Of a stretch of 64,000 bases of DNA, positions 1 to 64,000 are shown in pieces. The translations under genes and the position numbers were made by a program. How positions within the stretch are numbered: position 1 is the first letter of the stretch; the number at the start of each line of letters is the position of its first letter. Below the pieces are notes generated by a model. The model had not been told where the DNA came from. It worked only from the letters and a program-made list of their open reading frames with translations, and made no database searches. The stretch is from Dehalococcoidia bacterium. GTDB taxonomy: Bacteria > Chloroflexota > Dehalococcoidia > Lucifugimonadales > UBA3495. The DNA lies in assembly GCA_965220605.1 (NCBI GenBank), contig CBDCQM010000005.1, positions 93,614-157,613 on the forward strand. The letters are read 5' to 3'.

Positions 1-585
1 GGACCTGCCGGTCTCGCCAGAGGGGGTCCAGTTCGGCGACTTCCGCGCAGTGGAAACGGTAGAGTTTGCCGACTTGCAGGCCGTCCAGCACGGCGCCGCC
101 GGGGTAAGTCTTGCCGGTTTTCACACCGTGACCGGTGAGCAATCCCCACTCGCCGGTGCTGCGGTTGACCTGCTCAACCGAGCCGGTGAGCGTGGCGATT
201 TTGCCGCGTCCCAGCGCCCGCCTGACGGCCTCGTAGTCACGGGGTTCCTCCGGTTCCAGAAAGTAGCCGTCTTGGGGAAGGTGCCCGGTTTCCGACAGAG
301 GCTTGTGCTGATGCTCCAGTACCAGCGGGTCTTCAATCGTGCCACCGGGTACAGTGATGTACCATTCTCCGTTGGGAGATTCCAATAGCAAAGTACGCAG
401 GTCAACCTGACCGGCTTGGAAATCCGCCAGCCGCTCAGGACTGACGCCCACTACTGCGTAGCGGTCAGAGTCGCCCACCGTGTCAATCATGTCGCCGATG
501 TAGTGGCCGCCGATAGAATCGCGGGCCGCGAAAATCTGTATCCCATCGTAGTATTCAAGAATTTCGGTAATCTTGACGGTTTTCA
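1..585 (-). CDS. hypothetical protein; C-terminus runs off the left window edge
   Basis: My own reverse-complement translation is open from ATG (585-583): MKTVKITEILEYYDGIQIFAARDSIGGHYIGDMIDTVGDSDRYAVVGVSPERL... to position 1. It is absent from the ORF track because it is edge-truncated. Its start overlaps the upstream stop (ATGA). Confidence 0.5.
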
Positions 586-941
586 TCGCGGCATCACGTG
601 GCAGTTCGCCAAAATGTCGTACTCGGCCAGCGGCCACCAAGTATGATGGGAACGCCCGCCGGTTGTCAGGATGCTCCCTGCACCAGGATTCAAGGTGACT
701 TGGCAGCCTGCCTCTTGTTGACAGGCGTTCGGCAGCGTTGAGGCTGTCGAACACCGATACTCCGCGGGCCTAGCACTCGCTAACGTCGCGAAAGACCCGG
801 TCCGGCCTTTCCGCCCGCTGAGACCGGAAGTCGTCATCGGTGGGCGGGTTGTTGCGGACCAGACGATAGACCACTCTCGTCGCGGCGATTTCTCCCGCAT
901 CGTCCGGCGGGCAATCGTCGGGCAAGGATTCACGGTAGGTC
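583..941 (-). pseudogene. decayed conserved hypothetical gene with an in-frame TAG plus a frameshift
   Basis: MTYRESLPDDCPPDDAGEIAATRVVYRLVRNNPPTDDDFRSQRAERPDRVFRDVSEC-TAG(770-772)-ARGVSVFDSLNAAERL. The sense then continues in another frame (...GCQVTLNPGAGSILTTGGRSHHTWWPLAEYDILANCHVMPR, stop 583-585). Confidence 0.45.
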
Positions 942-1158
942 ATAGGCTTGATGTTTCCGTTACTCTCCAGTCTAGTTTGATGGGTACCCGGCATCAAAAT
1001 AGGCCGGCATCCTAGCCGTGGATCAGTTCCAGTGCCTGCATCACCTTTGGAGGTCGGCGGCGTAGTCCTCACTGGTTTGTTCGTGCGGGTGGGGTGAACA
1101 CGGTTCAAGCGACGGCAGCGGTATGGTCACGGCAGTTCCTTGATTGCGTCCTTCGCAG

Positions 1159-2007
1159 TTACCCGCCGCGCAGCCGCCTGTTCTCCGCTTCCAGCTCGCG
1201 GATCCGGGCCTCGGCACGACGTTGCTCCGCCTTTCTGGCCTCGCGTTCGTTCTCCACCCGCTCTTCGGCCCTCAGGCGCGCCTCGCGCTCGGCGTTGCGC
1301 TCCGCCTCCGCAGTGGCCCGGGCCTCCATCTCCTCAATCCGAGCCTCACGCTCCCGGTCAGCCCGGGCTCGCTCGTCCTCGAACGTGGCGATGTGCCGCC
1401 CCGTCGCCGGGTCGTGCCATGCCAGACGTCCTTGCTCCCAACGCAGGTGGATGTTCAGCGCCGCGCTGTAGCCTTCCAGCACGCCGTCAGCCAACTCCTC
1501 GATGGCGATGGGCTCGTACAGGCCATCCACCAGCCGGTCGCCAGCCAGCTTGGTCTTGTGGTGCTCTCCCGTCTCGTCGAAACGCCAGTACTCGGCCACT
1601 CCCAGCGCCTCGTAGTCCGCCCGTTTGGGGCCGGTGTCCTCGGCGCCGGTGCTGCGGGAGGCCACCTCCAGCACGAAGTCCGGCGGCTTGCCCTGCTCTT
1701 GGATGATGTATCCGTTGCTGAGGCGGTAGGCCTCGGGGTCCACGCCAAAGGCGATGAGCAGGTCGGGAACCCGCCGGGCGCGGCCGCTGGGCAGCCGGCG
1801 CTCCGGCATCATGGTGACGTAGCGCTCCGCGGTGACCAGGGTGGACTCCGGGTTTCCCAAGTGCTGGGCGAGGTGGTGAGTGTTCCCAGGTTGATGCAGG
1901 TGGTCTACGGTGCTCATTTTCTCGTCAAGCTCGCGTTCCGGCGGGTCCGGCAAGACGAACCGCTCTCCGGTCTTCGGTTGCTTGGCTGCGGTGTCGGGGG
2001 TGGTCAT
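1159..2007 (-). CDS. Uma2 family (DUF820) endonuclease with a C-terminal Arg/Glu-rich coiled coil
   Basis: PDFVLEVASRSTGAEDTGPKRADYEALGVAEYWRFD matches the Uma2 PD-(D/E)XK-like core as I recall it. The tail is a REREARIEEMEARA... repeat. The true start may be the internal MSTVDHL. Confidence 0.75.
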   Translation of the reverse strand: MTTPDTAAKQPKTGERFVLPDPPERELDEKMSTVDHLHQPGNTHHLAQHLGNPESTLVTAERYVTMMPERRLPSGRARRVPDLLIAFGVDPEAYRLSNGYIIQEQGKPPDFVLEVASRSTGAEDTGPKRADYEALGVAEYWRFDETGEHHKTKLAGDRLVDGLYEPIAIEELADGVLEGYSAALNIHLRWEQGRLAWHDPATGRHIATFEDERARADREREARIEEMEARATAEAERNAEREARLRAEERVENEREARKAEQRRAEARIRELEAENRRLRGG

Positions 2008-2226
2008 GCTGAACCTCGGCGGGCTGGCGGCTCTGGTAGGTCAACCGGTGGATGGCGTGGATTATATGGCATTGGGCATGGGACGGCGATGCTGCCGACT
2101 ATAAGCGCCCGGCGGTTACACCCTGTCCGCCGGGGCGCACGGCGCTCGGGGTAGCCCCGGTTCAGTAGGCCGGCCCTAGCTCTATGCCGTACCCCGGCTC
2201 CGGTACGGACACGGTCTCGCCCTGTC

Positions 2227-2928
2227 TCAGGCTGCGCAGCAGGAGGCCCTACAGGAACTCAGGCCGAACAGGCAGGACCGGCAGGAGCACAGTTGCAGGT
2301 CGTCGGAGCGTCCATTTCCGCGAATCCCCGCCAGTCCCTCCCGGAGTAGCCAGGGGACCAGCAGCAGGGCCGTCACCGCGTCCAGCCACCACCAGCCCAG
2401 CGCCGCGTTGGCCACCAGTCCAATGAGCAGTGTCAGGGAGAGGACCCCGCAGGCCAATGTCTCCTTCGCCTCGATGGCAATGGACTGTAGATTGCCCCGG
2501 GCTGCGATGCGGAGTTTCCAGACGGCTATCAGAGGCATCAGGGTGACCGAGGCCAATGCGAGCCCGATACCCACCAAGGATTCCTCGGCGCCGCTTCGTT
2601 GCGAAAGGGCCCACGCTGACTGCAACACGATGGCAGACGACAGGGCGATAAACGTCCAGCCAATGAACCGGATTACCCGCTGCTCCACGGCCTCGGCATA
2701 CTCTCCTTCCGTGATGCCCACCCTCCAGAGCACCAGGGCGGCGGCCGCCACCTCGATGCAACTGTCGGCCCCGAAAAAGACCAAGGCGAAGCTGCCGGCA
2801 ACGATCCCGGACCAGACGGCTATTGTGCCTTCTGCAACGTTGTAGAGAATCGTGAACAGTAGCAGAAATCTTGCGGTCTTGAGCAATGCTATGGATACTT
2901 CCCGCTGGGATGGAGAGCGTTTTAACAC
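2227..2928 (-). CDS. cation-efflux (CDF-like) membrane protein with a Cys-rich C-terminus
   Basis: About 6 hydrophobic helices. The pattern FFGADSCIEV...AIEAKETLAC resembles CDF transmembrane domains. The tail is CSCRSCLFGLSSCRASCCAA. Confidence 0.5.
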   Translation of the reverse strand: MLKRSPSQREVSIALLKTARFLLLFTILYNVAEGTIAVWSGIVAGSFALVFFGADSCIEVAAAALVLWRVGITEGEYAEAVEQRVIRFIGWTFIALSSAIVLQSAWALSQRSGAEESLVGIGLALASVTLMPLIAVWKLRIAARGNLQSIAIEAKETLACGVLSLTLLIGLVANAALGWWWLDAVTALLLVPWLLREGLAGIRGNGRSDDLQLCSCRSCLFGLSSCRASCCAA

Positions 2929-3268
2929 AAGAGGCTTTTCCAGTCCAGCGTCGGGCAGCGCCAGCTGCGTGGACTGTTCCGTACGGAGGCTGGAGGCCGG
3001 GTTTCCGCCTTAGCCTCTTTGGGTCTGTTCCCGGCGTTCCGGCAAAGGGCGCAGCCGGTTCGGGGTAGGAATTCTTAGCTCTGCAACAGTCCAGCCTCTG
3101 CTCGGGGGCACCGTGCCACTCTCTGGGTGTCCGCATCAGTCGTGCGCGAAACAGCGGTAAGGAAACCGTGCTTGCGGCTACATTCTCCGGTCGGCTCCGC
3201 CGATGGGCTAGAAGTCGTCCGTGATCCCTACTCCCGCCTGTGGCTCCCCTTCCATTCTCTCCGGGCAG

Positions 3269-3850
3269 TCAGCCCTTGTGATGTCGCAGAACCGGCACTC
3301 GCCGGGCAGGGGCGTCCCTTCCCAGACACTGCACCAGGGCGCCGAGGTTCCTCACGAACTCTCGGTCCACGGCCTCCGGGGGTATTTCGACCGCGTGGCC
3401 CGTATACGCCAGCTGCCCGCGGAACTCCAGCCCCCTGTACCTTTCCAGGCCCTTCGGGACGGCGTATTGGTAGATCATCACCTGCGCGCTGTGGGAGGGC
3501 TGGGGCTTCCCGGTCTTGGCGTCTATGATGACCGCCTCTTTGTTCCTCAGCGCTATGACGTCCGGTTTCCCGGCCAGAGTTGCTGCGCTCCCCCGGAGCG
3601 CAAAGCTGTTTTGGCCTTCTGTGGTTACGGTATAGCCGTTGTCCTCCCACTCCGCCCGGAGTTGGTTCAGCAGGGCGGTGTGTTTTATCATCCAGCCCGC
3701 TTGGTCAAACCCGGAACTGACCTTCTGCCAACTCCAGCTTTCATGCTGGGCCTTGAACTAGGCCGCCCACTCGCAGGAGTTTTCCTCGGTGAGCAGCTTG
3801 GCAGCCCACGTGACCCAGATGTACGGTCCTGACGAGCGCAGTTGGGCCAC
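3269..3850 (-). pseudogene. PD-(D/E)XK nuclease family gene interrupted by an in-frame TAG
   Basis: GTG(3850)-AQLRSSGPYIWVTWAAKLLTEENSCEWAA-TAG(3758-3760)-FKAQHESWSWQKVSSGFDQAGWMIKHTALL...GKPDVIALRNKEAVIIDAKTGK (D..D-x-K motif). The 582 nt are all in one frame. Confidence 0.6.
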
Positions 3851-4070
3851 AGGCAGGCCTCCGGCGGGCGGCTGGGGGACACAGGGGGCTTTCCTCCAGT
3901 CTACCGGGCCCTGTTGGGAAAGGGTCAACGGGCAACTGTCATCAGTTGCCCGGCTGCGGTGGGCTCAGTGCTTGATTCCTTGTCTCCCCGCATTCTCTAC
4001 GAGTGGCCCCTCCCGGCCAAGGTGGTTTTGAGCTTGATTGCGGCCACTATGTCCCGTTACAACCAGCCGC

Positions 4071-4790
4071 TCACTCTGGGGATCGTCCAGTTCTCCCGTC
4101 GTGAATTTCGGTAGCCGTCTCCCGGTGTCGGCTCTGGTCAGCGGCCCCATCTTCCTCGGAGCCGGGACCGCCATTCCCTTCCAGCTCTCCCTCGATGTCT
4201 GGGAATCCGTGGAGCGTGTTGGCCTCATGCAGGGCTTGTCGCATCTGGCCGTTGGCCTCTTCCATACGGTCGAGGATCTGCTGCATCCTCTGGCTGCCGG
4301 CCTCCCGTGGGTCGTCTGACCATCGTTCGCAGGACCCAGCGGTGCCGCCGCACCCGCGACACCTTCGTGTACGGGTTACGGAAGTTGTGTTGCTGCCGCC
4401 GGGACCGCTCTGCCTGTGCTCGGCTTGTACTGTCCGGGTCTCTGCTCCGCAGTGAGGGCAGGTCAGTGTTCTGCCATCCCGGACGCCGGGGTCCAGTCCG
4501 GCCATCAGAATGAGACCGTCTATCTCAGTTTCCGAGAGGTTGAGCGCTCTGCCGAAGATTTCCAGTCTCTGGGCCGTCGGGTGCGTAAGGCCGGATTCCC
4601 AGCGCGACACAGTAACGTGGCTCGTCCTCCGGGCGTAACCTGGGTCCGCATCGGCCATCCGGCGGAGCAATTCGTCTTGGGAGATTCCGCGCCCACCCCT
4701 TTCTCTCGGAAAGGACTCGCGGTAGGCCCGCATCACGAAACCCACTTGGGCCGCCCTACTCCTCTCTTGTTCCGAGTTTGACGATGACAT
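4071..4790 (-). CDS. XRE-family HTH transcriptional regulator with a CxxC...CxxC zinc ribbon
   Basis: The HTH is GISQDELLRRMA...VSRWESGLTHPTAQRLEIFGRALNLSE. It is followed by CPHCG...CRGCG and an acidic tail. The gene is divergent from the low-GC intergenic region. Confidence 0.65.
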   Translation of the reverse strand: MSSSNSEQERSRAAQVGFVMRAYRESFPRERGGRGISQDELLRRMADADPGYARRTSHVTVSRWESGLTHPTAQRLEIFGRALNLSETEIDGLILMAGLDPGVRDGRTLTCPHCGAETRTVQAEHRQSGPGGSNTTSVTRTRRCRGCGGTAGSCERWSDDPREAGSQRMQQILDRMEEANGQMRQALHEANTLHGFPDIEGELEGNGGPGSEEDGAADQSRHRETATEIHDGRTGRSPE

Positions 4791-5162
4791 TCCTTGCTTC
4801 CTAATCCCTTTATAGATTAAGTGATTTGGCAGAGGGGTGTTGCTGTGCAGGCTTGGACCGAATACAAAAAGGCCCTGCGGTTGCCGGGCCCTACGAAGTG
4901 CGGTCAGTCTGTTTCGGTCTATTCCGGTCGGGGTGCGGCAGGGTAAGGTTCCGTACTCTGGCTCTGCTCAGCTTCAGCTTCGCGCAGTCGCTCGGTATGG
5001 CTATCTCGGCGCGGCCCGTGGTGGGTCCTTTTCCTCAGAGGGTTTTCGCAGATGTGTTAACTCGGACCCTCGCGATTTTCCCTTTGCGACCGGAGCGGAT
5101 AGGGAATTTCCCCAGACTTTATCTTGCCTTAAGTTGTTTTCCAGAATAATTGCAGTTTTCCA

Positions 5163-5192
5163 TTGACATATACATACAGGATATGGAATAGT
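5163..5192 (+). promoter_or_regulatory. candidate sigma70-type promoter
   Basis: TTGACA (5163-5168), 18 nt spacer, AATAGT (5187-5192), in an AT-rich patch upstream of the 5197/5215 ATGs. Confidence 0.35.
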
Positions 5193-5196
5193 GACA

Positions 5197-5820
5197 ATGC
5201 GTACCGGGAAAGTCATGTCTGTGGAGGTCTCTATGGGTGATGATGATCTCAACACGGTGGTCCGTGAAGGAGTGGAGGGGCTTCGTCAGTACATAAGGTT
5301 ACTGGAATCTCTGCTTGCCTCGGCGCGGGCAGCGGAATCCTTGTTCCCGGGCGTCCTGTCTTCCATTGAGCGCGATAGTCGAGAGAATTCCCTTGCTGCT
5401 CAGGTACGGGGTCTCGGACCTGTGAATAGCCCGGCCCCGGCTTTTTCTGAATACGGCGGGACCTATGCGCGACTCGAGTCAGCTCTGTTGGCTGAGAGGC
5501 CAAGTGGGCATAACAGGGTACTGAAAGGACTCCGCGTGATCGCTGCCGCGGGCGAGGGGGAGCTGGATTTTGGCATGGCTTGTCAGGTGCTGAGGCATAC
5601 CGGGGTCTGTAGAGGAACCCCTGAAAACGTGTCCAGCTATGTCAGCAGGAGACTTCGGGTGTCTGACGAATTTCAGAGGGTCGGCGAGTCGGGGAGTGGA
5701 CGGTACAAATGGTTGTTATTTCAGGGAGAGCGTTCGGAGGATGTTCCAGACTCCGACTCCGTGGCCGATGACTGTGGAAATTCCGATCCTCAAGACACCG
5801 TGGAGTCTCCCAGCCTATGA
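5197..5820 (+). CDS. hypothetical protein (island cargo)
   Basis: ORF-track frame 5191..5820. The first ATG is at 5197, with alternatives at 5215 and 5233. No family recognised. GC is lower than the flanks. Confidence 0.45.
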   Translation: MRTGKVMSVEVSMGDDDLNTVVREGVEGLRQYIRLLESLLASARAAESLFPGVLSSIERDSRENSLAAQVRGLGPVNSPAPAFSEYGGTYARLESALLAERPSGHNRVLKGLRVIAAAGEGELDFGMACQVLRHTGVCRGTPENVSSYVSRRLRVSDEFQRVGESGSGRYKWLLFQGERSEDVPDSDSVADDCGNSDPQDTVESPSL

Positions 5821-5838
5821 TTTTATGACGGATTTCTA

Positions 5839-5867
5839 TTGACCTTTTGTTCGTATAATGGTAAAAT
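5839..5867 (+). promoter_or_regulatory. strong sigma70-like promoter with no obvious downstream gene
   Basis: TTGACC (5839-5844), 17 nt spacer, TAAAAT (5862-5867). An internal TATAAT also lies in the spacer. Confidence 0.45.
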
Positions 5868-6649
5868 TACCCTTGTATTATATGTGTTTTAACCTTCACT
5901 CATGGGACTCGGTTGTACTTTCCGCTAATCTGCGGCTGAGTTCCAATGGCAGGCTTGCTCGCCTTGTACGATGCCATCGTGGCCGCATTCCGGCTAACGC
6001 CCTTGTCTGCCGGTGCAGGTCTGCTGGAGGTTGATACTGGAATAAGGAGGTTGTTAGGGCGCATTGCCTCACTCTGAGGCAGGGAATATCTACTTTTGAT
6101 AAGGAGGAACACGTATGGACACGCATCACAATACCCGCGCCGTGCCCGGCGCACAGAGAGCAGGGCCCGCCGTCCAAAGCTGCCCTGCCCCTAGACCAGC
6201 CCCCGAGCAGGGATGCGGTCTTTTTCTATGCTAACCCATCAGGCACCGATACGCCAACTTCCTCTGCGCCGGTTTCGGCGGACCTCCCCGGCACCGGGCA
6301 TGACAGCGGTAACGATACCGGCTGGTATGAGGTGGACGGCATACGGGCCCGGGTGGTGATCCTCAGGGCCCCCGACGGCGGAAGACTGACCCGATTCATC
6401 CAAGATTTGCTGCTGGACGGAGACTTCGGCGGTCCACCTCCGGATGACCATGACGCCCTCTCCGGGGTGAGGGAACCACCCCCCGTTCCTCCCTTTGGGG
6501 GAGGCTCCGCTGTGGCCGCGGCCCCTGCGGTCCAGGAGAGGGAGCTGGTCCTCGTCTAGCGGTCCCGGGCGCCGCTCACTGTGGGCGGCGCCCGCCTTCC
6601 GTTCACCCGTTCACCCGGATTCCAATTCATTTCAGATTTTGGAGGCGAT

Positions 6650-7824
6650 ATGATAGCGGGAAATTACGCTAGGACCAGCACGATCCAACAGGGGGACGGC
6701 ACATCTATTGCCACACAGCTGGAGCGCTGCCGGACGAAGGCAGAGCGCATGGGCTACACCGTGAAGGACGAGTTCGTCTGGCCCGATACCCGGTCGGGCG
6801 AGGACCCGGAAAGCGCCGCGCTGGACAGTATGCTCAAGGCCGTTCGCCAGAGGCTGGTGGATGCCGTGTTCGTCTACACTTCCGACCGTCTTTCCAGGGA
6901 TCCCCTGCATCTCTTGGTGCTCATTCAGGAGTTCCAGGACGCGGGTGTGCTTCTCGAGTTCGTCGATGGACAGCTGGAGGACACTCCGGAGGGCCGTCTG
7001 GTCCTCTACGTCCAGGGCTATGCCGCGCAGAAGGAGCGCAGGCAGATTGCCGAGCGCACCATGCGGGGCAAGGAGGCCGTGGCCAGGTCCGGCAGGCTGT
7101 CCTGCGGCACCGGGGCCGGAATGTACGGCTATGACTACGACCCCATCGCCAAGACCCGCACAATCAACGAGGAACAGGCCGCCATCGTCAGGCTGATGTT
7201 TCAGATGGCCTTTGACGGCGTTAGTCCGTACCTCATCGGCGTGGACCTCGCGGACCGCGGCATTTCGCGGCCCCAGAGGAGGGGTTCTGGAATCCCGCAC
7301 CGTTCAGCGTATGCTCCAGAACGAGTCCTATGCGGGCGTTGACTACTACGGCCTCTACCGTTGCATCGGCTCCAAGGGACAGAAGCGGTCCGTCACTGCC
7401 CGGGACCCGTCGGAGGTGATTAGGATCACCGGGTTCTCCCCTCCCATTGTCAGCCGGAAGCTGTTCGACGATGTACCGCAGCGGGGCATTCGACGAGGTC
7501 CTGATTGAATCGGACGCCGCCGCCCTCAGGAATCTTCTTGAGGAGAAACATCGGGCGTTGTCTCTCTTGGAGGAGCAGCAGCACGGCGAGGACGACATGC
7601 TCGAGGTCGAGCGCCGCATCGTCGGTCAGTGCCTCAAGCTGGCCGAGAGGCTGGGCGCTCTCGACTTCGAGGGCAAGCGGGCCATGTTCGCCGCCCTGGG
7701 GCTGAAGGTGGAGGCGACCCGCGAGGATGTGTCCGTCACGGTGGTTTTGGACCCGAAATTTACTACCACTGAACGAACATTGGCATCACAACATGGACGT
7801 AGTCGTCGCTGTCAGTGGGCTTGA
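6650..7824 (+). pseudogene. large serine recombinase, frameshifted at least twice and truncated
   Basis: GGAGG is followed by ATG at 6650: MIAGNYARTSTIQQGDGTSIATQLERC (resolvase catalytic Ser region). The sense continues in ORFs 7212..7508 (TVQRMLQNESYAGVDYYG) and 7447..7824 (coiled-coil tail), that is, three frames. Confidence 0.75.
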
Positions 7825-8917
7825 AGACCCCTGGGCTGGAAGAAGTCGTGGTCTCGATTGCCACCCGCCCGCGGTCCAGCACCGACAGCACGTCCAGCAG
7901 GTAGCGGCTGTTGAAGGCTATCTTGCCTTCCTCTCCCTCAAGCTCCGCCACGTCAACAACGTCCTCGTTGTCTCCCACCTCTTCGGACCGGGCCGAGATC
8001 AACAGCTTGCCGGCCGCTTCGTCTCCCTCCTCACTGGGCACGACGTGCATACGCACGATGTTGGAACCGTCCCGGGCAAAAATGGCCGCGGTACGAGTGG
8101 CCCGCAGCGTCTGCTGCAAGTCGAGAATGGCCCGCGTCGTGTAGTTCTGCGGGATCAGCTGGTCGTAGTTGGGGAAGGTCCCCTGCAACAGCTGGGACAC
8201 AAGCTCCACGGTGTCGCCGCCCTGGAGCCGGAACATCACCTGCCCCTTCTGGGGGGTAAGCATGATTTCCACGGGTTCGGAATTGTCGCTCAGCAACCGC
8301 TGTAGTTCGGTCATGGTGCGGGCGGGGATGATGACACTCATCTCCTCGGGGACCGGCTGCGCCAGTTCCCCGTTGTGGACCGCCAGCCTGAACCCGTCGG
8401 CAGCCGCCATCGTAAAGGAGCCTTCCCGGAGCTTTACTTCAACTCCCGTAAGAACCGGACGGGACTCCTCCGTCGCTGCGGCAAAGGCCACCCTCGTGAT
8501 AGCAGTGCGCAGGGCCGACGGCTGCGCTTGCGCCACCATCGCATCGTCGACGGTGGGGATGGGAGGGAACTCGGAGGCGTCGGTCCCGTGAATATTGGCC
8601 TGGGACCGGCCGGACTTGATCTGGAGCTGGCGCGAACCCTGTTCGACTTCTATATCGATTCGGTCGCTTCCCAGCGAATTGACGAACTCGGTAAGAAGCC
8701 TAGCCGGGACGGTAACGGAACCCTCCTCTTCCACCATGGCTCCAATCCAGGTAGTCATGGCGATTTCCAGGTTGGTGGCCGATAGCCGCAGCATGTTGCG
8801 TTCGGCGCTCAGCAACACGTTCTGCGTAACCGGCAGCGTGGCCCTGCTGGCCACCGCCCTTCCAACCACGGAAAGGCCTCTGCTCAGATTTTCCTGCAAA
8901 CAAGAAATCTTCATCAT
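7763..8917 (-). CDS. dnaN: DNA polymerase III beta sliding clamp
   Basis: MKISCLQENLSRGLSVVGRAV...ATLPVTQNVLL...LSATNLE...VMPMFVQW; 384 aa; ends in TAG. Confidence 0.95.
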   Translation of the reverse strand: MMKISCLQENLSRGLSVVGRAVASRATLPVTQNVLLSAERNMLRLSATNLEIAMTTWIGAMVEEEGSVTVPARLLTEFVNSLGSDRIDIEVEQGSRQLQIKSGRSQANIHGTDASEFPPIPTVDDAMVAQAQPSALRTAITRVAFAAATEESRPVLTGVEVKLREGSFTMAAADGFRLAVHNGELAQPVPEEMSVIIPARTMTELQRLLSDNSEPVEIMLTPQKGQVMFRLQGGDTVELVSQLLQGTFPNYDQLIPQNYTTRAILDLQQTLRATRTAAIFARDGSNIVRMHVVPSEEGDEAAGKLLISARSEEVGDNEDVVDVAELEGEEGKIAFNSRYLLDVLSVLDRGRVAIETTTSSSPGVFKPTDSDDYVHVVMPMFVQW

Positions 8918-9067
8918 CCGCCCCTGATCTATTCCCTGGAGAACTCTTCACCTCTTGTAGCCGGTGAAGACCCGACGATTGGGTAGCAATTATATGACAT
9001 CCCGCATTATGCAGGGTAGCCTGCCCAGCGCGTTGTTCCGTTATTCGGTAAGCCGGGACGATACGTC

Positions 9068-9076
9068 TGATATAAT
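9068..9076 (+). promoter_or_regulatory. extended -10 element (TGATATAAT)
   Basis: TGnTATAAT lies about 25 nt upstream of the alaX-like ATG. No good -35 element. Confidence 0.35.
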
Positions 9077-9100
9077 ACCGGCGCTCTCGGAGTGGAAATC

Positions 9101-9811
9101 ATGACTGAACTGCTGTTTCACGACCACAGCTATCTGCGAGAGTTCGATGCCAACGTCACCGCCGTAGCGGATGCCGGGGTCGAACTCGACCGTACTGCCT
9201 TCTACATCGGGGGCGGCGGGCAGCCCAGCGACCTCGGTGTCCTGAGCGTCGACGGGCGCGACTATGTAGTCACCGGCGTCAAGCGGGACGGCGGGATGCT
9301 CTTGCACCTGATTGATGGCGACCATCCCGCGATGGGCAGCAAGGTCTCCGGCCGTATCGACTGGGAACGCCGCTACCGGCTGATGCGTACCCACACCGCC
9401 CTCCACATCCTGTGCGGAGTCGTGTGGCGCGACTACGGCGCGCTGGTAACCGGGGGCAACATGCAGCCCGGCGAGGCCAGGATGGATTTCGAGCTGGAGC
9501 GAATGTCGGCCGACTTTGCCGAGGAGGTCGAGGCCAAAGTAAACGAGGAAGTCGCCGCCTCCCGCAGCGTGCTGGCCGCAAACCTGCCCCGGGAAGAGGC
9601 GGAGCAGATTCCCGACCTCATTCGCACCAAGATCAACCTCCTCCCTGCCAACATCCGCGAGGTGCGCACCATCGATATTCAGGGTCTCGATGTCCAGGCC
9701 GATGGCGGCACCCACGTCGACAACACTACCGAGGTGGGCCGCATCCGCGTGGTAGGCCACGAGAGCAAAGGCCGAATCAACAAGCGCCTGCGCATCGCCC
9801 TGGACGACTAG
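9101..9811 (+). CDS. alaX: alanyl-tRNA editing protein (AlaX-M-like, threonyl/alanyl-tRNA synthetase SAD domain)
   Basis: The motifs HTALHIL and GGTH are present. GGAG precedes the ATG at 9101. Confidence 0.8.
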   Translation: MTELLFHDHSYLREFDANVTAVADAGVELDRTAFYIGGGGQPSDLGVLSVDGRDYVVTGVKRDGGMLLHLIDGDHPAMGSKVSGRIDWERRYRLMRTHTALHILCGVVWRDYGALVTGGNMQPGEARMDFELERMSADFAEEVEAKVNEEVAASRSVLAANLPREEAEQIPDLIRTKINLLPANIREVRTIDIQGLDVQADGGTHVDNTTEVGRIRVVGHESKGRINKRLRIALDD

Positions 9812-9825
9812 AGAGGCCTCTGCAC

Positions 9826-11859
9826 ATGCCCCATACCGTGGTTGGAATCGACGTAGGCGGCACCTTTACCGACATAGCGGTGTTGCAGGACGGCCGCCTG
9901 GCGGTCCATAAGCTGCCCTCGACTCCCAGAAACCCCACAGAAGGCATCGTCCAGGGAGTCGGCGAGGTTGGCGTCGATATCGATTCCGCAGACTTCGTCC
10001 ACGGCTCCACCGTAGCGACCAACGCCCTGCTGGAAGGAAAGGGCGCACGAACCGCCCTAGTCACAACCATGGGCTTCGAGGACGTGCTGGAGATCGGGCG
10101 CCAAAGCCGCGCCGAACTCTATAACCTGGAGCAGGACCGCACGCCCACGCTGGCGCCGTGGGAGTTGAGGTTCGGCCTGCAGGAGCGGGTGGACTACACC
10201 GGAGCGATCCTTGATGATCTCCAGCCCGACGCCATCGAAGCCTTGATGGCCCTGATCGCCGACTCCGGGGTTGACGCCGTGGCGGTGTCCTTCCTTTTCT
10301 CGTTCCTGAATCCGGTGCACGAGGAAATGGTCAACGACGCCCTGCGACGGCTTGATCCCGCGCCGTTCATTTCGCTGTCCTCCCGCGTCCTGCCCGAGTT
10401 CCGCGAGTACGAGCGCACCAGTACCGTGATTGTCAACTCATACGTGGGCCAGGTGATGAGCCGGTACCTCGGCGAGCTGGAGGAGTCCCTGGGAGAGGGC
10501 CTCCGCATCATGCAGTCGTCGGGGGGGAGCATCACCGCCCGGCTCGCCGCCGAACAGCCCGTCCGCACCATACTCAGCGGTCCGGCCGGCGGGGTCGTGG
10601 GCGCCTTTCATGTGTCGGAACAAGCTGGGTATCCCGACATCATCACCCTGGACATGGGCGGCACATCCACCGATGTTTCCCTGTGCCCGGGACGTATTAA
10701 GGAGACCGGCAGTTCCAATGTGGGCGGCCATCCCATCAGCGTCCCTATGATCGAAATTCACACTGTTGGCGCGGGCGGCGGGTCCATCGCCCGGGTCGAC
10801 ACCGGCGGAGCGCTGGCCGTCGGCCCGCAGTCCGCCGGAGCGGACCCCGGACCGGCCTGCTACGGCCGGGGAGACCAGCTTACCGTCTCGGACGCCAACC
10901 TGCTCCTGGGACGACTGCGGCCGGACCACTTCCTCGGCGGGCGGCTCACCCTCGACCTGCCCCGTGCGCAGGGCCTGATGTCTTCGCTGGCGGAGTCCCT
11001 CGGCCTTGGCCAGCAGGAGGCTGCCCTCGGAATCCTGCGGGTGGTCAACGCCAACATGGAACGGGCCATCAGGGCCATTTCGCTGGAAAGGGGCCATGAC
11101 CCGCGCAGCTTCACTCTCGTGCCCTTCGGCGGAGCCGGCCCGGTACACGGATGCGATCTTGCCCAGGAACTGGGCATCCCGCGAGTACTGATCCCGGCCA
11201 GGCCCGGCATCCTGTCGGCCCTCGGGGTGGCCATCGCCGATGTGGTCAAGGACTATTCGCGCACCGTCATGCTGCGCCCCGACGCCCTTCGACAGGCTCA
11301 GGGCGGGCTTGTCGAATCCCTGGAGGAAGAGTTCCACGGCATGGAGGGCCTGGCCCGCGCAGAAATGGTGGAGGAAGGGCTGCCCGCCGAACGGATGACG
11401 GCCCGGCGCTTCTTGGACGTACGTTACGTCGGCCAGTCTTTCGAGCTGACGGTCGATTACCCCACGTCCCGCGCTTCCAGGTCATCCGAGGGTCTTGCCC
11501 GGGCCATCTCCGACAGCTTCTATCGCGCCCACCTGCAGCGGTTCGGCTACGCCGACCGGGGCGAGCCGGTGGAGATCGTCAACCTGCGCCTCAAGCTCGA
11601 CCTGCCGGTGGACAAGCCGGAGTTGCCTCCCATGCAGGCCGGCGACGCCGACGCTTCCGGTGCCCGAATCGCCAACGTAAGCGTCGTCTTCAGGCAGGGA
11701 GAACTTGAAACTTCCCTCTACCAGCGCGACCTGCTTGCGACCGGCAACCGCATCTCCGGCCCGGCCTTGGTCGTGCAACTCGACACCACCACCGTCATCC
11801 CGCCCGGATGGCAGGGAGAGGTCGACTCCTACGGCAACCTGCTCCTCACGACAGCATAG
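9826..11859 (+). CDS. hyuA: hydantoinase/oxoprolinase family protein, A subunit
   Basis: MPHTVVGIDVGGTFTDIAVL... The 815-aa track ORF starts too early and overlaps alaX. The ATG at 9826 gives the canonical N-terminus. Confidence 0.9.
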   Translation: MPHTVVGIDVGGTFTDIAVLQDGRLAVHKLPSTPRNPTEGIVQGVGEVGVDIDSADFVHGSTVATNALLEGKGARTALVTTMGFEDVLEIGRQSRAELYNLEQDRTPTLAPWELRFGLQERVDYTGAILDDLQPDAIEALMALIADSGVDAVAVSFLFSFLNPVHEEMVNDALRRLDPAPFISLSSRVLPEFREYERTSTVIVNSYVGQVMSRYLGELEESLGEGLRIMQSSGGSITARLAAEQPVRTILSGPAGGVVGAFHVSEQAGYPDIITLDMGGTSTDVSLCPGRIKETGSSNVGGHPISVPMIEIHTVGAGGGSIARVDTGGALAVGPQSAGADPGPACYGRGDQLTVSDANLLLGRLRPDHFLGGRLTLDLPRAQGLMSSLAESLGLGQQEAALGILRVVNANMERAIRAISLERGHDPRSFTLVPFGGAGPVHGCDLAQELGIPRVLIPARPGILSALGVAIADVVKDYSRTVMLRPDALRQAQGGLVESLEEEFHGMEGLARAEMVEEGLPAERMTARRFLDVRYVGQSFELTVDYPTSRASRSSEGLARAISDSFYRAHLQRFGYADRGEPVEIVNLRLKLDLPVDKPELPPMQAGDADASGARIANVSVVFRQGELETSLYQRDLLATGNRISGPALVVQLDTTTVIPPGWQGEVDSYGNLLLTTA

Positions 11860-11869
11860 GGGGCAAGAC

Positions 11870-12070
11870 ATGGACCTCAGCTACTACGCCAAGACAGACT
11901 CCCTTTACATCAGTGTCGCCAAGGGAATCAGCGCAGACTGCGTGGAAATCTTCGACGGGGTGATGCTGGACTTCGACGCCACCGGAAAGCTGGTGGGCAT
12001 TGACATTGACCGAGTTGGCTCTCTGCCGCTGGAACTGGAGATCCCGGACCACCTGCCACGCAAGTCCTGA
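11870..12070 (+). CDS. DUF2283 domain-containing protein
   Basis: MDLSYYAKTDSLYISVAKG...GVMLDFDATGKLVGIDIDRVG; 66 aa. Confidence 0.65.
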   Translation: MDLSYYAKTDSLYISVAKGISADCVEIFDGVMLDFDATGKLVGIDIDRVGSLPLELEIPDHLPRKS

Positions 12071-12090
12071 TATCGAGCGAGTGCACCAAG

Positions 12091-12921
12091 TTGACCGACC
12101 AAAGTCCCGCGTCTTCTACACGACTCTCGGTTCTCGCAGTCTTCGCCCACCCCGACGACGAGGGGTTCGGCTGCGGCGGCACCCTGGCCGCACTGGTCGC
12201 CGGGGGACACCGGGTGACCCTGATCTGCGCCACCAACGGCGATGTCGGCGAGATCAGTGATCCGGCGCTGGCAACCCCCGAAACGCTGCCCTCGGTCCGC
12301 CAGGGCGAACTTCGCGCCGCCATGGACCTGACCGGAATCCAGGATGTGAGATTCCTGAACTATCGCGACTCCGGTATGGAGGGCTGGGAGGACAACGACC
12401 ATCCCCGCAGCCTGTTCCGGGCCCCCGCGGAAACGGTCGTGGACCAGGTGGCAAGGGTTGTCCGCGAGGTGCGCCCCGACGTAGTCATCACCCACGATCC
12501 CACCGGCGGATACGGGCATCCCGACCATGTGACCATCTGCCGCCGCACCGAGGCCGCCGTGAAACTGTGCCGCGTCAACGGCAATCCGCTGCTGTACTAC
12601 GTCTGCTTCCCGCGCAGCCTGTTCCAGAGCATGTGGAACAAGATGGTTGAGCTGGACCTCAGGCCACCCTTCTCCGCCGACGATACAGAGGCTCTGGGCA
12701 CTCCCGACGAAGAGGCAACCACGGTGCTCGATGTCGGCAGATTCGTTGCCCTCAAGAAAGAGTCCCTGGAACGCCATCGGACCCAGATAGAGCGGGACGG
12801 CCCGTTTACCAAGCTGCCCGAGGACTACATGCACGAGGTTATGTCCAGGGAGTTTTTCCAGTTGGTACAGTCGGAGGGCGCCGGGACCCGCGACATACTT
12901 GCCGAAGCTTTGGAAAACTGA
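12091..12921 (+). CDS. PIG-L (LmbE-like) family deacetylase
   Basis: VFAHPDDEGFGCGGTLA...HDPTGGYGHPDH metal-binding motifs; TTG start. Confidence 0.8.
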   Translation: MTDQSPASSTRLSVLAVFAHPDDEGFGCGGTLAALVAGGHRVTLICATNGDVGEISDPALATPETLPSVRQGELRAAMDLTGIQDVRFLNYRDSGMEGWEDNDHPRSLFRAPAETVVDQVARVVREVRPDVVITHDPTGGYGHPDHVTICRRTEAAVKLCRVNGNPLLYYVCFPRSLFQSMWNKMVELDLRPPFSADDTEALGTPDEEATTVLDVGRFVALKKESLERHRTQIERDGPFTKLPEDYMHEVMSREFFQLVQSEGAGTRDILAEALEN

Positions 12922-12952
12922 ACGCGGCCAGGAAACTACACGAGGTACGAAT

Positions 12953-14557
12953 ATGCCCGTAGACCCGGTCAGCCTGGAAGTCTTCAAGAACATGTTCGAG
13001 TCGGTGGCGGAGGAGATGGGCGTCGCCCTTCAGCGGACCTCGTATTCCCCCAACATCAAGGAGCGCCGCGACTTCTCCTGCGCCGTGTTCGACCCCGAAG
13101 GCAACATGATAGCCCAGGCGGCCCATGTGCCGGTGCATCTTGGGGCCATGCCCGCCTCGGTCCGTGCGGCCCTCGAGGTGTTTCCCAACGAGCTCCGTCC
13201 CGGCGACATCGTCATCCTGAACGACCCTTATCTCGGCGGAACGCACCTGCCCGACATCACGATGGTCGCCCCCGTCTACGCCGGGGCGAAAGGGAGCCAG
13301 CGGCTGGCTGCCTTCGTTTCCGCTCGCGGGCATCACGCCGATGTCGGCGGCATGACTCCTGGCTCGCTGCCCCTGTCCACGGAGCTGTACCAGGAGGGCA
13401 CCATCATCCCGCCCATCAAGCTGGCCCGGGGAGGCAGGCTGAACCACGACGTGATCCAGCTCATCTGCCGCAACTCCCGCACTCCCGACGAGCGCAAGGG
13501 CGACCTGGCGGCCCAGACGGCCTCCATCCGGGTCGGCGAACAGCGGATGCGCGAGCTATTCGAGCGCTATGGGGTCGAGGAGACCGCCGAGCACATGGCG
13601 GCCCTGCTGGACTACTCGGAGCGCGTAACCCGCCAGACCATCCAGGACATCCCCGACGGCACATACAGCGTCCTTGACTACATGGATGACGATGGCCTCA
13701 CCCAGGAGCCGGTTCCCATCGCAGTCACCATCACCGTGTCCGGCGACGAGATGGATATCGACTTCACCGGCACTTCACCCCAGCGACCAGGCTGCATCAA
13801 CGCTCCGGAGGCTGTGACGGTCTCGGCCTGCCTGTACGTCGTACGCTGCCTGTTGCACGAGCAGGCGCCCGCCAACCAGGGATGCCTGCGCCCGCTGCGA
13901 ATCCACGCTCCTGAGGGTACGCTGGTCAACCCCCTGCCGCAGCGTGGGGTAGCCGGCGGCAACGTGGAGACCTCCCAGCGCATCACCGACGTGCTCTTCG
14001 GCGCACTGGCCCAGGCTCTGCCCCGGGTGGTGCCGGCAGCCAGCCAGGGCACCATGAACAACATGATCATCGGCGGTCACGACCCGGTGCGCGAAAAACC
14101 CTATGTCTATTACGAGACTATCGCCGGCGGGATGGGCGCGCGGCCCGACAAGGACGGCATATCGGGCATCCAGACCCATATGACCAACACGATGAACACT
14201 CCAATCGAGGCGATGGAGTTCGCTTTCCCGCTGCGACTTCGCCGCTATGCCTTGCGCCGCGGCTCCGGCGGCGACGGCCAGTACCGCGGCGGCGACGGCG
14301 TGGTGCGCGAGGTCGAGTTCCTCGCCCCGGCAAGGGTCACCCTCATGTCGGAGCGTCGGCGGCGCCCGCCGCCCGGATACCACGGCGGACACCACGGCGA
14401 GCCCGGCGAGAACGTGCTGCTTCGCGGCGGCGTGGAAGAGGTCCAGTTGGCCGGCAAGGAACTGATCGATGTAGAGGCCGGTGATGTGCTGAGCGTCCGC
14501 ACCCCCGGCGCCGGTGGCTGGGGCCCGCCGGAGCACCGCCACGGTCACCAGCATTGA
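12953..14557 (+). CDS. hyuB: hydantoinase B/oxoprolinase family protein
   Basis: [23 protein letters not shown]...[16 protein letters not shown]... is the typical HyuB N-terminus. Confidence 0.9.
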
Positions 14558-15045
14558 CCGCTTCCCGGATCGTGGTCTCGGCGCTCGCGTCGTCTCTCCT
14601 TGTATGCCTGCTGCTCATCGCCTGCGGCTCCGATATCTCCGGGGAACCCCGCGACCTTCTCATGGCTCCGTCCGACTTTCCCGGCGGCGGGGTTACCGTT
14701 ATTTCTCTTTCAGAGGAGCAGTCCCTCGACGGACCATCGGCGCAGGTGGAGTTGCAGGGGCCTGACTTCCGGGTGGTGCAGAGCCTGATCCTCTACGAGA
14801 ACTGGGAGATGTCGCTGGCCGCCCTCGACGGTATCCGGGCCGACCTAGTGAACCAGGGACAGACGGATCCCGGCGGCGTGGAGACGACCGGCGTCTTCCA
14901 GCACATGCTGGGAACGGACGAGGCCGTCAGCGTGTTTTTCATTGAGGGCCGGGGCCTCGTCAGGCTCACAGCAACCGGACCCGGAATGCACGATCGTCTC
15001 GACACCCTCGGAATCCTTGCCAGAGAAAAGCTGGCAGGGGGATGA
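14554..15045 (+). CDS. putative lipoprotein, function unknown
   Basis: Signal peptide with lipobox LLLIAC-GS. The start overlaps the hyuB stop. Confidence 0.5.
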   Translation: MTASRIVVSALASSLLVCLLLIACGSDISGEPRDLLMAPSDFPGGGVTVISLSEEQSLDGPSAQVELQGPDFRVVQSLILYENWEMSLAALDGIRADLVNQGQTDPGGVETTGVFQHMLGTDEAVSVFFIEGRGLVRLTATGPGMHDRLDTLGILAREKLAGG

Positions 15046-15145
15046 ACGGCCCGGTCTTACCCGGTCCGGCCTGCGACGCCTGCGTCCCGTCGTAGCACGG
15101 GGATGTTAAGGGTATGGCGCTACCGGCACAGGACTTTTCGATGAT

Positions 15146-15178
15146 CCCCTCCCATTTGAGAGGAGGGTGGGAGTGAAA
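15146..15178 (-). repeat. REP-like family 1 copy (short variant)
   Basis: The reverse complement reads tttcactcccaccctcctctcaaatgggagggg, with a CCCTCC/GGAGGG hairpin. Confidence 0.5.
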
Positions 15179-15302
15179 TTCTCGCAGGAGCCGACGCATT
15201 TCACTACTGCGTAAGTCCCGCCAAAAATCAAGGGAACCCGACTAAACGAGAGGTCGAGTTCCCCGGATGGAGTGCTGGCCGGAGCAGGCAACGTCCAGCG
15301 GC

Positions 15303-15647
15303 CTAGCTGCCGTCGTCGAAGCTCACGATCACCACGGCGTTCGCAATAACTAGAGCGTCGTCTCCCTGTTCATTGGGGACCTCCAGCCCTCCAGCCACTG
15401 CCTCGCAGTAGCCCGTTCCGTGGGGCAGCACCGACAGGACGGCATCCTTGTCCACTGCACCGGGATTCGGCACGCCGATGGTGACGTCCACTCGCATGTC
15501 GTCGGCGGTCTTGCCCAGCATCCTCTGGAAGCCCAGACTGCTGTGGTGGATCGCGTCAAAAACGGCTCGCTGGGCGGCAGTGGTGTAGTCCCGTCCGTGA
15601 ACGTCTACGCCCATTCCCATTTCGGTAACGCAGCGCACTAGCGCCAT
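15303..15647 (-). CDS. Lin0512 family protein
   Basis: VTEMGMGVDVHGRDYTTAAQRAVFDAIHHSSL matches the Lin0512_fam pattern as I recall it. Confidence 0.6.
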   Translation of the reverse strand: MALVRCVTEMGMGVDVHGRDYTTAAQRAVFDAIHHSSLGFQRMLGKTADDMRVDVTIGVPNPGAVDKDAVLSVLPHGTGYCEAVAGGLEVPNEQGDDALVIANAVVIVSFDDGS

Positions 15648-15831
15648 GTCAAACCTCCGCAGGCAAATTCCTGCCGCCCATTACAACCTAGCCAACCCCC
15701 GCCGTCAAGACAGCGCAGAGAGAGCCTTCCGGTAAAGCTCAACTGTACAAACGTGGCTTTCGCGGTTAGATTGTAGCCCGTTACCGCTTCGCCCGATCAG
15801 CAGCGGCACCCATGCCGATTACAAGCAGCCA

Positions 15832-16647
15832 ATGCCCGGTCACCTCAAGCACATTGCCCTGCGAACCCTGTTTCCTGCGGCCCTGGTGGTCATGCTTGGC
15901 CTGTCCACGGGGTGCGGCAGTGACGACGGCGGGAAAGTCATCACCGTATTCGCCGCCGCTTCGCTCACGGACGCATTTGGCGATATATCGAGAGACTTTG
16001 AGTCTCAAAACCCGGGCGTCAGCGTAAGATTGAACTTCGCCGGCAGCCAACGCCTGCGGTCGCAACTCGAACTCGGCGCCGGGGCGGACGTGTTTGCGCC
16101 GGCCGATGAAATGCAGATTGCGCTGGCCGGGGAAGCAGGTCTGATCGAGGGAGAAACGAGGACAATTGCGACTGCCGGGATGGCCATAATAGCGGCGGAG
16201 CGGTCCGGCCTCCTGACCCTGGCCGACTTGGCAACCCCCGGAGTGAAGCTGGTGCTGGCCCACGAAAGCGTCCCTGCCGGACAGTATTCGAGAAGACTCC
16301 TGATACGGCTTTCGGAGGGGAATTCCGAGTTGGGTCACGACTTTGCGAATCGTGTCCTGGAGAACGTGGTTTCAGCAGAGACCAGCGTGAAGGCCGTGGA
16401 GCAGAAAGTGGCTCTCGGGGAGGCCGATGCCGGAATCGTCTACCGTCCCGGGGCACTGTCTGCCATGAGCGCCGGTCAGGTAACGGAGCTCTCTCTACCG
16501 CCGCCGGCGGACGAAGTCAGGGCGCTGTATCCCATCGGCGTGGTGAAATCTTCCGGCAACCGCGAACTTGCAGAGATGTTCATCCGGTTCGTTCTATCCG
16601 CCAGCGGCCAGGCAACGCTCGCCTCCTACGGGTTCGGGCCACCGTGA
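15832..16647 (+). CDS. modA: molybdate ABC transporter substrate-binding lipoprotein
   Basis: Lipobox LSTGC; ITVFAAASLTDAF...NFAGSQ.L..Q...GA.ADVF. Confidence 0.9.
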   Translation: MPGHLKHIALRTLFPAALVVMLGLSTGCGSDDGGKVITVFAAASLTDAFGDISRDFESQNPGVSVRLNFAGSQRLRSQLELGAGADVFAPADEMQIALAGEAGLIEGETRTIATAGMAIIAAERSGLLTLADLATPGVKLVLAHESVPAGQYSRRLLIRLSEGNSELGHDFANRVLENVVSAETSVKAVEQKVALGEADAGIVYRPGALSAMSAGQVTELSLPPPADEVRALYPIGVVKSSGNRELAEMFIRFVLSASGQATLASYGFGPP

Positions 16648-16677
16648 ATCACTCACCAACCGGGCTCTGCGGCGCCA

Positions 16678-17502
16678 GTGTCCTGGCTTAGTCGGGCCAA
16701 GCCGGGAACCCAGGGAACTCTCCTTGGGAGTGCTGCCGGCCTGCTTTACGTGCTGTTCATCGGTCTGCCGGTGATCGCTCTCTTGGTGCGGGCCTTTCAG
16801 CAGGAAGACCTCTGGAGTGCGGTCACCGGAGACCTGGCCCTCACCGCGCTGCGGCTGTCAATTGTCACCAGCGTTGTGAGCATAGCCGTGGTCGTCGTGG
16901 GAGGAACGCCCTTCGCATACCTGCTGGCGCGGAGCGACCACTGGGCAGCCCGGCTGGTCGACAGCCTGGTGGAGCTTCCGATAGTGCTGCCGCCGGTAGT
17001 GGCCGGGGTTGCCATGCTGATGGCCTTCGGGCGCAGCGGCATAATAGGCGGCTGGCTGGAGAATTCCGGAATCGACATATCATTCACCACGACTGCCGTG
17101 ATATTTGCCCAGATCTTCGTTGCCGCCCCTTTCTACGTACGCTCCGCCAGGCTGGGGTTCCAGTCCGTAGCCCGCGACTACGAGGATGTTTCCCAGACCC
17201 TCGGCGTCTCGCCGCTACTGACCTTCTGGCGCATAACGATTCCCCTGGCGGCCCCCGCCCTCATCACGGGGCTGGGACTGTCCTGGGCCAGGGCGCTATC
17301 GGAGTTCGGCGCGACTATGATGTTTGCAGGCAACCTGATGGGTGAGACCCAGACCATGCCGCTGGCCATCATGACCGCCATGGAGACGAGCCGCGGTCTG
17401 GACAGTGCCCTGGCCCTCTCCGCGCTGCTGCTGGTCGTTTCGGTCATTGCGCTCGTGGCCCTCGCCTTTGCGTCAAGGCGTCGCTGGAGCGGCAGGCTAT
17501 GA
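16678..17502 (+). CDS. modB: molybdate ABC transporter permease
   Basis: Contains the EAA-loop-like motif ARALSEFGATMMFAGN. Operon position between modA and modC. Confidence 0.9.
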   Translation: MSWLSRAKPGTQGTLLGSAAGLLYVLFIGLPVIALLVRAFQQEDLWSAVTGDLALTALRLSIVTSVVSIAVVVVGGTPFAYLLARSDHWAARLVDSLVELPIVLPPVVAGVAMLMAFGRSGIIGGWLENSGIDISFTTTAVIFAQIFVAAPFYVRSARLGFQSVARDYEDVSQTLGVSPLLTFWRITIPLAAPALITGLGLSWARALSEFGATMMFAGNLMGETQTMPLAIMTAMETSRGLDSALALSALLLVVSVIALVALAFASRRRWSGRL

Positions 17503-18644
17503 GCGCGCAACGAGGGACCAGCGGATGGCTGCACTGCCGCTTGGGAGCATTCGAGCTTCGGCTGGATTGGGACCTGGAGCCAGGCAGCACGCTAGTCCTG
17601 TTCGGGCCGTCCGGCTCGGGAAAGACCACCGCACTAAGGTCGATGGCTGGTCTCCTCCGGCCCCTTGAAGGCAGGGTGGACATCGGCGGACGGCCGGTTT
17701 TCGACAGCGCCTCAGGGGTTTGGGTACCGGCGCATCGCAGGCAGATTGGCTACCTGACGCAGCAGTACCATCTGTTCCCCCACCTGACCCTGGCCAGGAA
17801 TATCGCCTATGGTCTCGACGCACGTCAGGGCGGCAACCCCGGTCAGCGGGTCGAAGAGCTTCTGGATGCCTTCCGGTTGCGGGGGCTGGAGGACCGCTAC
17901 CCCTGGGAGCTGTCCGGGGGACAGCAGCAGCGGGTGGCCCTAGCCAGGGCGCTGGCCACTCAGCCCAGGCTGCTGTTGCTGGATGAGCCGTTCGCGGCCC
18001 TTGATGCCGGACTGCGGCGAACCCTGCGCCAGGAGCTGCGCACGACTCTCTCCCGCAGCCCGATACCGGTCATCCTGGTGACCCATGACCGTGAGGAGGC
18101 GCTTATCCTGGGGGACGAGGTGCAGGTCATGGAAGACGGCAACGTCGTCGCCAGAGGCGCTCCGCTGGAGGTGCTGGGACAGCCGGGGCAGGCCTCCGTT
18201 GCCAACCTGGTCGGCATAGAGAACCTGTTTCGAATGACTGTGGACTCCCGACATCCCAGGGACGGGACCATGCGTCTATCAGGAATCGGGGCCCAGGCGG
18301 GCCTTACTCTGGAAACTCCGATCGACGAATCTCCGCCTTCGACAACGGAGCGCCAGTTGGTAACCGTCGGTATCCGCGCCTCCGACATCATCCTGGCCTC
18401 CCAGGAGCCGGTCGGCTCCTCCGCCCGCAACCGCGTCCCCGGAACTGTGGCCCGGATCGAGCCCAGGCCGCCGGGCTTCACGGTGGAGTTGGACTGCGGT
18501 GTGCCCCTTCTCTGCCATGTCACCGGGGCTTCCCTCGACGAAATGTCCATTAGAGAAGGACAGCAACTGTGGGCTGTCTTTAAGGCCTCTTCGTGCTTCC
18601 TCGTAGAAGACTCAACCGGGTCCGCGCAGCAGGAGTCCGAATAG
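17499..18644 (+). CDS. modC: molybdate ABC transporter ATPase with a C-terminal TOBE/Mop domain
   Basis: Walker A GPSGSGKTT, signature LSGGQQQRVALARAL, Walker B LLLDEP. Confidence 0.9.
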   Translation: MSAQRGTSGWLHCRLGAFELRLDWDLEPGSTLVLFGPSGSGKTTALRSMAGLLRPLEGRVDIGGRPVFDSASGVWVPAHRRQIGYLTQQYHLFPHLTLARNIAYGLDARQGGNPGQRVEELLDAFRLRGLEDRYPWELSGGQQQRVALARALATQPRLLLLDEPFAALDAGLRRTLRQELRTTLSRSPIPVILVTHDREEALILGDEVQVMEDGNVVARGAPLEVLGQPGQASVANLVGIENLFRMTVDSRHPRDGTMRLSGIGAQAGLTLETPIDESPPSTTERQLVTVGIRASDIILASQEPVGSSARNRVPGTVARIEPRPPGFTVELDCGVPLLCHVTGASLDEMSIREGQQLWAVFKASSCFLVEDSTGSAQQESE

Positions 18645-18817
18645 CGCGCCCAAGGTCAGCAGCCGACTGAAACAGCGACTGAGGCCACACCTCCTTCCCG
18701 CGAGTTGAGCCTTTCGGGAGCAATTTTCACTCATAGCCACGCTTTTCCATAGATTCGGCTCAATTCAACAATTTAGTTACGAAAAACGGCAAAAATTGCG
18801 CAGATTACCAATTTTGG

Positions 18818-18845
18818 TTGCATATTATCTTTGGATAGCTATAAT
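18818..18845 (+). promoter_or_regulatory. sigma70-like promoter in an AT-rich intergenic region
   Basis: TTGCAT (18818-18823), 16 nt spacer, TATAAT (18840-18845). About 145 nt of leader precede the 18991 start. Confidence 0.5.
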
Positions 18846-18990
18846 GTTGAGATAGGCACATAGAAGGTTATCCGGGGCAGGTATTCCAGCGTTAACCGGC
18901 CAGGTTATCCGTTCCGGCAAGAGGTGGCTGGCCTGCTGGGCCGCGGACTCCACCGGCCCTGTACCTGAACGTGCTCAAGGAGGTCACCCA

Positions 18991-19317
18991 GTGGCATTGT
19001 CGGACAAGACCCTGGTATGCGTGGAGTGTGGCAGCGAGTTCATCTTCACCGTCGGGGAACAGGAATTCTTTCAGGCTCGCGGGTTTGGCAACGAACCCAA
19101 GCGCTGCCGCAGTTGCCGGGCGGTGCGCCGGACCGAACAGCGTGGCGGTGGCGGCGGCGGCGGCATGTACCAGGATGGCCCGCGTGAAATGTATCCCATC
19201 ATCTGCGCAGAGTGCGGCAACGACGCCATGGTGCCCTTCCGCCCGCGCGGCGACCGGCCGGTCTACTGTAGCGATTGCTTCAGCCGGATGCGCGCCGAGT
19301 CTTCCTCCGGCTTCTAG
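18991..19317 (+). CDS. CxxC-x17-CxxC zinc-ribbon domain protein
   Basis: CVECGSEFIFTVGEQEFFQARGFGNEPKRCRSC and CAECGNDAMVPFRPRGDRPVYCSDC are separated by a poly-Gly linker. AAGGAGG lies upstream. Confidence 0.75.
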   Translation: MALSDKTLVCVECGSEFIFTVGEQEFFQARGFGNEPKRCRSCRAVRRTEQRGGGGGGGMYQDGPREMYPIICAECGNDAMVPFRPRGDRPVYCSDCFSRMRAESSSGF

Positions 19318-19610
19318 TCCTCTGTAAAGAATCAGGGGCCGTGATTTCCGGCCCCCTCAGTCCTCTGCCTGTTGCGACGCCCTCCAAGCGCCGGTCGAAT
19401 GTAGGCGTGTCTGTTTTCTACCTGCTTCCCCCGGCAGATAAACTGCGGCGCTACTCACTTCGCCTCGGAAGGCTTCCCCTTCGTCCCCTCCTCAATTGAA
19501 CCACTCCTTTAATCCGGCTAGAATTGCAGGGCATTCGGTCGGCTGACCGTATAATCGCGCTTCCTGCGGCTCCCATCGCGGGATTAGCATAAGGGCCGGT
19601 TATCCCCTCC

Positions 19611-21071
19611 ATGAAGTTCCGAGATCTCCGGGAATTCATTTCCTTCCTTGAAGAGAGGGACGAGTTGCGTCGCATTTCGACGCCTGTTGACCCGCATCTG
19701 GAAATCACCGAGATCACGGACCGGGTGATCAAGTCGGGCGGTCCGGCCCTGTTGTTCGAGAATCCCCAGGGCTTTGACATTCCTGTCGCCATCAACCTCT
19801 TCGGTTCAACCCGGCGGATGGCATGGGCCTTGGGAGTGGACGACCTGGACGAAGTGGTCGCGCGTGTGCAGGGCGTCCTCAACCTGGTGCAGGGACCCCC
19901 GGAAGGCATTGCAAACAAGCTGAGAACCCTCGGCCAGTTGGTTAACCTGGCATCGTACCGCCCCAGAAGCGTCTCCAACCCGCCCTGCCAGGACGTTGTG
20001 CTCCAGGGCGAAGACGTCGACCTGTTCAAGTTTCCGATTCTGCGCTGCTGGCCAATGGACGGAGGCCAGTACATCACCCTCCCGTTGGTGATAACCCGAG
20101 ACCCCGAGACCGGCGTACAGAACTACGGCATCTACAGGATGCAGGTGTATGACCGGCGCACAACCGGGATGCACTGGCAGACCCACAAGGTGGGCGCCCA
20201 CCACGAGCGCATTGGGAGGCAGCTCGGCCTGGACCGCATGGATGTCGCCGTTGCGCTGGGCGGAGATCCGGCGACCATCTGGAGCGGTTCAGCCCCCCTG
20301 CCTCCCGACCTGGACGAGATGGTAGTTGCGGGTTTCCTGCGCGAGGAGGGTGTGGCCCTCGCCAAGGCTCGAACCAGCGACCTGATGGTGCCGGCCGAGG
20401 CGGAAATTGTGCTGGAAGGATACGTACTCCTGGACGAGCAGCGGATGGAAGGCCCCTTCGGAGACCACACGGGGTATTACTCGATGCCGGACCCGTATCC
20501 CGTGTTTCATGTGACCTGCATCACCCACCGAAGCCGACCCATCTACCCCGCTGCAATCGTCGGCCGCCCTCCCACCGAGGACTACTGGATGGGCAAGGTC
20601 ACTGAGCGGATGTTCCTTCCCATGATCAGGACCATTCTCCCGGAAGTGGTAGACATGAACATGCCGGCGGAGGGCATATTCCACAACCTTGTCATCGTTT
20701 CCATGAAGAAGGAATATCCCGGGCAGGCCCGCAAGGTGATGCACGGCCTCTGGGGACTGGGACTGATGAGCCTGGTAAAGGGGATCATCGTGGTCGACCA
20801 CTTCGTCGATGTGCAGAACCTTTCCGAGATCGCCTGGCGCGTCACCGCCAACATGGACCCGGCCCAGGACTTCGTGTTCACCACCGGCCCGATTGACGAT
20901 CTGGACGTGGCATCGCCAACGCCGAAGTTCGGCAGCAAGGTTGGTATCGACGCTACCATCAAACTGCCACAGGAGGGCGGACGTACCCAGGAGTGGCCGC
21001 CCGACGTTGTGATGAGCTCGGAGATCAAGGGCCTGGTCGATCGCAAGTGGGCCAGCTACGGGATATCCTGA
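19611..21071 (+). CDS. ubiD: UbiD family decarboxylase (menaquinone/ubiquinone-type prenyl-aromatic decarboxylase)
   Basis: MKFRDLREFISFLEERDELRRI...GGPALLFENPQG is the typical UbiD N-terminus. Confidence 0.9.
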   Translation: MKFRDLREFISFLEERDELRRISTPVDPHLEITEITDRVIKSGGPALLFENPQGFDIPVAINLFGSTRRMAWALGVDDLDEVVARVQGVLNLVQGPPEGIANKLRTLGQLVNLASYRPRSVSNPPCQDVVLQGEDVDLFKFPILRCWPMDGGQYITLPLVITRDPETGVQNYGIYRMQVYDRRTTGMHWQTHKVGAHHERIGRQLGLDRMDVAVALGGDPATIWSGSAPLPPDLDEMVVAGFLREEGVALAKARTSDLMVPAEAEIVLEGYVLLDEQRMEGPFGDHTGYYSMPDPYPVFHVTCITHRSRPIYPAAIVGRPPTEDYWMGKVTERMFLPMIRTILPEVVDMNMPAEGIFHNLVIVSMKKEYPGQARKVMHGLWGLGLMSLVKGIIVVDHFVDVQNLSEIAWRVTANMDPAQDFVFTTGPIDDLDVASPTPKFGSKVGIDATIKLPQEGGRTQEWPPDVVMSSEIKGLVDRKWASYGIS

Positions 21072-21096
21072 AGGCCACGCATCCTACGGACTGGTT

Positions 21097-21990
21097 ATGG
21101 AAACCGGCAACGCAATTCGCGCCCCGATAGTCAGGCTGCCCTACTACCTCAGCGTGGTGCGCATATGGGAATCCCTGTACGCGCTCCCTTTCTGCTACAT
21201 GGGCATGATCCTGGCTTCGGTGGATTCCGGCGGCACCGGTTGGCCAGGGTGGAGTGATTTCATCTGGATCACTGTCGCGCTCACCGGAGTCCGCACCCTC
21301 GGAATGTCGGCAAACAGGTTCATCCACCGCAAGGAGGACGCCGACAATCCACGGACCAGGAACCGGCACATACCCCGCGGGCTGATCAAGCCGGCCGAGG
21401 TGGTGGGCCTGGCGGTTGTCGGCACGGGAGTGTTCTTCTACGCCGCATCGCAGTTGAACACCCTGACGCTGATTCTGGCTCCGGTGGCCGCGCTGTACGT
21501 TATCTTCTATTCCTTTACGAAATACTTCACGTGGGCCTGCCATTTCTTCCTGGGCGGTGCCCTGGCGATCTCCCCGTCGGCCGCCTGGATTGCCGTTACC
21601 GGGAGGCTCGATCCGGAACCTATGCTGCTCACCTTCTCCGTGATCATGTGGGCTGGCGGGTTCGACGTCGTATACGGGTGCGCAGACTACGAGTTCGACC
21701 GGCGATACGGCACCAATTCCCTGGCCAAGAGGTTCGGTATCGGCGCGGCCCTCTGGACAACGCGCACGATGCACCTCCTGGCCGCCGCAGCCCTGTTGTC
21801 TCTCGGCATCTGGATGGACCTTGGGCTGTACTATTTCATCGGCTGGGCAATAGCCGTCGTGCTGCTCGCCCTGGAGAACAGCCTGGTCAAGGCCGATGAC
21901 CTCTCGAAGCTGCGCTCGCCCCTTTTCCAGTACAACAGCGTCATCTCCGTGTCCCTGCTTGTGTTCACCATCCTGGCGGTGGCGCTGTAA
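21097..21990 (+). CDS. ubiA: UbiA family prenyltransferase (MqnP-like)
   Basis: Polytopic membrane protein with the N..(D/E)..D.NPRT.NR motif (NRFIHRKEDADNPRTRNRHIPRG). Confidence 0.85.
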   Translation: METGNAIRAPIVRLPYYLSVVRIWESLYALPFCYMGMILASVDSGGTGWPGWSDFIWITVALTGVRTLGMSANRFIHRKEDADNPRTRNRHIPRGLIKPAEVVGLAVVGTGVFFYAASQLNTLTLILAPVAALYVIFYSFTKYFTWACHFFLGGALAISPSAAWIAVTGRLDPEPMLLTFSVIMWAGGFDVVYGCADYEFDRRYGTNSLAKRFGIGAALWTTRTMHLLAAAALLSLGIWMDLGLYYFIGWAIAVVLLALENSLVKADDLSKLRSPLFQYNSVISVSLLVFTILAVAL

Positions 21991-22580
21991 TGCCCGGGCC
22001 GGTGATCGTCGGCATAACCGGCGCCAGCGGTTCGCTGATGGCAAGAGCCATGGTGGATGAGTTGCTGCGACGGGATCTGCCCACCGCGGTGGTCTGTTCC
22101 AACGCCGCCCGAATGGTGTGGCAGGAAGAGATGGGTTGCTCCTTCAATGAGACCCTCGTGGAGTGGCAGGAGCACCCCGCCTTCGTCCACTACCCGGTCA
22201 ACGACCTGAGAGCGCCCATCGCCAGCGGCACCTACCCCGCCGCAGGCATGGCCCTCGTGCCGGCCAGCATGAACAGCATCGCCTCCCTGGCCAACGGCAT
22301 CTCGAGCAACCTGGTGCTGCGCTCCGCCGACGTCTGCCTCAAGGAACGCCGCCCGCTGGTATTGGTCCCCCGGGAGACCCCCCTCCACAGCATTCACCTC
22401 GAGAATATGCTGACCCTCAGCCGAATGGGAGCCGTCATCCTGCCTCCAGACCCGGCCTTCTACCTGAAGCCAAAGGGCATCAACGATGTTGTAGACTACG
22501 TGGTGAGCAAGGTCCTGGTGTCGCTCGGAATCGACAGGGAATTGCCGACGGAACTCCAGTATGGCGGTGAAGGCAGCTGA
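21990..22580 (+). CDS. ubiX: UbiX flavin prenyltransferase
   Basis: VIVGITGASGSLMA... Its start overlaps the ubiA stop. Confidence 0.9.
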   Translation: MPGPVIVGITGASGSLMARAMVDELLRRDLPTAVVCSNAARMVWQEEMGCSFNETLVEWQEHPAFVHYPVNDLRAPIASGTYPAAGMALVPASMNSIASLANGISSNLVLRSADVCLKERRPLVLVPRETPLHSIHLENMLTLSRMGAVILPPDPAFYLKPKGINDVVDYVVSKVLVSLGIDRELPTELQYGGEGS

Positions 22581-22939
22581 TGGGTCTCACGTTCATCGAT
22601 GGCCGGGTATTGGGGCCCCGTGGCCAGGAAGAGACGGTCAATTTCCTGGTGGATAGCGGAGCGGGCTACACATTGTTGCCTTACGCCGTCTGGCAATCGC
22701 TGGGCTTGGAGCCAACCCGGGAAGAAACATTCCGCTTGGCCGATGGGACTACCGTGGATCGCAGTATTTCCAGGTGCTATATCATCCTTCCCCAAGGCGA
22801 AGAGTATACGCCCGTCGTTCTCGGCGAGGAATCTGACGACCAGGCCCTTCTTGGTGCAGTCACCCTTGAGAACCTGGGCCTTATGCTGAACCCCTTTAGC
22901 CGCACATTGCATCACATGCGCCTGTTATGGCGGAGCTGA
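22580..22939 (+). CDS. retropepsin-like (clan AA) single-domain aspartic protease
   Basis: VNFLVDSGAGYTLLP (D-S-G-A catalytic motif); 119 aa. It shares 1 nt with the ubiX stop (TGATG) and overlaps the ubiE start by 13 nt. Confidence 0.65.
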   Translation: MGLTFIDGRVLGPRGQEETVNFLVDSGAGYTLLPYAVWQSLGLEPTREETFRLADGTTVDRSISRCYIILPQGEEYTPVVLGEESDDQALLGAVTLENLGLMLNPFSRTLHHMRLLWRS

Positions 22940-23646
22940 CCGGGGCGGAACGACAGCGATACGTCGCCGACCTCTTCGCCCGCATCTCTGGGCACTACGA
23001 CCTGATGAACGACGTCATGACCTTCGGTATGCACCGGAGGTGGAAGCGTCGCACAGCCGCCCTGGCTGCCAGTACATCGAAGGGGCACGCTCTTGACGTA
23101 TCGACCGGCACCGGAGACCTTGCATTCCTTCTCGCTCACCATGCTTCCGCTGGGAGCGTTGTCGCGCTGGACCTCCTTCCTGAAATGATCAACATCGCCC
23201 GAAGCCGTGCGGCGCGGCGAGCGGGGGCGGGGGTTAATCTGATCGTCGGAGACGCGCTTGCCCTGCCCTTCCCGGACGCGACCTTCTCCTGCGCCACTGC
23301 AGGGTTCAGTCTCAGGAACATGCCCGACGTGCCCGTGGCCATCAGCGAGATGACGCGAGTTATCCGCCCCGGCGGCAGGGTGGCACTGCTGGAATTGTCG
23401 CCCATGGATTCGGGGCTGAGGGCCACTCTCTTCCGGCTCTACTTTCATGGACTGGTGCCCCTGATAGGGAAGTTGATTGCCCGCGACCGGGCCGCCTACA
23501 CCTACCTGCCGCAGTCCGTAGACCGCTTCTACGAAGCAGAAGACCTGGCGGCAATTCTGCGTGCCTCCGGTCTGGAGCGAGTCTCCTATCAGCGTTTTGG
23601 CTTCGGCACGGTCTGTATTCACTGGGGCGACAAGCCTCCTGCCTAA
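22927..23646 (+). CDS. ubiE: demethylmenaquinone/ubiquinone C-methyltransferase
   Basis: YDLMNDVMTFGMHRRWKR and the SAM motif LDVSTGTGD. Confidence 0.9.
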   Translation: MAELTGAERQRYVADLFARISGHYDLMNDVMTFGMHRRWKRRTAALAASTSKGHALDVSTGTGDLAFLLAHHASAGSVVALDLLPEMINIARSRAARRAGAGVNLIVGDALALPFPDATFSCATAGFSLRNMPDVPVAISEMTRVIRPGGRVALLELSPMDSGLRATLFRLYFHGLVPLIGKLIARDRAAYTYLPQSVDRFYEAEDLAAILRASGLERVSYQRFGFGTVCIHWGDKPPA

Positions 23647-23701
23647 ATCAGCTTTTCGCGACTCTTCCGTCGAACTCATAGCACTGTATATCTCCATGGG
23701 C

Positions 23702-23731
23702 TTGAGTTAGAATTATGTATAGAAATAAAAT
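23702..23731 (+). promoter_or_regulatory. candidate promoter for prfA
   Basis: TTGAGT, 18 nt spacer, TAAAAT, in an AT-rich spacer. Confidence 0.3.
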
Positions 23732-23797
23732 TGCTCTATAAGAATCATCCATCAGGTCCCGTTGAGGGCATTGATTGATTGTTGGGTAAGGTTGGCC

Positions 23798-24877
23798 ATG
23801 ACCTCGATGATAGAGAAACTTGAACCGATTATTCACCGCTTTGAAGACATCGAAATCTCCATGGCCGACCCGGATGTGGCTTCCAACTTCGAGAAAATCC
23901 AGGAGCTGGCGAAAGAGCGCGCGTCCCTGGAAGACCTGGTCAACATCGCCCGGCAGTTCCTGCAATTGACCGAGGAAATCGCCGATCTGGAAGCACTGAT
24001 CCAGGAAGGCGCCGAACCCGATCTTGCCCAGATGGCCCGGGAAGAACTGGAGGACAACAGCGTTCGGCTGGAAGAGCTTTCGTTGTCTCTACGCACCGCC
24101 CTGCTCCCCAAGGACCCCAACGACCAGCGCGACGTGATCATCGAGATTCGAGCAGGCACGGGCGGCAATGAGGCCGGCCTGTTTGCCCGCGATCTCTACC
24201 GCGCATACAGCCGTTACGCCCAGAACAGGGGCTGGGAAGTTGACGTCATGGACGCCAACCCCAGCGAGGTCGGCGGCTTCAACAAGATTGTTTTCGAGGT
24301 ACAGGGCCAGGGAGCCTACAGCCGCTTCAAGTACGAGAGCGGCGTCCATCGCGTGCAGCGGGTGCCCGAGACAGAGACCCAGGGGCGCATCCACACTTCG
24401 ACCGCCACCGTCGCCGTGCTTCCCGAGGCCGACGAGGTTGAGGTCAAGATCAACGAGAACGAACTCAGGATTGACATCTTCCATGCCGGCGGTCATGGCG
24501 GGCAGAACGTCAACAAGGTCGCCACGGCCGTCAGGATCGTGCACGAACCATCGGGCGTCACTGTCGTATGCCAGGACGAGCGTTCCCAGTACAAGAACAA
24601 GCAGAGGGCCATGTCTTTGTTGAGGGCCAAGCTGTTCGAAGCCGAGCAGGAGCGCCACGACGCGGAGATCAGCCAGGCCCGCCGCTCCCAGGTCGGGGGC
24701 GCCGAACGCGCTGAAAAGATCCGCACCTACAACTACCCCCAGGACCGGGTGACCGACCATCGCGCAAACTCGACCTTCCACGGCATTCCCAAGCTCATGG
24801 ACGGCTACTGGGACGAGGTCATCAACCGGCTCGTGTCCTGGGAAGAAGAACGACTGTTGGCAGAGGCGGGCGTCTAG
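23798..24877 (+). CDS. prfA: peptide chain release factor 1
   Basis: GGQ motif (AGGHGGQNVNKV). The P-x-T tripeptide region is RVQRVPETETQGRIHTST. Confidence 0.95.
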   Translation: MTSMIEKLEPIIHRFEDIEISMADPDVASNFEKIQELAKERASLEDLVNIARQFLQLTEEIADLEALIQEGAEPDLAQMAREELEDNSVRLEELSLSLRTALLPKDPNDQRDVIIEIRAGTGGNEAGLFARDLYRAYSRYAQNRGWEVDVMDANPSEVGGFNKIVFEVQGQGAYSRFKYESGVHRVQRVPETETQGRIHTSTATVAVLPEADEVEVKINENELRIDIFHAGGHGGQNVNKVATAVRIVHEPSGVTVVCQDERSQYKNKQRAMSLLRAKLFEAEQERHDAEISQARRSQVGGAERAEKIRTYNYPQDRVTDHRANSTFHGIPKLMDGYWDEVINRLVSWEEERLLAEAGV

Positions 24878-24961
24878 CGCCTGGCCTCCCCCGGGTCCTC
24901 CATCTGACTCTGACGCCTGGCCGCAGCTGCTCATGACTTTGCTCAAGCCACGGCTGAGTCC

Positions 24962-27256
24962 TTGACCGAAATCCCTGTCTGCCGTTCCTGCAATTTCACC
25001 AACCTGTCCCGGGCGGTGTTCTGTGGCGGTTGCGGCCGGTGGCTCAATCCCACCGACTGCCCTCATTGCAGCGCCGTCAACCCCAGGCTCCACGAATCCT
25101 GCCTGCGGTGTGGCAGGCCACTGTTCCCCGTCGATACCGCCACCCCTGGATGCGGCCACGCCTCAAGTCCTTCTCCGGCTCCCGCAGACAATGTTGAAGC
25201 GTCAGGTCGCTTGGCTCACACCCTGGCCGGACTCCGATCATCCCCCTTACGCCCGGCCTTCTTTGCCGGTTTAAGCGCCAAACTGGCCGACTACAATTTG
25301 GCCCTGCTAATCGTCGGCGCCGCCGTGGTCGTACTGGCCCAGCTTGGTCTCGTATTCTCCCTGGAAGTCAACGTGAAGGCTCCGGCAGGGTACCTGCTTC
25401 TCCTGGCTCTCGGAGCGGGGGTCTTCTTTCTGGGTTCGATCGGTCTGCGGGCAAAGCAGTCGTCAACCGAAGGGCCGACCCTCATCCGGCATGAGCCATC
25501 GGCAAACGGAGACACTTTCCCTGCCACCTTTATCGGGGTTGTCGGCATCATAGTCGGAGGGCTGGCTCTCGGGTCTCTTCTCATCCTGCTGGCTGCGGGC
25601 TCCAACTCCGGCTACCTCCTGATTCCGTGGCTTCTCGGCCTAGCCGCCTTTGCCGCTCCCTTCCTTCCGAGGCTGGAATCGACCGCGTTAACCCTGCACG
25701 ACCGTGCAACGGAAGCGCTGAAACGCCATCGCCTCGACGCGTTGATCGTTCTTGTGCTGATGGCCCTCTTCCTGGGATTGGCGCTTTTCGACCTCCGCGA
25801 CTGGTACTACTCGGCCATAGGCGACGAGTTCCTGTTCTTCGAGCACGCCAGGCGGATCGTAGATGAGGGAATCACTCGCCCTTTCAGCCAGGAGGGGGTC
25901 TACAACAAGTACCCGGTAATGAGCTCGGTCTTCCAGGCACTATCCATGCGGGTGTTTGGCGCCGACTACTTCGGATGGACTCTCAGCGAAGGACTACATG
26001 CTGCAATCACAATTCCCGGAATCTACCTGCTGGGATACATCCTCGGCGGTCGAAAGGCCGCAGTCTTGTCCGCAGCCCTGTTCGCCTTCAGCCACTACAT
26101 CCTTGCCCTCTCCCACGCGGGGTACAGCAACCTTTCTCCACTGCCGGTCGCAGTCTGGTCCATAGCCCTGTTCGCGTGGGGATGGAAGAGCGACAACCCT
26201 CTTCTCTTCTACCTGGCAGGGGCGATAGCCGGGATGGGCTTCTACACTCACTACTCGGGGAGAGCCGTACTGCCAATCATATTCCTGTTCGCGCTGACCG
26301 AGGGCAGACCTCGTCGAATCCTGGAAATGTGGCCCCTGGCCTTGGGATTTGCGCTGGCCGTGGCGCCAACCTTCCTGGTGGAGAAAGAAAAGGTCTTCAC
26401 CCGCATGTTCAGCGAGGTGGTTGGCGGCTATTCGGAGGTGGTCAGCGGCTCACCACTGGCGCGAGTCCTTGGCAACATAGAACTCAATCTACCCGCCTTC
26501 AATTACAGTTCGACCGTTCACACCTACGTCTACGGGGCGTTGCTTGATCCCATAACCGCGGTGCTGGCCGTGCTTGGAATAGCCTTCGCGCTCGGGCATA
26601 TCAAGTTACAGCGCTTTCGGCTCCTACTGGTATGGTTCGCGGTAGCCGTAACGGTGACCGGAATCCTGTCCCCATATCCTCACGTGGCAGTCACCCGGCT
26701 CACCTTCGCCGTTCCGCCGCTCGTACTGCTGGCGGGTATATTTGCGGCCCGCATGGTCGACGCAGTGCACATTCCCCGGCAGAGAGTGAAGACTTTCCCG
26801 GTACCGGTCATCACTGTGGCCGTTTTCTCCCTTCTGCTGCCTTGCGTAATGCTGCTGAACCTCTGGCAATTCCGGGCGGTTACTCCTGAAGTACATCCCC
26901 ATGCGCCGGAGGCCGTCGCTATGGGCGCTTTACAATCGGAACCCTGCAATGGCGATCTTGCCGGAACAGTCTTCGTGGGTCCCGCGGTTGGTGACGGCAG
27001 CCTGATGAATCAGGTTCTGGACTCCTTTCACCCTGACCGGCCTTCCTTCCGGTTCCTCAATCACAACGAGATCAAGCCCGACAGCGGGCTAACGGGCCAG
27101 CCGCTGCGGTGCGTTATCTTCCTGGAACCCAGCTCGCCGGAAATCGGACCATTGCAGGAACAGCTGGCTCGCCGGTATCCTGATGGCAGGATGCAACCCT
27201 TTACCAATCCTTCAGGCACAACCACAGTCGAAGTATTCACCCCGGTGCGCCACTGA
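24962..27256 (+). CDS. polytopic membrane glycosyltransferase (GT39/ArnT-like) with an N-terminal double zinc ribbon
   Basis: N-terminus CRSC...CGGCG...CPHC...CLRCG. More than 12 hydrophobic helices follow, typical of PMT/ArnT-like enzymes. TTG start. Confidence 0.6.
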   Translation: MTEIPVCRSCNFTNLSRAVFCGGCGRWLNPTDCPHCSAVNPRLHESCLRCGRPLFPVDTATPGCGHASSPSPAPADNVEASGRLAHTLAGLRSSPLRPAFFAGLSAKLADYNLALLIVGAAVVVLAQLGLVFSLEVNVKAPAGYLLLLALGAGVFFLGSIGLRAKQSSTEGPTLIRHEPSANGDTFPATFIGVVGIIVGGLALGSLLILLAAGSNSGYLLIPWLLGLAAFAAPFLPRLESTALTLHDRATEALKRHRLDALIVLVLMALFLGLALFDLRDWYYSAIGDEFLFFEHARRIVDEGITRPFSQEGVYNKYPVMSSVFQALSMRVFGADYFGWTLSEGLHAAITIPGIYLLGYILGGRKAAVLSAALFAFSHYILALSHAGYSNLSPLPVAVWSIALFAWGWKSDNPLLFYLAGAIAGMGFYTHYSGRAVLPIIFLFALTEGRPRRILEMWPLALGFALAVAPTFLVEKEKVFTRMFSEVVGGYSEVVSGSPLARVLGNIELNLPAFNYSSTVHTYVYGALLDPITAVLAVLGIAFALGHIKLQRFRLLLVWFAVAVTVTGILSPYPHVAVTRLTFAVPPLVLLAGIFAARMVDAVHIPRQRVKTFPVPVITVAVFSLLLPCVMLLNLWQFRAVTPEVHPHAPEAVAMGALQSEPCNGDLAGTVFVGPAVGDGSLMNQVLDSFHPDRPSFRFLNHNEIKPDSGLTGQPLRCVIFLEPSSPEIGPLQEQLARRYPDGRMQPFTNPSGTTTVEVFTPVRH

Positions 27257-27318
27257 CTGCACACTGCGAGAATGGCTCAACTACAATCGGCCGACCAAGG
27301 CCCCAGGTTTAGAGGACT

Positions 27319-28173
27319 ATGGCAGTAATCCGCGAGACCATCCGGGAAACCCATCAGACTCTTGAATCTGCGGGCATTCCTGACGCCCGCCTGGAAGCCG
27401 AGGTCATGGTGATGACCGTGATGCGCATGACCCGGCAGAACATCTTTGCCGAGCAGGAGACCCAGGTGCCTCCGAATGTGGCCGAAGAGCTTGCGGGAAT
27501 CATGGCCCAAAGGCTGGAGCGCATTCCCCTGGCTTACATCCTGGGCCACAGGGAGTTCTACGGCATCAACGTGGTGGTAACCCCGGACGTGCTGATCCCC
27601 AGGCCCGAAACGGAGGGCATGGTGGAGCACACCCTCTTCATGGCGCTGATGGGCATGGAGACCCGGGAGCTGACCATCGCAGATGTCGGGACCGGCAGCG
27701 GCGCTATTGCCGTCAACCTTGCCATTCACCTGCCCGCAGCCCGCATTTACGCCATCGACATTTCAGAACCGGCGCTGGACGTCGCCGCCTGGAACATCCG
27801 GGCACACGCGGTTGCCGACCGGGTGAGACTGGGCCACGGCGACCTGCTGGAACCGCTGCCCGAACCGGTTAACCTCATAGTCGCCAACCTGCCGTACATC
27901 CCCACCGGCCGGATCCCCACGCTACAGCCCGAGGTTCAGCGGGAACCAGTCCAAGCCCTCGACGGCGGCTCCGACGGCCTGGACCTTGTCCGTCGTCTGA
28001 TCCAGCAGGCCCCTGCAAAGCTGACCAGCCCCGGCATGATCCTACTGGAACTGGACCCCGAGCAGTTCCCTGCCGTCGAGGCCATCGCATTGCAACACTT
28101 TCCCGACGCCGAGATCACCGCCGAGCAGGACCTCGCCCACAACGACAGGATAATGGTGATCAACAGACCCTGA
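27319..28173 (+). CDS. prmC: release-factor glutamine N5-methyltransferase
   Basis: DVGTGSGAIA SAM motif and an N-P-P-Y-type motif (IVANLPYIP). Confidence 0.9.
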   Translation: MAVIRETIRETHQTLESAGIPDARLEAEVMVMTVMRMTRQNIFAEQETQVPPNVAEELAGIMAQRLERIPLAYILGHREFYGINVVVTPDVLIPRPETEGMVEHTLFMALMGMETRELTIADVGTGSGAIAVNLAIHLPAARIYAIDISEPALDVAAWNIRAHAVADRVRLGHGDLLEPLPEPVNLIVANLPYIPTGRIPTLQPEVQREPVQALDGGSDGLDLVRRLIQQAPAKLTSPGMILLELDPEQFPAVEAIALQHFPDAEITAEQDLAHNDRIMVINRP

Positions 28174-28261
28174 CGAGGAAGACCTGCTCACTATCGACGG
28201 CGAAATTCTCCTCACTTCAGCCGACTCGCCATTGGCGATAGCGAAGCCGCCTGGTGCGGCC

Positions 28262-29764
28262 CTACAGCCCGGTAAGTTCCACAGTCGCGACCTCGCCGGC
28301 GTCCATGTCCGCGACACGTATGGCGTGGTTGTTGGTGTCGGCGATATACATCTTGCCGTTGGCAATGCTGAGGCCGCACGGCTCCGAGAACCTGGCCTGG
28401 GCGAAGGGGCCGTCCACGTGTCCCGGGGACCCCGCTCCGGCCACGGTGAAGGCCGAACGGGTCTTCGGCAGCACCCGCTTGATCTTGTGGTTGTAGGTGT
28501 CGGCCACGTACAGGACACCCTCGTGGTGCGTGATGCCGATGGGATGCTGCATCCTGACCCGGAAATCATCCCCGTCTACGTCGCCGAACTCGAACAGCCC
28601 CAGCCCGATGATGGTACGCACCGATCCCCTGGGGTCAAGGTCGCAGTTGCGGATGGAGCTGGTCTCGCTGTCGGCGAAAAACAGCCGCTCGCCGCCGTTC
28701 CCATCGCTTCCGACGGTAATGCCGCTGGGCTGGGCCAGGGCGGAAGTCGCCAGCGGCCCGTCGGTGATCGCTTCCCGCCCACTACCGGCGTATGGGCCGA
28801 CGATGACGGTTTCCAGGTCCAGCGACCACAGCTGGTGGATGCCCGCCATGGCGATGTAGACGACCCCGTTGTGCAGCGCCACATCCCACGGAGAACTGAG
28901 GCTAGTTTCCAGGCCGTGTCGGCCCCCGGTGCGGTCGTATCCCTGCTCACCCGTGCCGGCCAGCGTCTGCACCTGCCCTGAAGCCAGGCCAACCCGTCGG
29001 ATCGCGTGGTTCTCGGTGTCGGCCACATAGAGGAAGTCGCCGTCCAATGCCATCCCCTGGGGGTGATTGAAGGCCGCCTGTTCCACTGGCCCGTCAACCA
29101 GCGCTTCCTCTCCGGTGCCAATAATCTGCCGCACCTCGCCGTCGAAGGACGAAACGATGATGCGGTTGTGGTTCGTGTCGGCGATGAACAGCCTGCCGCC
29201 CGCCTCGTCGGCCAGCACCTTGCCGGGGAAGCTCAGGGCGCTTTCCGGGCCACGCGGAGGCGTCGTGGGCAGCTGCGACCGCTGCATGATGCCGAGCTCA
29301 TCGAATTCGGCCACCATGCCGCCGATCAAAGTGTCGAACTGCTCGAAGGTCAGCTCTCCCTCGTGCTTGCCGATAACATTGCCCCTCGGGTCGATGAACA
29401 TCAGCGTTGGCCAGGCGCGGCAGGAATACTGCTGCCAGACCTGGAACTCCGCGTCATTGATGACCGGGTGCTCCAGCTCGCACCGCCGCACCGCCGCGAC
29501 GAGGCTGTCGGTCTCCTTCTCCGTCGGGAACTTGGCCGAGTGCACCCCGACCACCACCAGCTCGCTGGCGTATTTGCGCTCCAGTTTCCGCAACTGCGGA
29601 AAGATGTGCATACAGTTGACTCAACAGTATGTCCAGAAGTCGAGGATGACGATCTTGCCCTTCAGCTCCTCCATGGTCAGCGCCCTGTCGGTGTTGATCC
29701 ACTCCAGGCCGGCGGGAAACTCGGGCGCCGCCACTGTACCGGCGTATGAACGGCTCGTTGTCAT
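28262..29764 (-). CDS. thioredoxin-like/NHL-repeat protein (NHLRC2-like), predicted selenoprotein with Sec encoded by TGA at 29623-29621
   Basis: Track ORFs 29621..29812 and 28262..29611 are in the same frame. Joined, they read ...[30 protein letters not shown]..., so the TGA lies at the first Cys of the CxxC motif. A hairpin follows 18 nt downstream. GGAGG precedes the ATG at 29764. NHL repeats include [36 protein letters not shown] and [13 protein letters not shown]. Confidence 0.75.
29585..29602 (-). promoter_or_regulatory. candidate bacterial SECIS hairpin
   Basis: The RNA reads UGA + 18 nt + UUUCCGC-AGUU-GCGGAAA. This is a perfect 7-bp stem with a 4-nt loop; G is at loop position 2, 27 nt after the UGA. 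Confidence 0.6.
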
Positions 29765-29812
29765 CAGGACCTCCGGTATTCTGACCAGTATCGATTGGGA
29801 AGGCGGGGGCAC

Positions 29813-29850
29813 ATCCCCACCCCAACCCTCCCCTGAGAAGGAGGGGGAAT
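29813..29850 (+). repeat. REP-like family 1 copy
   Basis: atccccaccccaaccctcccctgagaaggagggggaat, with a CCCTCC/GGAGGG hairpin. Confidence 0.55.
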
Positions 29851-29857
29851 TGCGCGC

Positions 29858-30586
29858 TCAGCCCACAGCGGCGGGCTGCAACTGCTCGGCCAGGAACTCC
29901 CGCGTGCGGGCCCAGGCCAGCTCCGCCGACGTGCGGTGGTAGCGGGCGGGCATGTAGCGGTTCATAAAGGCGTGGTCGGCGTTGGGATAGGAGAAGAAAC
30001 GGTGCTCCTTGCCCAGGCGGGTAAGCTCGGCGTCCAGCGCGCGCATGTCGTCCTGGGACGGATTGGCGTCTATCTCCCCGAAGTGGAACAGCATCGGGCA
30101 GTTGATCCCCTCCGCCAGGTCGAAGGGCGGGACCGTTCCTGCGCCCCACGGCACCAGGATGTTGCCCCCGTAGAACGGCGCCGCGGCCTTGAAATTGGGG
30201 TTGGTACACGCTGCCAGCCACACCACCCGGCCGCCCATGCAGAACCCTGTGATCCCCAGGCGCTCCCGGTCCACGGCCGGGTGGGACTGCAGGAAATCCA
30301 CCGTTGCGTTCACGTCGGCGACGATGTCCGGGTCGCTGAGCTGGTCCCGCTTGCTTCGCCCGGTCTGCTCCACCATCTCGTCGGTGATCCGGTGGAACAG
30401 GTCGGGGGCAGCCGCAACGTAGCCCTCCCTGGCCAGGTTGTCGGCAATCTCACGGACGAACTGGTCAACTCCCGGGGCGTGGTGAATGACGACCATCGCC
30501 GGAAAGGGGCCATCCCCATCCGGCCTGCTCAGGTACGCCGTCATCTCGGCGTCACCCACAGTGAGCGTCTGCACTGATGCGGGCAT
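29858..30586 (-). CDS. dienelactone hydrolase family protein
   Basis: PAMVVIHHAPGVD...GFCMGGRV (nucleophile Cys)...ADHAF. Confidence 0.85.
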   Translation of the reverse strand: MPASVQTLTVGDAEMTAYLSRPDGDGPFPAMVVIHHAPGVDQFVREIADNLAREGYVAAAPDLFHRITDEMVEQTGRSKRDQLSDPDIVADVNATVDFLQSHPAVDRERLGITGFCMGGRVVWLAACTNPNFKAAAPFYGGNILVPWGAGTVPPFDLAEGINCPMLFHFGEIDANPSQDDMRALDAELTRLGKEHRFFSYPNADHAFMNRYMPARYHRTSAELAWARTREFLAEQLQPAAVG

Positions 30587-30610
30587 GGTTCACTCCAGTG
30601 GAAGTTGTGT

Positions 30611-31120
30611 CTACTCCACCGCCAGGGTGGCGTAGCGTACGAATATAGTCCCGACAGGCTCGGCCAGCGGGGCGTTGCCCACCAGCACCGCGATCACGTG
30701 CTCCGTGCCCGGCACCGCGCTCTCTTCGACCAGCACACGCTTGGGCGTGTTGTTGCCCGTGATCACCCAAAGGTTCCGGTCGATGTGGCCGTCCACGTAG
30801 ACCTCGCCGTAGTTGTCCACGTTGGTCTCGAACCAGATCCTGCGGCCGGCCACCTCCTCGCCCTTGACCGTCGACGGGACGGTCACTCGCAATCGGTACC
30901 ATGCGAAGGTGAAGCCGACGGAACGCCGCTCCTGGATGTCGGCGTTCTGTTCCCACCAGGAATCGTCGTAGTCGGGCAGCCGGGCGGGGCTTTCCCGCAT
31001 TTCCGCCACAAGGCCCTGGTTGGGTTCCCCAGGAACCACGCCCATGGCCACACGCCAGCCGTCGGATTTCAACACCGCCAGGTCTGCCGCCTGTTCCAGG
31101 TCCAATGACACTCTAGGCAT
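30611..31120 (-). CDS. hypothetical protein, possibly a galactose-binding-domain-like jelly roll
   Basis: GAGGAG precedes the ATG at 31120. FAWYRLRVTVPSTVKGEEVAGRRIWFETNVDNYGEVYVDG resembles GH2 N-terminal sugar-binding domains; this assignment is weak. Confidence 0.45.
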   Translation of the reverse strand: MPRVSLDLEQAADLAVLKSDGWRVAMGVVPGEPNQGLVAEMRESPARLPDYDDSWWEQNADIQERRSVGFTFAWYRLRVTVPSTVKGEEVAGRRIWFETNVDNYGEVYVDGHIDRNLWVITGNNTPKRVLVEESAVPGTEHVIAVLVGNAPLAEPVGTIFVRYATLAVE

Positions 31121-31184
31121 CAGCTTCTCCTCTTCGTAGAAGTGGCCCCTTCCGGGTTTGAAGGGGCCAGCGGGGTTCAATGAA

Positions 31185-31919
31185 TCAGGCGGTTACGGTA
31201 GCGGCCTTCAGGTGCTTGTCGAAGAATTCGATGGTCCTAGGCCATGCGGCCGCGGCGGCCTCCGGGTGGTGCCGGTCGGGGTTGTTGAAGTCCATGAAGG
31301 CGTGATTGGCGCCCTCGTAAGTGTGGAACTCGAAGGTCTTGCCCAACCGGTCCAGCTCCGCCTCCAGCTTGTCCCTGTCCTCCAGCGACGGGTTCACGTC
31401 TATGGAGCCGAAGTGGAACAGCATGGGGCAGTTGATGTTGGAAGTCATGTCGAACGGGGTCTTCTCGCCGTTGCCCCAGATGCCCATGATGTTGCCGCCG
31501 TAGAAGGGCACTGTGGCCTTGAAGATTGGGTTCGACGCGGCCATCATCCACGCGACGCGCCCGCCCATACAGAAGCCCGTGACGCCGATGCGGTCGCTGT
31601 CCACGTGCGGGTTGGCCACCAGGAAGTCCACCGCCGCATTCATGTCGGCGATGATGTCCGGGTCGTTCAGGTAGTTCAGGCGCTCCAGCCGGGGGCCGTT
31701 GAGCTGCTCGTCGGTGTAGCGGTGGAACAGGTCCGGCACCACTGCCACGTAGCCCGCCTCGGCCAGCCGGTCCGCCATCACCTTGTCGAACTCGTCCAAC
31801 CCGCCCACGTGGAAGGCGATCACCACGGCGGGGTACGGCGCCTCGCCTCCGCTGGGAACCGCCGCGTACATGTCCATCTCGGAGCCACCGACCGTTAGTT
31901 TGTCCGTAAACGAAGGCAT
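31185..31919 (-). CDS. dienelactone hydrolase family protein (paralogue)
   Basis: PAVVIAFHVGGLD...GFCMGGRV...ANHAF; the start MPSFTDKL is at 31919. Confidence 0.85.
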   Translation of the reverse strand: MPSFTDKLTVGGSEMDMYAAVPSGGEAPYPAVVIAFHVGGLDEFDKVMADRLAEAGYVAVVPDLFHRYTDEQLNGPRLERLNYLNDPDIIADMNAAVDFLVANPHVDSDRIGVTGFCMGGRVAWMMAASNPIFKATVPFYGGNIMGIWGNGEKTPFDMTSNINCPMLFHFGSIDVNPSLEDRDKLEAELDRLGKTFEFHTYEGANHAFMDFNNPDRHHPEAAAAAWPRTIEFFDKHLKAATVTA

Positions 31920-31933
31920 CTGGTTTTCTCCTT

Positions 31934-31969
31934 GTTCTTGCTGTATTCCAGGTTCTTGCTGTATTCCAG
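31934..31969. repeat. perfect 18-bp tandem duplication
   Basis: gttcttgctgtattccag occurs twice, immediately upstream of the 31919 start. Confidence 0.9.
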
Positions 31970-32006
31970 AAGGAAAGGTCAGAGTCCGGCTTTTCGACAC
32001 CACCCT

Positions 32007-32047
32007 TTCACCCCCACCCTAACTCTCCCCCGTCAAGGGGGAGGGAA
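32007..32047 (+). repeat. REP-like family 1 copy
   Basis: ttcacccccaccctaactctcccccgtcaagggggagggaat. Confidence 0.6.
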
Positions 32048-32060
32048 TAGACGAAATCGG

Positions 32061-33389
32061 CTAGATCAGCCCCTCGGCGCGCACCGCCGCCATCGTGTCG
32101 GAGAAAGCCTCAATTGTCTGATCAATATCCCCTTCGGTGTGGACGCCAGAGACCAGGATCGTCTCGCGGCCCATGATGTCCACGCCCCGGTTCTGGAGGC
32201 CGCGCTTCATGGCAGTGGTGGCAGGGGAGGCGGCCGCGGCGGCGATTTCGCGGTGGGAGATGGTGAGTATATCTGGGCCGCAGTCGGCCAGCACTACGTG
32301 GAGCATCGAGGCAATACCGTGGACGTGACCGGGGATTTCCAGACGCCCCAGGACCTCATTTAATCCCACCTTCAGGCGATCCGCCATGGCGTCTGCCCGC
32401 TCGTTGATGGGCTGGCTCGCCAGCATTTCCAGCGCCGTCGCACCGGCTGCGGCCGAAAGCGGGTTCGCATTGAAGGTCCCCGGGTGGTACACGCGCCGCA
32501 CGTTGTCCCAAGCGGGGTCGCCCCGGTGGGCAATCATGTCGATGATGTCGGCCTTGCCGCCAACAGCGCCACCGGGGAGGCCGCCGGCCACGATCTTGGC
32601 CATGGTGGTAAGGTCCGGCGAGATTCCGTAGCGTACCTGCACTCCTCCGGGGGAGGCGCGGAAGCCGGTTACGACCTCGTCGAAGATCAGCACCACCTCG
32701 TGCTGGGCGGTGAGCTCCCGGAGGCCCTTCAGATACACTGGCGTATCGAAGGGCATCTGCCCCATGTGGGCGCCCGTCGGCTCCAGGATCAGGGCGGCGA
32801 TATCGTCGTCGCGGTTCAGGGCGTCCTCAACCGCCCCCAAGTCTCCGGGGGGAACTATCACCATCGTATCCATGCTGGCATCAGGAATGCCGGGGGCGGA
32901 ACGGTCGGATCCCGCCATGGCGTAGTCGTGCCACCCGTGGAAGTGGTCCTGCAGCTTGATCACCTTGTTCTTGCCGGTGTAGGCGCGGGCCAGGCGCATC
33001 GCCATCAGCGTCGCCTCGGTGCCGGAACTGTTGAAGCGCACCTTCTCGACAGCCGGCATCAGCGCCTTGATGGCCTTCGCCCAGCGCATCTCCTCGTCGG
33101 TTGAAGCGCCCAGGTGGGTGCCGCGAAGTATTTGCTGAGATACGGCCTCGGCAATTGCGGGGTGGGAGTGGCCCAGCAGCAGCGCGCCATGGCCTGAGAC
33201 ATAGTCGACATATTCGTTTCCGTCCACATCCCACTTGCGGGGACCTTCCCCGTGGGTCATGAATAGCGGGAAGGGAGTGGCGTAGCGTGAATCATGGGTG
33301 ACCCCACCCGGAAAGACCGTGACGCTCTCCTCGTAACGCCGGGCCGAACCCGGGTGCTTCGCGATGTAGTCCTCAAGGATAGTCGGCAT
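32061..33389 (-). CDS. class III (aspartate aminotransferase family) PLP aminotransferase, GSA-aminomutase-like
   Basis: VDYVSGHGALLLGHSHP...RFNSSGTEATLMAMRLARAYTG...; the start MPTILEDY follows GGAGG. Confidence 0.85.
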   Translation of the reverse strand: MPTILEDYIAKHPGSARRYEESVTVFPGGVTHDSRYATPFPLFMTHGEGPRKWDVDGNEYVDYVSGHGALLLGHSHPAIAEAVSQQILRGTHLGASTDEEMRWAKAIKALMPAVEKVRFNSSGTEATLMAMRLARAYTGKNKVIKLQDHFHGWHDYAMAGSDRSAPGIPDASMDTMVIVPPGDLGAVEDALNRDDDIAALILEPTGAHMGQMPFDTPVYLKGLRELTAQHEVVLIFDEVVTGFRASPGGVQVRYGISPDLTTMAKIVAGGLPGGAVGGKADIIDMIAHRGDPAWDNVRRVYHPGTFNANPLSAAAGATALEMLASQPINERADAMADRLKVGLNEVLGRLEIPGHVHGIASMLHVVLADCGPDILTISHREIAAAAASPATTAMKRGLQNRGVDIMGRETILVSGVHTEGDIDQTIEAFSDTMAAVRAEGLI

Positions 33390-33610
33390 GGTGCCTCCTG
33401 CGGCAGTGACGTAAACGGCCCCCGGCCAGTACCAATCTGCGGCCATTGTATCGCGGCAGGCCCAGCTTGACCACGCCGGGCGTGCGGGCCTTTGACCTCG
33501 GTGTCAGCTCCCGGCTGACCACCTTGCGACTTGAAGGTAAAATGGAGTACGGGACTTCGATATTTGCGCGAAAGCCATTAGTCCCGAAGCGCCACGGCGG
33601 TCGAAATCGC

Positions 33611-34735
33611 ATGGCCCACATCATCCACGCCGATCTTGACGCCTTCTACGCCACCGTCGAGCAGCTGGACAACCCCGAGTTGCTCGGCAAGCCGGTGCTG
33701 GTCGGCGGACGGCCCGAGAATCGCGGCGTGGTGGCCACAGCCTCGTACGAGGCCCGTCCGTTCGGCGTGCACTCGGCCATGCCCATGCGGACCGCGGTGC
33801 GCCTCTGTCCCCAGGGCATCATCGTGCGGCCCCGCTTCAACCGCTACCGCGAAATGTCGCGGCAGGTGATGGACATACTTCGCGGCTTCACCGAAATCGT
33901 AGAACCACTGTCTCTGGACGAGGCCTACCTAGACATCAGCGAAGCAGTGAACGAGGCGGAGGGACGCTGGCCGTTGGGGGTGGCCCTGGAACTGAAGCGC
34001 CGGGTGAAGGACGAGACGGGCCTCACGGTCTCCGTCGGCGTGAGCGCCAGCAAGTATGTGTCGAAGATAGCCTCCGACCTGCAGAAGCCCGACGGGCTGG
34101 TGGTGGTGCCGCCCGGAGATGAGGCCGGGTTCCTGGCCCCGCTGGCCGTTGGCAAGCTGTGGGGCATCGGCCCGAAGACGGCGGAACGCCTGAACTCAGA
34201 GGGCATCGACACCATCGGCGACCTGGCCGCCCGGTCCCCGGAGTGGTTCACCAGGACCTTCGGCCAGCGCGCCGAGAGCGTCCGCCTGCGGTCCGTCGGT
34301 CGGGACAACGAGCCGGTGCACACGGAACGTGTAACCAAGTCGGTTTCCTCGGAGACCACCTTCCCGGACGACATCGGAGACACCGAGGAACTGCATCGAG
34401 TACTGGACGAGCTCGCAGGAGGCGTGGCCGACAGCCTGGAGCGCAAGGGCCTTCAGGGCCGTACCGTAACGGTGAAGATGCGCCTGGCGGACTTCACCAC
34501 CTTCAGCCGCCAGTCTACCCTCCAGCAACCTTCAAACGACGCTGACCCCATCCGGGAGCTCGCCTGGCGCCTGCTGGCCGCAGAGCTGACCACCGGGCGC
34601 ACTTTCCGCCTGCTGGGGGTCGGCGTGAGCAACTTCGCCGACGCGGAAGAGGAGCGGCAGCTTCCCTTGACCCTAGAGGGCGATTTCAGCGCCATCAAGC
34701 GCGACTGGTGGCTGCCGAAGACGACGACGCCCTGA
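33611..34735 (+). CDS. dinB: DNA polymerase IV
   Basis: MAHIIHADLDAFYATVEQLDNPEL.GKPV.VGG...SLDEAYLD. Confidence 0.9.
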   Translation: MAHIIHADLDAFYATVEQLDNPELLGKPVLVGGRPENRGVVATASYEARPFGVHSAMPMRTAVRLCPQGIIVRPRFNRYREMSRQVMDILRGFTEIVEPLSLDEAYLDISEAVNEAEGRWPLGVALELKRRVKDETGLTVSVGVSASKYVSKIASDLQKPDGLVVVPPGDEAGFLAPLAVGKLWGIGPKTAERLNSEGIDTIGDLAARSPEWFTRTFGQRAESVRLRSVGRDNEPVHTERVTKSVSSETTFPDDIGDTEELHRVLDELAGGVADSLERKGLQGRTVTVKMRLADFTTFSRQSTLQQPSNDADPIRELAWRLLAAELTTGRTFRLLGVGVSNFADAEEERQLPLTLEGDFSAIKRDWWLPKTTTP

Positions 34736-34759
34736 TCCTTCTCGGCCAAAGGCGACTAA

Positions 34760-34868
34760 GAAACTATCTCAGAACAGGTGAGTTGCCTTCTCGGCGTTCT
34801 CATTGCACTACCTGTTCACCCCCACCCTGACCCTCCCCCTCAAGGGGGAGGGGATTTGTAACAATCCA
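34760..34868 (+). mobile_element. MITE-like element (copy 1, right end degenerate) carrying a REP family 1 core
   Basis: GAAACTATCTCAGAACAGGTGAGTTGCCTTCTCGGCGTTCTC...ttcacccccaccctgaccctccccctcaagggggagggga. About 85% identical over about 100 bp to 54158-54266. The left flank is TAA. Confidence 0.6.
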
Positions 34869-34870
34869 GC

Positions 34871-35629
34871 TTACCGGAACAGGTCCCGCTCCCCCGTGCG
34901 GAGCAGTCGCTGGATACCGGCTCCTTCCACCGTGTCGAAGGGATAGTTGCGAATGATGGTTACCGGTATCCCCAGGGCCTTTCCGGTCACCAGCTCCGCC
35001 GCGGCGGCCAGTTCGTCCGCCACCGCGATCTGCGTCGTGTGCAGCACGTTTCCGTAGGCGTCCAGCGCGCCCACGTAGTCCAGCAGCGGGTCCAGTCCGG
35101 CCACGCCGATGGCGATGTTGGCCGCGCCGTTGCGCCACGGCCGGCCGAAGGTGTCCGACACGATGACGGCCACGTTCACGCCCAGCCTGTCCTTCACCGC
35201 CGCGCGGATTCCCTGGGAGGATGCGTCGGAATCGTCAGGCAGCAAAGCTATGGTGTTGTTGCCAGGTATGTTGGAGGCGTCGATCCCGGCGTTGGCGCAG
35301 TAGAAGCCGTGCTTGGTCTCGGCGATAATCACCCCCCGGTCCATCCGCACGATTCGCACTGCCTCCCTGAGGATCATTTCGGTGTGCCGCGGGTCACGGC
35401 GGTGGCCCTCGGTGATGGTGATGGCAAGCTGCGAGGGCTCAATCCCCTCGAAGCTCATTACCTTGCCCTCGACCTTGGACACGACCTTCTGGGTAACCAC
35501 CAGGATGTCGCCTTCTTCGATGGGTGTACCCTGGGCGGCGGCGGCATCCATCATCAGCCCGGCCAGGTCGTCTCCGGGGCCAAGCTCCGGCATTCCCTCA
35601 ACGCCGATAATGCGAACTTCCGGCGGCAT
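34871..35629 (-). CDS. cofE: coenzyme F420-0:L-glutamate ligase
   Basis: ILVVTQKVVSKVEG...ANAGIDASN...SDTFGRPWR.G..N.AIG. Confidence 0.85.
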   Translation of the reverse strand: MPPEVRIIGVEGMPELGPGDDLAGLMMDAAAAQGTPIEEGDILVVTQKVVSKVEGKVMSFEGIEPSQLAITITEGHRRDPRHTEMILREAVRIVRMDRGVIIAETKHGFYCANAGIDASNIPGNNTIALLPDDSDASSQGIRAAVKDRLGVNVAVIVSDTFGRPWRNGAANIAIGVAGLDPLLDYVGALDAYGNVLHTTQIAVADELAAAAELVTGKALGIPVTIIRNYPFDTVEGAGIQRLLRTGERDLFR

Positions 35630-35841
35630 AATGAATCACCTCCGAATCGACGGAGCCGGCAAGGACTCTGTCCAAGTTTACGATGTTGGGCCGCAAGTTT
35701 AGTGGCAATCCTACGATAACACAATCGGTTGAGCCTCAATTCTTTGCCTTCTTTGCAAGGCGAACAGACGCCAGGGGTGAGACGGAGCCCTGTGCTAAAA
35801 TCGTTGAGTACCCGAGGGACGCCTCGACTCTGCCAGAAAGG

Positions 35842-36438
35842 GTGACGCCAGTGTCAACTTCGACTTCCGGGGAATACCGGAAACGGGTCTATACCAAGTT
35901 CGGAGACAAGGGAGAGACCAGCCTGCTCTATGGCGGGCGCATCTCCAAGAACAACCCCCACACCGAGGCCTACGGCATCACCGACGAGGCAGTGTCGGCC
36001 ATGGGCCTGGCCCGCGCCATGTCGAGCGATGACAGGGTGAAAGAGTTACTACGAAACCTGCAGAGCGAGCTATTTACGGTCGCAGCCGAGTTGGCCACCG
36101 ACCCCGACAAGTATGACCTTTTCCAGCAGCACTTCTCCCCGGTCACACCGGAAATGGTGGAGAATCTGGAGAACGCCATCGACTCACTGGAGCAGGACAT
36201 GACCATGCCCACGGTCTTCATCCTGCCCGGCGGCTCCCCCGCCTCGGCGGCGATGGACCTGGCCCGTTGCATCATACGGACGGCCGAGCGTCGCGTGGTG
36301 GCCATGGGCGAGGCCGGCCTGCTCACCAACGGGCTGCTGGTGTCCTATCTCAACCGCCTGGGGGACCTTCTCTTCGTGGTCGCCCGCTACGAGGACCGGG
36401 ACCTGCCCATCGAGCGGGCCACCGGGCAGCGGACTTAG
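35842..36438 (+). CDS. PduO-type ATP:cob(I)alamin adenosyltransferase
   Basis: VYTKFGDKGETSLLYGGRISKNNPHTEAYGITDE. The GTG start is chosen; there is no nearby ATG. Confidence 0.8.
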   Translation: MTPVSTSTSGEYRKRVYTKFGDKGETSLLYGGRISKNNPHTEAYGITDEAVSAMGLARAMSSDDRVKELLRNLQSELFTVAAELATDPDKYDLFQQHFSPVTPEMVENLENAIDSLEQDMTMPTVFILPGGSPASAAMDLARCIIRTAERRVVAMGEAGLLTNGLLVSYLNRLGDLLFVVARYEDRDLPIERATGQRT

Positions 36439-36448
36439 GCCGCCCGCC

Positions 36449-37090
36449 ATGAAGCTGGTCGTCGTCGACTACGAATCAGGAAACCTTCGCAGCGTATCCC
36501 GGGCGCTCGAGACCTGCGGCGTGTCGCCGCTGGTAACCGGAGATCCCGCCGACCTGGATGACGCCGACGCCCTCGTCCTGCCCGGCGTGGGCGCGGGGCC
36601 GGCCGCCATGGCCGCTCTCAACCAGCGCGGACTGGTTGGACCGCTCCGTGAATTCGCCGAAAGCGGACGCCCATTCCTCGGCATCTGCCTGGGCCTCCAG
36701 TTGCTTCTTGACTGGACCGACGAGGAGCCTGGAGCGCCCTGCCTCGGCATCGTTCCGGGAAGCGTCACACGCCTTCCCGATACGGGAAACGGGGCCTTCC
36801 TGAAAATCCCCCACATGGGCTGGAACAGCGTAGCCCTGGCTGGAGAGCATCAAGCCTTGGAAGGCATCGATTCCGGCAGCTACTTCTACTTCGTTCACAG
36901 CTACTATGCCCAGCCGGCCCGTCCCGACGGTGTACTGGGGACCACCGAGTACGGTCTAGCCTTCTGCAGCGTTTACGCCAGGGGCAACGTGGTAGCCACC
37001 CAGTTCCACCCGGAGAAGAGCGGGCCAGTCGGCCTTCGCATCTACCGCAACTTCGTGGCGATGGCCGCTGGGGTCGCCGCGGTCGGCTGA
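36449..37090 (+). CDS. hisH: imidazole glycerol phosphate synthase glutaminase subunit
   Basis: VVDYESGNLRSV...LPGVGA...GICLGLQLL...HSY. Confidence 0.9.
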   Translation: MKLVVVDYESGNLRSVSRALETCGVSPLVTGDPADLDDADALVLPGVGAGPAAMAALNQRGLVGPLREFAESGRPFLGICLGLQLLLDWTDEEPGAPCLGIVPGSVTRLPDTGNGAFLKIPHMGWNSVALAGEHQALEGIDSGSYFYFVHSYYAQPARPDGVLGTTEYGLAFCSVYARGNVVATQFHPEKSGPVGLRIYRNFVAMAAGVAAVG

Positions 37091-37102
37091 GGAAATCGGT
37101 CC

Positions 37103-37825
37103 GTGGAAGTCATTCCAGCCATAGACCTCCGGGGCGGCCGTTGCGTCCGGCTGCACCAGGGCGACTTCGGCCGCGAGACCGTATTCTCCGACGATCCTCT
37201 CGCCATGGCCCGGCAGTGGCAGGAGCAAGGCGGATCGCGCCTGCATCTCGTAGACCTCGACGGCGCGGCCACCGGCGAACCCGCCCATCTCGGCATCATC
37301 TCCGCCATAGTCACCGCGTTGGACATCCCGGTCCAGGTCGGAGGCGGGATTCGCACCCTCGACACCGCCGGAGCCTGGCTGGAAGCAGGCGTCGACCGGG
37401 TGGTCATCGGGACCGCGGCAGTCCGGAATCCGGGCATGGTGCAGGATGTCTGCCGCACCCACGGCAGCAACCGAGTGGTCGTCTCCGTCGACGCCCGCGA
37501 CGGGATGGTGGCGGTGCAGGGGTGGCGGGAGGCCAGCGAGGTCAGTGCCCTTGAGCTGGCGCACCGAATGGCCGGACTTGGAGTCGCTCGTCTGCTCTAC
37601 ACCGACATTTCTCGCGACGGGATGCTGACCGGCCCGGACATCGAGACCAACGCGAAGCTGGTACGGGAAACAGGCATGGCGGTGCTGGCGTCGGGAGGGG
37701 TATCGTCCGCCGGGGACATACGCCAACTGGTCGCCACGGGTGTCGAGGGGGTCATCGTGGGCCGCGCCCTGTACACTGGCGCAGTCGCGCTTCCCGACGC
37801 AATCAGGGCGGCGAACGAGGGCTAG
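37103..37825 (+). CDS. hisA: ProFAR isomerase
   Basis: IPAIDLRGGRCVRL.QGD...LHLVDLDGA...GGGIR. Confidence 0.9.
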   Translation: MEVIPAIDLRGGRCVRLHQGDFGRETVFSDDPLAMARQWQEQGGSRLHLVDLDGAATGEPAHLGIISAIVTALDIPVQVGGGIRTLDTAGAWLEAGVDRVVIGTAAVRNPGMVQDVCRTHGSNRVVVSVDARDGMVAVQGWREASEVSALELAHRMAGLGVARLLYTDISRDGMLTGPDIETNAKLVRETGMAVLASGGVSSAGDIRQLVATGVEGVIVGRALYTGAVALPDAIRAANEG

Positions 37826-37831
37826 TCTCCG

Positions 37832-38503
37832 TCAGGACTGAGGGAAGACGGAGCGCCGCCGCCGTGGCGGTTCTTCGTCAGCGGCGACCGGCGCCTCGGG
37901 CTCAACGTCGCGAGCCGTGCCGGAGCCGTTTGCCTCCGGGAGTGTTTCCATCCCACGGAACCGGGCGGCCAGCCGTTCCTCCCCGGTCTCCAGCCAGTCC
38001 TCACGCAGCACTTCCATCAGGATGAAGTCCTGCGACATACGCCGTACGGTCCGCACAGGCTTGAAACCGGACTTCTCAAAGCACCGCTGGGCCCTTTCGT
38101 TCCAGTCCAGCGTGTGCAGGTACACTCGCTTCAGCCGGAGCTCCGTGAACATGTGGTTCAACAGCGTGGTGACCGCGTCATACCCGTATGCGTTGCTCCA
38201 GTAGTCGCGGTCGCCGATAACAATTCCCAGTTCAGCCTCGAGATTGATGCTGTCCAGGTCGTAGTACATGCAGTTGCCGATGTAGGTGCCGTCTATGGCG
38301 TCGGTGCCGAAGTGGTGGGAGCCGGGGGTGGGGTAACGCAACTGGTCCTCGAAAAGCCGCAGGTACCGTTCGTAGGACATACTCAGTGGGAAGGCCGCAT
38401 CAAGACGGGCAATTTCGGGGTCGCTCCTCCAGCGATAGTCTTTCTCCGCATCCTCGATCCGCTTTTCGCGAAGAATGATCTTCGCACCCCGGAGTTCAAC
38501 CAT
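37832..38503 (-). CDS. GNAT family N-acetyltransferase
   Basis: RimJ/RimL-like pattern: IGD.DYWSNAYGYDAV..LL...F.EL.L.RVYLHTLDWNERAQRCFEKSGF. Confidence 0.8.
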   Translation of the reverse strand: MVELRGAKIILREKRIEDAEKDYRWRSDPEIARLDAAFPLSMSYERYLRLFEDQLRYPTPGSHHFGTDAIDGTYIGNCMYYDLDSINLEAELGIVIGDRDYWSNAYGYDAVTTLLNHMFTELRLKRVYLHTLDWNERAQRCFEKSGFKPVRTVRRMSQDFILMEVLREDWLETGEERLAARFRGMETLPEANGSGTARDVEPEAPVAADEEPPRRRRSVFPQS

Positions 38504-38966
38504 CTTGGCCTTGACCTTGTCTTGACTTTATGACATCCATGGCACGCCGGAGAACGCTGGCTTCGTTTCCGTAGGCCATCGACTTCAGGGCTTCGTCAAC
38601 GTCGAACCACTGCACGACGTCAAACTCAGGATCATGCTGGTCGATATGCCCACCCACCGGCGACATCAGATAGAAGTGGACGGTCTTGTGGTACCGGACG
38701 TCGTTCTCGCGGTCGGCGAACCAGTAGTCTATGCTGCCGAGCGGCGCGTCGAGTTCCACTTCCAGCCCGGTTTCCTCCCGCACCTCGCGCAGCGCAGTCT
38801 GCTCGTGAGTCTCACCGGGATCGGGCGTCCCTTTCGCCAGGCTCCAGCGCACCGGCTCCGAACGCCCGCAGAGGACGGTTTCAAGGCGTCCTTCGTTCTG
38901 GCGGAACACCACCCCGCCGCATGAAACCAGGGTTTCCACCCGGGAAGATTGTCTATCTGCCATCAC
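38496..38966 (-). CDS. NUDIX hydrolase
   Basis: The Nudix box is KGTPDPGETHEQTALREVREETGL. Confidence 0.85.
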   Translation of the reverse strand: MMADRQSSRVETLVSCGGVVFRQNEGRLETVLCGRSEPVRWSLAKGTPDPGETHEQTALREVREETGLEVELDAPLGSIDYWFADRENDVRYHKTVHFYLMSPVGGHIDQHDPEFDVVQWFDVDEALKSMAYGNEASVLRRAMDVIKSRQGQGQDG

Positions 38967-38989
38967 CGCCCATACGACACTCTAGGAAT

Positions 38990-39020
38990 GAATGCGCCCG
39001 TTGTTTCAGCGGGCGCATTC
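38990..39020 (-). terminator. 11-bp stem hairpin downstream of the MoaD-like gene
   Basis: gaatgcgcccg-ttgtttcag-cgggcgcattc. The U-tract is weak. Confidence 0.4.
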
Positions 39021-39082
39021 CGTACATTCTGTCGTTATTTTAAGCGGCCCCGTTTGGGCCAGTCAAACGATTGCCAGCGGGT

Positions 39083-39346
39083 CTACCCACCGGCGATGGC
39101 AGGGACGAAATGAATCTCGCTGTCCTCCTTGACCCTCTCCAGCATCCCCATTCGGGCCACATCGCCATCAATGTCGACGGCCAGGCTGGAGCGAATTTCA
39201 CCATCCTCAACCAGCCGGGCCTTGATGCCTGGAAATTGGTCCTCCAGGGCGTCAACAATTTGCCGCACGTTGCGTCCTTGGCATTCCGTATGCTTCACTC
39301 CGCCGGTCAGCGGTTGCAGCATTGTTGGTATGAATACTGTTGCCAC
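39083..39346 (-). CDS. MoaD/ThiS family ubiquitin-like sulfur carrier
   Basis: 87 aa ending ...HFVPAIAGG (C-terminal Gly-Gly). AAGGAGG precedes the GTG at 39346. Confidence 0.7.
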   Translation of the reverse strand: MATVFIPTMLQPLTGGVKHTECQGRNVRQIVDALEDQFPGIKARLVEDGEIRSSLAVDIDGDVARMGMLERVKEDSEIHFVPAIAGG

Positions 39347-39489
39347 GGCCAACCTCCTTCCGGGCGGCCGCACACCGACTGCACTACGCCCCTCGTACCT
39401 TCCTATACCCGCGGGTGTGCCGCCCTGCGTAAATTTCAGATTACCTTCACCCGCCTAACGATTCAACCCTGGCGGCCGTTGCCCGAATG

Positions 39490-39521
39490 AACAAAACTGC
39501 CTCCCCTTATTGGGGAGGCAG
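39490..39521 (-). terminator. rho-independent terminator after the coxL-like gene
   Basis: The minus-strand RNA reads CUGCCUCCCC-AAUAA-GGGGAGGCAG-UUUUGUU, 40 nt after the stop. Confidence 0.75.
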
Positions 39522-39560
39522 CGGTTGTTTCCTGATTCCGAAGGCGCTTAACCGACTCGG

Positions 39561-41849
39561 TCAGCTCCCATTCTGCTCCCACTCCGCTTCCAGGATCTTG
39601 CCCGGAGACATGGGCAGGCTTCGCATCCTGTTGCCGGTCGCTTCGTGGATGCCGTTGGCGATGGCCGCCATGGGAGGCACGATGGGCACCTCGCCCACTC
39701 CCCGTACGCCGTAGGGATGCCCCGGGTTGGCCACCTCCACCAGCACCGTGTCGATCATCGGCAGGTCCAGCGAGGTGGGCATCCGGTAGTCCAGGAAGGT
39801 CGGGTTGGACATCCGGCCGTTGCCGTCGAAGAAATACTCCTCGTTCAGCGCCCAGCCTATGCCCTGGACCACGCCGCCCTGTATCTGGCCCTCGACATAG
39901 CTGGGGTGAACGGCCTTGCCCACGTCCTGGATCGCCGTGTACCGGGTGACCTCGGTCTTTCCGGTGTCCGGGTCGACTTCCACGTCGGCGATGTGGACGG
40001 CGTAGGAGTTGCCCTCACCGGGCGGGTCCACGTTGGCCTGCCCTGCGACCGTCCCGCCGGTCGTGGCAAGCCGGCGCGCCAGGTCTTTGAACCCCAGCCG
40101 CAGCTCTGGGTCGGACTTGTGCCGCGCCTCGCCGTCGGCGTACTCCACGTCATCTTCGGCCGTATCCCAGATCTTGGCGGCACGGGCTACAAGTTGCGCC
40201 TTCACCGACTCTGCGGCTTCGATCGCGGCGATGCCTGTGGCGAACGAAGTCCGGCTGCCGCCCGTCACCATCGTGAAGCCGATGGAATCGGTGTCAACCA
40301 CCGTCGGCTTGACGTCTTCATAGGCGATTCCCAGGGTCTCGGCGGTCTGCTGCGCGATGGAGGCCCGCGTACCCCCGATGTCCACCGATCCCATTATCAG
40401 GCTCACGGTGCCGTCGAAGTTCACGGTCACCACGCAGCTAGACTGGAAGCCCCGGTTCATCCAGAAGCCCGCGGCAATTCCCCGGCCGCGGTTCTCGCCT
40501 TCCACCGGCGCTTTGTAGTGGTCGTGGTCGCGGGCCGCCTCAAGGCATTCCACTAGACCGACCTTTCGGGCCACCGGGCCCTCGATGCGCCTGGTGCCCT
40601 CCTTGGCGGCGTTCAGGAGACGGAACTCGATGGGGTCGATACCGAGTTGCTGGCAGAGCTCGTCCATCGCAGTCTCGACGCCGAATGCGGCCTGCGGCGA
40701 ACCCGGCGCGCGGTAGGCGGCGGTCTTCGGCTTGTTCACCACCACGTCGTAGCCGTCCACCTTGCCGTTCTCCACGTCGTAGCAGGCGAAGGCGCAGGAG
40801 ATCGCCTGCATCACGGGCGACCCCGGGTACGCCCCGGCGTCCATCGCCACCTCAAGCTCCACTGCGGTCAGGCGGCCGTCGTTCTTTGCTCCCACCTTCG
40901 CCCTCATCCAGGAACCGGGGGCGGGACCGGACGCCTCGAACACCTCGGCACGAGTCATCCACTGCTTCACGGGCGCTCCCGCTTTCTGCGACAGCACGGC
41001 GGTGACCGCGTCCAGGTAGGCGGTGATCTTGCCGCCGAACCCGCCGCCGATTTCCATCGGCGTCACCTTCACCTTCGACACCGGCATCCGCAGCACGTCC
41101 GCCACGGCGGCGCGGACCGCGAACGCTCCCTGCGTGCTGGTCCACACGTTCAGCTGCCCGTCGGTGTTCCAAAAGGCGGTGGAATTGTGCGGCTCGATGT
41201 AGCCCTGGTGCACCGAGGCGGTGTTGTATTCCCGCTCTATGACCACATCGGCCTCGCTGAAACCCTGCGCCACATCGCCCTTTTCGTAGCTGAGATGCGC
41301 CGCTATGTTGCTGGGCTTATCGGCGATCTCCCCCATGACGGAGGTCCGCAGGTCCTCGTGGAGCAGGGGCGCGCCATCCTTCATCGCCTCGCGCACTTCA
41401 ACGACCGCGTCCAGCACTTCGTAGTCCACCTCGATCAGCGCCAGGGCCGACTCGGCCACGTGGGCGTTGGTCGCGGCGACGGCTGCTACCGGATGGCCCT
41501 TGAACAGCGCCTTGTCGCTGGCCATCATGTGGTCGGAGGCGAACTTGAGCCTGCCGTAGTCGCCGCCCAGTTCCTCCCTGCTCAGCGACGCAAAGGGCAG
41601 GTCCTTCGCCGTGATGACGGCCTTGACTCCGGGCAGCGCCTCGGCCTTGCTGGTATCGATGGAGCGTATCCGCGCGTGGGGATGCGGGCTGCGCAGCACC
41701 TTGCCGTAAAGCAGCCCCGTGAGCTTCACGTCGGCGCCGTACTGGGCGCGCCCCGTTACCTTGTCAACTCCGTCGGGGCGTATGGGACGCTTCCCGACTA
41801 TGTTGTATTCAACTTCGGACAGTACCAGGTTCGAAGAAGTCACTCTCAT
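39561..41849 (-). CDS. xanthine dehydrogenase/aldehyde oxidase family molybdopterin-binding subunit (CoxL-like, not form I)
   Basis: 762 aa. The AAYRAPGSPQ-type active-site loop is present rather than the form I VAYRCSFR, as I recall those signatures. Confidence 0.85.
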   Translation of the reverse strand: MRVTSSNLVLSEVEYNIVGKRPIRPDGVDKVTGRAQYGADVKLTGLLYGKVLRSPHPHARIRSIDTSKAEALPGVKAVITAKDLPFASLSREELGGDYGRLKFASDHMMASDKALFKGHPVAAVAATNAHVAESALALIEVDYEVLDAVVEVREAMKDGAPLLHEDLRTSVMGEIADKPSNIAAHLSYEKGDVAQGFSEADVVIEREYNTASVHQGYIEPHNSTAFWNTDGQLNVWTSTQGAFAVRAAVADVLRMPVSKVKVTPMEIGGGFGGKITAYLDAVTAVLSQKAGAPVKQWMTRAEVFEASGPAPGSWMRAKVGAKNDGRLTAVELEVAMDAGAYPGSPVMQAISCAFACYDVENGKVDGYDVVVNKPKTAAYRAPGSPQAAFGVETAMDELCQQLGIDPIEFRLLNAAKEGTRRIEGPVARKVGLVECLEAARDHDHYKAPVEGENRGRGIAAGFWMNRGFQSSCVVTVNFDGTVSLIMGSVDIGGTRASIAQQTAETLGIAYEDVKPTVVDTDSIGFTMVTGGSRTSFATGIAAIEAAESVKAQLVARAAKIWDTAEDDVEYADGEARHKSDPELRLGFKDLARRLATTGGTVAGQANVDPPGEGNSYAVHIADVEVDPDTGKTEVTRYTAIQDVGKAVHPSYVEGQIQGGVVQGIGWALNEEYFFDGNGRMSNPTFLDYRMPTSLDLPMIDTVLVEVANPGHPYGVRGVGEVPIVPPMAAIANGIHEATGNRMRSLPMSPGKILEAEWEQNGS

Positions 41850-41877
41850 CCACCTCTACATTAGTATTCCATATCGG

Positions 41878-41905
41878 TAGGGGCGGGTTTAAAACCCGCC
41901 CCTAC
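41878..41905. repeat. REP-like family 2: perfect 28-bp palindrome
   Basis: GTAGGGGCGGGTTT|AAACCCGCCCCTAC lies between the coxS-like and coxL-like genes. Confidence 0.8.
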
Positions 41906-41932
41906 ATTGGTGGCCTGAACTACCGTTTCCGG

Positions 41933-42409
41933 CTACTTGTTGGAGGTCGTGCTCACCTGCAACACAGCGCGGACGATCTTGTCGTATCCGGTGCAGCGGC
42001 ACAGGTTTCCGGCCAGCCAGTGGCGAATTCGGCCCTCGTCGGCATCCGGCTCCGCGTCCAGCAGGGCCCGGGAAGCCATCAGGAAGCCGGGGGTGCAGAT
42101 GCCGCACTGCAGTGCGGCATTCTCAAGGAACGACTGCTGCAGCGGGTGCAGTCCGCCGGGCGAAGCCATCCCCTCAATGGTCTGGACTTCGCGCCCTGCG
42201 ATCTCGACTCCTAGGACCAGGCAGGAGTCGACGATGCGGCCGTCGAGCATCACGGTGCAGGCGCCGCAGTTGCCGTCGTTGCATCCTTCCTTGGTGCCGG
42301 TCATGCCGAGAACGTCCCTCAGCACTTCCAGCAGGCTCTGACGAGGCTCACACAGGAAGTTGGTGTCCTCGCCGTTTATCTTTGCCTGAACATGAACAAC
42401 TCCGGGCAT
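41933..42409 (-). CDS. (2Fe-2S)-binding small subunit (CoxS-like)
   Basis: GCNDGNCGACTV and CGICTPG...CRCTGY cluster motifs. Confidence 0.9.
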   Translation of the reverse strand: MPGVVHVQAKINGEDTNFLCEPRQSLLEVLRDVLGMTGTKEGCNDGNCGACTVMLDGRIVDSCLVLGVEIAGREVQTIEGMASPGGLHPLQQSFLENAALQCGICTPGFLMASRALLDAEPDADEGRIRHWLAGNLCRCTGYDKIVRAVLQVSTTSNK

Positions 42410-42412
42410 CCT

Positions 42413-43297
42413 CTAGCCTCCCCTGGCCCGCTCTACGGCGATATTAAGAGTTCGGCGCGTCAGCACGCCGATCAGGTGAATCCTCTGGCGGATGGTGCCG
42501 CGCATGTCGGTGATGGGCTTGGCGTCGGCCATCGCCAGTTCCGAGGCAGCGCGAATGGACTCGTCGTTGACCGGCTTTCCGGCCAGGCTGTCCCCTGCGG
42601 CACGCGAGAACACCGGCGTGGGAGCCACGGAGGCCAGGGCCACCCGCCCGGACACGAAGTTCTGGCCCGAGCCGTCCAGGACAACGGAGCTGCCGACACC
42701 CGCTACCGCGATATCCATCTCGTTGCGGGGGATGAACCGCTGGTAGTTGGCTCCGGAGTTCGCGGCGGGAGCGGGGAAGTCGATGGAAACCAGCATCTCG
42801 CCCCGTTGCAGCGCGTTCTGGCCCGGCGCGGTGCAGAAGTCCTCCGCCGCCATCTGCCGCGTCCCATTGGGGCCTGCGATGTTGCAGACGCCGCCGAGGG
42901 CGATGACCGCGGGTATGGAGTCTCCACTGGGCGCGGCATTGCACAGGTTCCCGCCAATGCTGGCCCGGCCCTGGATCTGGATTCCGCCTATCAAAGAAGC
43001 GGAGTCAATCAGACCGGGATACGCCGCCGAGATGGCCGCGTCTTGGTAGATCTGGTAACAGGGCACGGCGGCGCCAAGATTCAAGCCGGCCCCTGCCGAG
43101 TAGCTCATGCTGTTGAGCTCAGGGATGTCCTTGACATCGATAACCACATCGGCCAGCCTGCGACCGGCGCGCATCATTACCAGAATGTCGGTGCCGCCGG
43201 CGATAATCCTAGCCCTGTCGCCATGTTCGTTCAGTATCGAAACAGCTTCGTCGATACTCTTCGCAGCTACGAAATCAAATGCTTCCAAATTGCCCAC
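42413..43297 (-). CDS. FAD-binding medium subunit (CoxM-like)
   Basis: IIAGGTDILV...GTIGGNL-like pattern (ASIGGNLC). Operon order is M-S-L. Confidence 0.85.
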   Translation of the reverse strand: MGNLEAFDFVAAKSIDEAVSILNEHGDRARIIAGGTDILVMMRAGRRLADVVIDVKDIPELNSMSYSAGAGLNLGAAVPCYQIYQDAAISAAYPGLIDSASLIGGIQIQGRASIGGNLCNAAPSGDSIPAVIALGGVCNIAGPNGTRQMAAEDFCTAPGQNALQRGEMLVSIDFPAPAANSGANYQRFIPRNEMDIAVAGVGSSVVLDGSGQNFVSGRVALASVAPTPVFSRAAGDSLAGKPVNDESIRAASELAMADAKPITDMRGTIRQRIHLIGVLTRRTLNIAVERARGG

Positions 43298-43398
43298 CTC
43301 CTGCGGCGTGAATTATAGCATTACTCGACATAGGGTCAAGCTGTGAGTTACAGTCGAACCCAGCCTCCACCGTCCCCTGGGGAGAACCGATTTCGACC

Positions 43399-44226
43399 AT
43401 GACCGGACAGCCTCGAACCGCCACACCCGGCGACTCTTCGGCCCTGGAGCAGGTCCTCAAGAGAGACCGCCTGGTGGTTGTCGCCGCCATCATAGTCATT
43501 GCAGCCATCGCCTGGGCCTATACGGTCTACCTGGCCGAGACCGGCATGGGCATGGGCGACATGCAGATGGGCATGGGGATGGCAATGGGCGACATGCGGT
43601 CGTGGAGCGCGGCCGATTTCGGGCTAATGTACCTTATGTGGGCGGTCATGATGGTAGCGATGATGGCGCCATCGGCCGCTCCCATGCTCCTGATGTTCGC
43701 CGCCCTCAATCGCAGGCGAAGGGAGCGGGAGGCGCCCTTCGTGCCGACAGGCGTGTTCCTGGCCGGGTACCTCATAGTGTGGAGCGTCTTCTCCCTCGCG
43801 GCCACCACAGGTAACTGGGGCCTGCACCAGGCCTCCCTGCTCTCCTCGATGATGGGGGCCTCAACCAGCGGCTACCTGGGCGGAGCGCTCCTGCTCCTGG
43901 CGGCGGCCTTCCAGTGGAGCCCCCTCAAATACGCCTGTCTGAAGCAGTGCCGCACGCCGATGGGCTTCCTGATGACCTCGTGGCGCGACGGCCACGGAGG
44001 CGCCCTGCGCATGGGTCTGGAGCACGGCGCTTACTGCCTCGGCTGCTGCTGGGCCCTGATGCTGCTGCTCTTCGTGCTGGGCATCATGAACCTGGTTTGG
44101 ATCGCCGCCCTCGCCGCCTTCGTCCTGGCCGAGAAGGTCGCTCCCTGGCCTGAATGGGTCAGCCGCGGCACCGGCGTCCTGATGGCCGGTTGGGGCATCT
44201 GGGCCATCGTCACCGCCGCCGTTTAG
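43399..44226 (+). CDS. DUF2182 domain-containing membrane protein
   Basis: Met-rich motifs: MGMGDMQMGMGMAMGDM...MWAVMMVAMMAPSAAPM. Confidence 0.7.
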   Translation: MTGQPRTATPGDSSALEQVLKRDRLVVVAAIIVIAAIAWAYTVYLAETGMGMGDMQMGMGMAMGDMRSWSAADFGLMYLMWAVMMVAMMAPSAAPMLLMFAALNRRRREREAPFVPTGVFLAGYLIVWSVFSLAATTGNWGLHQASLLSSMMGASTSGYLGGALLLLAAAFQWSPLKYACLKQCRTPMGFLMTSWRDGHGGALRMGLEHGAYCLGCCWALMLLLFVLGIMNLVWIAALAAFVLAEKVAPWPEWVSRGTGVLMAGWGIWAIVTAAV

Positions 44227-44290
44227 CCCGGCAGTCCGGCCCCAGCGTACTTCGGAAACCACCGCAGATCGCAAGAACGCAGAAAATATA

Positions 44291-44311
44291 GGGACGCACA
44301 GTCGTGCGCCC
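44291..44311. repeat. REP-like family 2 copy (imperfect)
   Basis: gggacgcac-agtc-gtgcgccc lies between convergent gene ends. Confidence 0.5.
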
Positions 44312-44314
44312 AAT

Positions 44315-44863
44315 TCACCCCAACTCTTCGCTCAATGCGTTCACAGTCTCGCCCAGCGGTCCCCGGCAAAACCCGCTGCTCTCTACGCCGCCGATCCCTT
44401 CCAACAAAGGGCCGGTGTCCTCGGACACGGACCCAGCCAGGGCCTTCAGCGCCGCGCCCCAGGTCTGCGTGTCATCCAGTTCGCCCTCGTAGTCTCCCTT
44501 CGGCAACTCGATGCAGCCGACCGCATCCGCTTCCCGCGACATCCCCGCAATTGCCAGGACCGGAACGCTGTCCGGCTCCAGCCCCAGCTCCTCCAGGAAC
44601 GCAGTCTGCGTCGTGGAAACCCCGTGCTGCCCGAAGATCACCAGGTTGTGGAAGCCGCCTCCCAGCTCCTCGAACGCCGACCGGTACCGCCGGAAAATGT
44701 CGTGGGAAGCTCGGTGCTCCGGCCCGACCAGGAAGATGGCGCAGTAGGGCAGTCCGCTCCCACTCTTTTCAGCCGAAGCGTCCAGGTCCGCCTTCCAGCG
44801 GGCCAGCTTGTCCAGGTCATGCCGGTCGGCGTGGCTCATTTCCTGCTCGTTAGCGGTTGTCAT
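44315..44863 (-). CDS. hypothetical protein
   Basis: 182-aa ORF with no recognised family, flanked by REP family 2 (3' side) and REP family 1 (5' side). Confidence 0.5.
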   Translation of the reverse strand: MTTANEQEMSHADRHDLDKLARWKADLDASAEKSGSGLPYCAIFLVGPEHRASHDIFRRYRSAFEELGGGFHNLVIFGQHGVSTTQTAFLEELGLEPDSVPVLAIAGMSREADAVGCIELPKGDYEGELDDTQTWGAALKALAGSVSEDTGPLLEGIGGVESSGFCRGPLGETVNALSEELG

Positions 44864-44881
44864 CGGCGTTTCTCCTCAGGT

Positions 44882-44965
44882 CTCACCCCCACCCTAACCC
44901 TCCCCCTGAGGGGGAGGGAATGTTCGTTACTCTGACCTTCCTCCTGTGGGGAGGGAGTGTTCGTT
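44882..44965 (+). repeat. REP-like family 1, about 1.7 tandem units
   Basis: ctcacccccaccctaaccctccccctgagggggagggaatgttcgtt followed by ctctgaccttcctcctgtggggagggagtgttcgtt. Confidence 0.65.
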
Positions 44966-45005
44966 GTGGTAGAGGATGGTTTTGGAAATGCGCTGCTGCC
45001 GAGGG

Positions 45006-45458
45006 TTAACCGTGGTCGTCGAACTGCACCAGGATGCCGTCGGGGTCGTAGACGAATATGCTGCTGACACGCCCGTCCGGCGCGGTGAAGCCCTCCAGGG
45101 GCGCGGCCAACTCTACGCCCTTGCTGACCAGCTCGTCGGCCAGGGCCTTCACGTCCGGCACCGTGAACGAGATGTGGCTGATCCCCACCTGGTCCAGCTT
45201 GATCGGCTCTCCGTCGGGGTCCTCGCCCGGGTGACAGGTCAGCACGAGGGACGGCGCCGTCTTGCCCGGCCCGTACCGGACATGCGTAGTCCGCCGCGTG
45301 TTCCGGGAGTGCTTGTAGATGCTGGGCAGCCCGCCCGATGTCGTGTCCTGGACCTGGTCGAAGTCCACCGTCATCCCCAGGATGTCACGGTAGAACCCCA
45401 GCGACCGATCCACGTCCCGCACGCAGATAGCGATGTGCGACACCATGCTCGCTTCCAT
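45006..45458 (-). CDS. VOC (glyoxalase/bleomycin-resistance) family protein
   Basis: GGAGGA plus 6 nt plus ATG: MEASMVSHIAICVRDVDRSLGFYRDILGM. Confidence 0.8.
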   Translation of the reverse strand: MEASMVSHIAICVRDVDRSLGFYRDILGMTVDFDQVQDTTSGGLPSIYKHSRNTRRTTHVRYGPGKTAPSLVLTCHPGEDPDGEPIKLDQVGISHISFTVPDVKALADELVSKGVELAAPLEGFTAPDGRVSSIFVYDPDGILVQFDDHG

Positions 45459-45603
45459 TACATTCCTCCTGCCCAATCAGCTGCAACTGATACTCGCCGG
45501 TATGCTAAGGGGCTCGCACCACTGTGTCAAAAGGCCTGCCGAACTGAGACTCGAAGCAAAAGGGGGGCCACAAGAGATGCCCCTATATGAACAGCCCATT
45601 TTG

Positions 45604-45632
45604 GTAAGGGCAACCCTTGTGGTCGCCCTGTC
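45604..45632. repeat. REP-like family 2 variant
   Basis: gtaagggcaacc-cttg-tggtcgccctgtctac, an imperfect palindrome. Confidence 0.4.
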
Positions 45633-45656
45633 TACGCGTCCATGCCTTGGATCCCG

Positions 45657-46577
45657 TTAGGCATTCCCGCCACCCGCCAGCGGCTTCAGCATCGCGTAGA
45701 TTACGTCGTTGATCGGCGTCGGCACCCCGGCGGCACGTCCGGCCCGTACCACGGCGCCGGTGAATGTTTCAAGCTCCAGCGGGCGTCCCGCCACCACGTC
45801 GGTGTGCATCGACGCTTGCAGGTCCTCAAGGTTCTCCTCGATGTACGCCAGGGTTGTCTCGTGGATGTCGGGGGGGAAGTTCACCCCGTTGGCCCTTCCT
45901 GCAGCCTCGATCTCCTTAAGGCATCCCACCACCACCTCACGCCACTCCGGCCGCGGCATCAGATCAGCCAGCCTTTCCTGCGCCATCGCGGTGGTGCCGG
46001 CCATCGTCGAGATGAACAGGAACTTCGACCACAGCCCGGTGCGGACGTCCTCAGCAAACTCGGCCGGAATCCCGCTCTCGTGGAATACCGCCTCGATTGC
46101 AGGCCCCCTGTCCTTCCGCTCGCCGTACGGTTCGCCAAACACCACTCGTACCACGTCCCCTGCCTGCCGCACGACGCCCGGGCCTTCCCTTCCCGCCTCG
46201 ATGTACACTGCCCCGGCCATCACCCTGTCCTCGCCGAAGACCTCCGCGACCGCCAGGTAGCTGTCGATGCCGTTCTGAAGGCACAGCACCGTCGTATCCG
46301 GCCCTACCATCGGAGCCATAGCAGGGATCGCCACATCGTTCTGGTATGTCTTGGTGGTCAGCAGCGCCAGGTCCACAGGCCCCACATCAGCCGGAAGGTC
46401 GGTCGCGGCGCAGGACACGGTGAACTCCTCGTGGTCCCGCAGCACCCGCAGCCCGCGCTCCCGGATGGCCGCCAGGTGTGCGCCGCGGACGATCAGCGAC
46501 ACATCGTGCCCGCCCCGCGACAGCATGCCGCCCAGGTATCCTCCAACGCTGCCGGCCCCCATGACCGCGATTCGCAT
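45657..46577 (-). CDS. panE: 2-dehydropantoate 2-reductase
   Basis: MRIAVMGAGSVGGYLGGMLSRGGHDV is a Rossmann N-terminus. The track ORF is over-extended. Confidence 0.8.
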   Translation of the reverse strand: MRIAVMGAGSVGGYLGGMLSRGGHDVSLIVRGAHLAAIRERGLRVLRDHEEFTVSCAATDLPADVGPVDLALLTTKTYQNDVAIPAMAPMVGPDTTVLCLQNGIDSYLAVAEVFGEDRVMAGAVYIEAGREGPGVVRQAGDVVRVVFGEPYGERKDRGPAIEAVFHESGIPAEFAEDVRTGLWSKFLFISTMAGTTAMAQERLADLMPRPEWREVVVGCLKEIEAAGRANGVNFPPDIHETTLAYIEENLEDLQASMHTDVVAGRPLELETFTGAVVRAGRAAGVPTPINDVIYAMLKPLAGGGNA

Positions 46578-46738
46578 GGCCGTCCTCCGCCGAATCAGTC
46601 TATATTCGAACATACCGGAACATGGTGGCCGCGGCAACCGCGCCTTCCTTGACGCCTGTGGCCCGTCTGCGTATTCTTTGGGCGGTCGATGATGCGCAAA
46701 AAGCGCCACTTACCGATCGAATTCATTGAGAGGCCAAC

Positions 46739-47167
46739 ATGACCCAACCACAGACTCCGACCCCGATTCCGGCGCCTACGCCGCAGCCGGAATCGGACTT
46801 TTATTTCGAGAAATGCAAGGAAGGGGAGTTGTGGCTCCGGCACTGCAACAGTACCGGCACCGCCTACTTCTATCCCCGCGACATTAGCCCCTTTTCCTTC
46901 TCACGGGATACCAGTTGGATCAAGAGCAGCGGCAAGGGAACGATATACACCTTCGCCATCGTGCACCGCGGGCCCACCCCGCCGTTCCGCGACCGCACGC
47001 CCTACGTGCCGATCATCGTCGAGCTGGAGGAGGGGGCGCGCATGCCATCGAACCTGGTGGAGTGCGATCCCGACCCGGAAAAAATCAAGGTCGGCATGGC
47101 AGTCGAGGTCGTTTTCCAAGCCATCAGCGACGAGATCACCATCCCCTACTTCCGGCCGGCAAGCTGA
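46739..47167 (+). CDS. Zn-ribbon OB-fold protein (DUF35 family)
   Basis: C..C......YPR...P......W.....G.G.IYTF..V and ...VG..V.V.F. Confidence 0.7.
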   Translation: MTQPQTPTPIPAPTPQPESDFYFEKCKEGELWLRHCNSTGTAYFYPRDISPFSFSRDTSWIKSSGKGTIYTFAIVHRGPTPPFRDRTPYVPIIVELEEGARMPSNLVECDPDPEKIKVGMAVEVVFQAISDEITIPYFRPAS

Positions 47168-47952
47168 TGTCGCTTGAGGGCAAGGTCGCGATAGTAACCG
47201 GCGGCAGCCGAGGAATCGGCCGACAGATCTGCCTGGCCTACGGCGAAGCCGGGGCGCAGGTGGTAGTCGCCTCACGCACCACTTCCGATGTCTCCGCCCA
47301 GTCCGAGTGGCCGAGGTATGCCTCCGGCGACATCCGGGACACGGCAAAGGCCATCGCCGAGGCGGGCGGAGAGTCCCTGCCGGTGCAGTGCGATGTGACC
47401 TCAGCAGACGACCTTCGGAACCTGGTAGACGAGACCCTGAAACACTTCGGGCGCATCGACGTAGTGGTCTCCAACGCGGGCATCGACTGCGAGTCGCCGG
47501 TGACCGAGCTGGACGAAGACCTGCTGAACCGCGCTCTAGCCACCAATGTCCGCGGCCCTATCCTGCTCTGCAAGTACGCTCTCCCTGCAATGATCGCCCA
47601 GAAGAGCGGCGGCTCAATCTACTGCATCACCTCCGGCGCCTCCACCGGCTACCGCCCGGGCCGCGTTGGCTACTCCATGACCAAGGCCGCTCTTGACCGC
47701 GCCTACACCAGCCTGGCTGAGGAGGTGCGCGAGCACGACATTGCCGTCAATGTTCTCAGTCCCGGCAAGGTCGACACCTGGATGAACCGTCGCGGCCACT
47801 GGCCCGGCACCGAGCATATCCCCATGGACCAGCCGGAGACCATCCGCGACGCCGCCCTCTGGCTGGCCGGAATCAAGGCTGCCGACTTCACCGGGCACCG
47901 GGTCGAACGCGCGGAGTTCGGCCATACCTGGGGCCCGGGAATCTCAACCTGA
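47167..47952 (+). CDS. SDR family oxidoreductase
   Basis: VAIVTGGSRGIG...NAG...Y..TKAAL. The ATGA overlaps the DUF35 stop. Confidence 0.85.
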   Translation: MSLEGKVAIVTGGSRGIGRQICLAYGEAGAQVVVASRTTSDVSAQSEWPRYASGDIRDTAKAIAEAGGESLPVQCDVTSADDLRNLVDETLKHFGRIDVVVSNAGIDCESPVTELDEDLLNRALATNVRGPILLCKYALPAMIAQKSGGSIYCITSGASTGYRPGRVGYSMTKAALDRAYTSLAEEVREHDIAVNVLSPGKVDTWMNRRGHWPGTEHIPMDQPETIRDAALWLAGIKAADFTGHRVERAEFGHTWGPGIST

Positions 47953-47975
47953 ACACCTTCCCGAAGAGACCAGGT

Positions 47976-48000
47976 GTAGGGGCGCACAGCTGTGCGCCCT
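47976..48000. repeat. REP-like family 2 copy
   Basis: gtaggggcgcacag|ctgtgcgccct, a 10+10 palindrome after the SDR stop. Confidence 0.7.
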
Positions 48001-48050
48001 TCCTGTTAATCCGCAGCAATCCCAATCCTGCAACCTGAAGGAGTACTACC

Positions 48051-48365
48051 ATGACCACCGCACGCAGCATCATCGCCGAGGTCTCTCCCAAGCTGGCGGA
48101 ACTGAGCGCCGAAGTCCTGTTCGGAGATGTCTGGGAGCGCCCGGGCCTGTCCAAGCGCGACCGCAGCCTCATCACCGTCGCCAGCCTCATCGCCCTCTAC
48201 CGCACCGACCAGCTTCGCGGCCACATCGGCCGCGCCCTGGACAACGGCGTGACCCGGGACGAGATATCCGAGATAATCTGCCACATGGCCTTCTACGGCG
48301 GCTGGCCCGTTTCGGCCAACGCCGCCCGCGTCGCCAAGGAAGTCTTCGACGAGCGCGGCATCTAG
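48051..48365 (+). CDS. carboxymuconolactone decarboxylase (AhpD-like) family protein
   Basis: FGDVWERPGLSKRDRSLITVA.L.A......L..H......NG.T..EI.E...H.A.Y.G.P. Confidence 0.8.
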   Translation: MTTARSIIAEVSPKLAELSAEVLFGDVWERPGLSKRDRSLITVASLIALYRTDQLRGHIGRALDNGVTRDEISEIICHMAFYGGWPVSANAARVAKEVFDERGI

Positions 48366-48455
48366 CCCCAGTGGTGGTAAACTGAGAAACAAGTAGCGGC
48401 GGGAAGAAATCCAACCGCCGCACCTGAACTTCTCTTTCACGTTGGGAGCATTTCC

Positions 48456-48818
48456 ATGGGAGCCGTTTACATAGATATCGCCGTAGGGCACCCGTCGGGC
48501 GGCGACCTTACCCCGGTTCGCAACGTCCTAGTCGACACCGGGGCAGCCAACACCATACTCCCCGAGTCTCTGATGACCAGGCTCCATATTGAGCCACTGG
48601 AATTTGACCAGTGGGAATTCGCCGATGGAAGCGTTCATGAGTTGGGATTTGCCATGGCCAGAATCTCAATCGACGAGCGGACTTTCCACTGTCCAGTCAT
48701 AATCGGGCCTGAAGAGCAGTATCTGGTAGGGGCCACAACCTTGGAGACCTTCAGGTTAATGGTCGATCCCGTGGGTCAAGAGTTGGTACCCAGAACGTTC
48801 CGGTCGCGCGCAATCTAA
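48456..48818 (+). CDS. retropepsin-like (clan AA) single-domain aspartic protease (paralogue of 22580..22939)
   Basis: VRNVLVDTGAANTILP (D-T-G-A); 120 aa. Confidence 0.65.
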   Translation: MGAVYIDIAVGHPSGGDLTPVRNVLVDTGAANTILPESLMTRLHIEPLEFDQWEFADGSVHELGFAMARISIDERTFHCPVIIGPEEQYLVGATTLETFRLMVDPVGQELVPRTFRSRAI

Positions 48819-48955
48819 GATCTACTCGAATCTGCCGCAATTGAACCCGGCCATAGCTTGGCCGGGTCTTTTTGTGCGCCGCCGTGGGCTTGGGTATAAT
48901 CCCGGCACAATTCCCCCTCGTTCGCAGTAGAGGGGCCAGTTAGGGAGAAATACCT

Positions 48956-50632
48956 ATGCCGAGAATGACCGGCGCAAAATTCATGGCCGACACCCTCAAG
49001 GCCTACGGCGTGACCCATGTGTTCCTCGTACCCGCCATCCTCCGCCGCGCCCTCGCTGAGATGGACCTCATCGGTATCAAGCGCGTGATCACCCACGGCG
49101 AGAAGGCCGCAGCCTACATGGCCGACGGCTACGCCCGCGCCTCCGGCAAGCCCGGCGTCTGCATGGCCCAGTCCGTCGGCGCCGCCAACCTTGCCGCCGG
49201 CCTGCAGGACGCCTACCTCGGCCTCTCGCCGGTCATCGCGCTGACGGGCCACAAGCGCAGCGACGAGCAGTACAAGAACGCCTACCAGGAGATCGAGCAC
49301 TCCAAGCCGTTTGCATCGGTCACCAAGTTCAGCGCAGTCGTCGACAATGCCGAGCAGCTGCCCCACCTGTTGCGCCAAGCCTTTAGGGAGGCCACCACCG
49401 GCGCGCCTGCGCCCGTCCATCTTGACATCCAGGGCATGAGCGGGGATTTCGCTACCGAGGCCGAGGCCGACCTAGAGGTGATGTTCGAGGCCACCTTCGC
49501 CCAGCGCCCAGCCTTCCGCCCCGAAGCCGATCCCGAGAGCGTCCGCGCAGCGGCCCGCGCCCTTACCTCGGCCCAGCGGCCTGTCATCGTGGCCGGCGGC
49601 GGCGTCACTTCCTCCGGCGCCCAGCAGGAGGTCGTGGAGCTGGCTGAGATGCTTCAGATACCTGTGGCAACTTCCCTGAACGCCAAGGGCGCCATCACCG
49701 ACAATCACCCGCTGTCCGTCGGAGTCGTCGGCTCCTACTCCCGCTGGTGCGCCAACCGTGTGGTCAGCGAGGCCGACCTGGTCTTCTACATCGGCAGCCA
49801 CACCGGCAGCCAGGTCACCAACGAATGGCGCGTCCCCTCACCCGGAACGCCCGTGATACAGTTGGACATCGACCCCCGCGAGCTGGGGCGCACCTATCCG
49901 GCGGAAGTGGCGATGCACGGCGACGCCAAAGCCACGCTACGGCGCATGATCGAGGCCCTCGAACCCATCGGCGGCCGCGCCGACTGGACCGGCCGCGCCC
50001 AGCAACTGGTGCAGGAATGGCGCGACGACGTGGCCCCCCGGGCCAACTCCGAGGCCATCCCGATCATCCCCGAGCGCCTCTGCAACGAGATCACCCAGTT
50101 CCTGCCCTCGGACGCCATGCTGGTCGCCGACACGGGACACGCCGGCATCTGGACCGGGAGCATGATCGACTTCAACCACCCGACCCAGGAATACATCCGC
50201 TGCGCCGGCTCCCTCGGCTGGGGCCTGTCGGCGGCGATGGGCGCCAAGTGCGCCCTCCCGGACCGCCCCGTGCTGTGCTTCAGCGGCGACGGCGGGTTCT
50301 GGTACCACATCGCCGAGCTGGAAACGGCGGTACGCAACAACATCAACGTCGTCACCGTCATCAACAACAACAGCGCGCTCAGCCAGGACCAGCGCGGCGA
50401 CGAGCGGGCCTACGCGGGCATGGAGGGCGGCCACCCCGAGGAGTTGTGGAGCTTCACCGACACCAACTTCGCCCGCGTCGCCGAGTCCATCGGCTGCTTC
50501 GGCATCCGCGTCGAGCATCCCGGCGACATCCAGAGCGCCCTCGAGCAAGCGTTTGCGTCGGGGCGGCCCGCCGTCGTCGACGTAGTGACCGATCCCCTCG
50601 ACAGCCTCGCCCCGGTGCCGTGGAGCCCGTAG
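48956..50632 (+). CDS. thiamine-pyrophosphate-dependent enzyme (acetolactate synthase large-subunit-like)
   Basis: TPP motif GDGGFWYH...NN; GSLGWGLSAAMGAK. Confidence 0.85.
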   Translation: MPRMTGAKFMADTLKAYGVTHVFLVPAILRRALAEMDLIGIKRVITHGEKAAAYMADGYARASGKPGVCMAQSVGAANLAAGLQDAYLGLSPVIALTGHKRSDEQYKNAYQEIEHSKPFASVTKFSAVVDNAEQLPHLLRQAFREATTGAPAPVHLDIQGMSGDFATEAEADLEVMFEATFAQRPAFRPEADPESVRAAARALTSAQRPVIVAGGGVTSSGAQQEVVELAEMLQIPVATSLNAKGAITDNHPLSVGVVGSYSRWCANRVVSEADLVFYIGSHTGSQVTNEWRVPSPGTPVIQLDIDPRELGRTYPAEVAMHGDAKATLRRMIEALEPIGGRADWTGRAQQLVQEWRDDVAPRANSEAIPIIPERLCNEITQFLPSDAMLVADTGHAGIWTGSMIDFNHPTQEYIRCAGSLGWGLSAAMGAKCALPDRPVLCFSGDGGFWYHIAELETAVRNNINVVTVINNNSALSQDQRGDERAYAGMEGGHPEELWSFTDTNFARVAESIGCFGIRVEHPGDIQSALEQAFASGRPAVVDVVTDPLDSLAPVPWSP

Positions 50633-50657
50633 AGTAGTTCAACGGCCCGACGAAATC

Positions 50658-50683
50658 GTAGGGGCGCACAGCCGTGCGCCCCT
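50658..50683. repeat. REP-like family 2 copy
   Basis: gtaggggcgcac-agcc-gtgcgcccct lies between convergent gene ends. Confidence 0.7.
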
Positions 50684-50716
50684 CTCGCGAAGAATCTACT
50701 CAGTAATATGCCAAGC

Positions 50717-51580
50717 TCATTGGCGACCCACCCGCCCCAAAAACTCCCGCGCCGCGTCGTAGTCGCGCGCGCCGCCCCGGCGGATCGGCGGCACAAGGTA
50801 CACATTGTGCAGGCCGGCCCCCTGGAACCTGCCGTACAGCTCCAGGGCAATCTCGACGCCTGAACGGCCCGCCTCCAGCTCGGCCCGCACACCGTCCGGG
50901 ACGCTGCTGAACAGTACGCCGTCCTGCTCCAAAATCTGCAACCCCCAGAACACGGGCAGCGACAGCGCCTCGCCGCTCTGGCGCTCACAGCTTTCCCGGA
51001 ACCGGCGCGCGTCGTCGGGATCGAAGATCGGCTGGGACATTAAGAAATCTGCTCCGGCCTCCACCTTCCGCAAGGCCAGACCTGCTTCCTCCTCCAAGTC
51101 TCGTCCCAGGTCGAAAGTAGCGCCGACGCAGAAGTTGGTCGGCTCACACAAGTTGGAGCCGCGAAAATCCACGCCCTCGCTCATGGAGCGTATGGCCGCG
51201 ATGAGCTCGGTGGGGCGGTAGCCGTTCACCGACAGCAGGGCCCTGTCCCGGTCGTTGAACTGGTCACCCTGCACCACCACCAGGTTCTCCAGTCCCAGCA
51301 TCTGCGCACCCAGCAGCAGCGACTGCAACGCCAGCCGGTTCATGTCCCTGGTGGCAATAGTGAAGACCGTCTCCTTGCCTGTTTCGCGGCGGATGGCGGC
51401 TGCCATCATCGCTGAGTTCGCGCGCACTGCCCTGCCGGGGTTGTAGGCTACGGAGATGAAGTCGGCGGGAATATCCGCGCGCCGCACCTCGCTGAGGCTG
51501 CCGGAGCGCGGAGGAGAGAAGTCGCAGATGAAACCGGGCCTGCCCGTGGCTTCGTAACAGTTATCGACAACCTTGACCAC
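50717..51580 (-). CDS. methylenetetrahydrofolate reductase-like protein
   Basis: An MTHFR-like TIM-barrel pattern (DF.SVAYNPG....ATRD.N...LQS.LLGA...G..N.L...GD). Confidence 0.65.
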   Translation of the reverse strand: MVKVVDNCYEATGRPGFICDFSPPRSGSLSEVRRADIPADFISVAYNPGRAVRANSAMMAAAIRRETGKETVFTIATRDMNRLALQSLLLGAQMLGLENLVVVQGDQFNDRDRALLSVNGYRPTELIAAIRSMSEGVDFRGSNLCEPTNFCVGATFDLGRDLEEEAGLALRKVEAGADFLMSQPIFDPDDARRFRESCERQSGEALSLPVFWGLQILEQDGVLFSSVPDGVRAELEAGRSGVEIALELYGRFQGAGLHNVYLVPPIRRGGARDYDAAREFLGRVGRQ

Positions 51581-51604
51581 GTCTTGGCCCTCCCGGTTCC
51601 TGCC

Positions 51605-51646
51605 ATCCCTTCCTCCTTGAGGGGGAGAGTTAGGGTGGGGGTGAAA
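51605..51646 (-). repeat. REP-like family 1 copy
   Basis: The reverse complement reads tttcacccccaccctaactctccccctcaaggaggaagggat. Confidence 0.6.
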
Positions 51647-51726
51647 TCTCCGATTGCACGACTCTAGCCAGGATTGAAGGATTTCCCATCCTGTAAATCC
51701 CTGAATCAGGCAAATGGCAATTCAGA

Positions 51727-52479
51727 CTAGGCGGCAGCCACCTGGTCTCGGTAGCTGCGAAAAAGGTTGATCGACTTTTGCTCGGAAAGGCCCACGAAGT
51801 ACCGGTACCCGATGATGTACTCCATCACGTCACGGGCCAGCATCAGCAGGTTCTCGCGTGGTTCGGAGAGATGGAACAGGCTGTCCACGCCCTCCTCCAG
51901 GCCCACGTACAGCGTGTCCTCCAGCACCATGGCGTCCCGGTGCTCCATGTCATTGCGCCGCATCCAGCGCGAAAACACAAACGGCAGGTCGGTGAGTTGG
52001 TTCCATTCCTCCCCGAGATCGTAACGGTGCCCGTAGCCCCGCATCCCGCGGCGGCGGCGCAGAGCGGCGTCTCCCGATATGACCAGCGCGTCGTGCTCGT
52101 CGGCAGTCTGCACCAATGCAGGAGCGCCCAGCTTGTACTTCTCCGCCAGGAGCACCTGCAACAACTGGACCGTGGTGGGATCGACATCGGCAAGCGCGAC
52201 CCGGCCTCCGTCCAGTTCCTCGATCGGCACCCGGGAGTAGAGCAGGTTACTTCCCGACCGGGCGGCCGAAGCCAGGCAAAATCCGGCGACCGGCGAAGCG
52301 TCGCCGTCCATGCCGAAACTGTCGGTGAGTGGCACCGGGCCGCCGTCTATCTCCCCTTCCCTGATCGCTTCAGCCACCCGGTTCAGGGGGACGTCCACCA
52401 GTTCCAACCCTCGACGCTCCATGTCGATGTAGAACGGCTCGAAACTGAGTTGCAATACCCGGCCGACTCTTACTGCCAT
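51727..52479 (-). CDS. MqnA/MqnD-like menaquinone (futalosine pathway) biosynthesis protein
   Basis: MAVRVGRV..L...PFY... is periplasmic-binding-fold-like. It resembles the VitK2_biosynth family as I recall it. Confidence 0.6.
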   Translation of the reverse strand: MAVRVGRVLQLSFEPFYIDMERRGLELVDVPLNRVAEAIREGEIDGGPVPLTDSFGMDGDASPVAGFCLASAARSGSNLLYSRVPIEELDGGRVALADVDPTTVQLLQVLLAEKYKLGAPALVQTADEHDALVISGDAALRRRRGMRGYGHRYDLGEEWNQLTDLPFVFSRWMRRNDMEHRDAMVLEDTLYVGLEEGVDSLFHLSEPRENLLMLARDVMEYIIGYRYFVGLSEQKSINLFRSYRDQVAAA

Positions 52480-52681
52480 CTGCCTGCACCAACTTGATTT
52501 TTGAAAGTACCGGGTGTGAAAAGGAGTCCTTCACGACAACCCTTCGCACTCGAATCAGCTACGATTTCCAGCCATCGATTGTAGGCAACGCCCAAATGCC
52601 AGTCAAGTTTAAGGATGGCGCCGCCAGCTCGGCGAATTCCGCCCAGACCGGAATGTAGTAAACTCACACAGAGGAACACGC

Positions 52682-54157
52682 ATGACAATTCGACTGCGCT
52701 TCATCGCGATACCGCTGGTCCTGGCCCTGCTTGCCTTGACCGCGTCGTCTCTCGCCCTCGCGGACGAGGGGGATATCGAGGTGGTGGAGGCCACCGCCGT
52801 AAGCCAGTTTCCTGACGGCATCCTCTTCTCAGTGGAGGCCGAGAGCGCGGGTGTAATCGACGAGGTGCGCGTCTTCATTAAGAAGGCCGACCAGTCCGGC
52901 CGCAGCTCCTACCGCAGCATCGAGGTGGAGCCGGGCGAGATGGTGAGCGGCGAGACCCTGCTGCCCGTTACCGGCGGTGGTGGCGACTATTTCCCGCCGG
53001 GGACCAAGATCAGCTACCATTTCGAGATTCGCGACAAGACCGGCGGCGTTGTACGCACCGAAAGGACCGACTTCGTATACGAGGACAGCCGCTTCGAGTG
53101 GCTGACATTGGGCGACGACCTGATCACGGTTTACTACTATGGCGAGTTCGTCGAAGAACGCGCCCGCATCATCCTCGAGGCGGCCAGGGAGACCATGGAC
53201 AACATGGTGAGTGTGCTGGGCATTGCGCCCACCGACCCGCTTCGCATCGTTTCCTACAACAACTACCGCCACATGGTGGTCGCCCTTCCATTCCGCTCAT
53301 CGGCCGTGTCCCAGGACCTTCAGGCCCAGGGGATGGCCTTCAGCGACGAGAGGGTGCTGCTGATCCACGCCTTCGATCCCACAGTCACCGGCACCGTGTC
53401 CCACGAGTTCGTCCACCTCCTCGTCGCTGAGGCCGCCGGCGGCTCTTCAGCCCTCGTGCCCACGTGGCTGAACGAGGGCCTCGCGGAGTACGGCAACATC
53501 GACAAGACCGACGAGTACGACGCCGCGCTGCGTTACGGCATCTACACCCGCCGAATACGGCCCCTCTGGTACCAGCAGACCTTCAGCGGCGAACCGGAAG
53601 ACATCCTCATCGCCTATGGGCAGGGCAAGTCCGTCGTTGAATTCATGGTCCGCCGCTGGGGTGAGGACAGGATAAAAGCCCTCTTCGAAGCGCTGCGGCA
53701 CAGCAGGGACATCGACACCGCCCTGATGCGAGTCTACGGCGTAGACCAGTACGGCATGGACAGCGCCTGGCGCCGCTCGCTGGGCCTCGAACCCCTTCCT
53801 TCTCCCGAGCAACTGCGAAGCCGGGAAGAAGCAGCACAAAGCCAGGCGGCACCCGTCGACGAGGAGAACGTCGAACAGGACGCAGCCACTTCCGAGTCCG
53901 AACAGGAACAGCCTGAGGCAGAATCCACCGACCCTTCTGCCGTCAATGAGTCTGAGGCGGAAGAAGCGGAGTCTCAGCCCCAGGCAACGGTCGCGCCCCA
54001 GGAAGAGGAGCCGGGCGGCTCTTCGTCACCCTGCTCCGCACCGCCTCCGGGCGGCTCCTCAGTCGGACTGGGAATGCTTGGCCTGTTGGCTGCCCCATTC
54101 ACCCTCGCCGGCATCCCCTTCCTGCGAAGGTTCAGGAAGACTGGCCGGGAAGATTAA
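52682..54157 (+). CDS. secreted peptidase MA-family metalloprotease with an acidic linker and a C-terminal TM/basic tail
   Basis: Signal peptide; HEFVH...WLNEGLAEY zinc motif; tail PCSAPPPGGSSVGLGMLGLLAAPFTLAGIPFLRRFRK. Confidence 0.7.
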   Translation: MTIRLRFIAIPLVLALLALTASSLALADEGDIEVVEATAVSQFPDGILFSVEAESAGVIDEVRVFIKKADQSGRSSYRSIEVEPGEMVSGETLLPVTGGGGDYFPPGTKISYHFEIRDKTGGVVRTERTDFVYEDSRFEWLTLGDDLITVYYYGEFVEERARIILEAARETMDNMVSVLGIAPTDPLRIVSYNNYRHMVVALPFRSSAVSQDLQAQGMAFSDERVLLIHAFDPTVTGTVSHEFVHLLVAEAAGGSSALVPTWLNEGLAEYGNIDKTDEYDAALRYGIYTRRIRPLWYQQTFSGEPEDILIAYGQGKSVVEFMVRRWGEDRIKALFEALRHSRDIDTALMRVYGVDQYGMDSAWRRSLGLEPLPSPEQLRSREEAAQSQAAPVDEENVEQDAATSESEQEQPEAESTDPSAVNESEAEEAESQPQATVAPQEEEPGGSSSPCSAPPPGGSSVGLGMLGLLAAPFTLAGIPFLRRFRKTGRED

Positions 54158-54266
54158 GAAACTATCTCAAAACAGGTGAGTTGCTTTCCCGGCGTTCTCT
54201 CCGCACTACCTTTTCACCCCTACCCTCCCCTCCCCCTGAGGGGAAAGGGACTTTTGAGATAGCTTC
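54158..54266 (+). mobile_element. MITE-like element (copy 2, both ends intact) carrying a REP family 1 core
   Basis: The terminal inverted repeats are GAAACTATCTCAAAAC and, on the reverse complement, GAAGCTATCTCAAAAG. It is flanked by TAA on both sides (54155-57 and 54267-69). Confidence 0.65.
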
Positions 54267-55010
54267 TAAGAGCCTGTTGACGATCTCTTCAGGATTAGCA
54301 CCGCGAAGGCGAGAACCACCATTTGCAGACTGGTATTGAGCTCTCTCTCGCAGTTCTTCCAGAGGCGGCGGCACTTATCCAGCCAACCGAAAGACCGTTC
54401 CACCACCCATCGTTTCGGCAGCACCACAAAGGTATGCAGTTCCTTGCGTTTCACTACCTCCACCGAAGCTCCCAACAGGTTCTGCACCGCCGCAGCAAAA
54501 GGCTCTCCGCTGTAACCCCCGTCGACCAACACCTTCTGCACCTGGTTCAGCGTGGCCCGGCTCCGGGAAAACATCGCTAATGCCCCAGCCCGGTCGGTAA
54601 CATCGGCGGTGGTCACATCAATCGCATGGGGCAATCCTTGCGTGTCCACAGCGATATGGCGCTTGACCCCGGACACCTTCTTGCCCGGGTCATAGCCCTT
54701 GCTCCCGGCACTGTCGGTGTTCCTTACGCTCTGGGTGTCCACGATGCAGAAGCTGGTCTGCTCTGTCCGACCATTGTTTTGTCGGGCCGCGCCAACCAAT
54801 TTTTTTTAAGACCTGCTCCAGAATTGACTCTTTCTCCGGGCCGGGACGCTCACTCCATTGGCGGAAATACTTGTAGCAGGTACGCCAGTCGGGAAAGTCC
54901 GCAGGGAGCATCCGCCACTGACACCCGCTCTTCAGAAGGTAGAGCACCCCGCAGAAAACGTCGTACAGATCCACGGTGCGGGGCTTGGTCCGACGGCGGG
55001 CCGATTCCAA
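54266..55010 (-). pseudogene. IS5-family DDE transposase (orfA/orfB), N-terminal 20 codons displaced to 56741..56686
   Basis: orfA LESARRRTKPRTVDLYDVFCGVLYLLKSGCQWRMLP; orfB DDE region ...HIAVDTQGLPHAIDVTTADVTD...LVDGGYSG...VVERSFGWL. The frames join at an A8 run. The fragment MSHSYPSDISREQFARILPF lies on the other side of the nested IS. Confidence 0.8.
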
Positions 55011-55013
55011 AAA

Positions 55014-56681
55014 GAGCCTGTCCCAGAAAACGCCTGTTTCGACCGAAAGGAGTGGTGAGTGCCTTCGGGCGTTGCTAGTAGAGTCGGGTTCGACGGCAGA
55101 TTACGACTTGATGAGTTTTGCGCGTCCGGGAGGGTCTTGGGATCGCACCGAAATCAGGGCACGGGGCCCGATGTGGGACTATGAGGCGCCAGTACGAAGG
55201 TCCCGTCCCGCCATATGCGCCAGAGAGTCCGCAGGTTGAAGGCGATTGCCAAGAGATTCCACTCAGCCGCCACGTTGACCAGGCCCCGCAGCAGGAATCT
55301 TCGGGCTCCCATTTGTTCCTTGGTAATTCCGAACACCGGCTCGACCAGTTGCTTTCTCAGCCGATATACCTCTTTCGCCAGGCTGGTGGACATCCAAGCC
55401 CGGTGCCGGCGCAGCACATCGTCGTGAGGCCCAATCCACAGACTACGGCCACGCTTGGATTTGGTGCATACCCCGTAGGCTGGACACTGCTGGCAGACGC
55501 CTGCGGAAGCGCGGTACTTCCTCATTGGCACTCCTCTTTTGTCTTCGCTGATGCCGATGAAGTGGAGCGTCTGTCCCTGGGGACATTCAAAGCTGTCGCT
55601 GGGTTCATCATAGGTGAACTGATCTTTGTGATAGGGACTTCTGAGGAACCGTTCCCGCGACTCCGGCACCACCACCTGCTGGCCACGATCCGCGCAATCG
55701 GCCAAGTCGCTCCCGGAAAAATACCCAGCATCGGCCAGCGTCATGGGTGTTCTGGTTCCCGTAGCCTCCTCAGCGCGCTCCATCATCGGCACCAACTGAT
55801 AGTTGTCATTGGGCACAGACACCACGTGCGCGGCGGTGATCAACATGCCCGTGGGTTCCCCGTCCTGCTCCACTGGAGATACCATGGCCTGGGCGTTGTA
55901 GGCCGGCACGACGCCGTAGCTGGCCTTCATCAGCCGGGCGTCCTGGTCCGTAAGATTGATGCGCCTGGGCTTCTTTGCACCGGCCAACTCGTCCATCGCC
56001 TGCCGCAGGCGCTCTCTCAGCGCTTCCTTGTCGGCCAGTTCTTCAGGCAGATTGACGGCGCTGGCGTCTTCTCCACCTTCGTTCTGGGCTTCCAGATCGG
56101 CTATCGCCCGGTCCACCCGGTCTAACAACTGGGCCAGTCTCTCCCCGTCGTAGCTGCGGTGCACCGACGCGCTGGCGGCCATCTTGGTGCCATCCACCGC
56201 CTGCACCGCCAGGTCCACCAGCTTCATCGCCACCGCCGTCCGCACCGTGCGCTTGAACAAGCTCCGCATTTCCTGGCGATGGGCCTTGTAGAACCGCCAG
56301 AGGGTGTTGTGGTCCGGATGCTGCCATCCTGTCAGCCACAGGTACGGAATCTGGTCTCGACAGGCCGCCTCCAACTTGCGGCAGGAGCGCACTCCCGTCA
56401 TGAACCCGTAAAGCCACACGCAGAGCAGGGACCTGGGATGGTAGGCCGGGGCTCCCAGCGGGTCCCCGTCTATTTCCACACCCAGCTCCGCCCAACCTTC
56501 TCTGCCCAAGGCGTCGACAAACTCGGCGACAAAACGAGCCGGATGGTCCAACGGCAGCAGTTCGTCAAGGGACGGCGGCAACAGCCACATCTGCTCTCGG
56601 TCCATATCCCGAAGTGGCATCTTATCGGCACCTCCGTCAGGCTTGACCACAGTCTACACCCCGACTTTTGAGACAGGCTCA
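55014..56681 (-). mobile_element. IS1182-family insertion sequence nested in the IS5-family orfA
   Basis: The IRs are GAGCCTGTCCCAGAAAA (55014-) and, on the reverse complement, GAGCCTGTCTCAAAAG (-56681). The 4-bp direct repeats AAAA lie at 55010-13 and 56682-85. Removing the IS restores ...RILPF|LESARRR. Confidence 0.8.
55154..56620 (-). CDS. IS1182-family transposase (apparently intact)
   Basis: MPLRDMDREQMWLLPPSLDELLPLDHPARFV... is a DUF772-like N-terminus; C-terminal DDE ...LADAGYFSG...; CxxC...C cluster; GGAGG precedes the ATG at 56620. Confidence 0.8.
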   Translation of the reverse strand: MPLRDMDREQMWLLPPSLDELLPLDHPARFVAEFVDALGREGWAELGVEIDGDPLGAPAYHPRSLLCVWLYGFMTGVRSCRKLEAACRDQIPYLWLTGWQHPDHNTLWRFYKAHRQEMRSLFKRTVRTAVAMKLVDLAVQAVDGTKMAASASVHRSYDGERLAQLLDRVDRAIADLEAQNEGGEDASAVNLPEELADKEALRERLRQAMDELAGAKKPRRINLTDQDARLMKASYGVVPAYNAQAMVSPVEQDGEPTGMLITAAHVVSVPNDNYQLVPMMERAEEATGTRTPMTLADAGYFSGSDLADCADRGQQVVVPESRERFLRSPYHKDQFTYDEPSDSFECPQGQTLHFIGISEDKRGVPMRKYRASAGVCQQCPAYGVCTKSKRGRSLWIGPHDDVLRRHRAWMSTSLAKEVYRLRKQLVEPVFGITKEQMGARRFLLRGLVNVAAEWNLLAIAFNLRTLWRIWRDGTFVLAPHSPTSGPVP

Positions 56682-56823
56682 AAAGGGAAGAATCCGGGCA
56701 AATTGCTCCCGGCTGATGTCGCTGGGATAGGAATGAGACATGATCGCTCTGCCTTGGTAATGCCTCAACCTAACATATTCCAAAGATCGTCAACAGGCTC
56801 TAAGGGGATGTCCTGATCCTTTC

Positions 56824-57792
56824 CTACCGCGTTCGCGGATTGAATGCGTCGTTCACCGCGTCGCCCAGCAGGCTGAAAGTGAACAGCAGCAACGCGAGCG
56901 TAGCAATCGGGAACATCAGCAGGTGCGGCGTGGTCCTGAGCACCGAGAGGCTGCCGTTCTCGTAGATCATCAGCCCCAGGCTCGGCACCGGTGGCTGAAT
57001 CCCTATGCCCAGGAAGCTGAGGAACACCTCGGCCCCGGCAATCGAGCCCAGTCCCGCCGAAACCAGCACGATTATCGGCCCCGACACGTTGGGCAAAATG
57101 TGCCGGAATAGCAGCCGTGGTGTGCTGCATCCGGCCGCCCGGGCGGCGTCCACGTATTGCTCTTCCCGCGCTTGCAGCACCTGTCCTCGCACCAGCCGGG
57201 CCATCCCGAACCACGAGAACAGCGCCAACCCCAGGGACAGCGCGAAATAGTCCGCGATGCCCAGGTGAATGAAGTCCACCCCTAGCGTGTTCTCCATGCC
57301 CCTCAGCCATTCCACCATCGGAGGACGCACCGTCAGCACGATGATCAGCACCAGGAATATGTCCGGGAACGAGGTGGTGATCTCTCCCACCCGCATGATT
57401 ATCGTGTCGGTCATCCTGCCGAAGTAGCCTGCCACCAGCCCCAGCGTGATCCCCAGCGCCAGTGTCCCTGTGGTCAGCGTTACGATGGTCAGAATGACAG
57501 TGGTCCGCAGTCCGTATATCACCCGTGTCAGGTTGTCCCGCCCCAGCCGGTCGGTGCCGAAGGGGTGGGCGAAGCTCGGCGACTGCTTGACTATCTCCAG
57601 GTTCTGCTCGTTGTACCCGTAAGGGGTGACCACCGGCGCAAGGAGTCCGCCACCGTACATGAGGACGATTATGGTCAGGCAGATAACGCCCACCCGGTTG
57701 GAAAGCAGGCGGCGCAGGGAGATGGTCAGGTAGTTGCGCCCCCGGCGCGGCTCAAGCTCCTCCAGCCCAACGCCGGCCTCACTACGCAACAT
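56824..57792 (-). CDS. peptide/nickel ABC transporter permease (DppC/OppC-like)
   Basis: An N-terminal oligopeptide-permease domain plus a BPD_transp_1-like EAA region (AARAAGCSTPRLLFRHILPN). Confidence 0.85.
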   Translation of the reverse strand: MLRSEAGVGLEELEPRRGRNYLTISLRRLLSNRVGVICLTIIVLMYGGGLLAPVVTPYGYNEQNLEIVKQSPSFAHPFGTDRLGRDNLTRVIYGLRTTVILTIVTLTTGTLALGITLGLVAGYFGRMTDTIIMRVGEITTSFPDIFLVLIIVLTVRPPMVEWLRGMENTLGVDFIHLGIADYFALSLGLALFSWFGMARLVRGQVLQAREEQYVDAARAAGCSTPRLLFRHILPNVSGPIIVLVSAGLGSIAGAEVFLSFLGIGIQPPVPSLGLMIYENGSLSVLRTTPHLLMFPIATLALLLFTFSLLGDAVNDAFNPRTR

Positions 57793-58726
57793 TGCCCTGC
57801 CCCAACCTGATCCTGGGGTCCAAAACCGGGTAGATCAGGTCGATGATCAGATTGACCAATACGAACATCGTGGTGCCGATCAGCAGCACGCCGTCGATGA
57901 TGGGATAGTCCCTCGCGAATATCGACTCGATCAGCAGGTTGCCAACGCCCGGTATCCCGAAGAACCGCTCCACGATGAAAGAGGTGAACGCAATCCCCGC
58001 CAGCGACAGTCCCAGGGATGTGACCACCGGAATCATGGCGTTCCTCAGGATGTGCCGCCGCTGCACCACCATCTCCGACAGCCCCTTGGCGCGGGCCGTC
58101 CGCACGTAGTCGAGGCTTATCACCTCCAGCGTGCTGGCCCGGGTCAGGCGGGTGACTATCGCCACACCCGGTACCCCCATGGCCACCGCCGGCAGGATGA
58201 TGCTGGTCGAAAAGAACCCGTCCCACCCGTGCGTCGGCAGCAGGTCCAGCTTCCAGGCGAACACCCAGAGCAGACCGGGCGCCGTCAGGAAGACAGGCAC
58301 CGACTGCCACGACAGTGTCATCATCACTGCCGCGGTGTCCCACAGGGATCCCTGCCGCAGCGCCGCGAACAGCCCGATGGGCACACCCAGCCCGACGGAG
58401 AGGATCATCGCTGCGATGTTGAGCTGCGCCGAGACCCACATCTTCGCCTTGAGCAACTCGGTGACCGTGCGGCCCCGGTACTTGAAGCTCTCGCCGAAGT
58501 CGCCGCGGGCCACGTTGCCGATGTACCGCCCATACTGGACGAAGATGTTGTCGTTCAGTCCCCGTTGCTCCCTGATGCGCTCGACCACCGCCGGGTTGGA
58601 GTGCTGGCCCATCAACACCTGCACCGGATCACCCGGCCCGTACCTTCCCAGCACGAAAGTCACGAACGACACCGTGAACAGGATCACGGGTAGCCACAGC
58701 AGTCGGCGCAGAAGGTAGCCGGTCAA
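57782..58726 (-). CDS. peptide/nickel ABC transporter permease (DppB/OppB-like)
   Basis: MTGYLLRRLLWLPVILFTVSFVTF...DYVRTARAKGLSE..V..RH.LRNA. Confidence 0.85.
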   Translation of the reverse strand: MTGYLLRRLLWLPVILFTVSFVTFVLGRYGPGDPVQVLMGQHSNPAVVERIREQRGLNDNIFVQYGRYIGNVARGDFGESFKYRGRTVTELLKAKMWVSAQLNIAAMILSVGLGVPIGLFAALRQGSLWDTAAVMMTLSWQSVPVFLTAPGLLWVFAWKLDLLPTHGWDGFFSTSIILPAVAMGVPGVAIVTRLTRASTLEVISLDYVRTARAKGLSEMVVQRRHILRNAMIPVVTSLGLSLAGIAFTSFIVERFFGIPGVGNLLIESIFARDYPIIDGVLLIGTTMFVLVNLIIDLIYPVLDPRIRLGQGNVA

Positions 58727-58763
58727 TAGTCCCCCGTTACTTCCTTATTTCTCAATCGGGAGG

Positions 58764-60470
58764 CTATTCCTCCGTCAGGTATATGAACCGGTAGCGCGGG
58801 ATGATCAGCGGCGGCAGCAGGTAGTCGTGGACGTTGGGCTTCACCAGCAGCTTGCTTTCGCCGTCGAACCACAGAGGCACCCACGGAGCGTCGTCAATGA
58901 TCATCTGCTCGGCCTGGTTGTAGAGGGCGTACCGGGCTTCCGTGTCCGTCTCCACCCGGGCCTTCATCAGCAGTTCGTCGACTTCCGGGTTACTGTAGTG
59001 GGTATGATTGTTCGTGCTCTCGCTGTGGAACAGAATGTCCAGGAAGTTTTCCGGGTCAGGATAGTCCGCGATCCACCCGATGTCGAACATCTGGAACCGA
59101 CCCTTGTGCAGGTCCTTCAGGAAAGTGGCGAACTCGGTCTGCTGGAACTCCGCAGTGATCCCCAGGTTCTGCTCCCACATCTGCAGAATCACTTCCATGT
59201 CGAGGCTGACGTTTGCTCCGAAGCTGCCTGGCGTCGTGATCGTGATTGGCGGAATGTTATCCAGGTCCTCTCCATACTTGGACTCTTCCAGCAGTTGCTG
59301 GGCCTTCACCGGGTCGTATTCGTATCCTCGTACCGCCTCGTCGTAGCCCGGGAAGTTGGGAGGCAGGATGCCGTCCGCCGGCTTCACGAGATCGCCGAGT
59401 ACGATGCTGGCTATCTCTTCTTTGTCGATGGCGAAGTTCAACGCCTGGCGCACCTTCACATCGTCCAGCGGCGGCTCGTTAACATTCAGGCCGATGTAGT
59501 TGACGCTGAACGAAGCCGGCGCCGTCTTCAGCTCCGGGTACAGCTCGTTGCTGGGGTCGTCCAAGCGGTCCAAGTCGGCCAGCCCCACGCCGGCCACGTG
59601 GATCTCGTCGTTCTCGTACATCAGCATCGAGGTCCCGCCGCTGAGAATGAATTCCACCTCCTCCAGCTTCGGCGCTCCCAGATGGTAGTGCTCGTTGCGT
59701 CCCAGCACCAGGGTCTCGCCCACCCGGTACTCCTGCAGCCGGAAAGGTCCGGTGCCATTGGGCTCGCGGAACCAGGTGCGCGGGTTCGCCTCAACATTCT
59801 CCTGGTCCAGCACGAACCCTGTCGGATAGGTCAGCTTTGCCAGGAAATACGACTTCGCCTCGTCGATCCTGATCTCAAGGGTGTGCTCGTCGATGACCCT
59901 GACCCCGGAAATCGTGGTGGCGTCTCCGGCCACCTTTTCCTTCACGCCTACGATGTCCCCCAAGTATTGGTCCACCACTGGCGACTCCGTCAGCGGGTTC
60001 GTCACCCGTTCCAGGGACCACTGGACGTCCCGCGCCGTCACGGGCTTGCCGTCATGGAACTGCGCATCGGGCCGCAGGTGGAAAGTGTAGACCGTTCCGT
60101 CGCCGCTCACGTCCCAGGTCTCAGCCAGGTCGGGGACAATGTCCAGGTTGGGATCGATGGTCACCAGCCCGCCGAACACCTCGACGATGATTCTGGCGGA
60201 GGTCGCGTCCGTGGTCACATGGGGGTCAAGTGTCGGCGGATCGACGAAAAGCTGCACCAGCTTGGTGGTGTCCCCTGCTCCGCCGCCACCATCGCCTGAT
60301 GGCTGCGCCTCATCCTGCTGCACGGCCGCCGCGGGCGCCTCGGTCGGGGCCGCTGTGGGATCGGGAGCAGTCGTCGGCGCTGCCGAGTCCCCTCCGCAGG
60401 CCGCAAGCGCCAGCAGCGCGGCCATAGCCACGACAATGGCAATCCACCTGTTGACCAAGATTTCCTTCAT
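58764..60470 (-). CDS. ABC transporter substrate-binding lipoprotein, family 5 (peptide/nickel)
   Basis: Lipobox LALAACGG. The pattern is SBP_bac_5-like. The start is taken at MKEILVNRW (60470). Confidence 0.85.
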   Translation of the reverse strand: MKEILVNRWIAIVVAMAALLALAACGGDSAAPTTAPDPTAAPTEAPAAAVQQDEAQPSGDGGGGAGDTTKLVQLFVDPPTLDPHVTTDATSARIIVEVFGGLVTIDPNLDIVPDLAETWDVSGDGTVYTFHLRPDAQFHDGKPVTARDVQWSLERVTNPLTESPVVDQYLGDIVGVKEKVAGDATTISGVRVIDEHTLEIRIDEAKSYFLAKLTYPTGFVLDQENVEANPRTWFREPNGTGPFRLQEYRVGETLVLGRNEHYHLGAPKLEEVEFILSGGTSMLMYENDEIHVAGVGLADLDRLDDPSNELYPELKTAPASFSVNYIGLNVNEPPLDDVKVRQALNFAIDKEEIASIVLGDLVKPADGILPPNFPGYDEAVRGYEYDPVKAQQLLEESKYGEDLDNIPPITITTPGSFGANVSLDMEVILQMWEQNLGITAEFQQTEFATFLKDLHKGRFQMFDIGWIADYPDPENFLDILFHSESTNNHTHYSNPEVDELLMKARVETDTEARYALYNQAEQMIIDDAPWVPLWFDGESKLLVKPNVHDYLLPPLIIPRYRFIYLTEE

Positions 60471-60751
60471 TGCCTCAGTCCTTGAGCGCCCCATGCAGCG
60501 GGCGCAGTTTTTCACGATAGTACACCGGTATTTTAGGATTCACTTCTTGCAGGTTTCAATGCGCTCCGCTTTCCCTTGAGGTGGCTATCTTACCCTTCCT
60601 CACCCTAACTTGGAGCGATATGAGCCAGATCGTCCCTCAATATCCCTGGAAGCGACGGTTTTAGCGTTTTCCACCGGCACCGGACCATCACCCCCGAGAA
60701 AGCGGAGAGTCAGGAGAGGGAGTATTGCAGCCGGCGTCGCGCTCTGTCCGC

Positions 60752-60780
60752 TTGTAACCGAATCCGCTATTTGTTAGCAT
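60752..60780 (+). promoter_or_regulatory. candidate promoter for the tRNA pair
   Basis: TTGTAA, 17 nt spacer, TAGCAT, ending 10 nt before tRNA-His. Confidence 0.4.
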
Positions 60781-60790
60781 GGAAGTGCGT

Positions 60791-60867
60791 GGCGAGCGTA
60801 GCCGAGTGGTCAAGGCGCCTGTCTGTGGCACAGGAGATCACGGGTTCGAACCCCGTCGCTCGCCCCA
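60791..60867 (+). tRNA. tRNA-His (GTG)
   Basis: Hand-folded. The acceptor stem has 8 bp including G-1:C73 (GGCGAGCG/CGCTCGCC). The anticodon stem is CCTGT/ACAGG with loop CTGTGGC. The T arm is ACGGG-TTCGAAC-CCCGT. CCA is encoded. Confidence 0.85.
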
Positions 60868-60896
60868 ACCTCTCCGGTGCATTCCCCTAACCACCA

Positions 60897-60972
60897 GCGC
60901 CTGTAGCTCAATGGATAGAGCACTGGGCTTCGGACCCAGGGGTTGCGGGTTCGAGTCCTGCCAGGCGCGCCA
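60897..60972 (+). tRNA. tRNA-Arg (TCG)
   Basis: Hand-folded. Acceptor GCGCCTG/CAGGCGC; D arm GCTC-AATGGATA-GAGC; anticodon loop CTTCGGA; T loop TTCGAGT; CCA is encoded. Confidence 0.85.
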
Positions 60973-61075
60973 CTTCACTTCGACTGCATTCTCCCTTTGA
61001 CCATGCCGCTAATACGGCGCTGCTCAGGCCCCGGATTCGTGCTGCACCCTGCAAACTTCCCGTCAGAGCCGCCGG

Positions 61076-61105
61076 TTCACCCCCAATTGCCAATGCGCCT
61101 ATAAT
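61076..61105 (+). promoter_or_regulatory. candidate glnA promoter
   Basis: TTCACC, 18 nt spacer, TATAAT (61100-61105). Confidence 0.4.
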
Positions 61106-61144
61106 GTTCGCAACGCACCTTCCCCAGCCGCTCAGGAGGCGCCT

Positions 61145-62491
61145 ATGGCAACCCGAACGCATATTGACGCGGACGCGCGCGACTATGTTCTTCAGACAGC
61201 GGAGGACGCCGACGTAAAGTTCGTCCGCCTCTGGTTTCCCGACATCCTCGGCAACCTGAAGGGCTTCGCAATCAACGCCGCCGACCTTCGCGACGCCATC
61301 GAGGAAGGTGTCGGATTCGACGGCTCAGCCATCGAGAGCTACGCCCGCTCCGACGAAAGCGACATGCGGGCCTTTCCCGACCCCAACACCTTCGCCCTCC
61401 TGCCCTGGCGCCCCCAGCAGAACGCCGTCGCCCGCATGTTCTGCGACATCCAGCGCCCCGGCGGCGACTCCTTCGACGGCGATTCCCGCGCCATCCTGAA
61501 GCGCAACCTGGAGCGCCTCGCCCGCATGGGCTATACCTACTATGTCGGCACCGAGCTGGAGTATTTCTACCTCAAGTCTCCCGACGACCCGGCGCCCCTC
61601 GACCACGGCGGCTACTTCGACCAGCTTTCCAGCCAGCCCTCCAGCGACCTCCGCCGCGACACGGTGCTGAACCTGGCCGAGATGGACGTTCCGGTCAAGT
61701 ACTCGCACCACGAGGCCGCCCCCAGCCAGCACGAGATCGATCTGCAGTACACCGACGCCCTCGCGATGGCGGACAGCGTGATGACCGCCCGCCTCGCAAT
61801 CAAGGAGCTTGCCCAGCAGCGAGGGGTCTATGCCACCTTCATGCCCAAGCCCATTCCCGGCGTCAACGGCTCCGGGATGCACATTCACCAGTCTCTCTTT
61901 CGCGGCGAGCACAACGCATTCTTCGACGAAGACGACGATCACTACCTGTCCGAGGTAGGCCGCAAGTTCATCGCCGGCCTGCTCCGCCACGCCCCCGAGA
62001 TCACCCTGGTCACCAACCAGTGGGTGAACTCCTACAAGCGTCTCGTCCCCGGATACGAGGCCCCGGTCTATGTCTCGTGGTCCCACGTGAACCGCGCCGA
62101 CCTCGTCCGCGTGCCCGCCTACAAGCCGGGCTACGAGAGCTCCACGCGGATCGAGTACCGCGCTCCCGACCCGGCCTGCAATCCGTACCTGGCCTTCAGC
62201 GTGATGCTGGCCGCCGGCATGAAGGGCATCGAGGAGGACTACCCGGCCCCGCCTCCTATGTCCGCCAACGCCTCCGCCATGAGCGAGGAGCAGCGCCAGG
62301 CCCTCGGCGTCCGCTCACTGCCCACCAGCCTCGGTCACGCCATCGCCCTGGCCGAGGACAGCGATGTGCTCCGCGAGGCCCTCGGCCCTCACATCTTTCC
62401 CAGCTTCATCCAGAACAAGCGGAAGGAGTGGGACGAATACTGCTCCCAGGTAACCAACTACGAAATCAGCCGTTACCTCCCCCAGCTCTAG
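61145..62491 (+). CDS. glnA: type I glutamine synthetase
   Basis: 448 aa. VKFVRLWF.DILG..K.F.I...;...FMPKP..G.NGSGMH.H.SL. CAGGAGG precedes the ATG. Confidence 0.9.
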   Translation: MATRTHIDADARDYVLQTAEDADVKFVRLWFPDILGNLKGFAINAADLRDAIEEGVGFDGSAIESYARSDESDMRAFPDPNTFALLPWRPQQNAVARMFCDIQRPGGDSFDGDSRAILKRNLERLARMGYTYYVGTELEYFYLKSPDDPAPLDHGGYFDQLSSQPSSDLRRDTVLNLAEMDVPVKYSHHEAAPSQHEIDLQYTDALAMADSVMTARLAIKELAQQRGVYATFMPKPIPGVNGSGMHIHQSLFRGEHNAFFDEDDDHYLSEVGRKFIAGLLRHAPEITLVTNQWVNSYKRLVPGYEAPVYVSWSHVNRADLVRVPAYKPGYESSTRIEYRAPDPACNPYLAFSVMLAAGMKGIEEDYPAPPPMSANASAMSEEQRQALGVRSLPTSLGHAIALAEDSDVLREALGPHIFPSFIQNKRKEWDEYCSQVTNYEISRYLPQL

Positions 62492-62522
62492 CCCACGGGC
62501 GGGTCCACGAACACAAAAGGAA

Positions 62523-62552
62523 AGGCCCCCGTTAGACGGGGGCCTGTTTCTT
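62523..62552 (+). terminator. rho-independent terminator of glnA
   Basis: AGGCCCCCG-TTAGA-CGGGGGCCT followed by GTTTCTT. Confidence 0.8.
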
Positions 62553-62584
62553 ACGATGCCGCGTGGTGAAGGGGTCCGGTCGCT

Positions 62585-62719
62585 CTAAAGGGAACTGCCG
62601 TAATCGCAGCCGATTCCGTCGTGCTTCGGCGCGGCGTTCCCGCCGTCGGCGGCCACCGGAATAACGGCAGCAATCGTCAGCAGCGCAACGAATACCAGTG
62701 GAATAATGATTCGGCGCAT
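62585..62719 (-). CDS. small secreted peptide (44 aa), below the ORF-track cutoff
   Basis: GGGAGGA plus 7 nt plus ATG: MRRIIIPLVFVALLTIAAVIPVAADGGNAAPKHDGIGCDYGSSL. A signal-peptide-like N-terminus is followed by about 20 polar residues with one Cys. Confidence 0.45.
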   Translation of the reverse strand: MRRIIIPLVFVALLTIAAVIPVAADGGNAAPKHDGIGCDYGSSL

Positions 62720-62820
62720 TTCTCCGTCCTCCCGGCGTGTCTCTGAATTACTGGCACAACTCTAGCAGTCTGTCACCGCGAAATCAACCCGTTCATGCTT
62801 TACGGCTGGGTCCGAGAATT

Positions 62821-62855
62821 GTTCCCTCTCCCTCCGGGAGAGGGTTAGGGTAAGG
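62821..62855 (-). repeat. REP-like family 1 variant
   Basis: The reverse complement reads ccttaccctaaccctctcccggagggagagggaac. Confidence 0.55.
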
Positions 62856-63021
62856 ACGTCCCCTCCTCGCAATCGACCTCAAGCCGTTCGTCCTGAGCCT
62901 GTCGAAGGACGGTGCGACAGCAACCCCTGTCCCAAACGGCGCCTTGAACCCGACTTGCCCGTCCTGTACCATCCCATCGCCCTGTAGCGGCACCCACACT
63001 TCCCACCTGCCAGGAGCCGAC

Positions 63022-63465
63022 ATGCCCGAAGTCAAGCCCATCCCCGACGGCTACACCGCCATCACACCCTACCTGATCGTCGAAAACGCCGCCGGATTCA
63101 TCGACTTCCTCGTCAACGCCTTCGGGGCCGTAGAGCGCCTGCGCGTCCCCATGCCCCAGGGAGGCGTCGGCCACGCCGAGGTCGAGATCGACGGCGCGGT
63201 GATGATGCTCGCCGACGCCATGCCGCCCGCGTTTCCGCCCACCGCCAGCCTGATCCACCTCTACGTCGACGACATGGACGCCGTCTACGCCCGGGCCCTA
63301 GCCGCTGGCGCCACCTCTGACGACGAGCCTTCCGACATGTTCTACGGCGACCGCCTCGCCCGCATCACCGACCCCTACGGCAACCACTGGTCCATAGCCA
63401 CCCACGTCGAGGACGTAACGCCCGAGGAGCTGGAGGCGCGTCTCGCGGCGATGGGGGAGGGGTAG
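63022..63465 (+). CDS. VOC family protein (PhnB-like glyoxalase fold)
   Basis: MPEVKPIPDGYTAITPYLIV.NA...I.F....FGA......P...G.V.HAE..I.G...ML.D......FYGDR...I.DP.G..W. Confidence 0.8.
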   Translation: MPEVKPIPDGYTAITPYLIVENAAGFIDFLVNAFGAVERLRVPMPQGGVGHAEVEIDGAVMMLADAMPPAFPPTASLIHLYVDDMDAVYARALAAGATSDDEPSDMFYGDRLARITDPYGNHWSIATHVEDVTPEELEARLAAMGEG

Positions 63466-63499
63466 TCAGCTTTAGGCTACTCTCGAGAAGTCTGCCTCT

Positions 63500-63813
63500 T
63501 CACACTGTGTACCCCATCACCGCACTCAGCCGCTCTCCCAACCGCTCCTCTGCCACCTCGAGGTCGTACTGGCTCTGCAGCCCCATCCAGAACCCGGCGG
63601 AGTTCCCGAAGAACCGCGAGAACAGCAGCGCAGTCTCCGCCGATATGCCCCGCTCCCCGTTGACGATCGCGTGAATCCGCCGCGCATCCACCCCGATGGA
63701 TTTGGCCAGGCGGTACTGCGTGATATTCATGGGGCGCAGGAATTCTTCGTCCAATATCTCTCCGGGATGGATGGGCGGCAACTTCTCGGTGTTGGTCGTC
63801 GCTTCCGTAGTCA
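63500..63813 (-). CDS. higA: HigA family antitoxin (XRE HTH)
   Basis: PIHPGEILDEEFLRPMNITQYRLAKSIGVDARRIHAIVNGERGISAETALLFSRFFGNSAGFWMGLQSQYDL. GGAGGA precedes the ATG at 63813. Confidence 0.85.
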
Positions 63814-63842
63814 TGATTTCCTCCGTCCATACGGCATAACGG

Positions 63843-64000
63843 CTAGTGGTAGTCAACAATCTCCACTTCGTAGGCGTCTCCATCGATCCATGTGAAGCAG
63901 ACCCGCCACTGGTCGTTGATTCGGACGCTGTGTTGTCCTGCCCGGTCCCCAGACAGAGCCTCAAGGCGATTCCCGGGAGGTGTCCGCAGATCATTCAGGT
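63843..64000 (-). CDS. higB: HigB (RelE/ParE superfamily) toxin; N-terminus lies beyond the window
   Basis: My own translation gives ...LNDLRTPPGNRLEALSGDRAGQHSVRINDQWRVCFTWIDGDAYEVEIVDYH-stop, 29 nt upstream of higA. Confidence 0.8.
   Translation of the reverse strand, partial: LNDLRTPPGNRLEALSGDRAGQHSVRINDQWRVCFTWIDGDAYEVEIVDYH

Follow-up and report, generated by a model that had tools for sequence, protein, structure and literature searches.

NHLRC2 is essential in mammals and is mutated in FINCA disease. This protein and SOQ1 both carry a C-C-I/V-N-C motif (PMC6107167; bioRxiv 10.1101/2024.11.01.621559). In the classical insulin assay, the CCINC motif of NHLRC2 was inactive (PMC6107167), and it is only recently that redox activity was demonstrated for the equivalent pair in SOQ1, C431-C434, a protein whose C-terminal domain contains a second redox pair and has a reported methionine sulfoxide reductase activity (bioRxiv 10.1101/2024.11.01.621559). 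Bacterial homologues usually consist of a shorter architecture without the C-terminal domain, and the corresponding motif in DipZ is S-C-I-N-C (PMC6107167).

Bacterial selenoproteins with a thioredoxin fold and a UxxC motif are known in multiple forms, that is, Sec-thioredoxin, Sec-glutaredoxin, DsbA-like, Prx-like thiol:disulfide oxidoreductase, thiol-disulfide isomerase-like and redoxin family proteins (PMC9312934, PMC13188914). In the thiol-disulfide isomerase-like selenoproteins from the Sargasso Sea, the Sec is found in a DFETDW-U-TWC context, i.e., DWuTWC (PMC1088965 supplement). The RNA signal in bacteria (bSECIS) is described as a hairpin with a 3-9 nt loop, a 4-16 bp stem and an MFE of -7.5 kcal/mol or lower, in which a G in the first two loop positions is followed by G or U, and the distance from the UGA to the loop is 16-37 nt (PMC13188914). 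Here, we report a locus in a 64,000-nucleotide stretch of DNA from a Dehalococcoidia bacterium (the whole stretch that was analysed, hereafter the window) in which, judging from sequence comparisons, an internal TGA is almost certainly read as selenocysteine at the active site of an NHLRC2-like protein, guided by an RNA hairpin.

Two called ORFs belong to one reading frame

The initial annotation proposed that two minus-strand ORFs, 29621..29812 and 28262..29611, correspond to a single frame, which proved correct. Together, they span 1551 nt end to end, and the gap between them consists, as proposed, of TGA 29623-29621 and three sense codons (GTC AAC TGT), followed by an ATG. Translation likely starts at ATG 29764-29762, which yields a protein of 500 residues with Sec at position 48 (Table 1). 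Gene callers cut this CDS into a 47/63-aa ORF and a 449-aa ORF. The best 120 database homologues all start late, with the N terminus missing from the same point, while a representative search is dominated by giant multi-NHL proteins and contains at least eight clusters with the N-terminally truncated form. Elsewhere, TGA is an ordinary stop codon, which terminates 27 of the 59 predicted genes in the 64-kb window.

Table 1. Features of the predicted selenoprotein gene in the window.
Feature	Position	Strand	Details
Complete CDS of predicted selenoprotein	28262..29764	minus	ATG 29764 to TAG 28262; 500 codons plus stop
In-frame TGA, predicted Sec codon 48	29621..29623	minus	sole internal TGA of the frame
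Shine-Dalgarno-like GGAGG	29770..29774	minus	5 nt upstream of ATG 29764-29762; read from the sequence, role presumed
Predicted bacterial SECIS hairpin, UUUCCGC-AGUU-GCGGAAA	29585..29602	minus	7-bp stem, 4-nt loop; also encodes F-P-Q-L-R-K
Thioredoxin-like domain (Trx_8; TlpA-DipZ-like)	29375..29659	minus	residues 36-130; Pfam PF13905 Thioredoxin_8, E = 8e-15
NHL-repeat beta-propeller	28265..29242	minus	residues about 175-500; Pfam PF01436 NHL, PF25021
Active-site motif Cys47-Sec48-Val49-Asn50-Cys51	29612..29626	minus	C-U-x-N-C counterpart of C-C-I/V-N-C

The joined protein displays an NHLRC2/SOQ1 architecture

The closest solved structures are those of the lumenal Trx-like/NHL region of Arabidopsis SOQ1 (7DJJ, E = 5e-130) and human NHLRC2 (6GC1, E = 1e-115), which align to the window protein from residues 11/12 to 493/499. 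As in these proteins, a Trx_8-type domain is directly adjoined by a six-bladed NHL propeller, which is supported both by Pfam and by the 7DJJ/6GC1 alignments. The structures of DipZ (2HYX), SOQ1 and NHLRC2 match the thioredoxin-like region over residues 11/12-178, and the propeller-only chains 7DJM and 6G7W align to residues 174-499. None of the NCBIfam models reaches its cut-off with the window protein. There is nothing C-terminal to the propeller since the protein ends at residue 500. The window protein thus differs from the mammalian and plant proteins, in which a C-terminal β-stranded domain with a second Cys pair is found, and it also has neither a HAD domain nor a transmembrane helix. 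Because the short architecture is the usual one in bacteria, the missing C-terminal domain is no bar to membership in the core of the family.

The TGA falls within the thioredoxin-like domain, between strand β1 and helix α1. The joined translation confirms that it occupies the first position of the CxxC dyad (U-V-N-C), and C-U-V-N-C is in the same register as C-C-(I/V)-N-C at the N terminus of helix α1, a hallmark of the NHLRC2/SOQ1 family. The initial annotation had pointed to a C-C-I-N-C motif in NHLRC2 and its bacterial Trx-NHL homologues, and the TGA indeed aligns with the second Cys of this motif, both in Cys-orthologues and in the SOQ1 structure. The motif context, DFWTYC-C/U-I/V-N-C-MH, is shared, the difference being that the predicted Sec48 in the window protein stands where NHLRC2 has Cys90 and SOQ1 has Cys431. 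After the motif, the window protein displays P-Q-L-R, forced by the putative SECIS, whereas NHLRC2/SOQ1 display P-D-L-K/E.

The closest stand-alone structural relative of the thioredoxin-like domain is the C-terminal thioredoxin-like domain of DipZ from Mycobacterium tuberculosis (2HYX, 5CYY), with E = 5e-20 over residues 12-178. However, DipZ is extracytoplasmic and anchored in the membrane, lacks a propeller and contains Cys instead of Sec. With the UxxC selenoproteins, the window protein would have in common a Sec replacing the N-terminal Cys of CxxC, a SECIS within the CDS just downstream and widespread Cys homologues. It differs from them by its DipZ/NHLRC2-type Trx_8 domain, to which an NHL propeller is fused, and by an extra Cys before the Sec (C-U-x-x-C). 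Membership in the thiol-disulfide isomerase-like family from the Sargasso Sea was considered and rejected, the DWuTWC motif being unrelated. The motifs DFWTYC, FPQLRK and INCMH are absent from the supplement of PMC1088965.

A predicted SECIS hairpin is found downstream of the TGA

As had been described, 18 nt separate the TGA from the hairpin, and the G in the hairpin loop is 27 nt from the A of UGA. The AGUU loop corresponds to 29595-29592 and its G to 29594. The hairpin folds, as a single sequence, with an energy of -8.7 to -8.8 kcal/mol, and it displays every bSECIS property listed above (4-nt AGUU loop, 7-bp stem, 25-nt spacing, -8.7 kcal/mol). Eight of the 1608 TGA triplets in the window (0.5%) precede a hairpin whose stem is perfectly Watson-Crick paired over 7 bp or more and which obeys the bSECIS spacing and loop rules. 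The 71-nt region does not fold into a more stable structure than shuffled sequence (z = -0.38), and the decisive evidence is therefore comparative rather than the single-sequence fold. A search of Rfam at a permissive E-value over 29450-29750 returned nothing SECIS-related, which leaves the hairpin without an Rfam family match.

In the SECIS of E. coli fdhF, the upper stem contains a bulged U, the loop is of the GGUC type, and the element as a whole lies 11 nt away from the UGA. In contrast, the stem of the window hairpin is a simple 7-bp helix, which is capped by AGUU and starts 18 nt after the UGA. Common to the window hairpin, the E. coli fdhF/fdnG-type SECIS and the bSECISearch consensus are an in-frame hairpin 3' of the UGA and a small loop with a G followed by a U, and the spacing and stability of the window hairpin are inside the ranges of the bSECISearch consensus. 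A lower stem (UGCAC/GCGCA) around the hairpin was rejected since it is neither kept in orthologues nor predicted by RNAalifold. Similarly, a small inverted repeat around the UGA (GUUGA/UCAAC) was dismissed, since it arises from the codons themselves and the Cys47 codon has a variable third base.

Orthologues carry either TGA or a Cys codon

Among 82 orthologous loci, the aligned codon is TGA in 47 and TGC/TGT in the other 35. The 47 TGA loci come from genomes that differ at the species level, and the protein identities are as low as about 55%. TGA carriers are mostly Dehalococcoidia/SAR202, together with other Chloroflexota, and also include Rokubacteria and Fervidibacter sacchari PD1. The last of these is a named strain, which we take to be in culture, and its genome is listed as complete (NZ_CP130454.1), with the locus at around 639-647 kb and a predicted ...DFWTYC-U-INCLHMLPQLR around the TGA. 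The TGA form is also present in two closed Dehalococcoidia chromosomes, OZ241328.1 and OZ244112.1. In metagenomes, at least 120 contigs display the same UGA-plus-hairpin pattern, and an identical TGA was found in two independent assemblies in which the genes are 99% identical.

In almost every locus, the TGA is directly preceded by ...LDFWTYC, with Tyr replaced by Phe in a few. In 46 orthologues, pN/pS is 0.29 over the 25 codons upstream of the TGA and 0.19-0.31 downstream, while synonymous divergence is near saturation outside the hairpin (pS 0.6-0.7). Similarity at the protein level extends across the TGA, pN/pS being about 0.3 on either side, which indicates that both flanking sequences are under purifying selection.

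The hairpin is conserved in TGA forms and absent in Cys forms

One check put forward in the initial annotation was whether the hairpin is kept in orthologues with TGA but not in those with Cys. This is what we observed, since the 12-mer CCGCAGUUGCGG was found in 47 of 47 TGA-orthologues and in none of the 35 Cys-orthologues. This 12-mer corresponds to the core of the hairpin, 24 nt after the TGA, and is invariant in all TGA loci. The mean energy of the hairpin structure is -8.9 kcal/mol in Sec forms versus +4.7 kcal/mol in Cys forms. The third positions of the codons CCG CAG UUG CGG are 100% conserved in Sec forms versus 43-51% in Cys forms, and pS is 0.096 in the hairpin codons versus 0.61-0.73 in the flanks.

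The hairpin alignment displays 99.4% of paired cells, with compensatory changes at two pairs in the outer stem, where U-A is replaced by C-G six times and by G-C once. In 500 shuffles, neither the number of paired cells, nor that of cells with changes on both sides, nor the covariation score ever reached the observed value, and RNAalifold applied to the alignment predicts this helix only. In 57 further unique NHL-type copies from metagenomes, the third stem pair is U-A in 30, C-G in 18, G-C in 4 and U-G in 2. No variation is seen in the 12-nt core in at least three phyla and two protein families, and a separate single-domain Trx-like selenoprotein shares it. Such invariance is unusually rigid among bacterial SECIS elements. 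These comparisons indicate that the hairpin is under selection at the RNA level.

Searches for the selenocysteine machinery

Neither selA nor selB, selC or selD need be linked to a selenoprotein gene, and a failure to find them near one is no evidence against a Sec pathway. Using the E. coli K-12 proteins as queries in tblastn, we found no selA, selB or selD in the 64-kb window or in ~1.3 Mb of sequence flanking related loci, the sole match for SelA/SelB/SelD, next to locus L077, being rejected as EF-Tu. No tRNA-Sec was detected by ARAGORN in the window, 47 loci or 120 metagenome loci, which is a weak negative because tRNASec in Chloroflexi may show an unusual 8/4 structure (PMC5389517). Across the whole window, Rfam at gathering threshold identified two tRNAs only, and Pfam identified no Sec-related gene among the 20 window genes searched. 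We also looked in the flanks for a second, known selenoprotein, on the basis of an in-frame TGA, a two-sided coding signal and a Cys/Ser/Thr motif, and found none. A candidate at locus L053 was rejected as a protein ending in ...YMNC followed by an adjacent in-frame gene, and the other in-frame TGA candidates in the flanks were either adjacent in-frame genes or frames unlike genuine coding sequence. Among the TGA forms, locus L010 comes from Dehalococcoidia bacterium UBA1141, for which 49 selenoprotein genes are listed in a database restricted to species with a Sec pathway (PMC13326102).

Discussion

The locus very probably consists of one gene encoding a 500-residue thiol/selenol oxidoreductase of the NHLRC2/SOQ1 family, probably cytoplasmic, in which Sec48 is incorporated by UGA/SECIS recoding. 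The codons of the orthologues, the hairpin and the pN/pS values all support the view, put forward in the initial annotation, that this is a single Sec-containing NHLRC2-like oxidoreductase and not two genes or a pseudogene. The ribosome would meet the UGA at codon 48, with the hairpin beginning 18 nt and its apical loop 25 nt downstream. By analogy with the established bacterial Sec pathway, the hairpin would act as a SECIS that binds SelB-GTP-Sec-tRNASec, and this complex would bring selenocysteine to the A site in place of release factor 2. The predicted product would have a Cys47-Sec48-Val-Asn-Cys51 active site, in which Sec48 would replace the Cys that attacks, the N-terminal one of the CxxC dyad. 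As the nucleophile, Sec48 would attack a substrate that sits between the thioredoxin-like domain and the propeller, in the cleft that they form, and would then pair with Cys51, or possibly Cys47, in a selenenylsulfide that a cellular reductant would re-reduce.

How else could the internal TGA be accounted for? That sequencing or assembly turned a TGC or TGT into TGA, an idea with nothing beyond its general possibility in its favor, can be discounted altogether. The same TGA is found in two independent assemblies (different samples, 99% identity), in 45 further genomes and in at least 120 metagenome contigs, and its recurrence in the two independent assemblies means that it is not a read error. 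It is highly improbable that the TGA is a true stop, which would either separate a 47-residue peptide from a 449-residue protein starting at Met52 or mark an inactivated pseudogene. While all automatic gene calls in public data do split the gene at this point, and the window has an ATG three codons past the TGA, the Met52 codon is ATG in only about 68% of TGA forms (Ala, Leu or Val in the others), and there is thus no conserved restart codon. Moreover, restart in a two-product scenario would have to occur without a Shine-Dalgarno sequence, and a stop would cut the thioredoxin fold between β1 and the CxxC helix and deprive the dyad of its attacking residue. Nor would a stop account for the frozen synonymous sites and the covarying stem, and in a pseudogene pN/pS would not have stayed at about 0.3 both before and after the stop in 46 species.

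The comparative evidence bears on recoding and the RNA signal, not on the identity of the inserted amino acid. The UGA might be recoded, with the help of the hairpin, to a residue other than Sec, that is, to Cys via a tRNASec-like tRNACys(UCA) and a SelB-type factor, or to Trp or Cys by near-cognate read-through that the structure downstream would stimulate. A SelC*-type tRNACys(UCA) with a dedicated SelB* is known in delta-proteobacteria, and a selenoprotein UGA was translated as Cys in tests in E. coli (PMC5389517). However, selC*/selB* are reported from delta-proteobacteria and a handful of contigs from metagenomes (probably Nitrospirae/delta-proteobacteria), not from Chloroflexota (PMC5389517), and the hairpin fits the model for a SelB-type bSECIS exactly. 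A lineage wanting only Cys could simply use TGC, as the 35 orthologues with TGC/TGT do, and one of the host genomes, UBA1141, is reported with a Sec pathway and 49 selenoproteins (PMC13326102). We therefore regard insertion of a residue other than Sec as quite unlikely and favor selenocysteine at codon 48.

In the selenoprotein catalogues PMC9312934 and PMC13188914, no entry names NHL, NHLRC2 or propeller, and full-text literature searches retrieved no paper linking NHL/NHLRC2 to selenocysteine in bacteria. Sec-containing NHLRC2/SOQ1 orthologues could, tentatively, be a selenoprotein family unnamed in published catalogues, common in Dehalococcoidia/SAR202 and with members in at least two further phyla. 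Positions at which Sec and Cys form a pair are a mark of catalytic redox residues. On this basis, a Sec at the second Cys of CCINC (human Cys90) would provide independent evolutionary evidence that this residue is the catalytic nucleophile in NHLRC2. A natural Sec at exactly this Cys would be the classical signature of a catalytic redox residue, and the Sec form would offer a naturally hyper-reactive enzyme for the biochemistry of the NHLRC2 family.

The presence of the same core in a single-domain Trx-like selenoprotein would imply that the UGA-plus-SECIS module has been inherited or transferred as a unit. The predicted SECIS also illustrates clearly how a signal in the RNA can constrain a protein, since it would impose P-Q-L-R where Cys forms have P-D-L-K. 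An invariant core against a background of saturated synonymous divergence represents a simple search pattern. Because the best 120 homologues are truncated and at least 120 contigs display the pattern, many such genes are probably mis-called as a short ORF followed by a headless protein lacking its nucleophile.

A predicted selenoprotein gene interrupted by an in-frame TGA

The initial annotation had interpreted two minus-strand ORFs as a single gene, split by ORF calling, for a Sec-containing Trx-NHL oxidoreductase. The sequence confirms that both ORFs lie in one frame, and the most plausible start of the gene is an ATG preceded by GGAGG (see the table). TGA is the commonest stop in the window, where it ends 27 of the 59 predicted genes, and the genetic code is thus not reassigned.

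Features of the predicted selenoprotein gene and of the rest of the window
Feature	Position	Strand	Evidence or remark
Upstream ORF	29621..29812	minus	sequence
Downstream ORF	28262..29611	minus	sequence; same frame
GGAGG	29774-29770	minus	5' of start ATG
Likeliest start ATG	29764-29762	minus	GGAGG preceding
In-frame TGA, codon 48	29623-29621	minus	sequence; then three sense codons before downstream ORF
Hairpin	29602-29585	minus	starts 18 nt after TGA
Loop G of hairpin	29594	minus	27 nt from UGA
TAG stop	28264-28262	minus	sequence; joined product of 500 residues
Thioredoxin_8	residues 36-130	minus-strand gene product	Pfam, E = 8e-15
NHL repeats		minus-strand gene product	Pfam, E = 2e-25
Opposite-strand neighbors	23762-28173	plus	class-I release factor (PCRF + RF-1 domains), PMT_2 glycosyltransferase (N-terminal double zinc ribbon), prmC
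UbiD-like decarboxylase, further ORFs, then UbiE/COQ5 methyltransferase	19611-23646	plus	
Insertion sequence (DDE-type transposase; DDE_Tnp_1_6, DUF772)	55154-56650	minus	Pfam
tRNA-His(GTG) + tRNA-Arg(TCG), tandem	60792-60972	plus	ARAGORN/Rfam; upstream of glutamine synthetase gene

As for the protein, the proposed NHLRC2-like identity is borne out by end-to-end matches to two solved structures, the lumenal Trx-like/NHL region of Arabidopsis SOQ1 (7DJJ, E = 5e-130, residues 12-499), which is the best, and human NHLRC2 (6GC1, E = 1e-115, residues 11-493). The thioredoxin-like domain of M. tuberculosis DipZ is a more distant solved relative. The putatively recoded residue aligns with the second Cys of the SOQ1 C-C-I-N-C motif. 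CCINC lies at the N terminus of helix α1, in the cleft between both domains, and Cys89 and Cys90 of NHLRC2 stick out of the surface; bacterial homologs usually lack the C-terminal domain, and their genes are found outside conserved operons (PMC6107167). The C431-C434 pair of SOQ1 is redox active (Em -274 mV) and donates electrons to a further Cys pair, located in the C-terminal domain; methionine sulfoxide reductase activity has been shown for the lumenal region (bioRxiv 10.1101/2024.11.01.621559). While SOQ1 has this additional domain, the window protein stops at the end of the propeller, and its N terminus is not hydrophobic, features which suggest that it is probably a cytoplasmic two-domain form.

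The release factor, PMT_2 and prmC genes are convergent to the selenoprotein gene, in an arrangement also seen in L081 and L082, two near-identical loci. Upstream of the selenoprotein gene, on its own strand, are two dienelactone hydrolase genes. These neighbors give no clue to function, and any tie between UGA decoding and the adjacent genes for a release factor and its methyltransferase (prmC) is probably coincidental.

TGA and Cys codons at the active site of orthologs

When the joined sequence, with Cys substituted for the stop, was used as a protein query, 8000 relatives were returned. The best 120 of these (85-100% identical, 444-464 residues) match exactly the post-TGA part and all begin past the TGA, so the same split runs throughout public gene calls. 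We compared 82 loci, 80 from a scan with one genome per species and two on metagenome contigs whose gene is 99% identical, and found that the codon aligned to the window TGA is TGA in 47 and TGC/TGT in 35, which supplies the Cys counterpart anticipated in homologs. TGA forms are carried by many Dehalococcoidia and SAR202 MAGs, closed chromosomes included, by other Chloroflexota, by two Rokubacteria and by Candidatus Fervidibacter sacchari strain PD1 (complete genome). Cys forms, which read C-C-I-N-C or, in three loci, G-C-I-N-C, come from Planctomycetota (anammox), Acidobacteriota, Latescibacterota, Binatia, Armatimonadota and some Chloroflexota. Among 46 TGA forms, pN/pS is 0.29 over the 25 codons upstream of the TGA and 0.19-0.31 downstream, with synonymous divergence near saturation around it (pS 0.61-0.73). 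Both flanks evolve as protein, and similarity thus continues on either side of the TGA, as had been expected of a single gene.

A hairpin conserved in TGA forms

The hairpin reported downstream of the TGA, UUUCCGC-AGUU-GCGGAAA, is present and has a fold energy of -8.7 to -8.8 kcal/mol. A comparable perfect hairpin follows only 8 of the 1608 TGA triplets in the window, while shuffled versions of the 71-nt region fold about as well as the region itself (z = -0.38); as a single-sequence event, TGA plus hairpin is uncommon, not decisive. Its designation as a SECIS holds for each feature of the published bacterial consensus (PMC13188914): the apical loop has 4 nt, AGUU (3-9 nt required), with a G at its second position followed by U (G within the first two loop positions, then G or U), the upper stem 7 bp (4-16 bp), the UGA-to-loop spacing is 25 nt (16-37 nt) and the MFE is -8.7 kcal/mol (-7.5 kcal/mol or lower).

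The codons CCG CAG UUG CGG, 24-35 nt past the TGA, show no variation among any of the TGA forms, even at synonymous sites, whereas their third positions are just 43-51% conserved in Cys forms; the peptide is P-Q-L-R in the former and P-D-L-K or P-E-L-K in the latter. Across the six codons of the hairpin, synonymous divergence drops to 0.096, which is six- to seven-fold lower than in the flanks. The 12-mer hairpin core, CCGCAGTTGCGG, occurs exactly once, at a constant position, in each TGA locus (47/47) and is missing from all 35 Cys/Gly loci, so that the hairpin is kept in TGA orthologs and absent from Cys orthologs, as predicted. This SECIS is unusually rigid.

Structure tests on an alignment of 48 TGA forms showed 99.4% of hairpin cells to be paired. 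Six sequences have C-G in place of U-A at the outer stem pair, and Fervidibacter has G-C in place of U-A at the third; none of 500 shuffles matched the observed paired cells, both-side changes or covariation score, pairing fell to 31-72% in slid controls, and RNAalifold without a hint predicted the hairpin helix as the sole structure. The mean energy of the hairpin structure is -8.9 kcal/mol in Sec forms vs +4.7 kcal/mol in Cys forms, whose columns at this position are unable to form the helix. A metagenome scan found the UGA plus core pattern in at least 120 contigs. In 57 further unique NHL-type metagenome copies, the third stem pair is U-A in 30, C-G in 18, G-C in 4 and U-G in 2, and the outer pair C-G in 35, U-G in 12 and U-A in 5; because these copies were chosen on the inner 12 nt, evidential weight attaches to the outer pairs alone. 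A GUUGA/UCAAC inverted repeat over the UGA (29613-29625, minus), part of the 71-nt MFE fold, was rejected as a constrained structure since the third base of Cys47 is T or C among orthologs; it seems to be a by-product of the codons UGU-UGA-xUC-AAC.

Probable recoding of the TGA as Sec

Were the TGA a true stop, leaving two products or a pseudogene, the cut would pass through the thioredoxin fold; this reading is contradicted by purifying selection on both sides, by the lack of a conserved restart (the Met52 codon is ATG in just ~68% of TGA forms) and by an RNA-level constraint that it leaves without explanation. Sequencing error is excluded, since two copies that are 99% identical and stem from separate samples both have the TGA. 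On the sequence evidence, recoding of UGA to Cys or Trp is improbable: it is unparsimonious, since TGC is available and used in other lineages. The known tRNACys(UCA)/SelB* system was described in delta-proteobacteria (PMC5389517). Comparative TGA/Cys and RNA-level evidence together support the original reading of one gene with a recoded TGA, and we regard recoding as Sec as very probable.

Linkage of Sec-machinery genes to a selenoprotein gene is not to be expected. Neither tRNA-Sec (ARAGORN and Rfam in the window, ARAGORN in ~1.3 Mb of related flanks) nor selA, selB and selD (tblastn with E. coli proteins, window and the same flanks) were found. Indirect support comes from the BSepDB paper, whose data set includes only species with the Sec pathway: Dehalococcoidia bacterium UBA1141, the source of one TGA form (L010), is listed there with 49 selenoprotein genes, a number that puts it in the top ten of bacterial selenoproteomes, and a second Dehalococcoidia MAG with 46 (PMC13326102). 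An unusual 8/4 type tRNASec has been reported in Chloroflexi (PMC5389517).

The comparisons show that UGA codon 48 and the hairpin, which starts 18 nt past it, form a bacterial Sec-recoding signal. By analogy with the established bacterial pathway, SelB with Sec-tRNASec would bind the apical loop and deliver Sec. Thioredoxin-fold chemistry and listed UxxC selenoproteins (PMC9312934) suggest that Sec48 would replace the attacking Cys of CxxC and form a selenenylsulfide with Cys51 in catalysis. More speculatively, by analogy with SOQ1, the substrate could be an oxidized protein side chain, e.g., a sulfoxide, sulfenic acid or disulfide.

Novelty and significance

The recoding mechanism is not new, since no kind of bacterial selenoprotein is commoner than the thioredoxin-fold UxxC type with its SECIS in the coding region. 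The 2022 and 2026 prokaryotic selenoprotein family catalogs mention no NHL, NHLRC2 or propeller, full-text literature searches returned nothing relevant tying NHL/NHLRC2 to selenocysteine, and no NCBIfam model scored over its cut-off for the window protein. The strings FWTYC and PQLRK are absent from the accessible part of the GOS supplement, and the motif of the Sargasso Sea "thiol-disulfide isomerase-like" family differs from the one seen here. BSepDB may include the gene under an unspecific name (TlpA-like, redoxin or thiol-disulfide), and the chances that it is uncatalogued are roughly even. The splitting of Sec-NHLRC2-like genes at the TGA is a widespread, systematic misannotation, the natural Sec variant shows which residue is catalytic in the NHLRC2/SOQ1 family, and F. 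sacchari PD1, a TGA-form host strain with a complete genome, is a place for testing all of it.

Family variants and other window features

The same UGA plus hairpin module occurs in a second, short family (L085, L086, L092-L095 and ~50 other metagenome loci among the matches listed) of single-domain thioredoxin-like, signal-peptide-bearing proteins of ~190 aa, with 104-110 residues after Sec, the context VEFWT[YFH]G-U-INC[KRQ]N[VI]IPQLR[DGA]W and a CCCGC/GCGGG stem. In L085, for example, the TGA is at reverse-complement position 1720 (minus strand). From contig names, these copies appear to be mostly of soil metagenome origin, and no NCBIfam selenoprotein model scored over its cut-off for this family.

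Some long Trx-NHL proteins (metagenome locus L091 and others) have Gly right before Sec, DFWTYG-U-INC, mirroring the G-C-I-N-C Cys forms of L054, L071 and L079; the first Cys of CCINC can thus be dispensed with, and the core that stays constant is the U/CxxC pair. In the Rokubacteria locus L069 (TGA at 3124), the frame runs 773 codons past Sec vs ~450 elsewhere, pointing to an additional C-terminal domain or to fusion, in frame, with the gene that follows. Among family representatives, full-length P0235 reads DFWTCSSIACVH, its CxxC dyad reduced to S-I-A-C, and may be a redox-inactive variant; P0262 reads DFWTYSCINC and is DipZ-like, with only the Cys before the dyad replaced by Ser. N-terminally short P0241 starts MHELPQLGKLE and is presumably a Sec form, in which G for R in P-Q-L-R would alter the 3' hairpin arm.

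Elsewhere in the window, the plus-strand genes that begin with the UbiD-like decarboxylase look like a quinone-biosynthesis cluster. The ORFs after the UbiD-like gene are called UbiA prenyltransferase and flavoprotein (UbiX-like) in L081 and L082, and a small aspartyl-protease-like ORF sits between the flavoprotein and UbiE genes.
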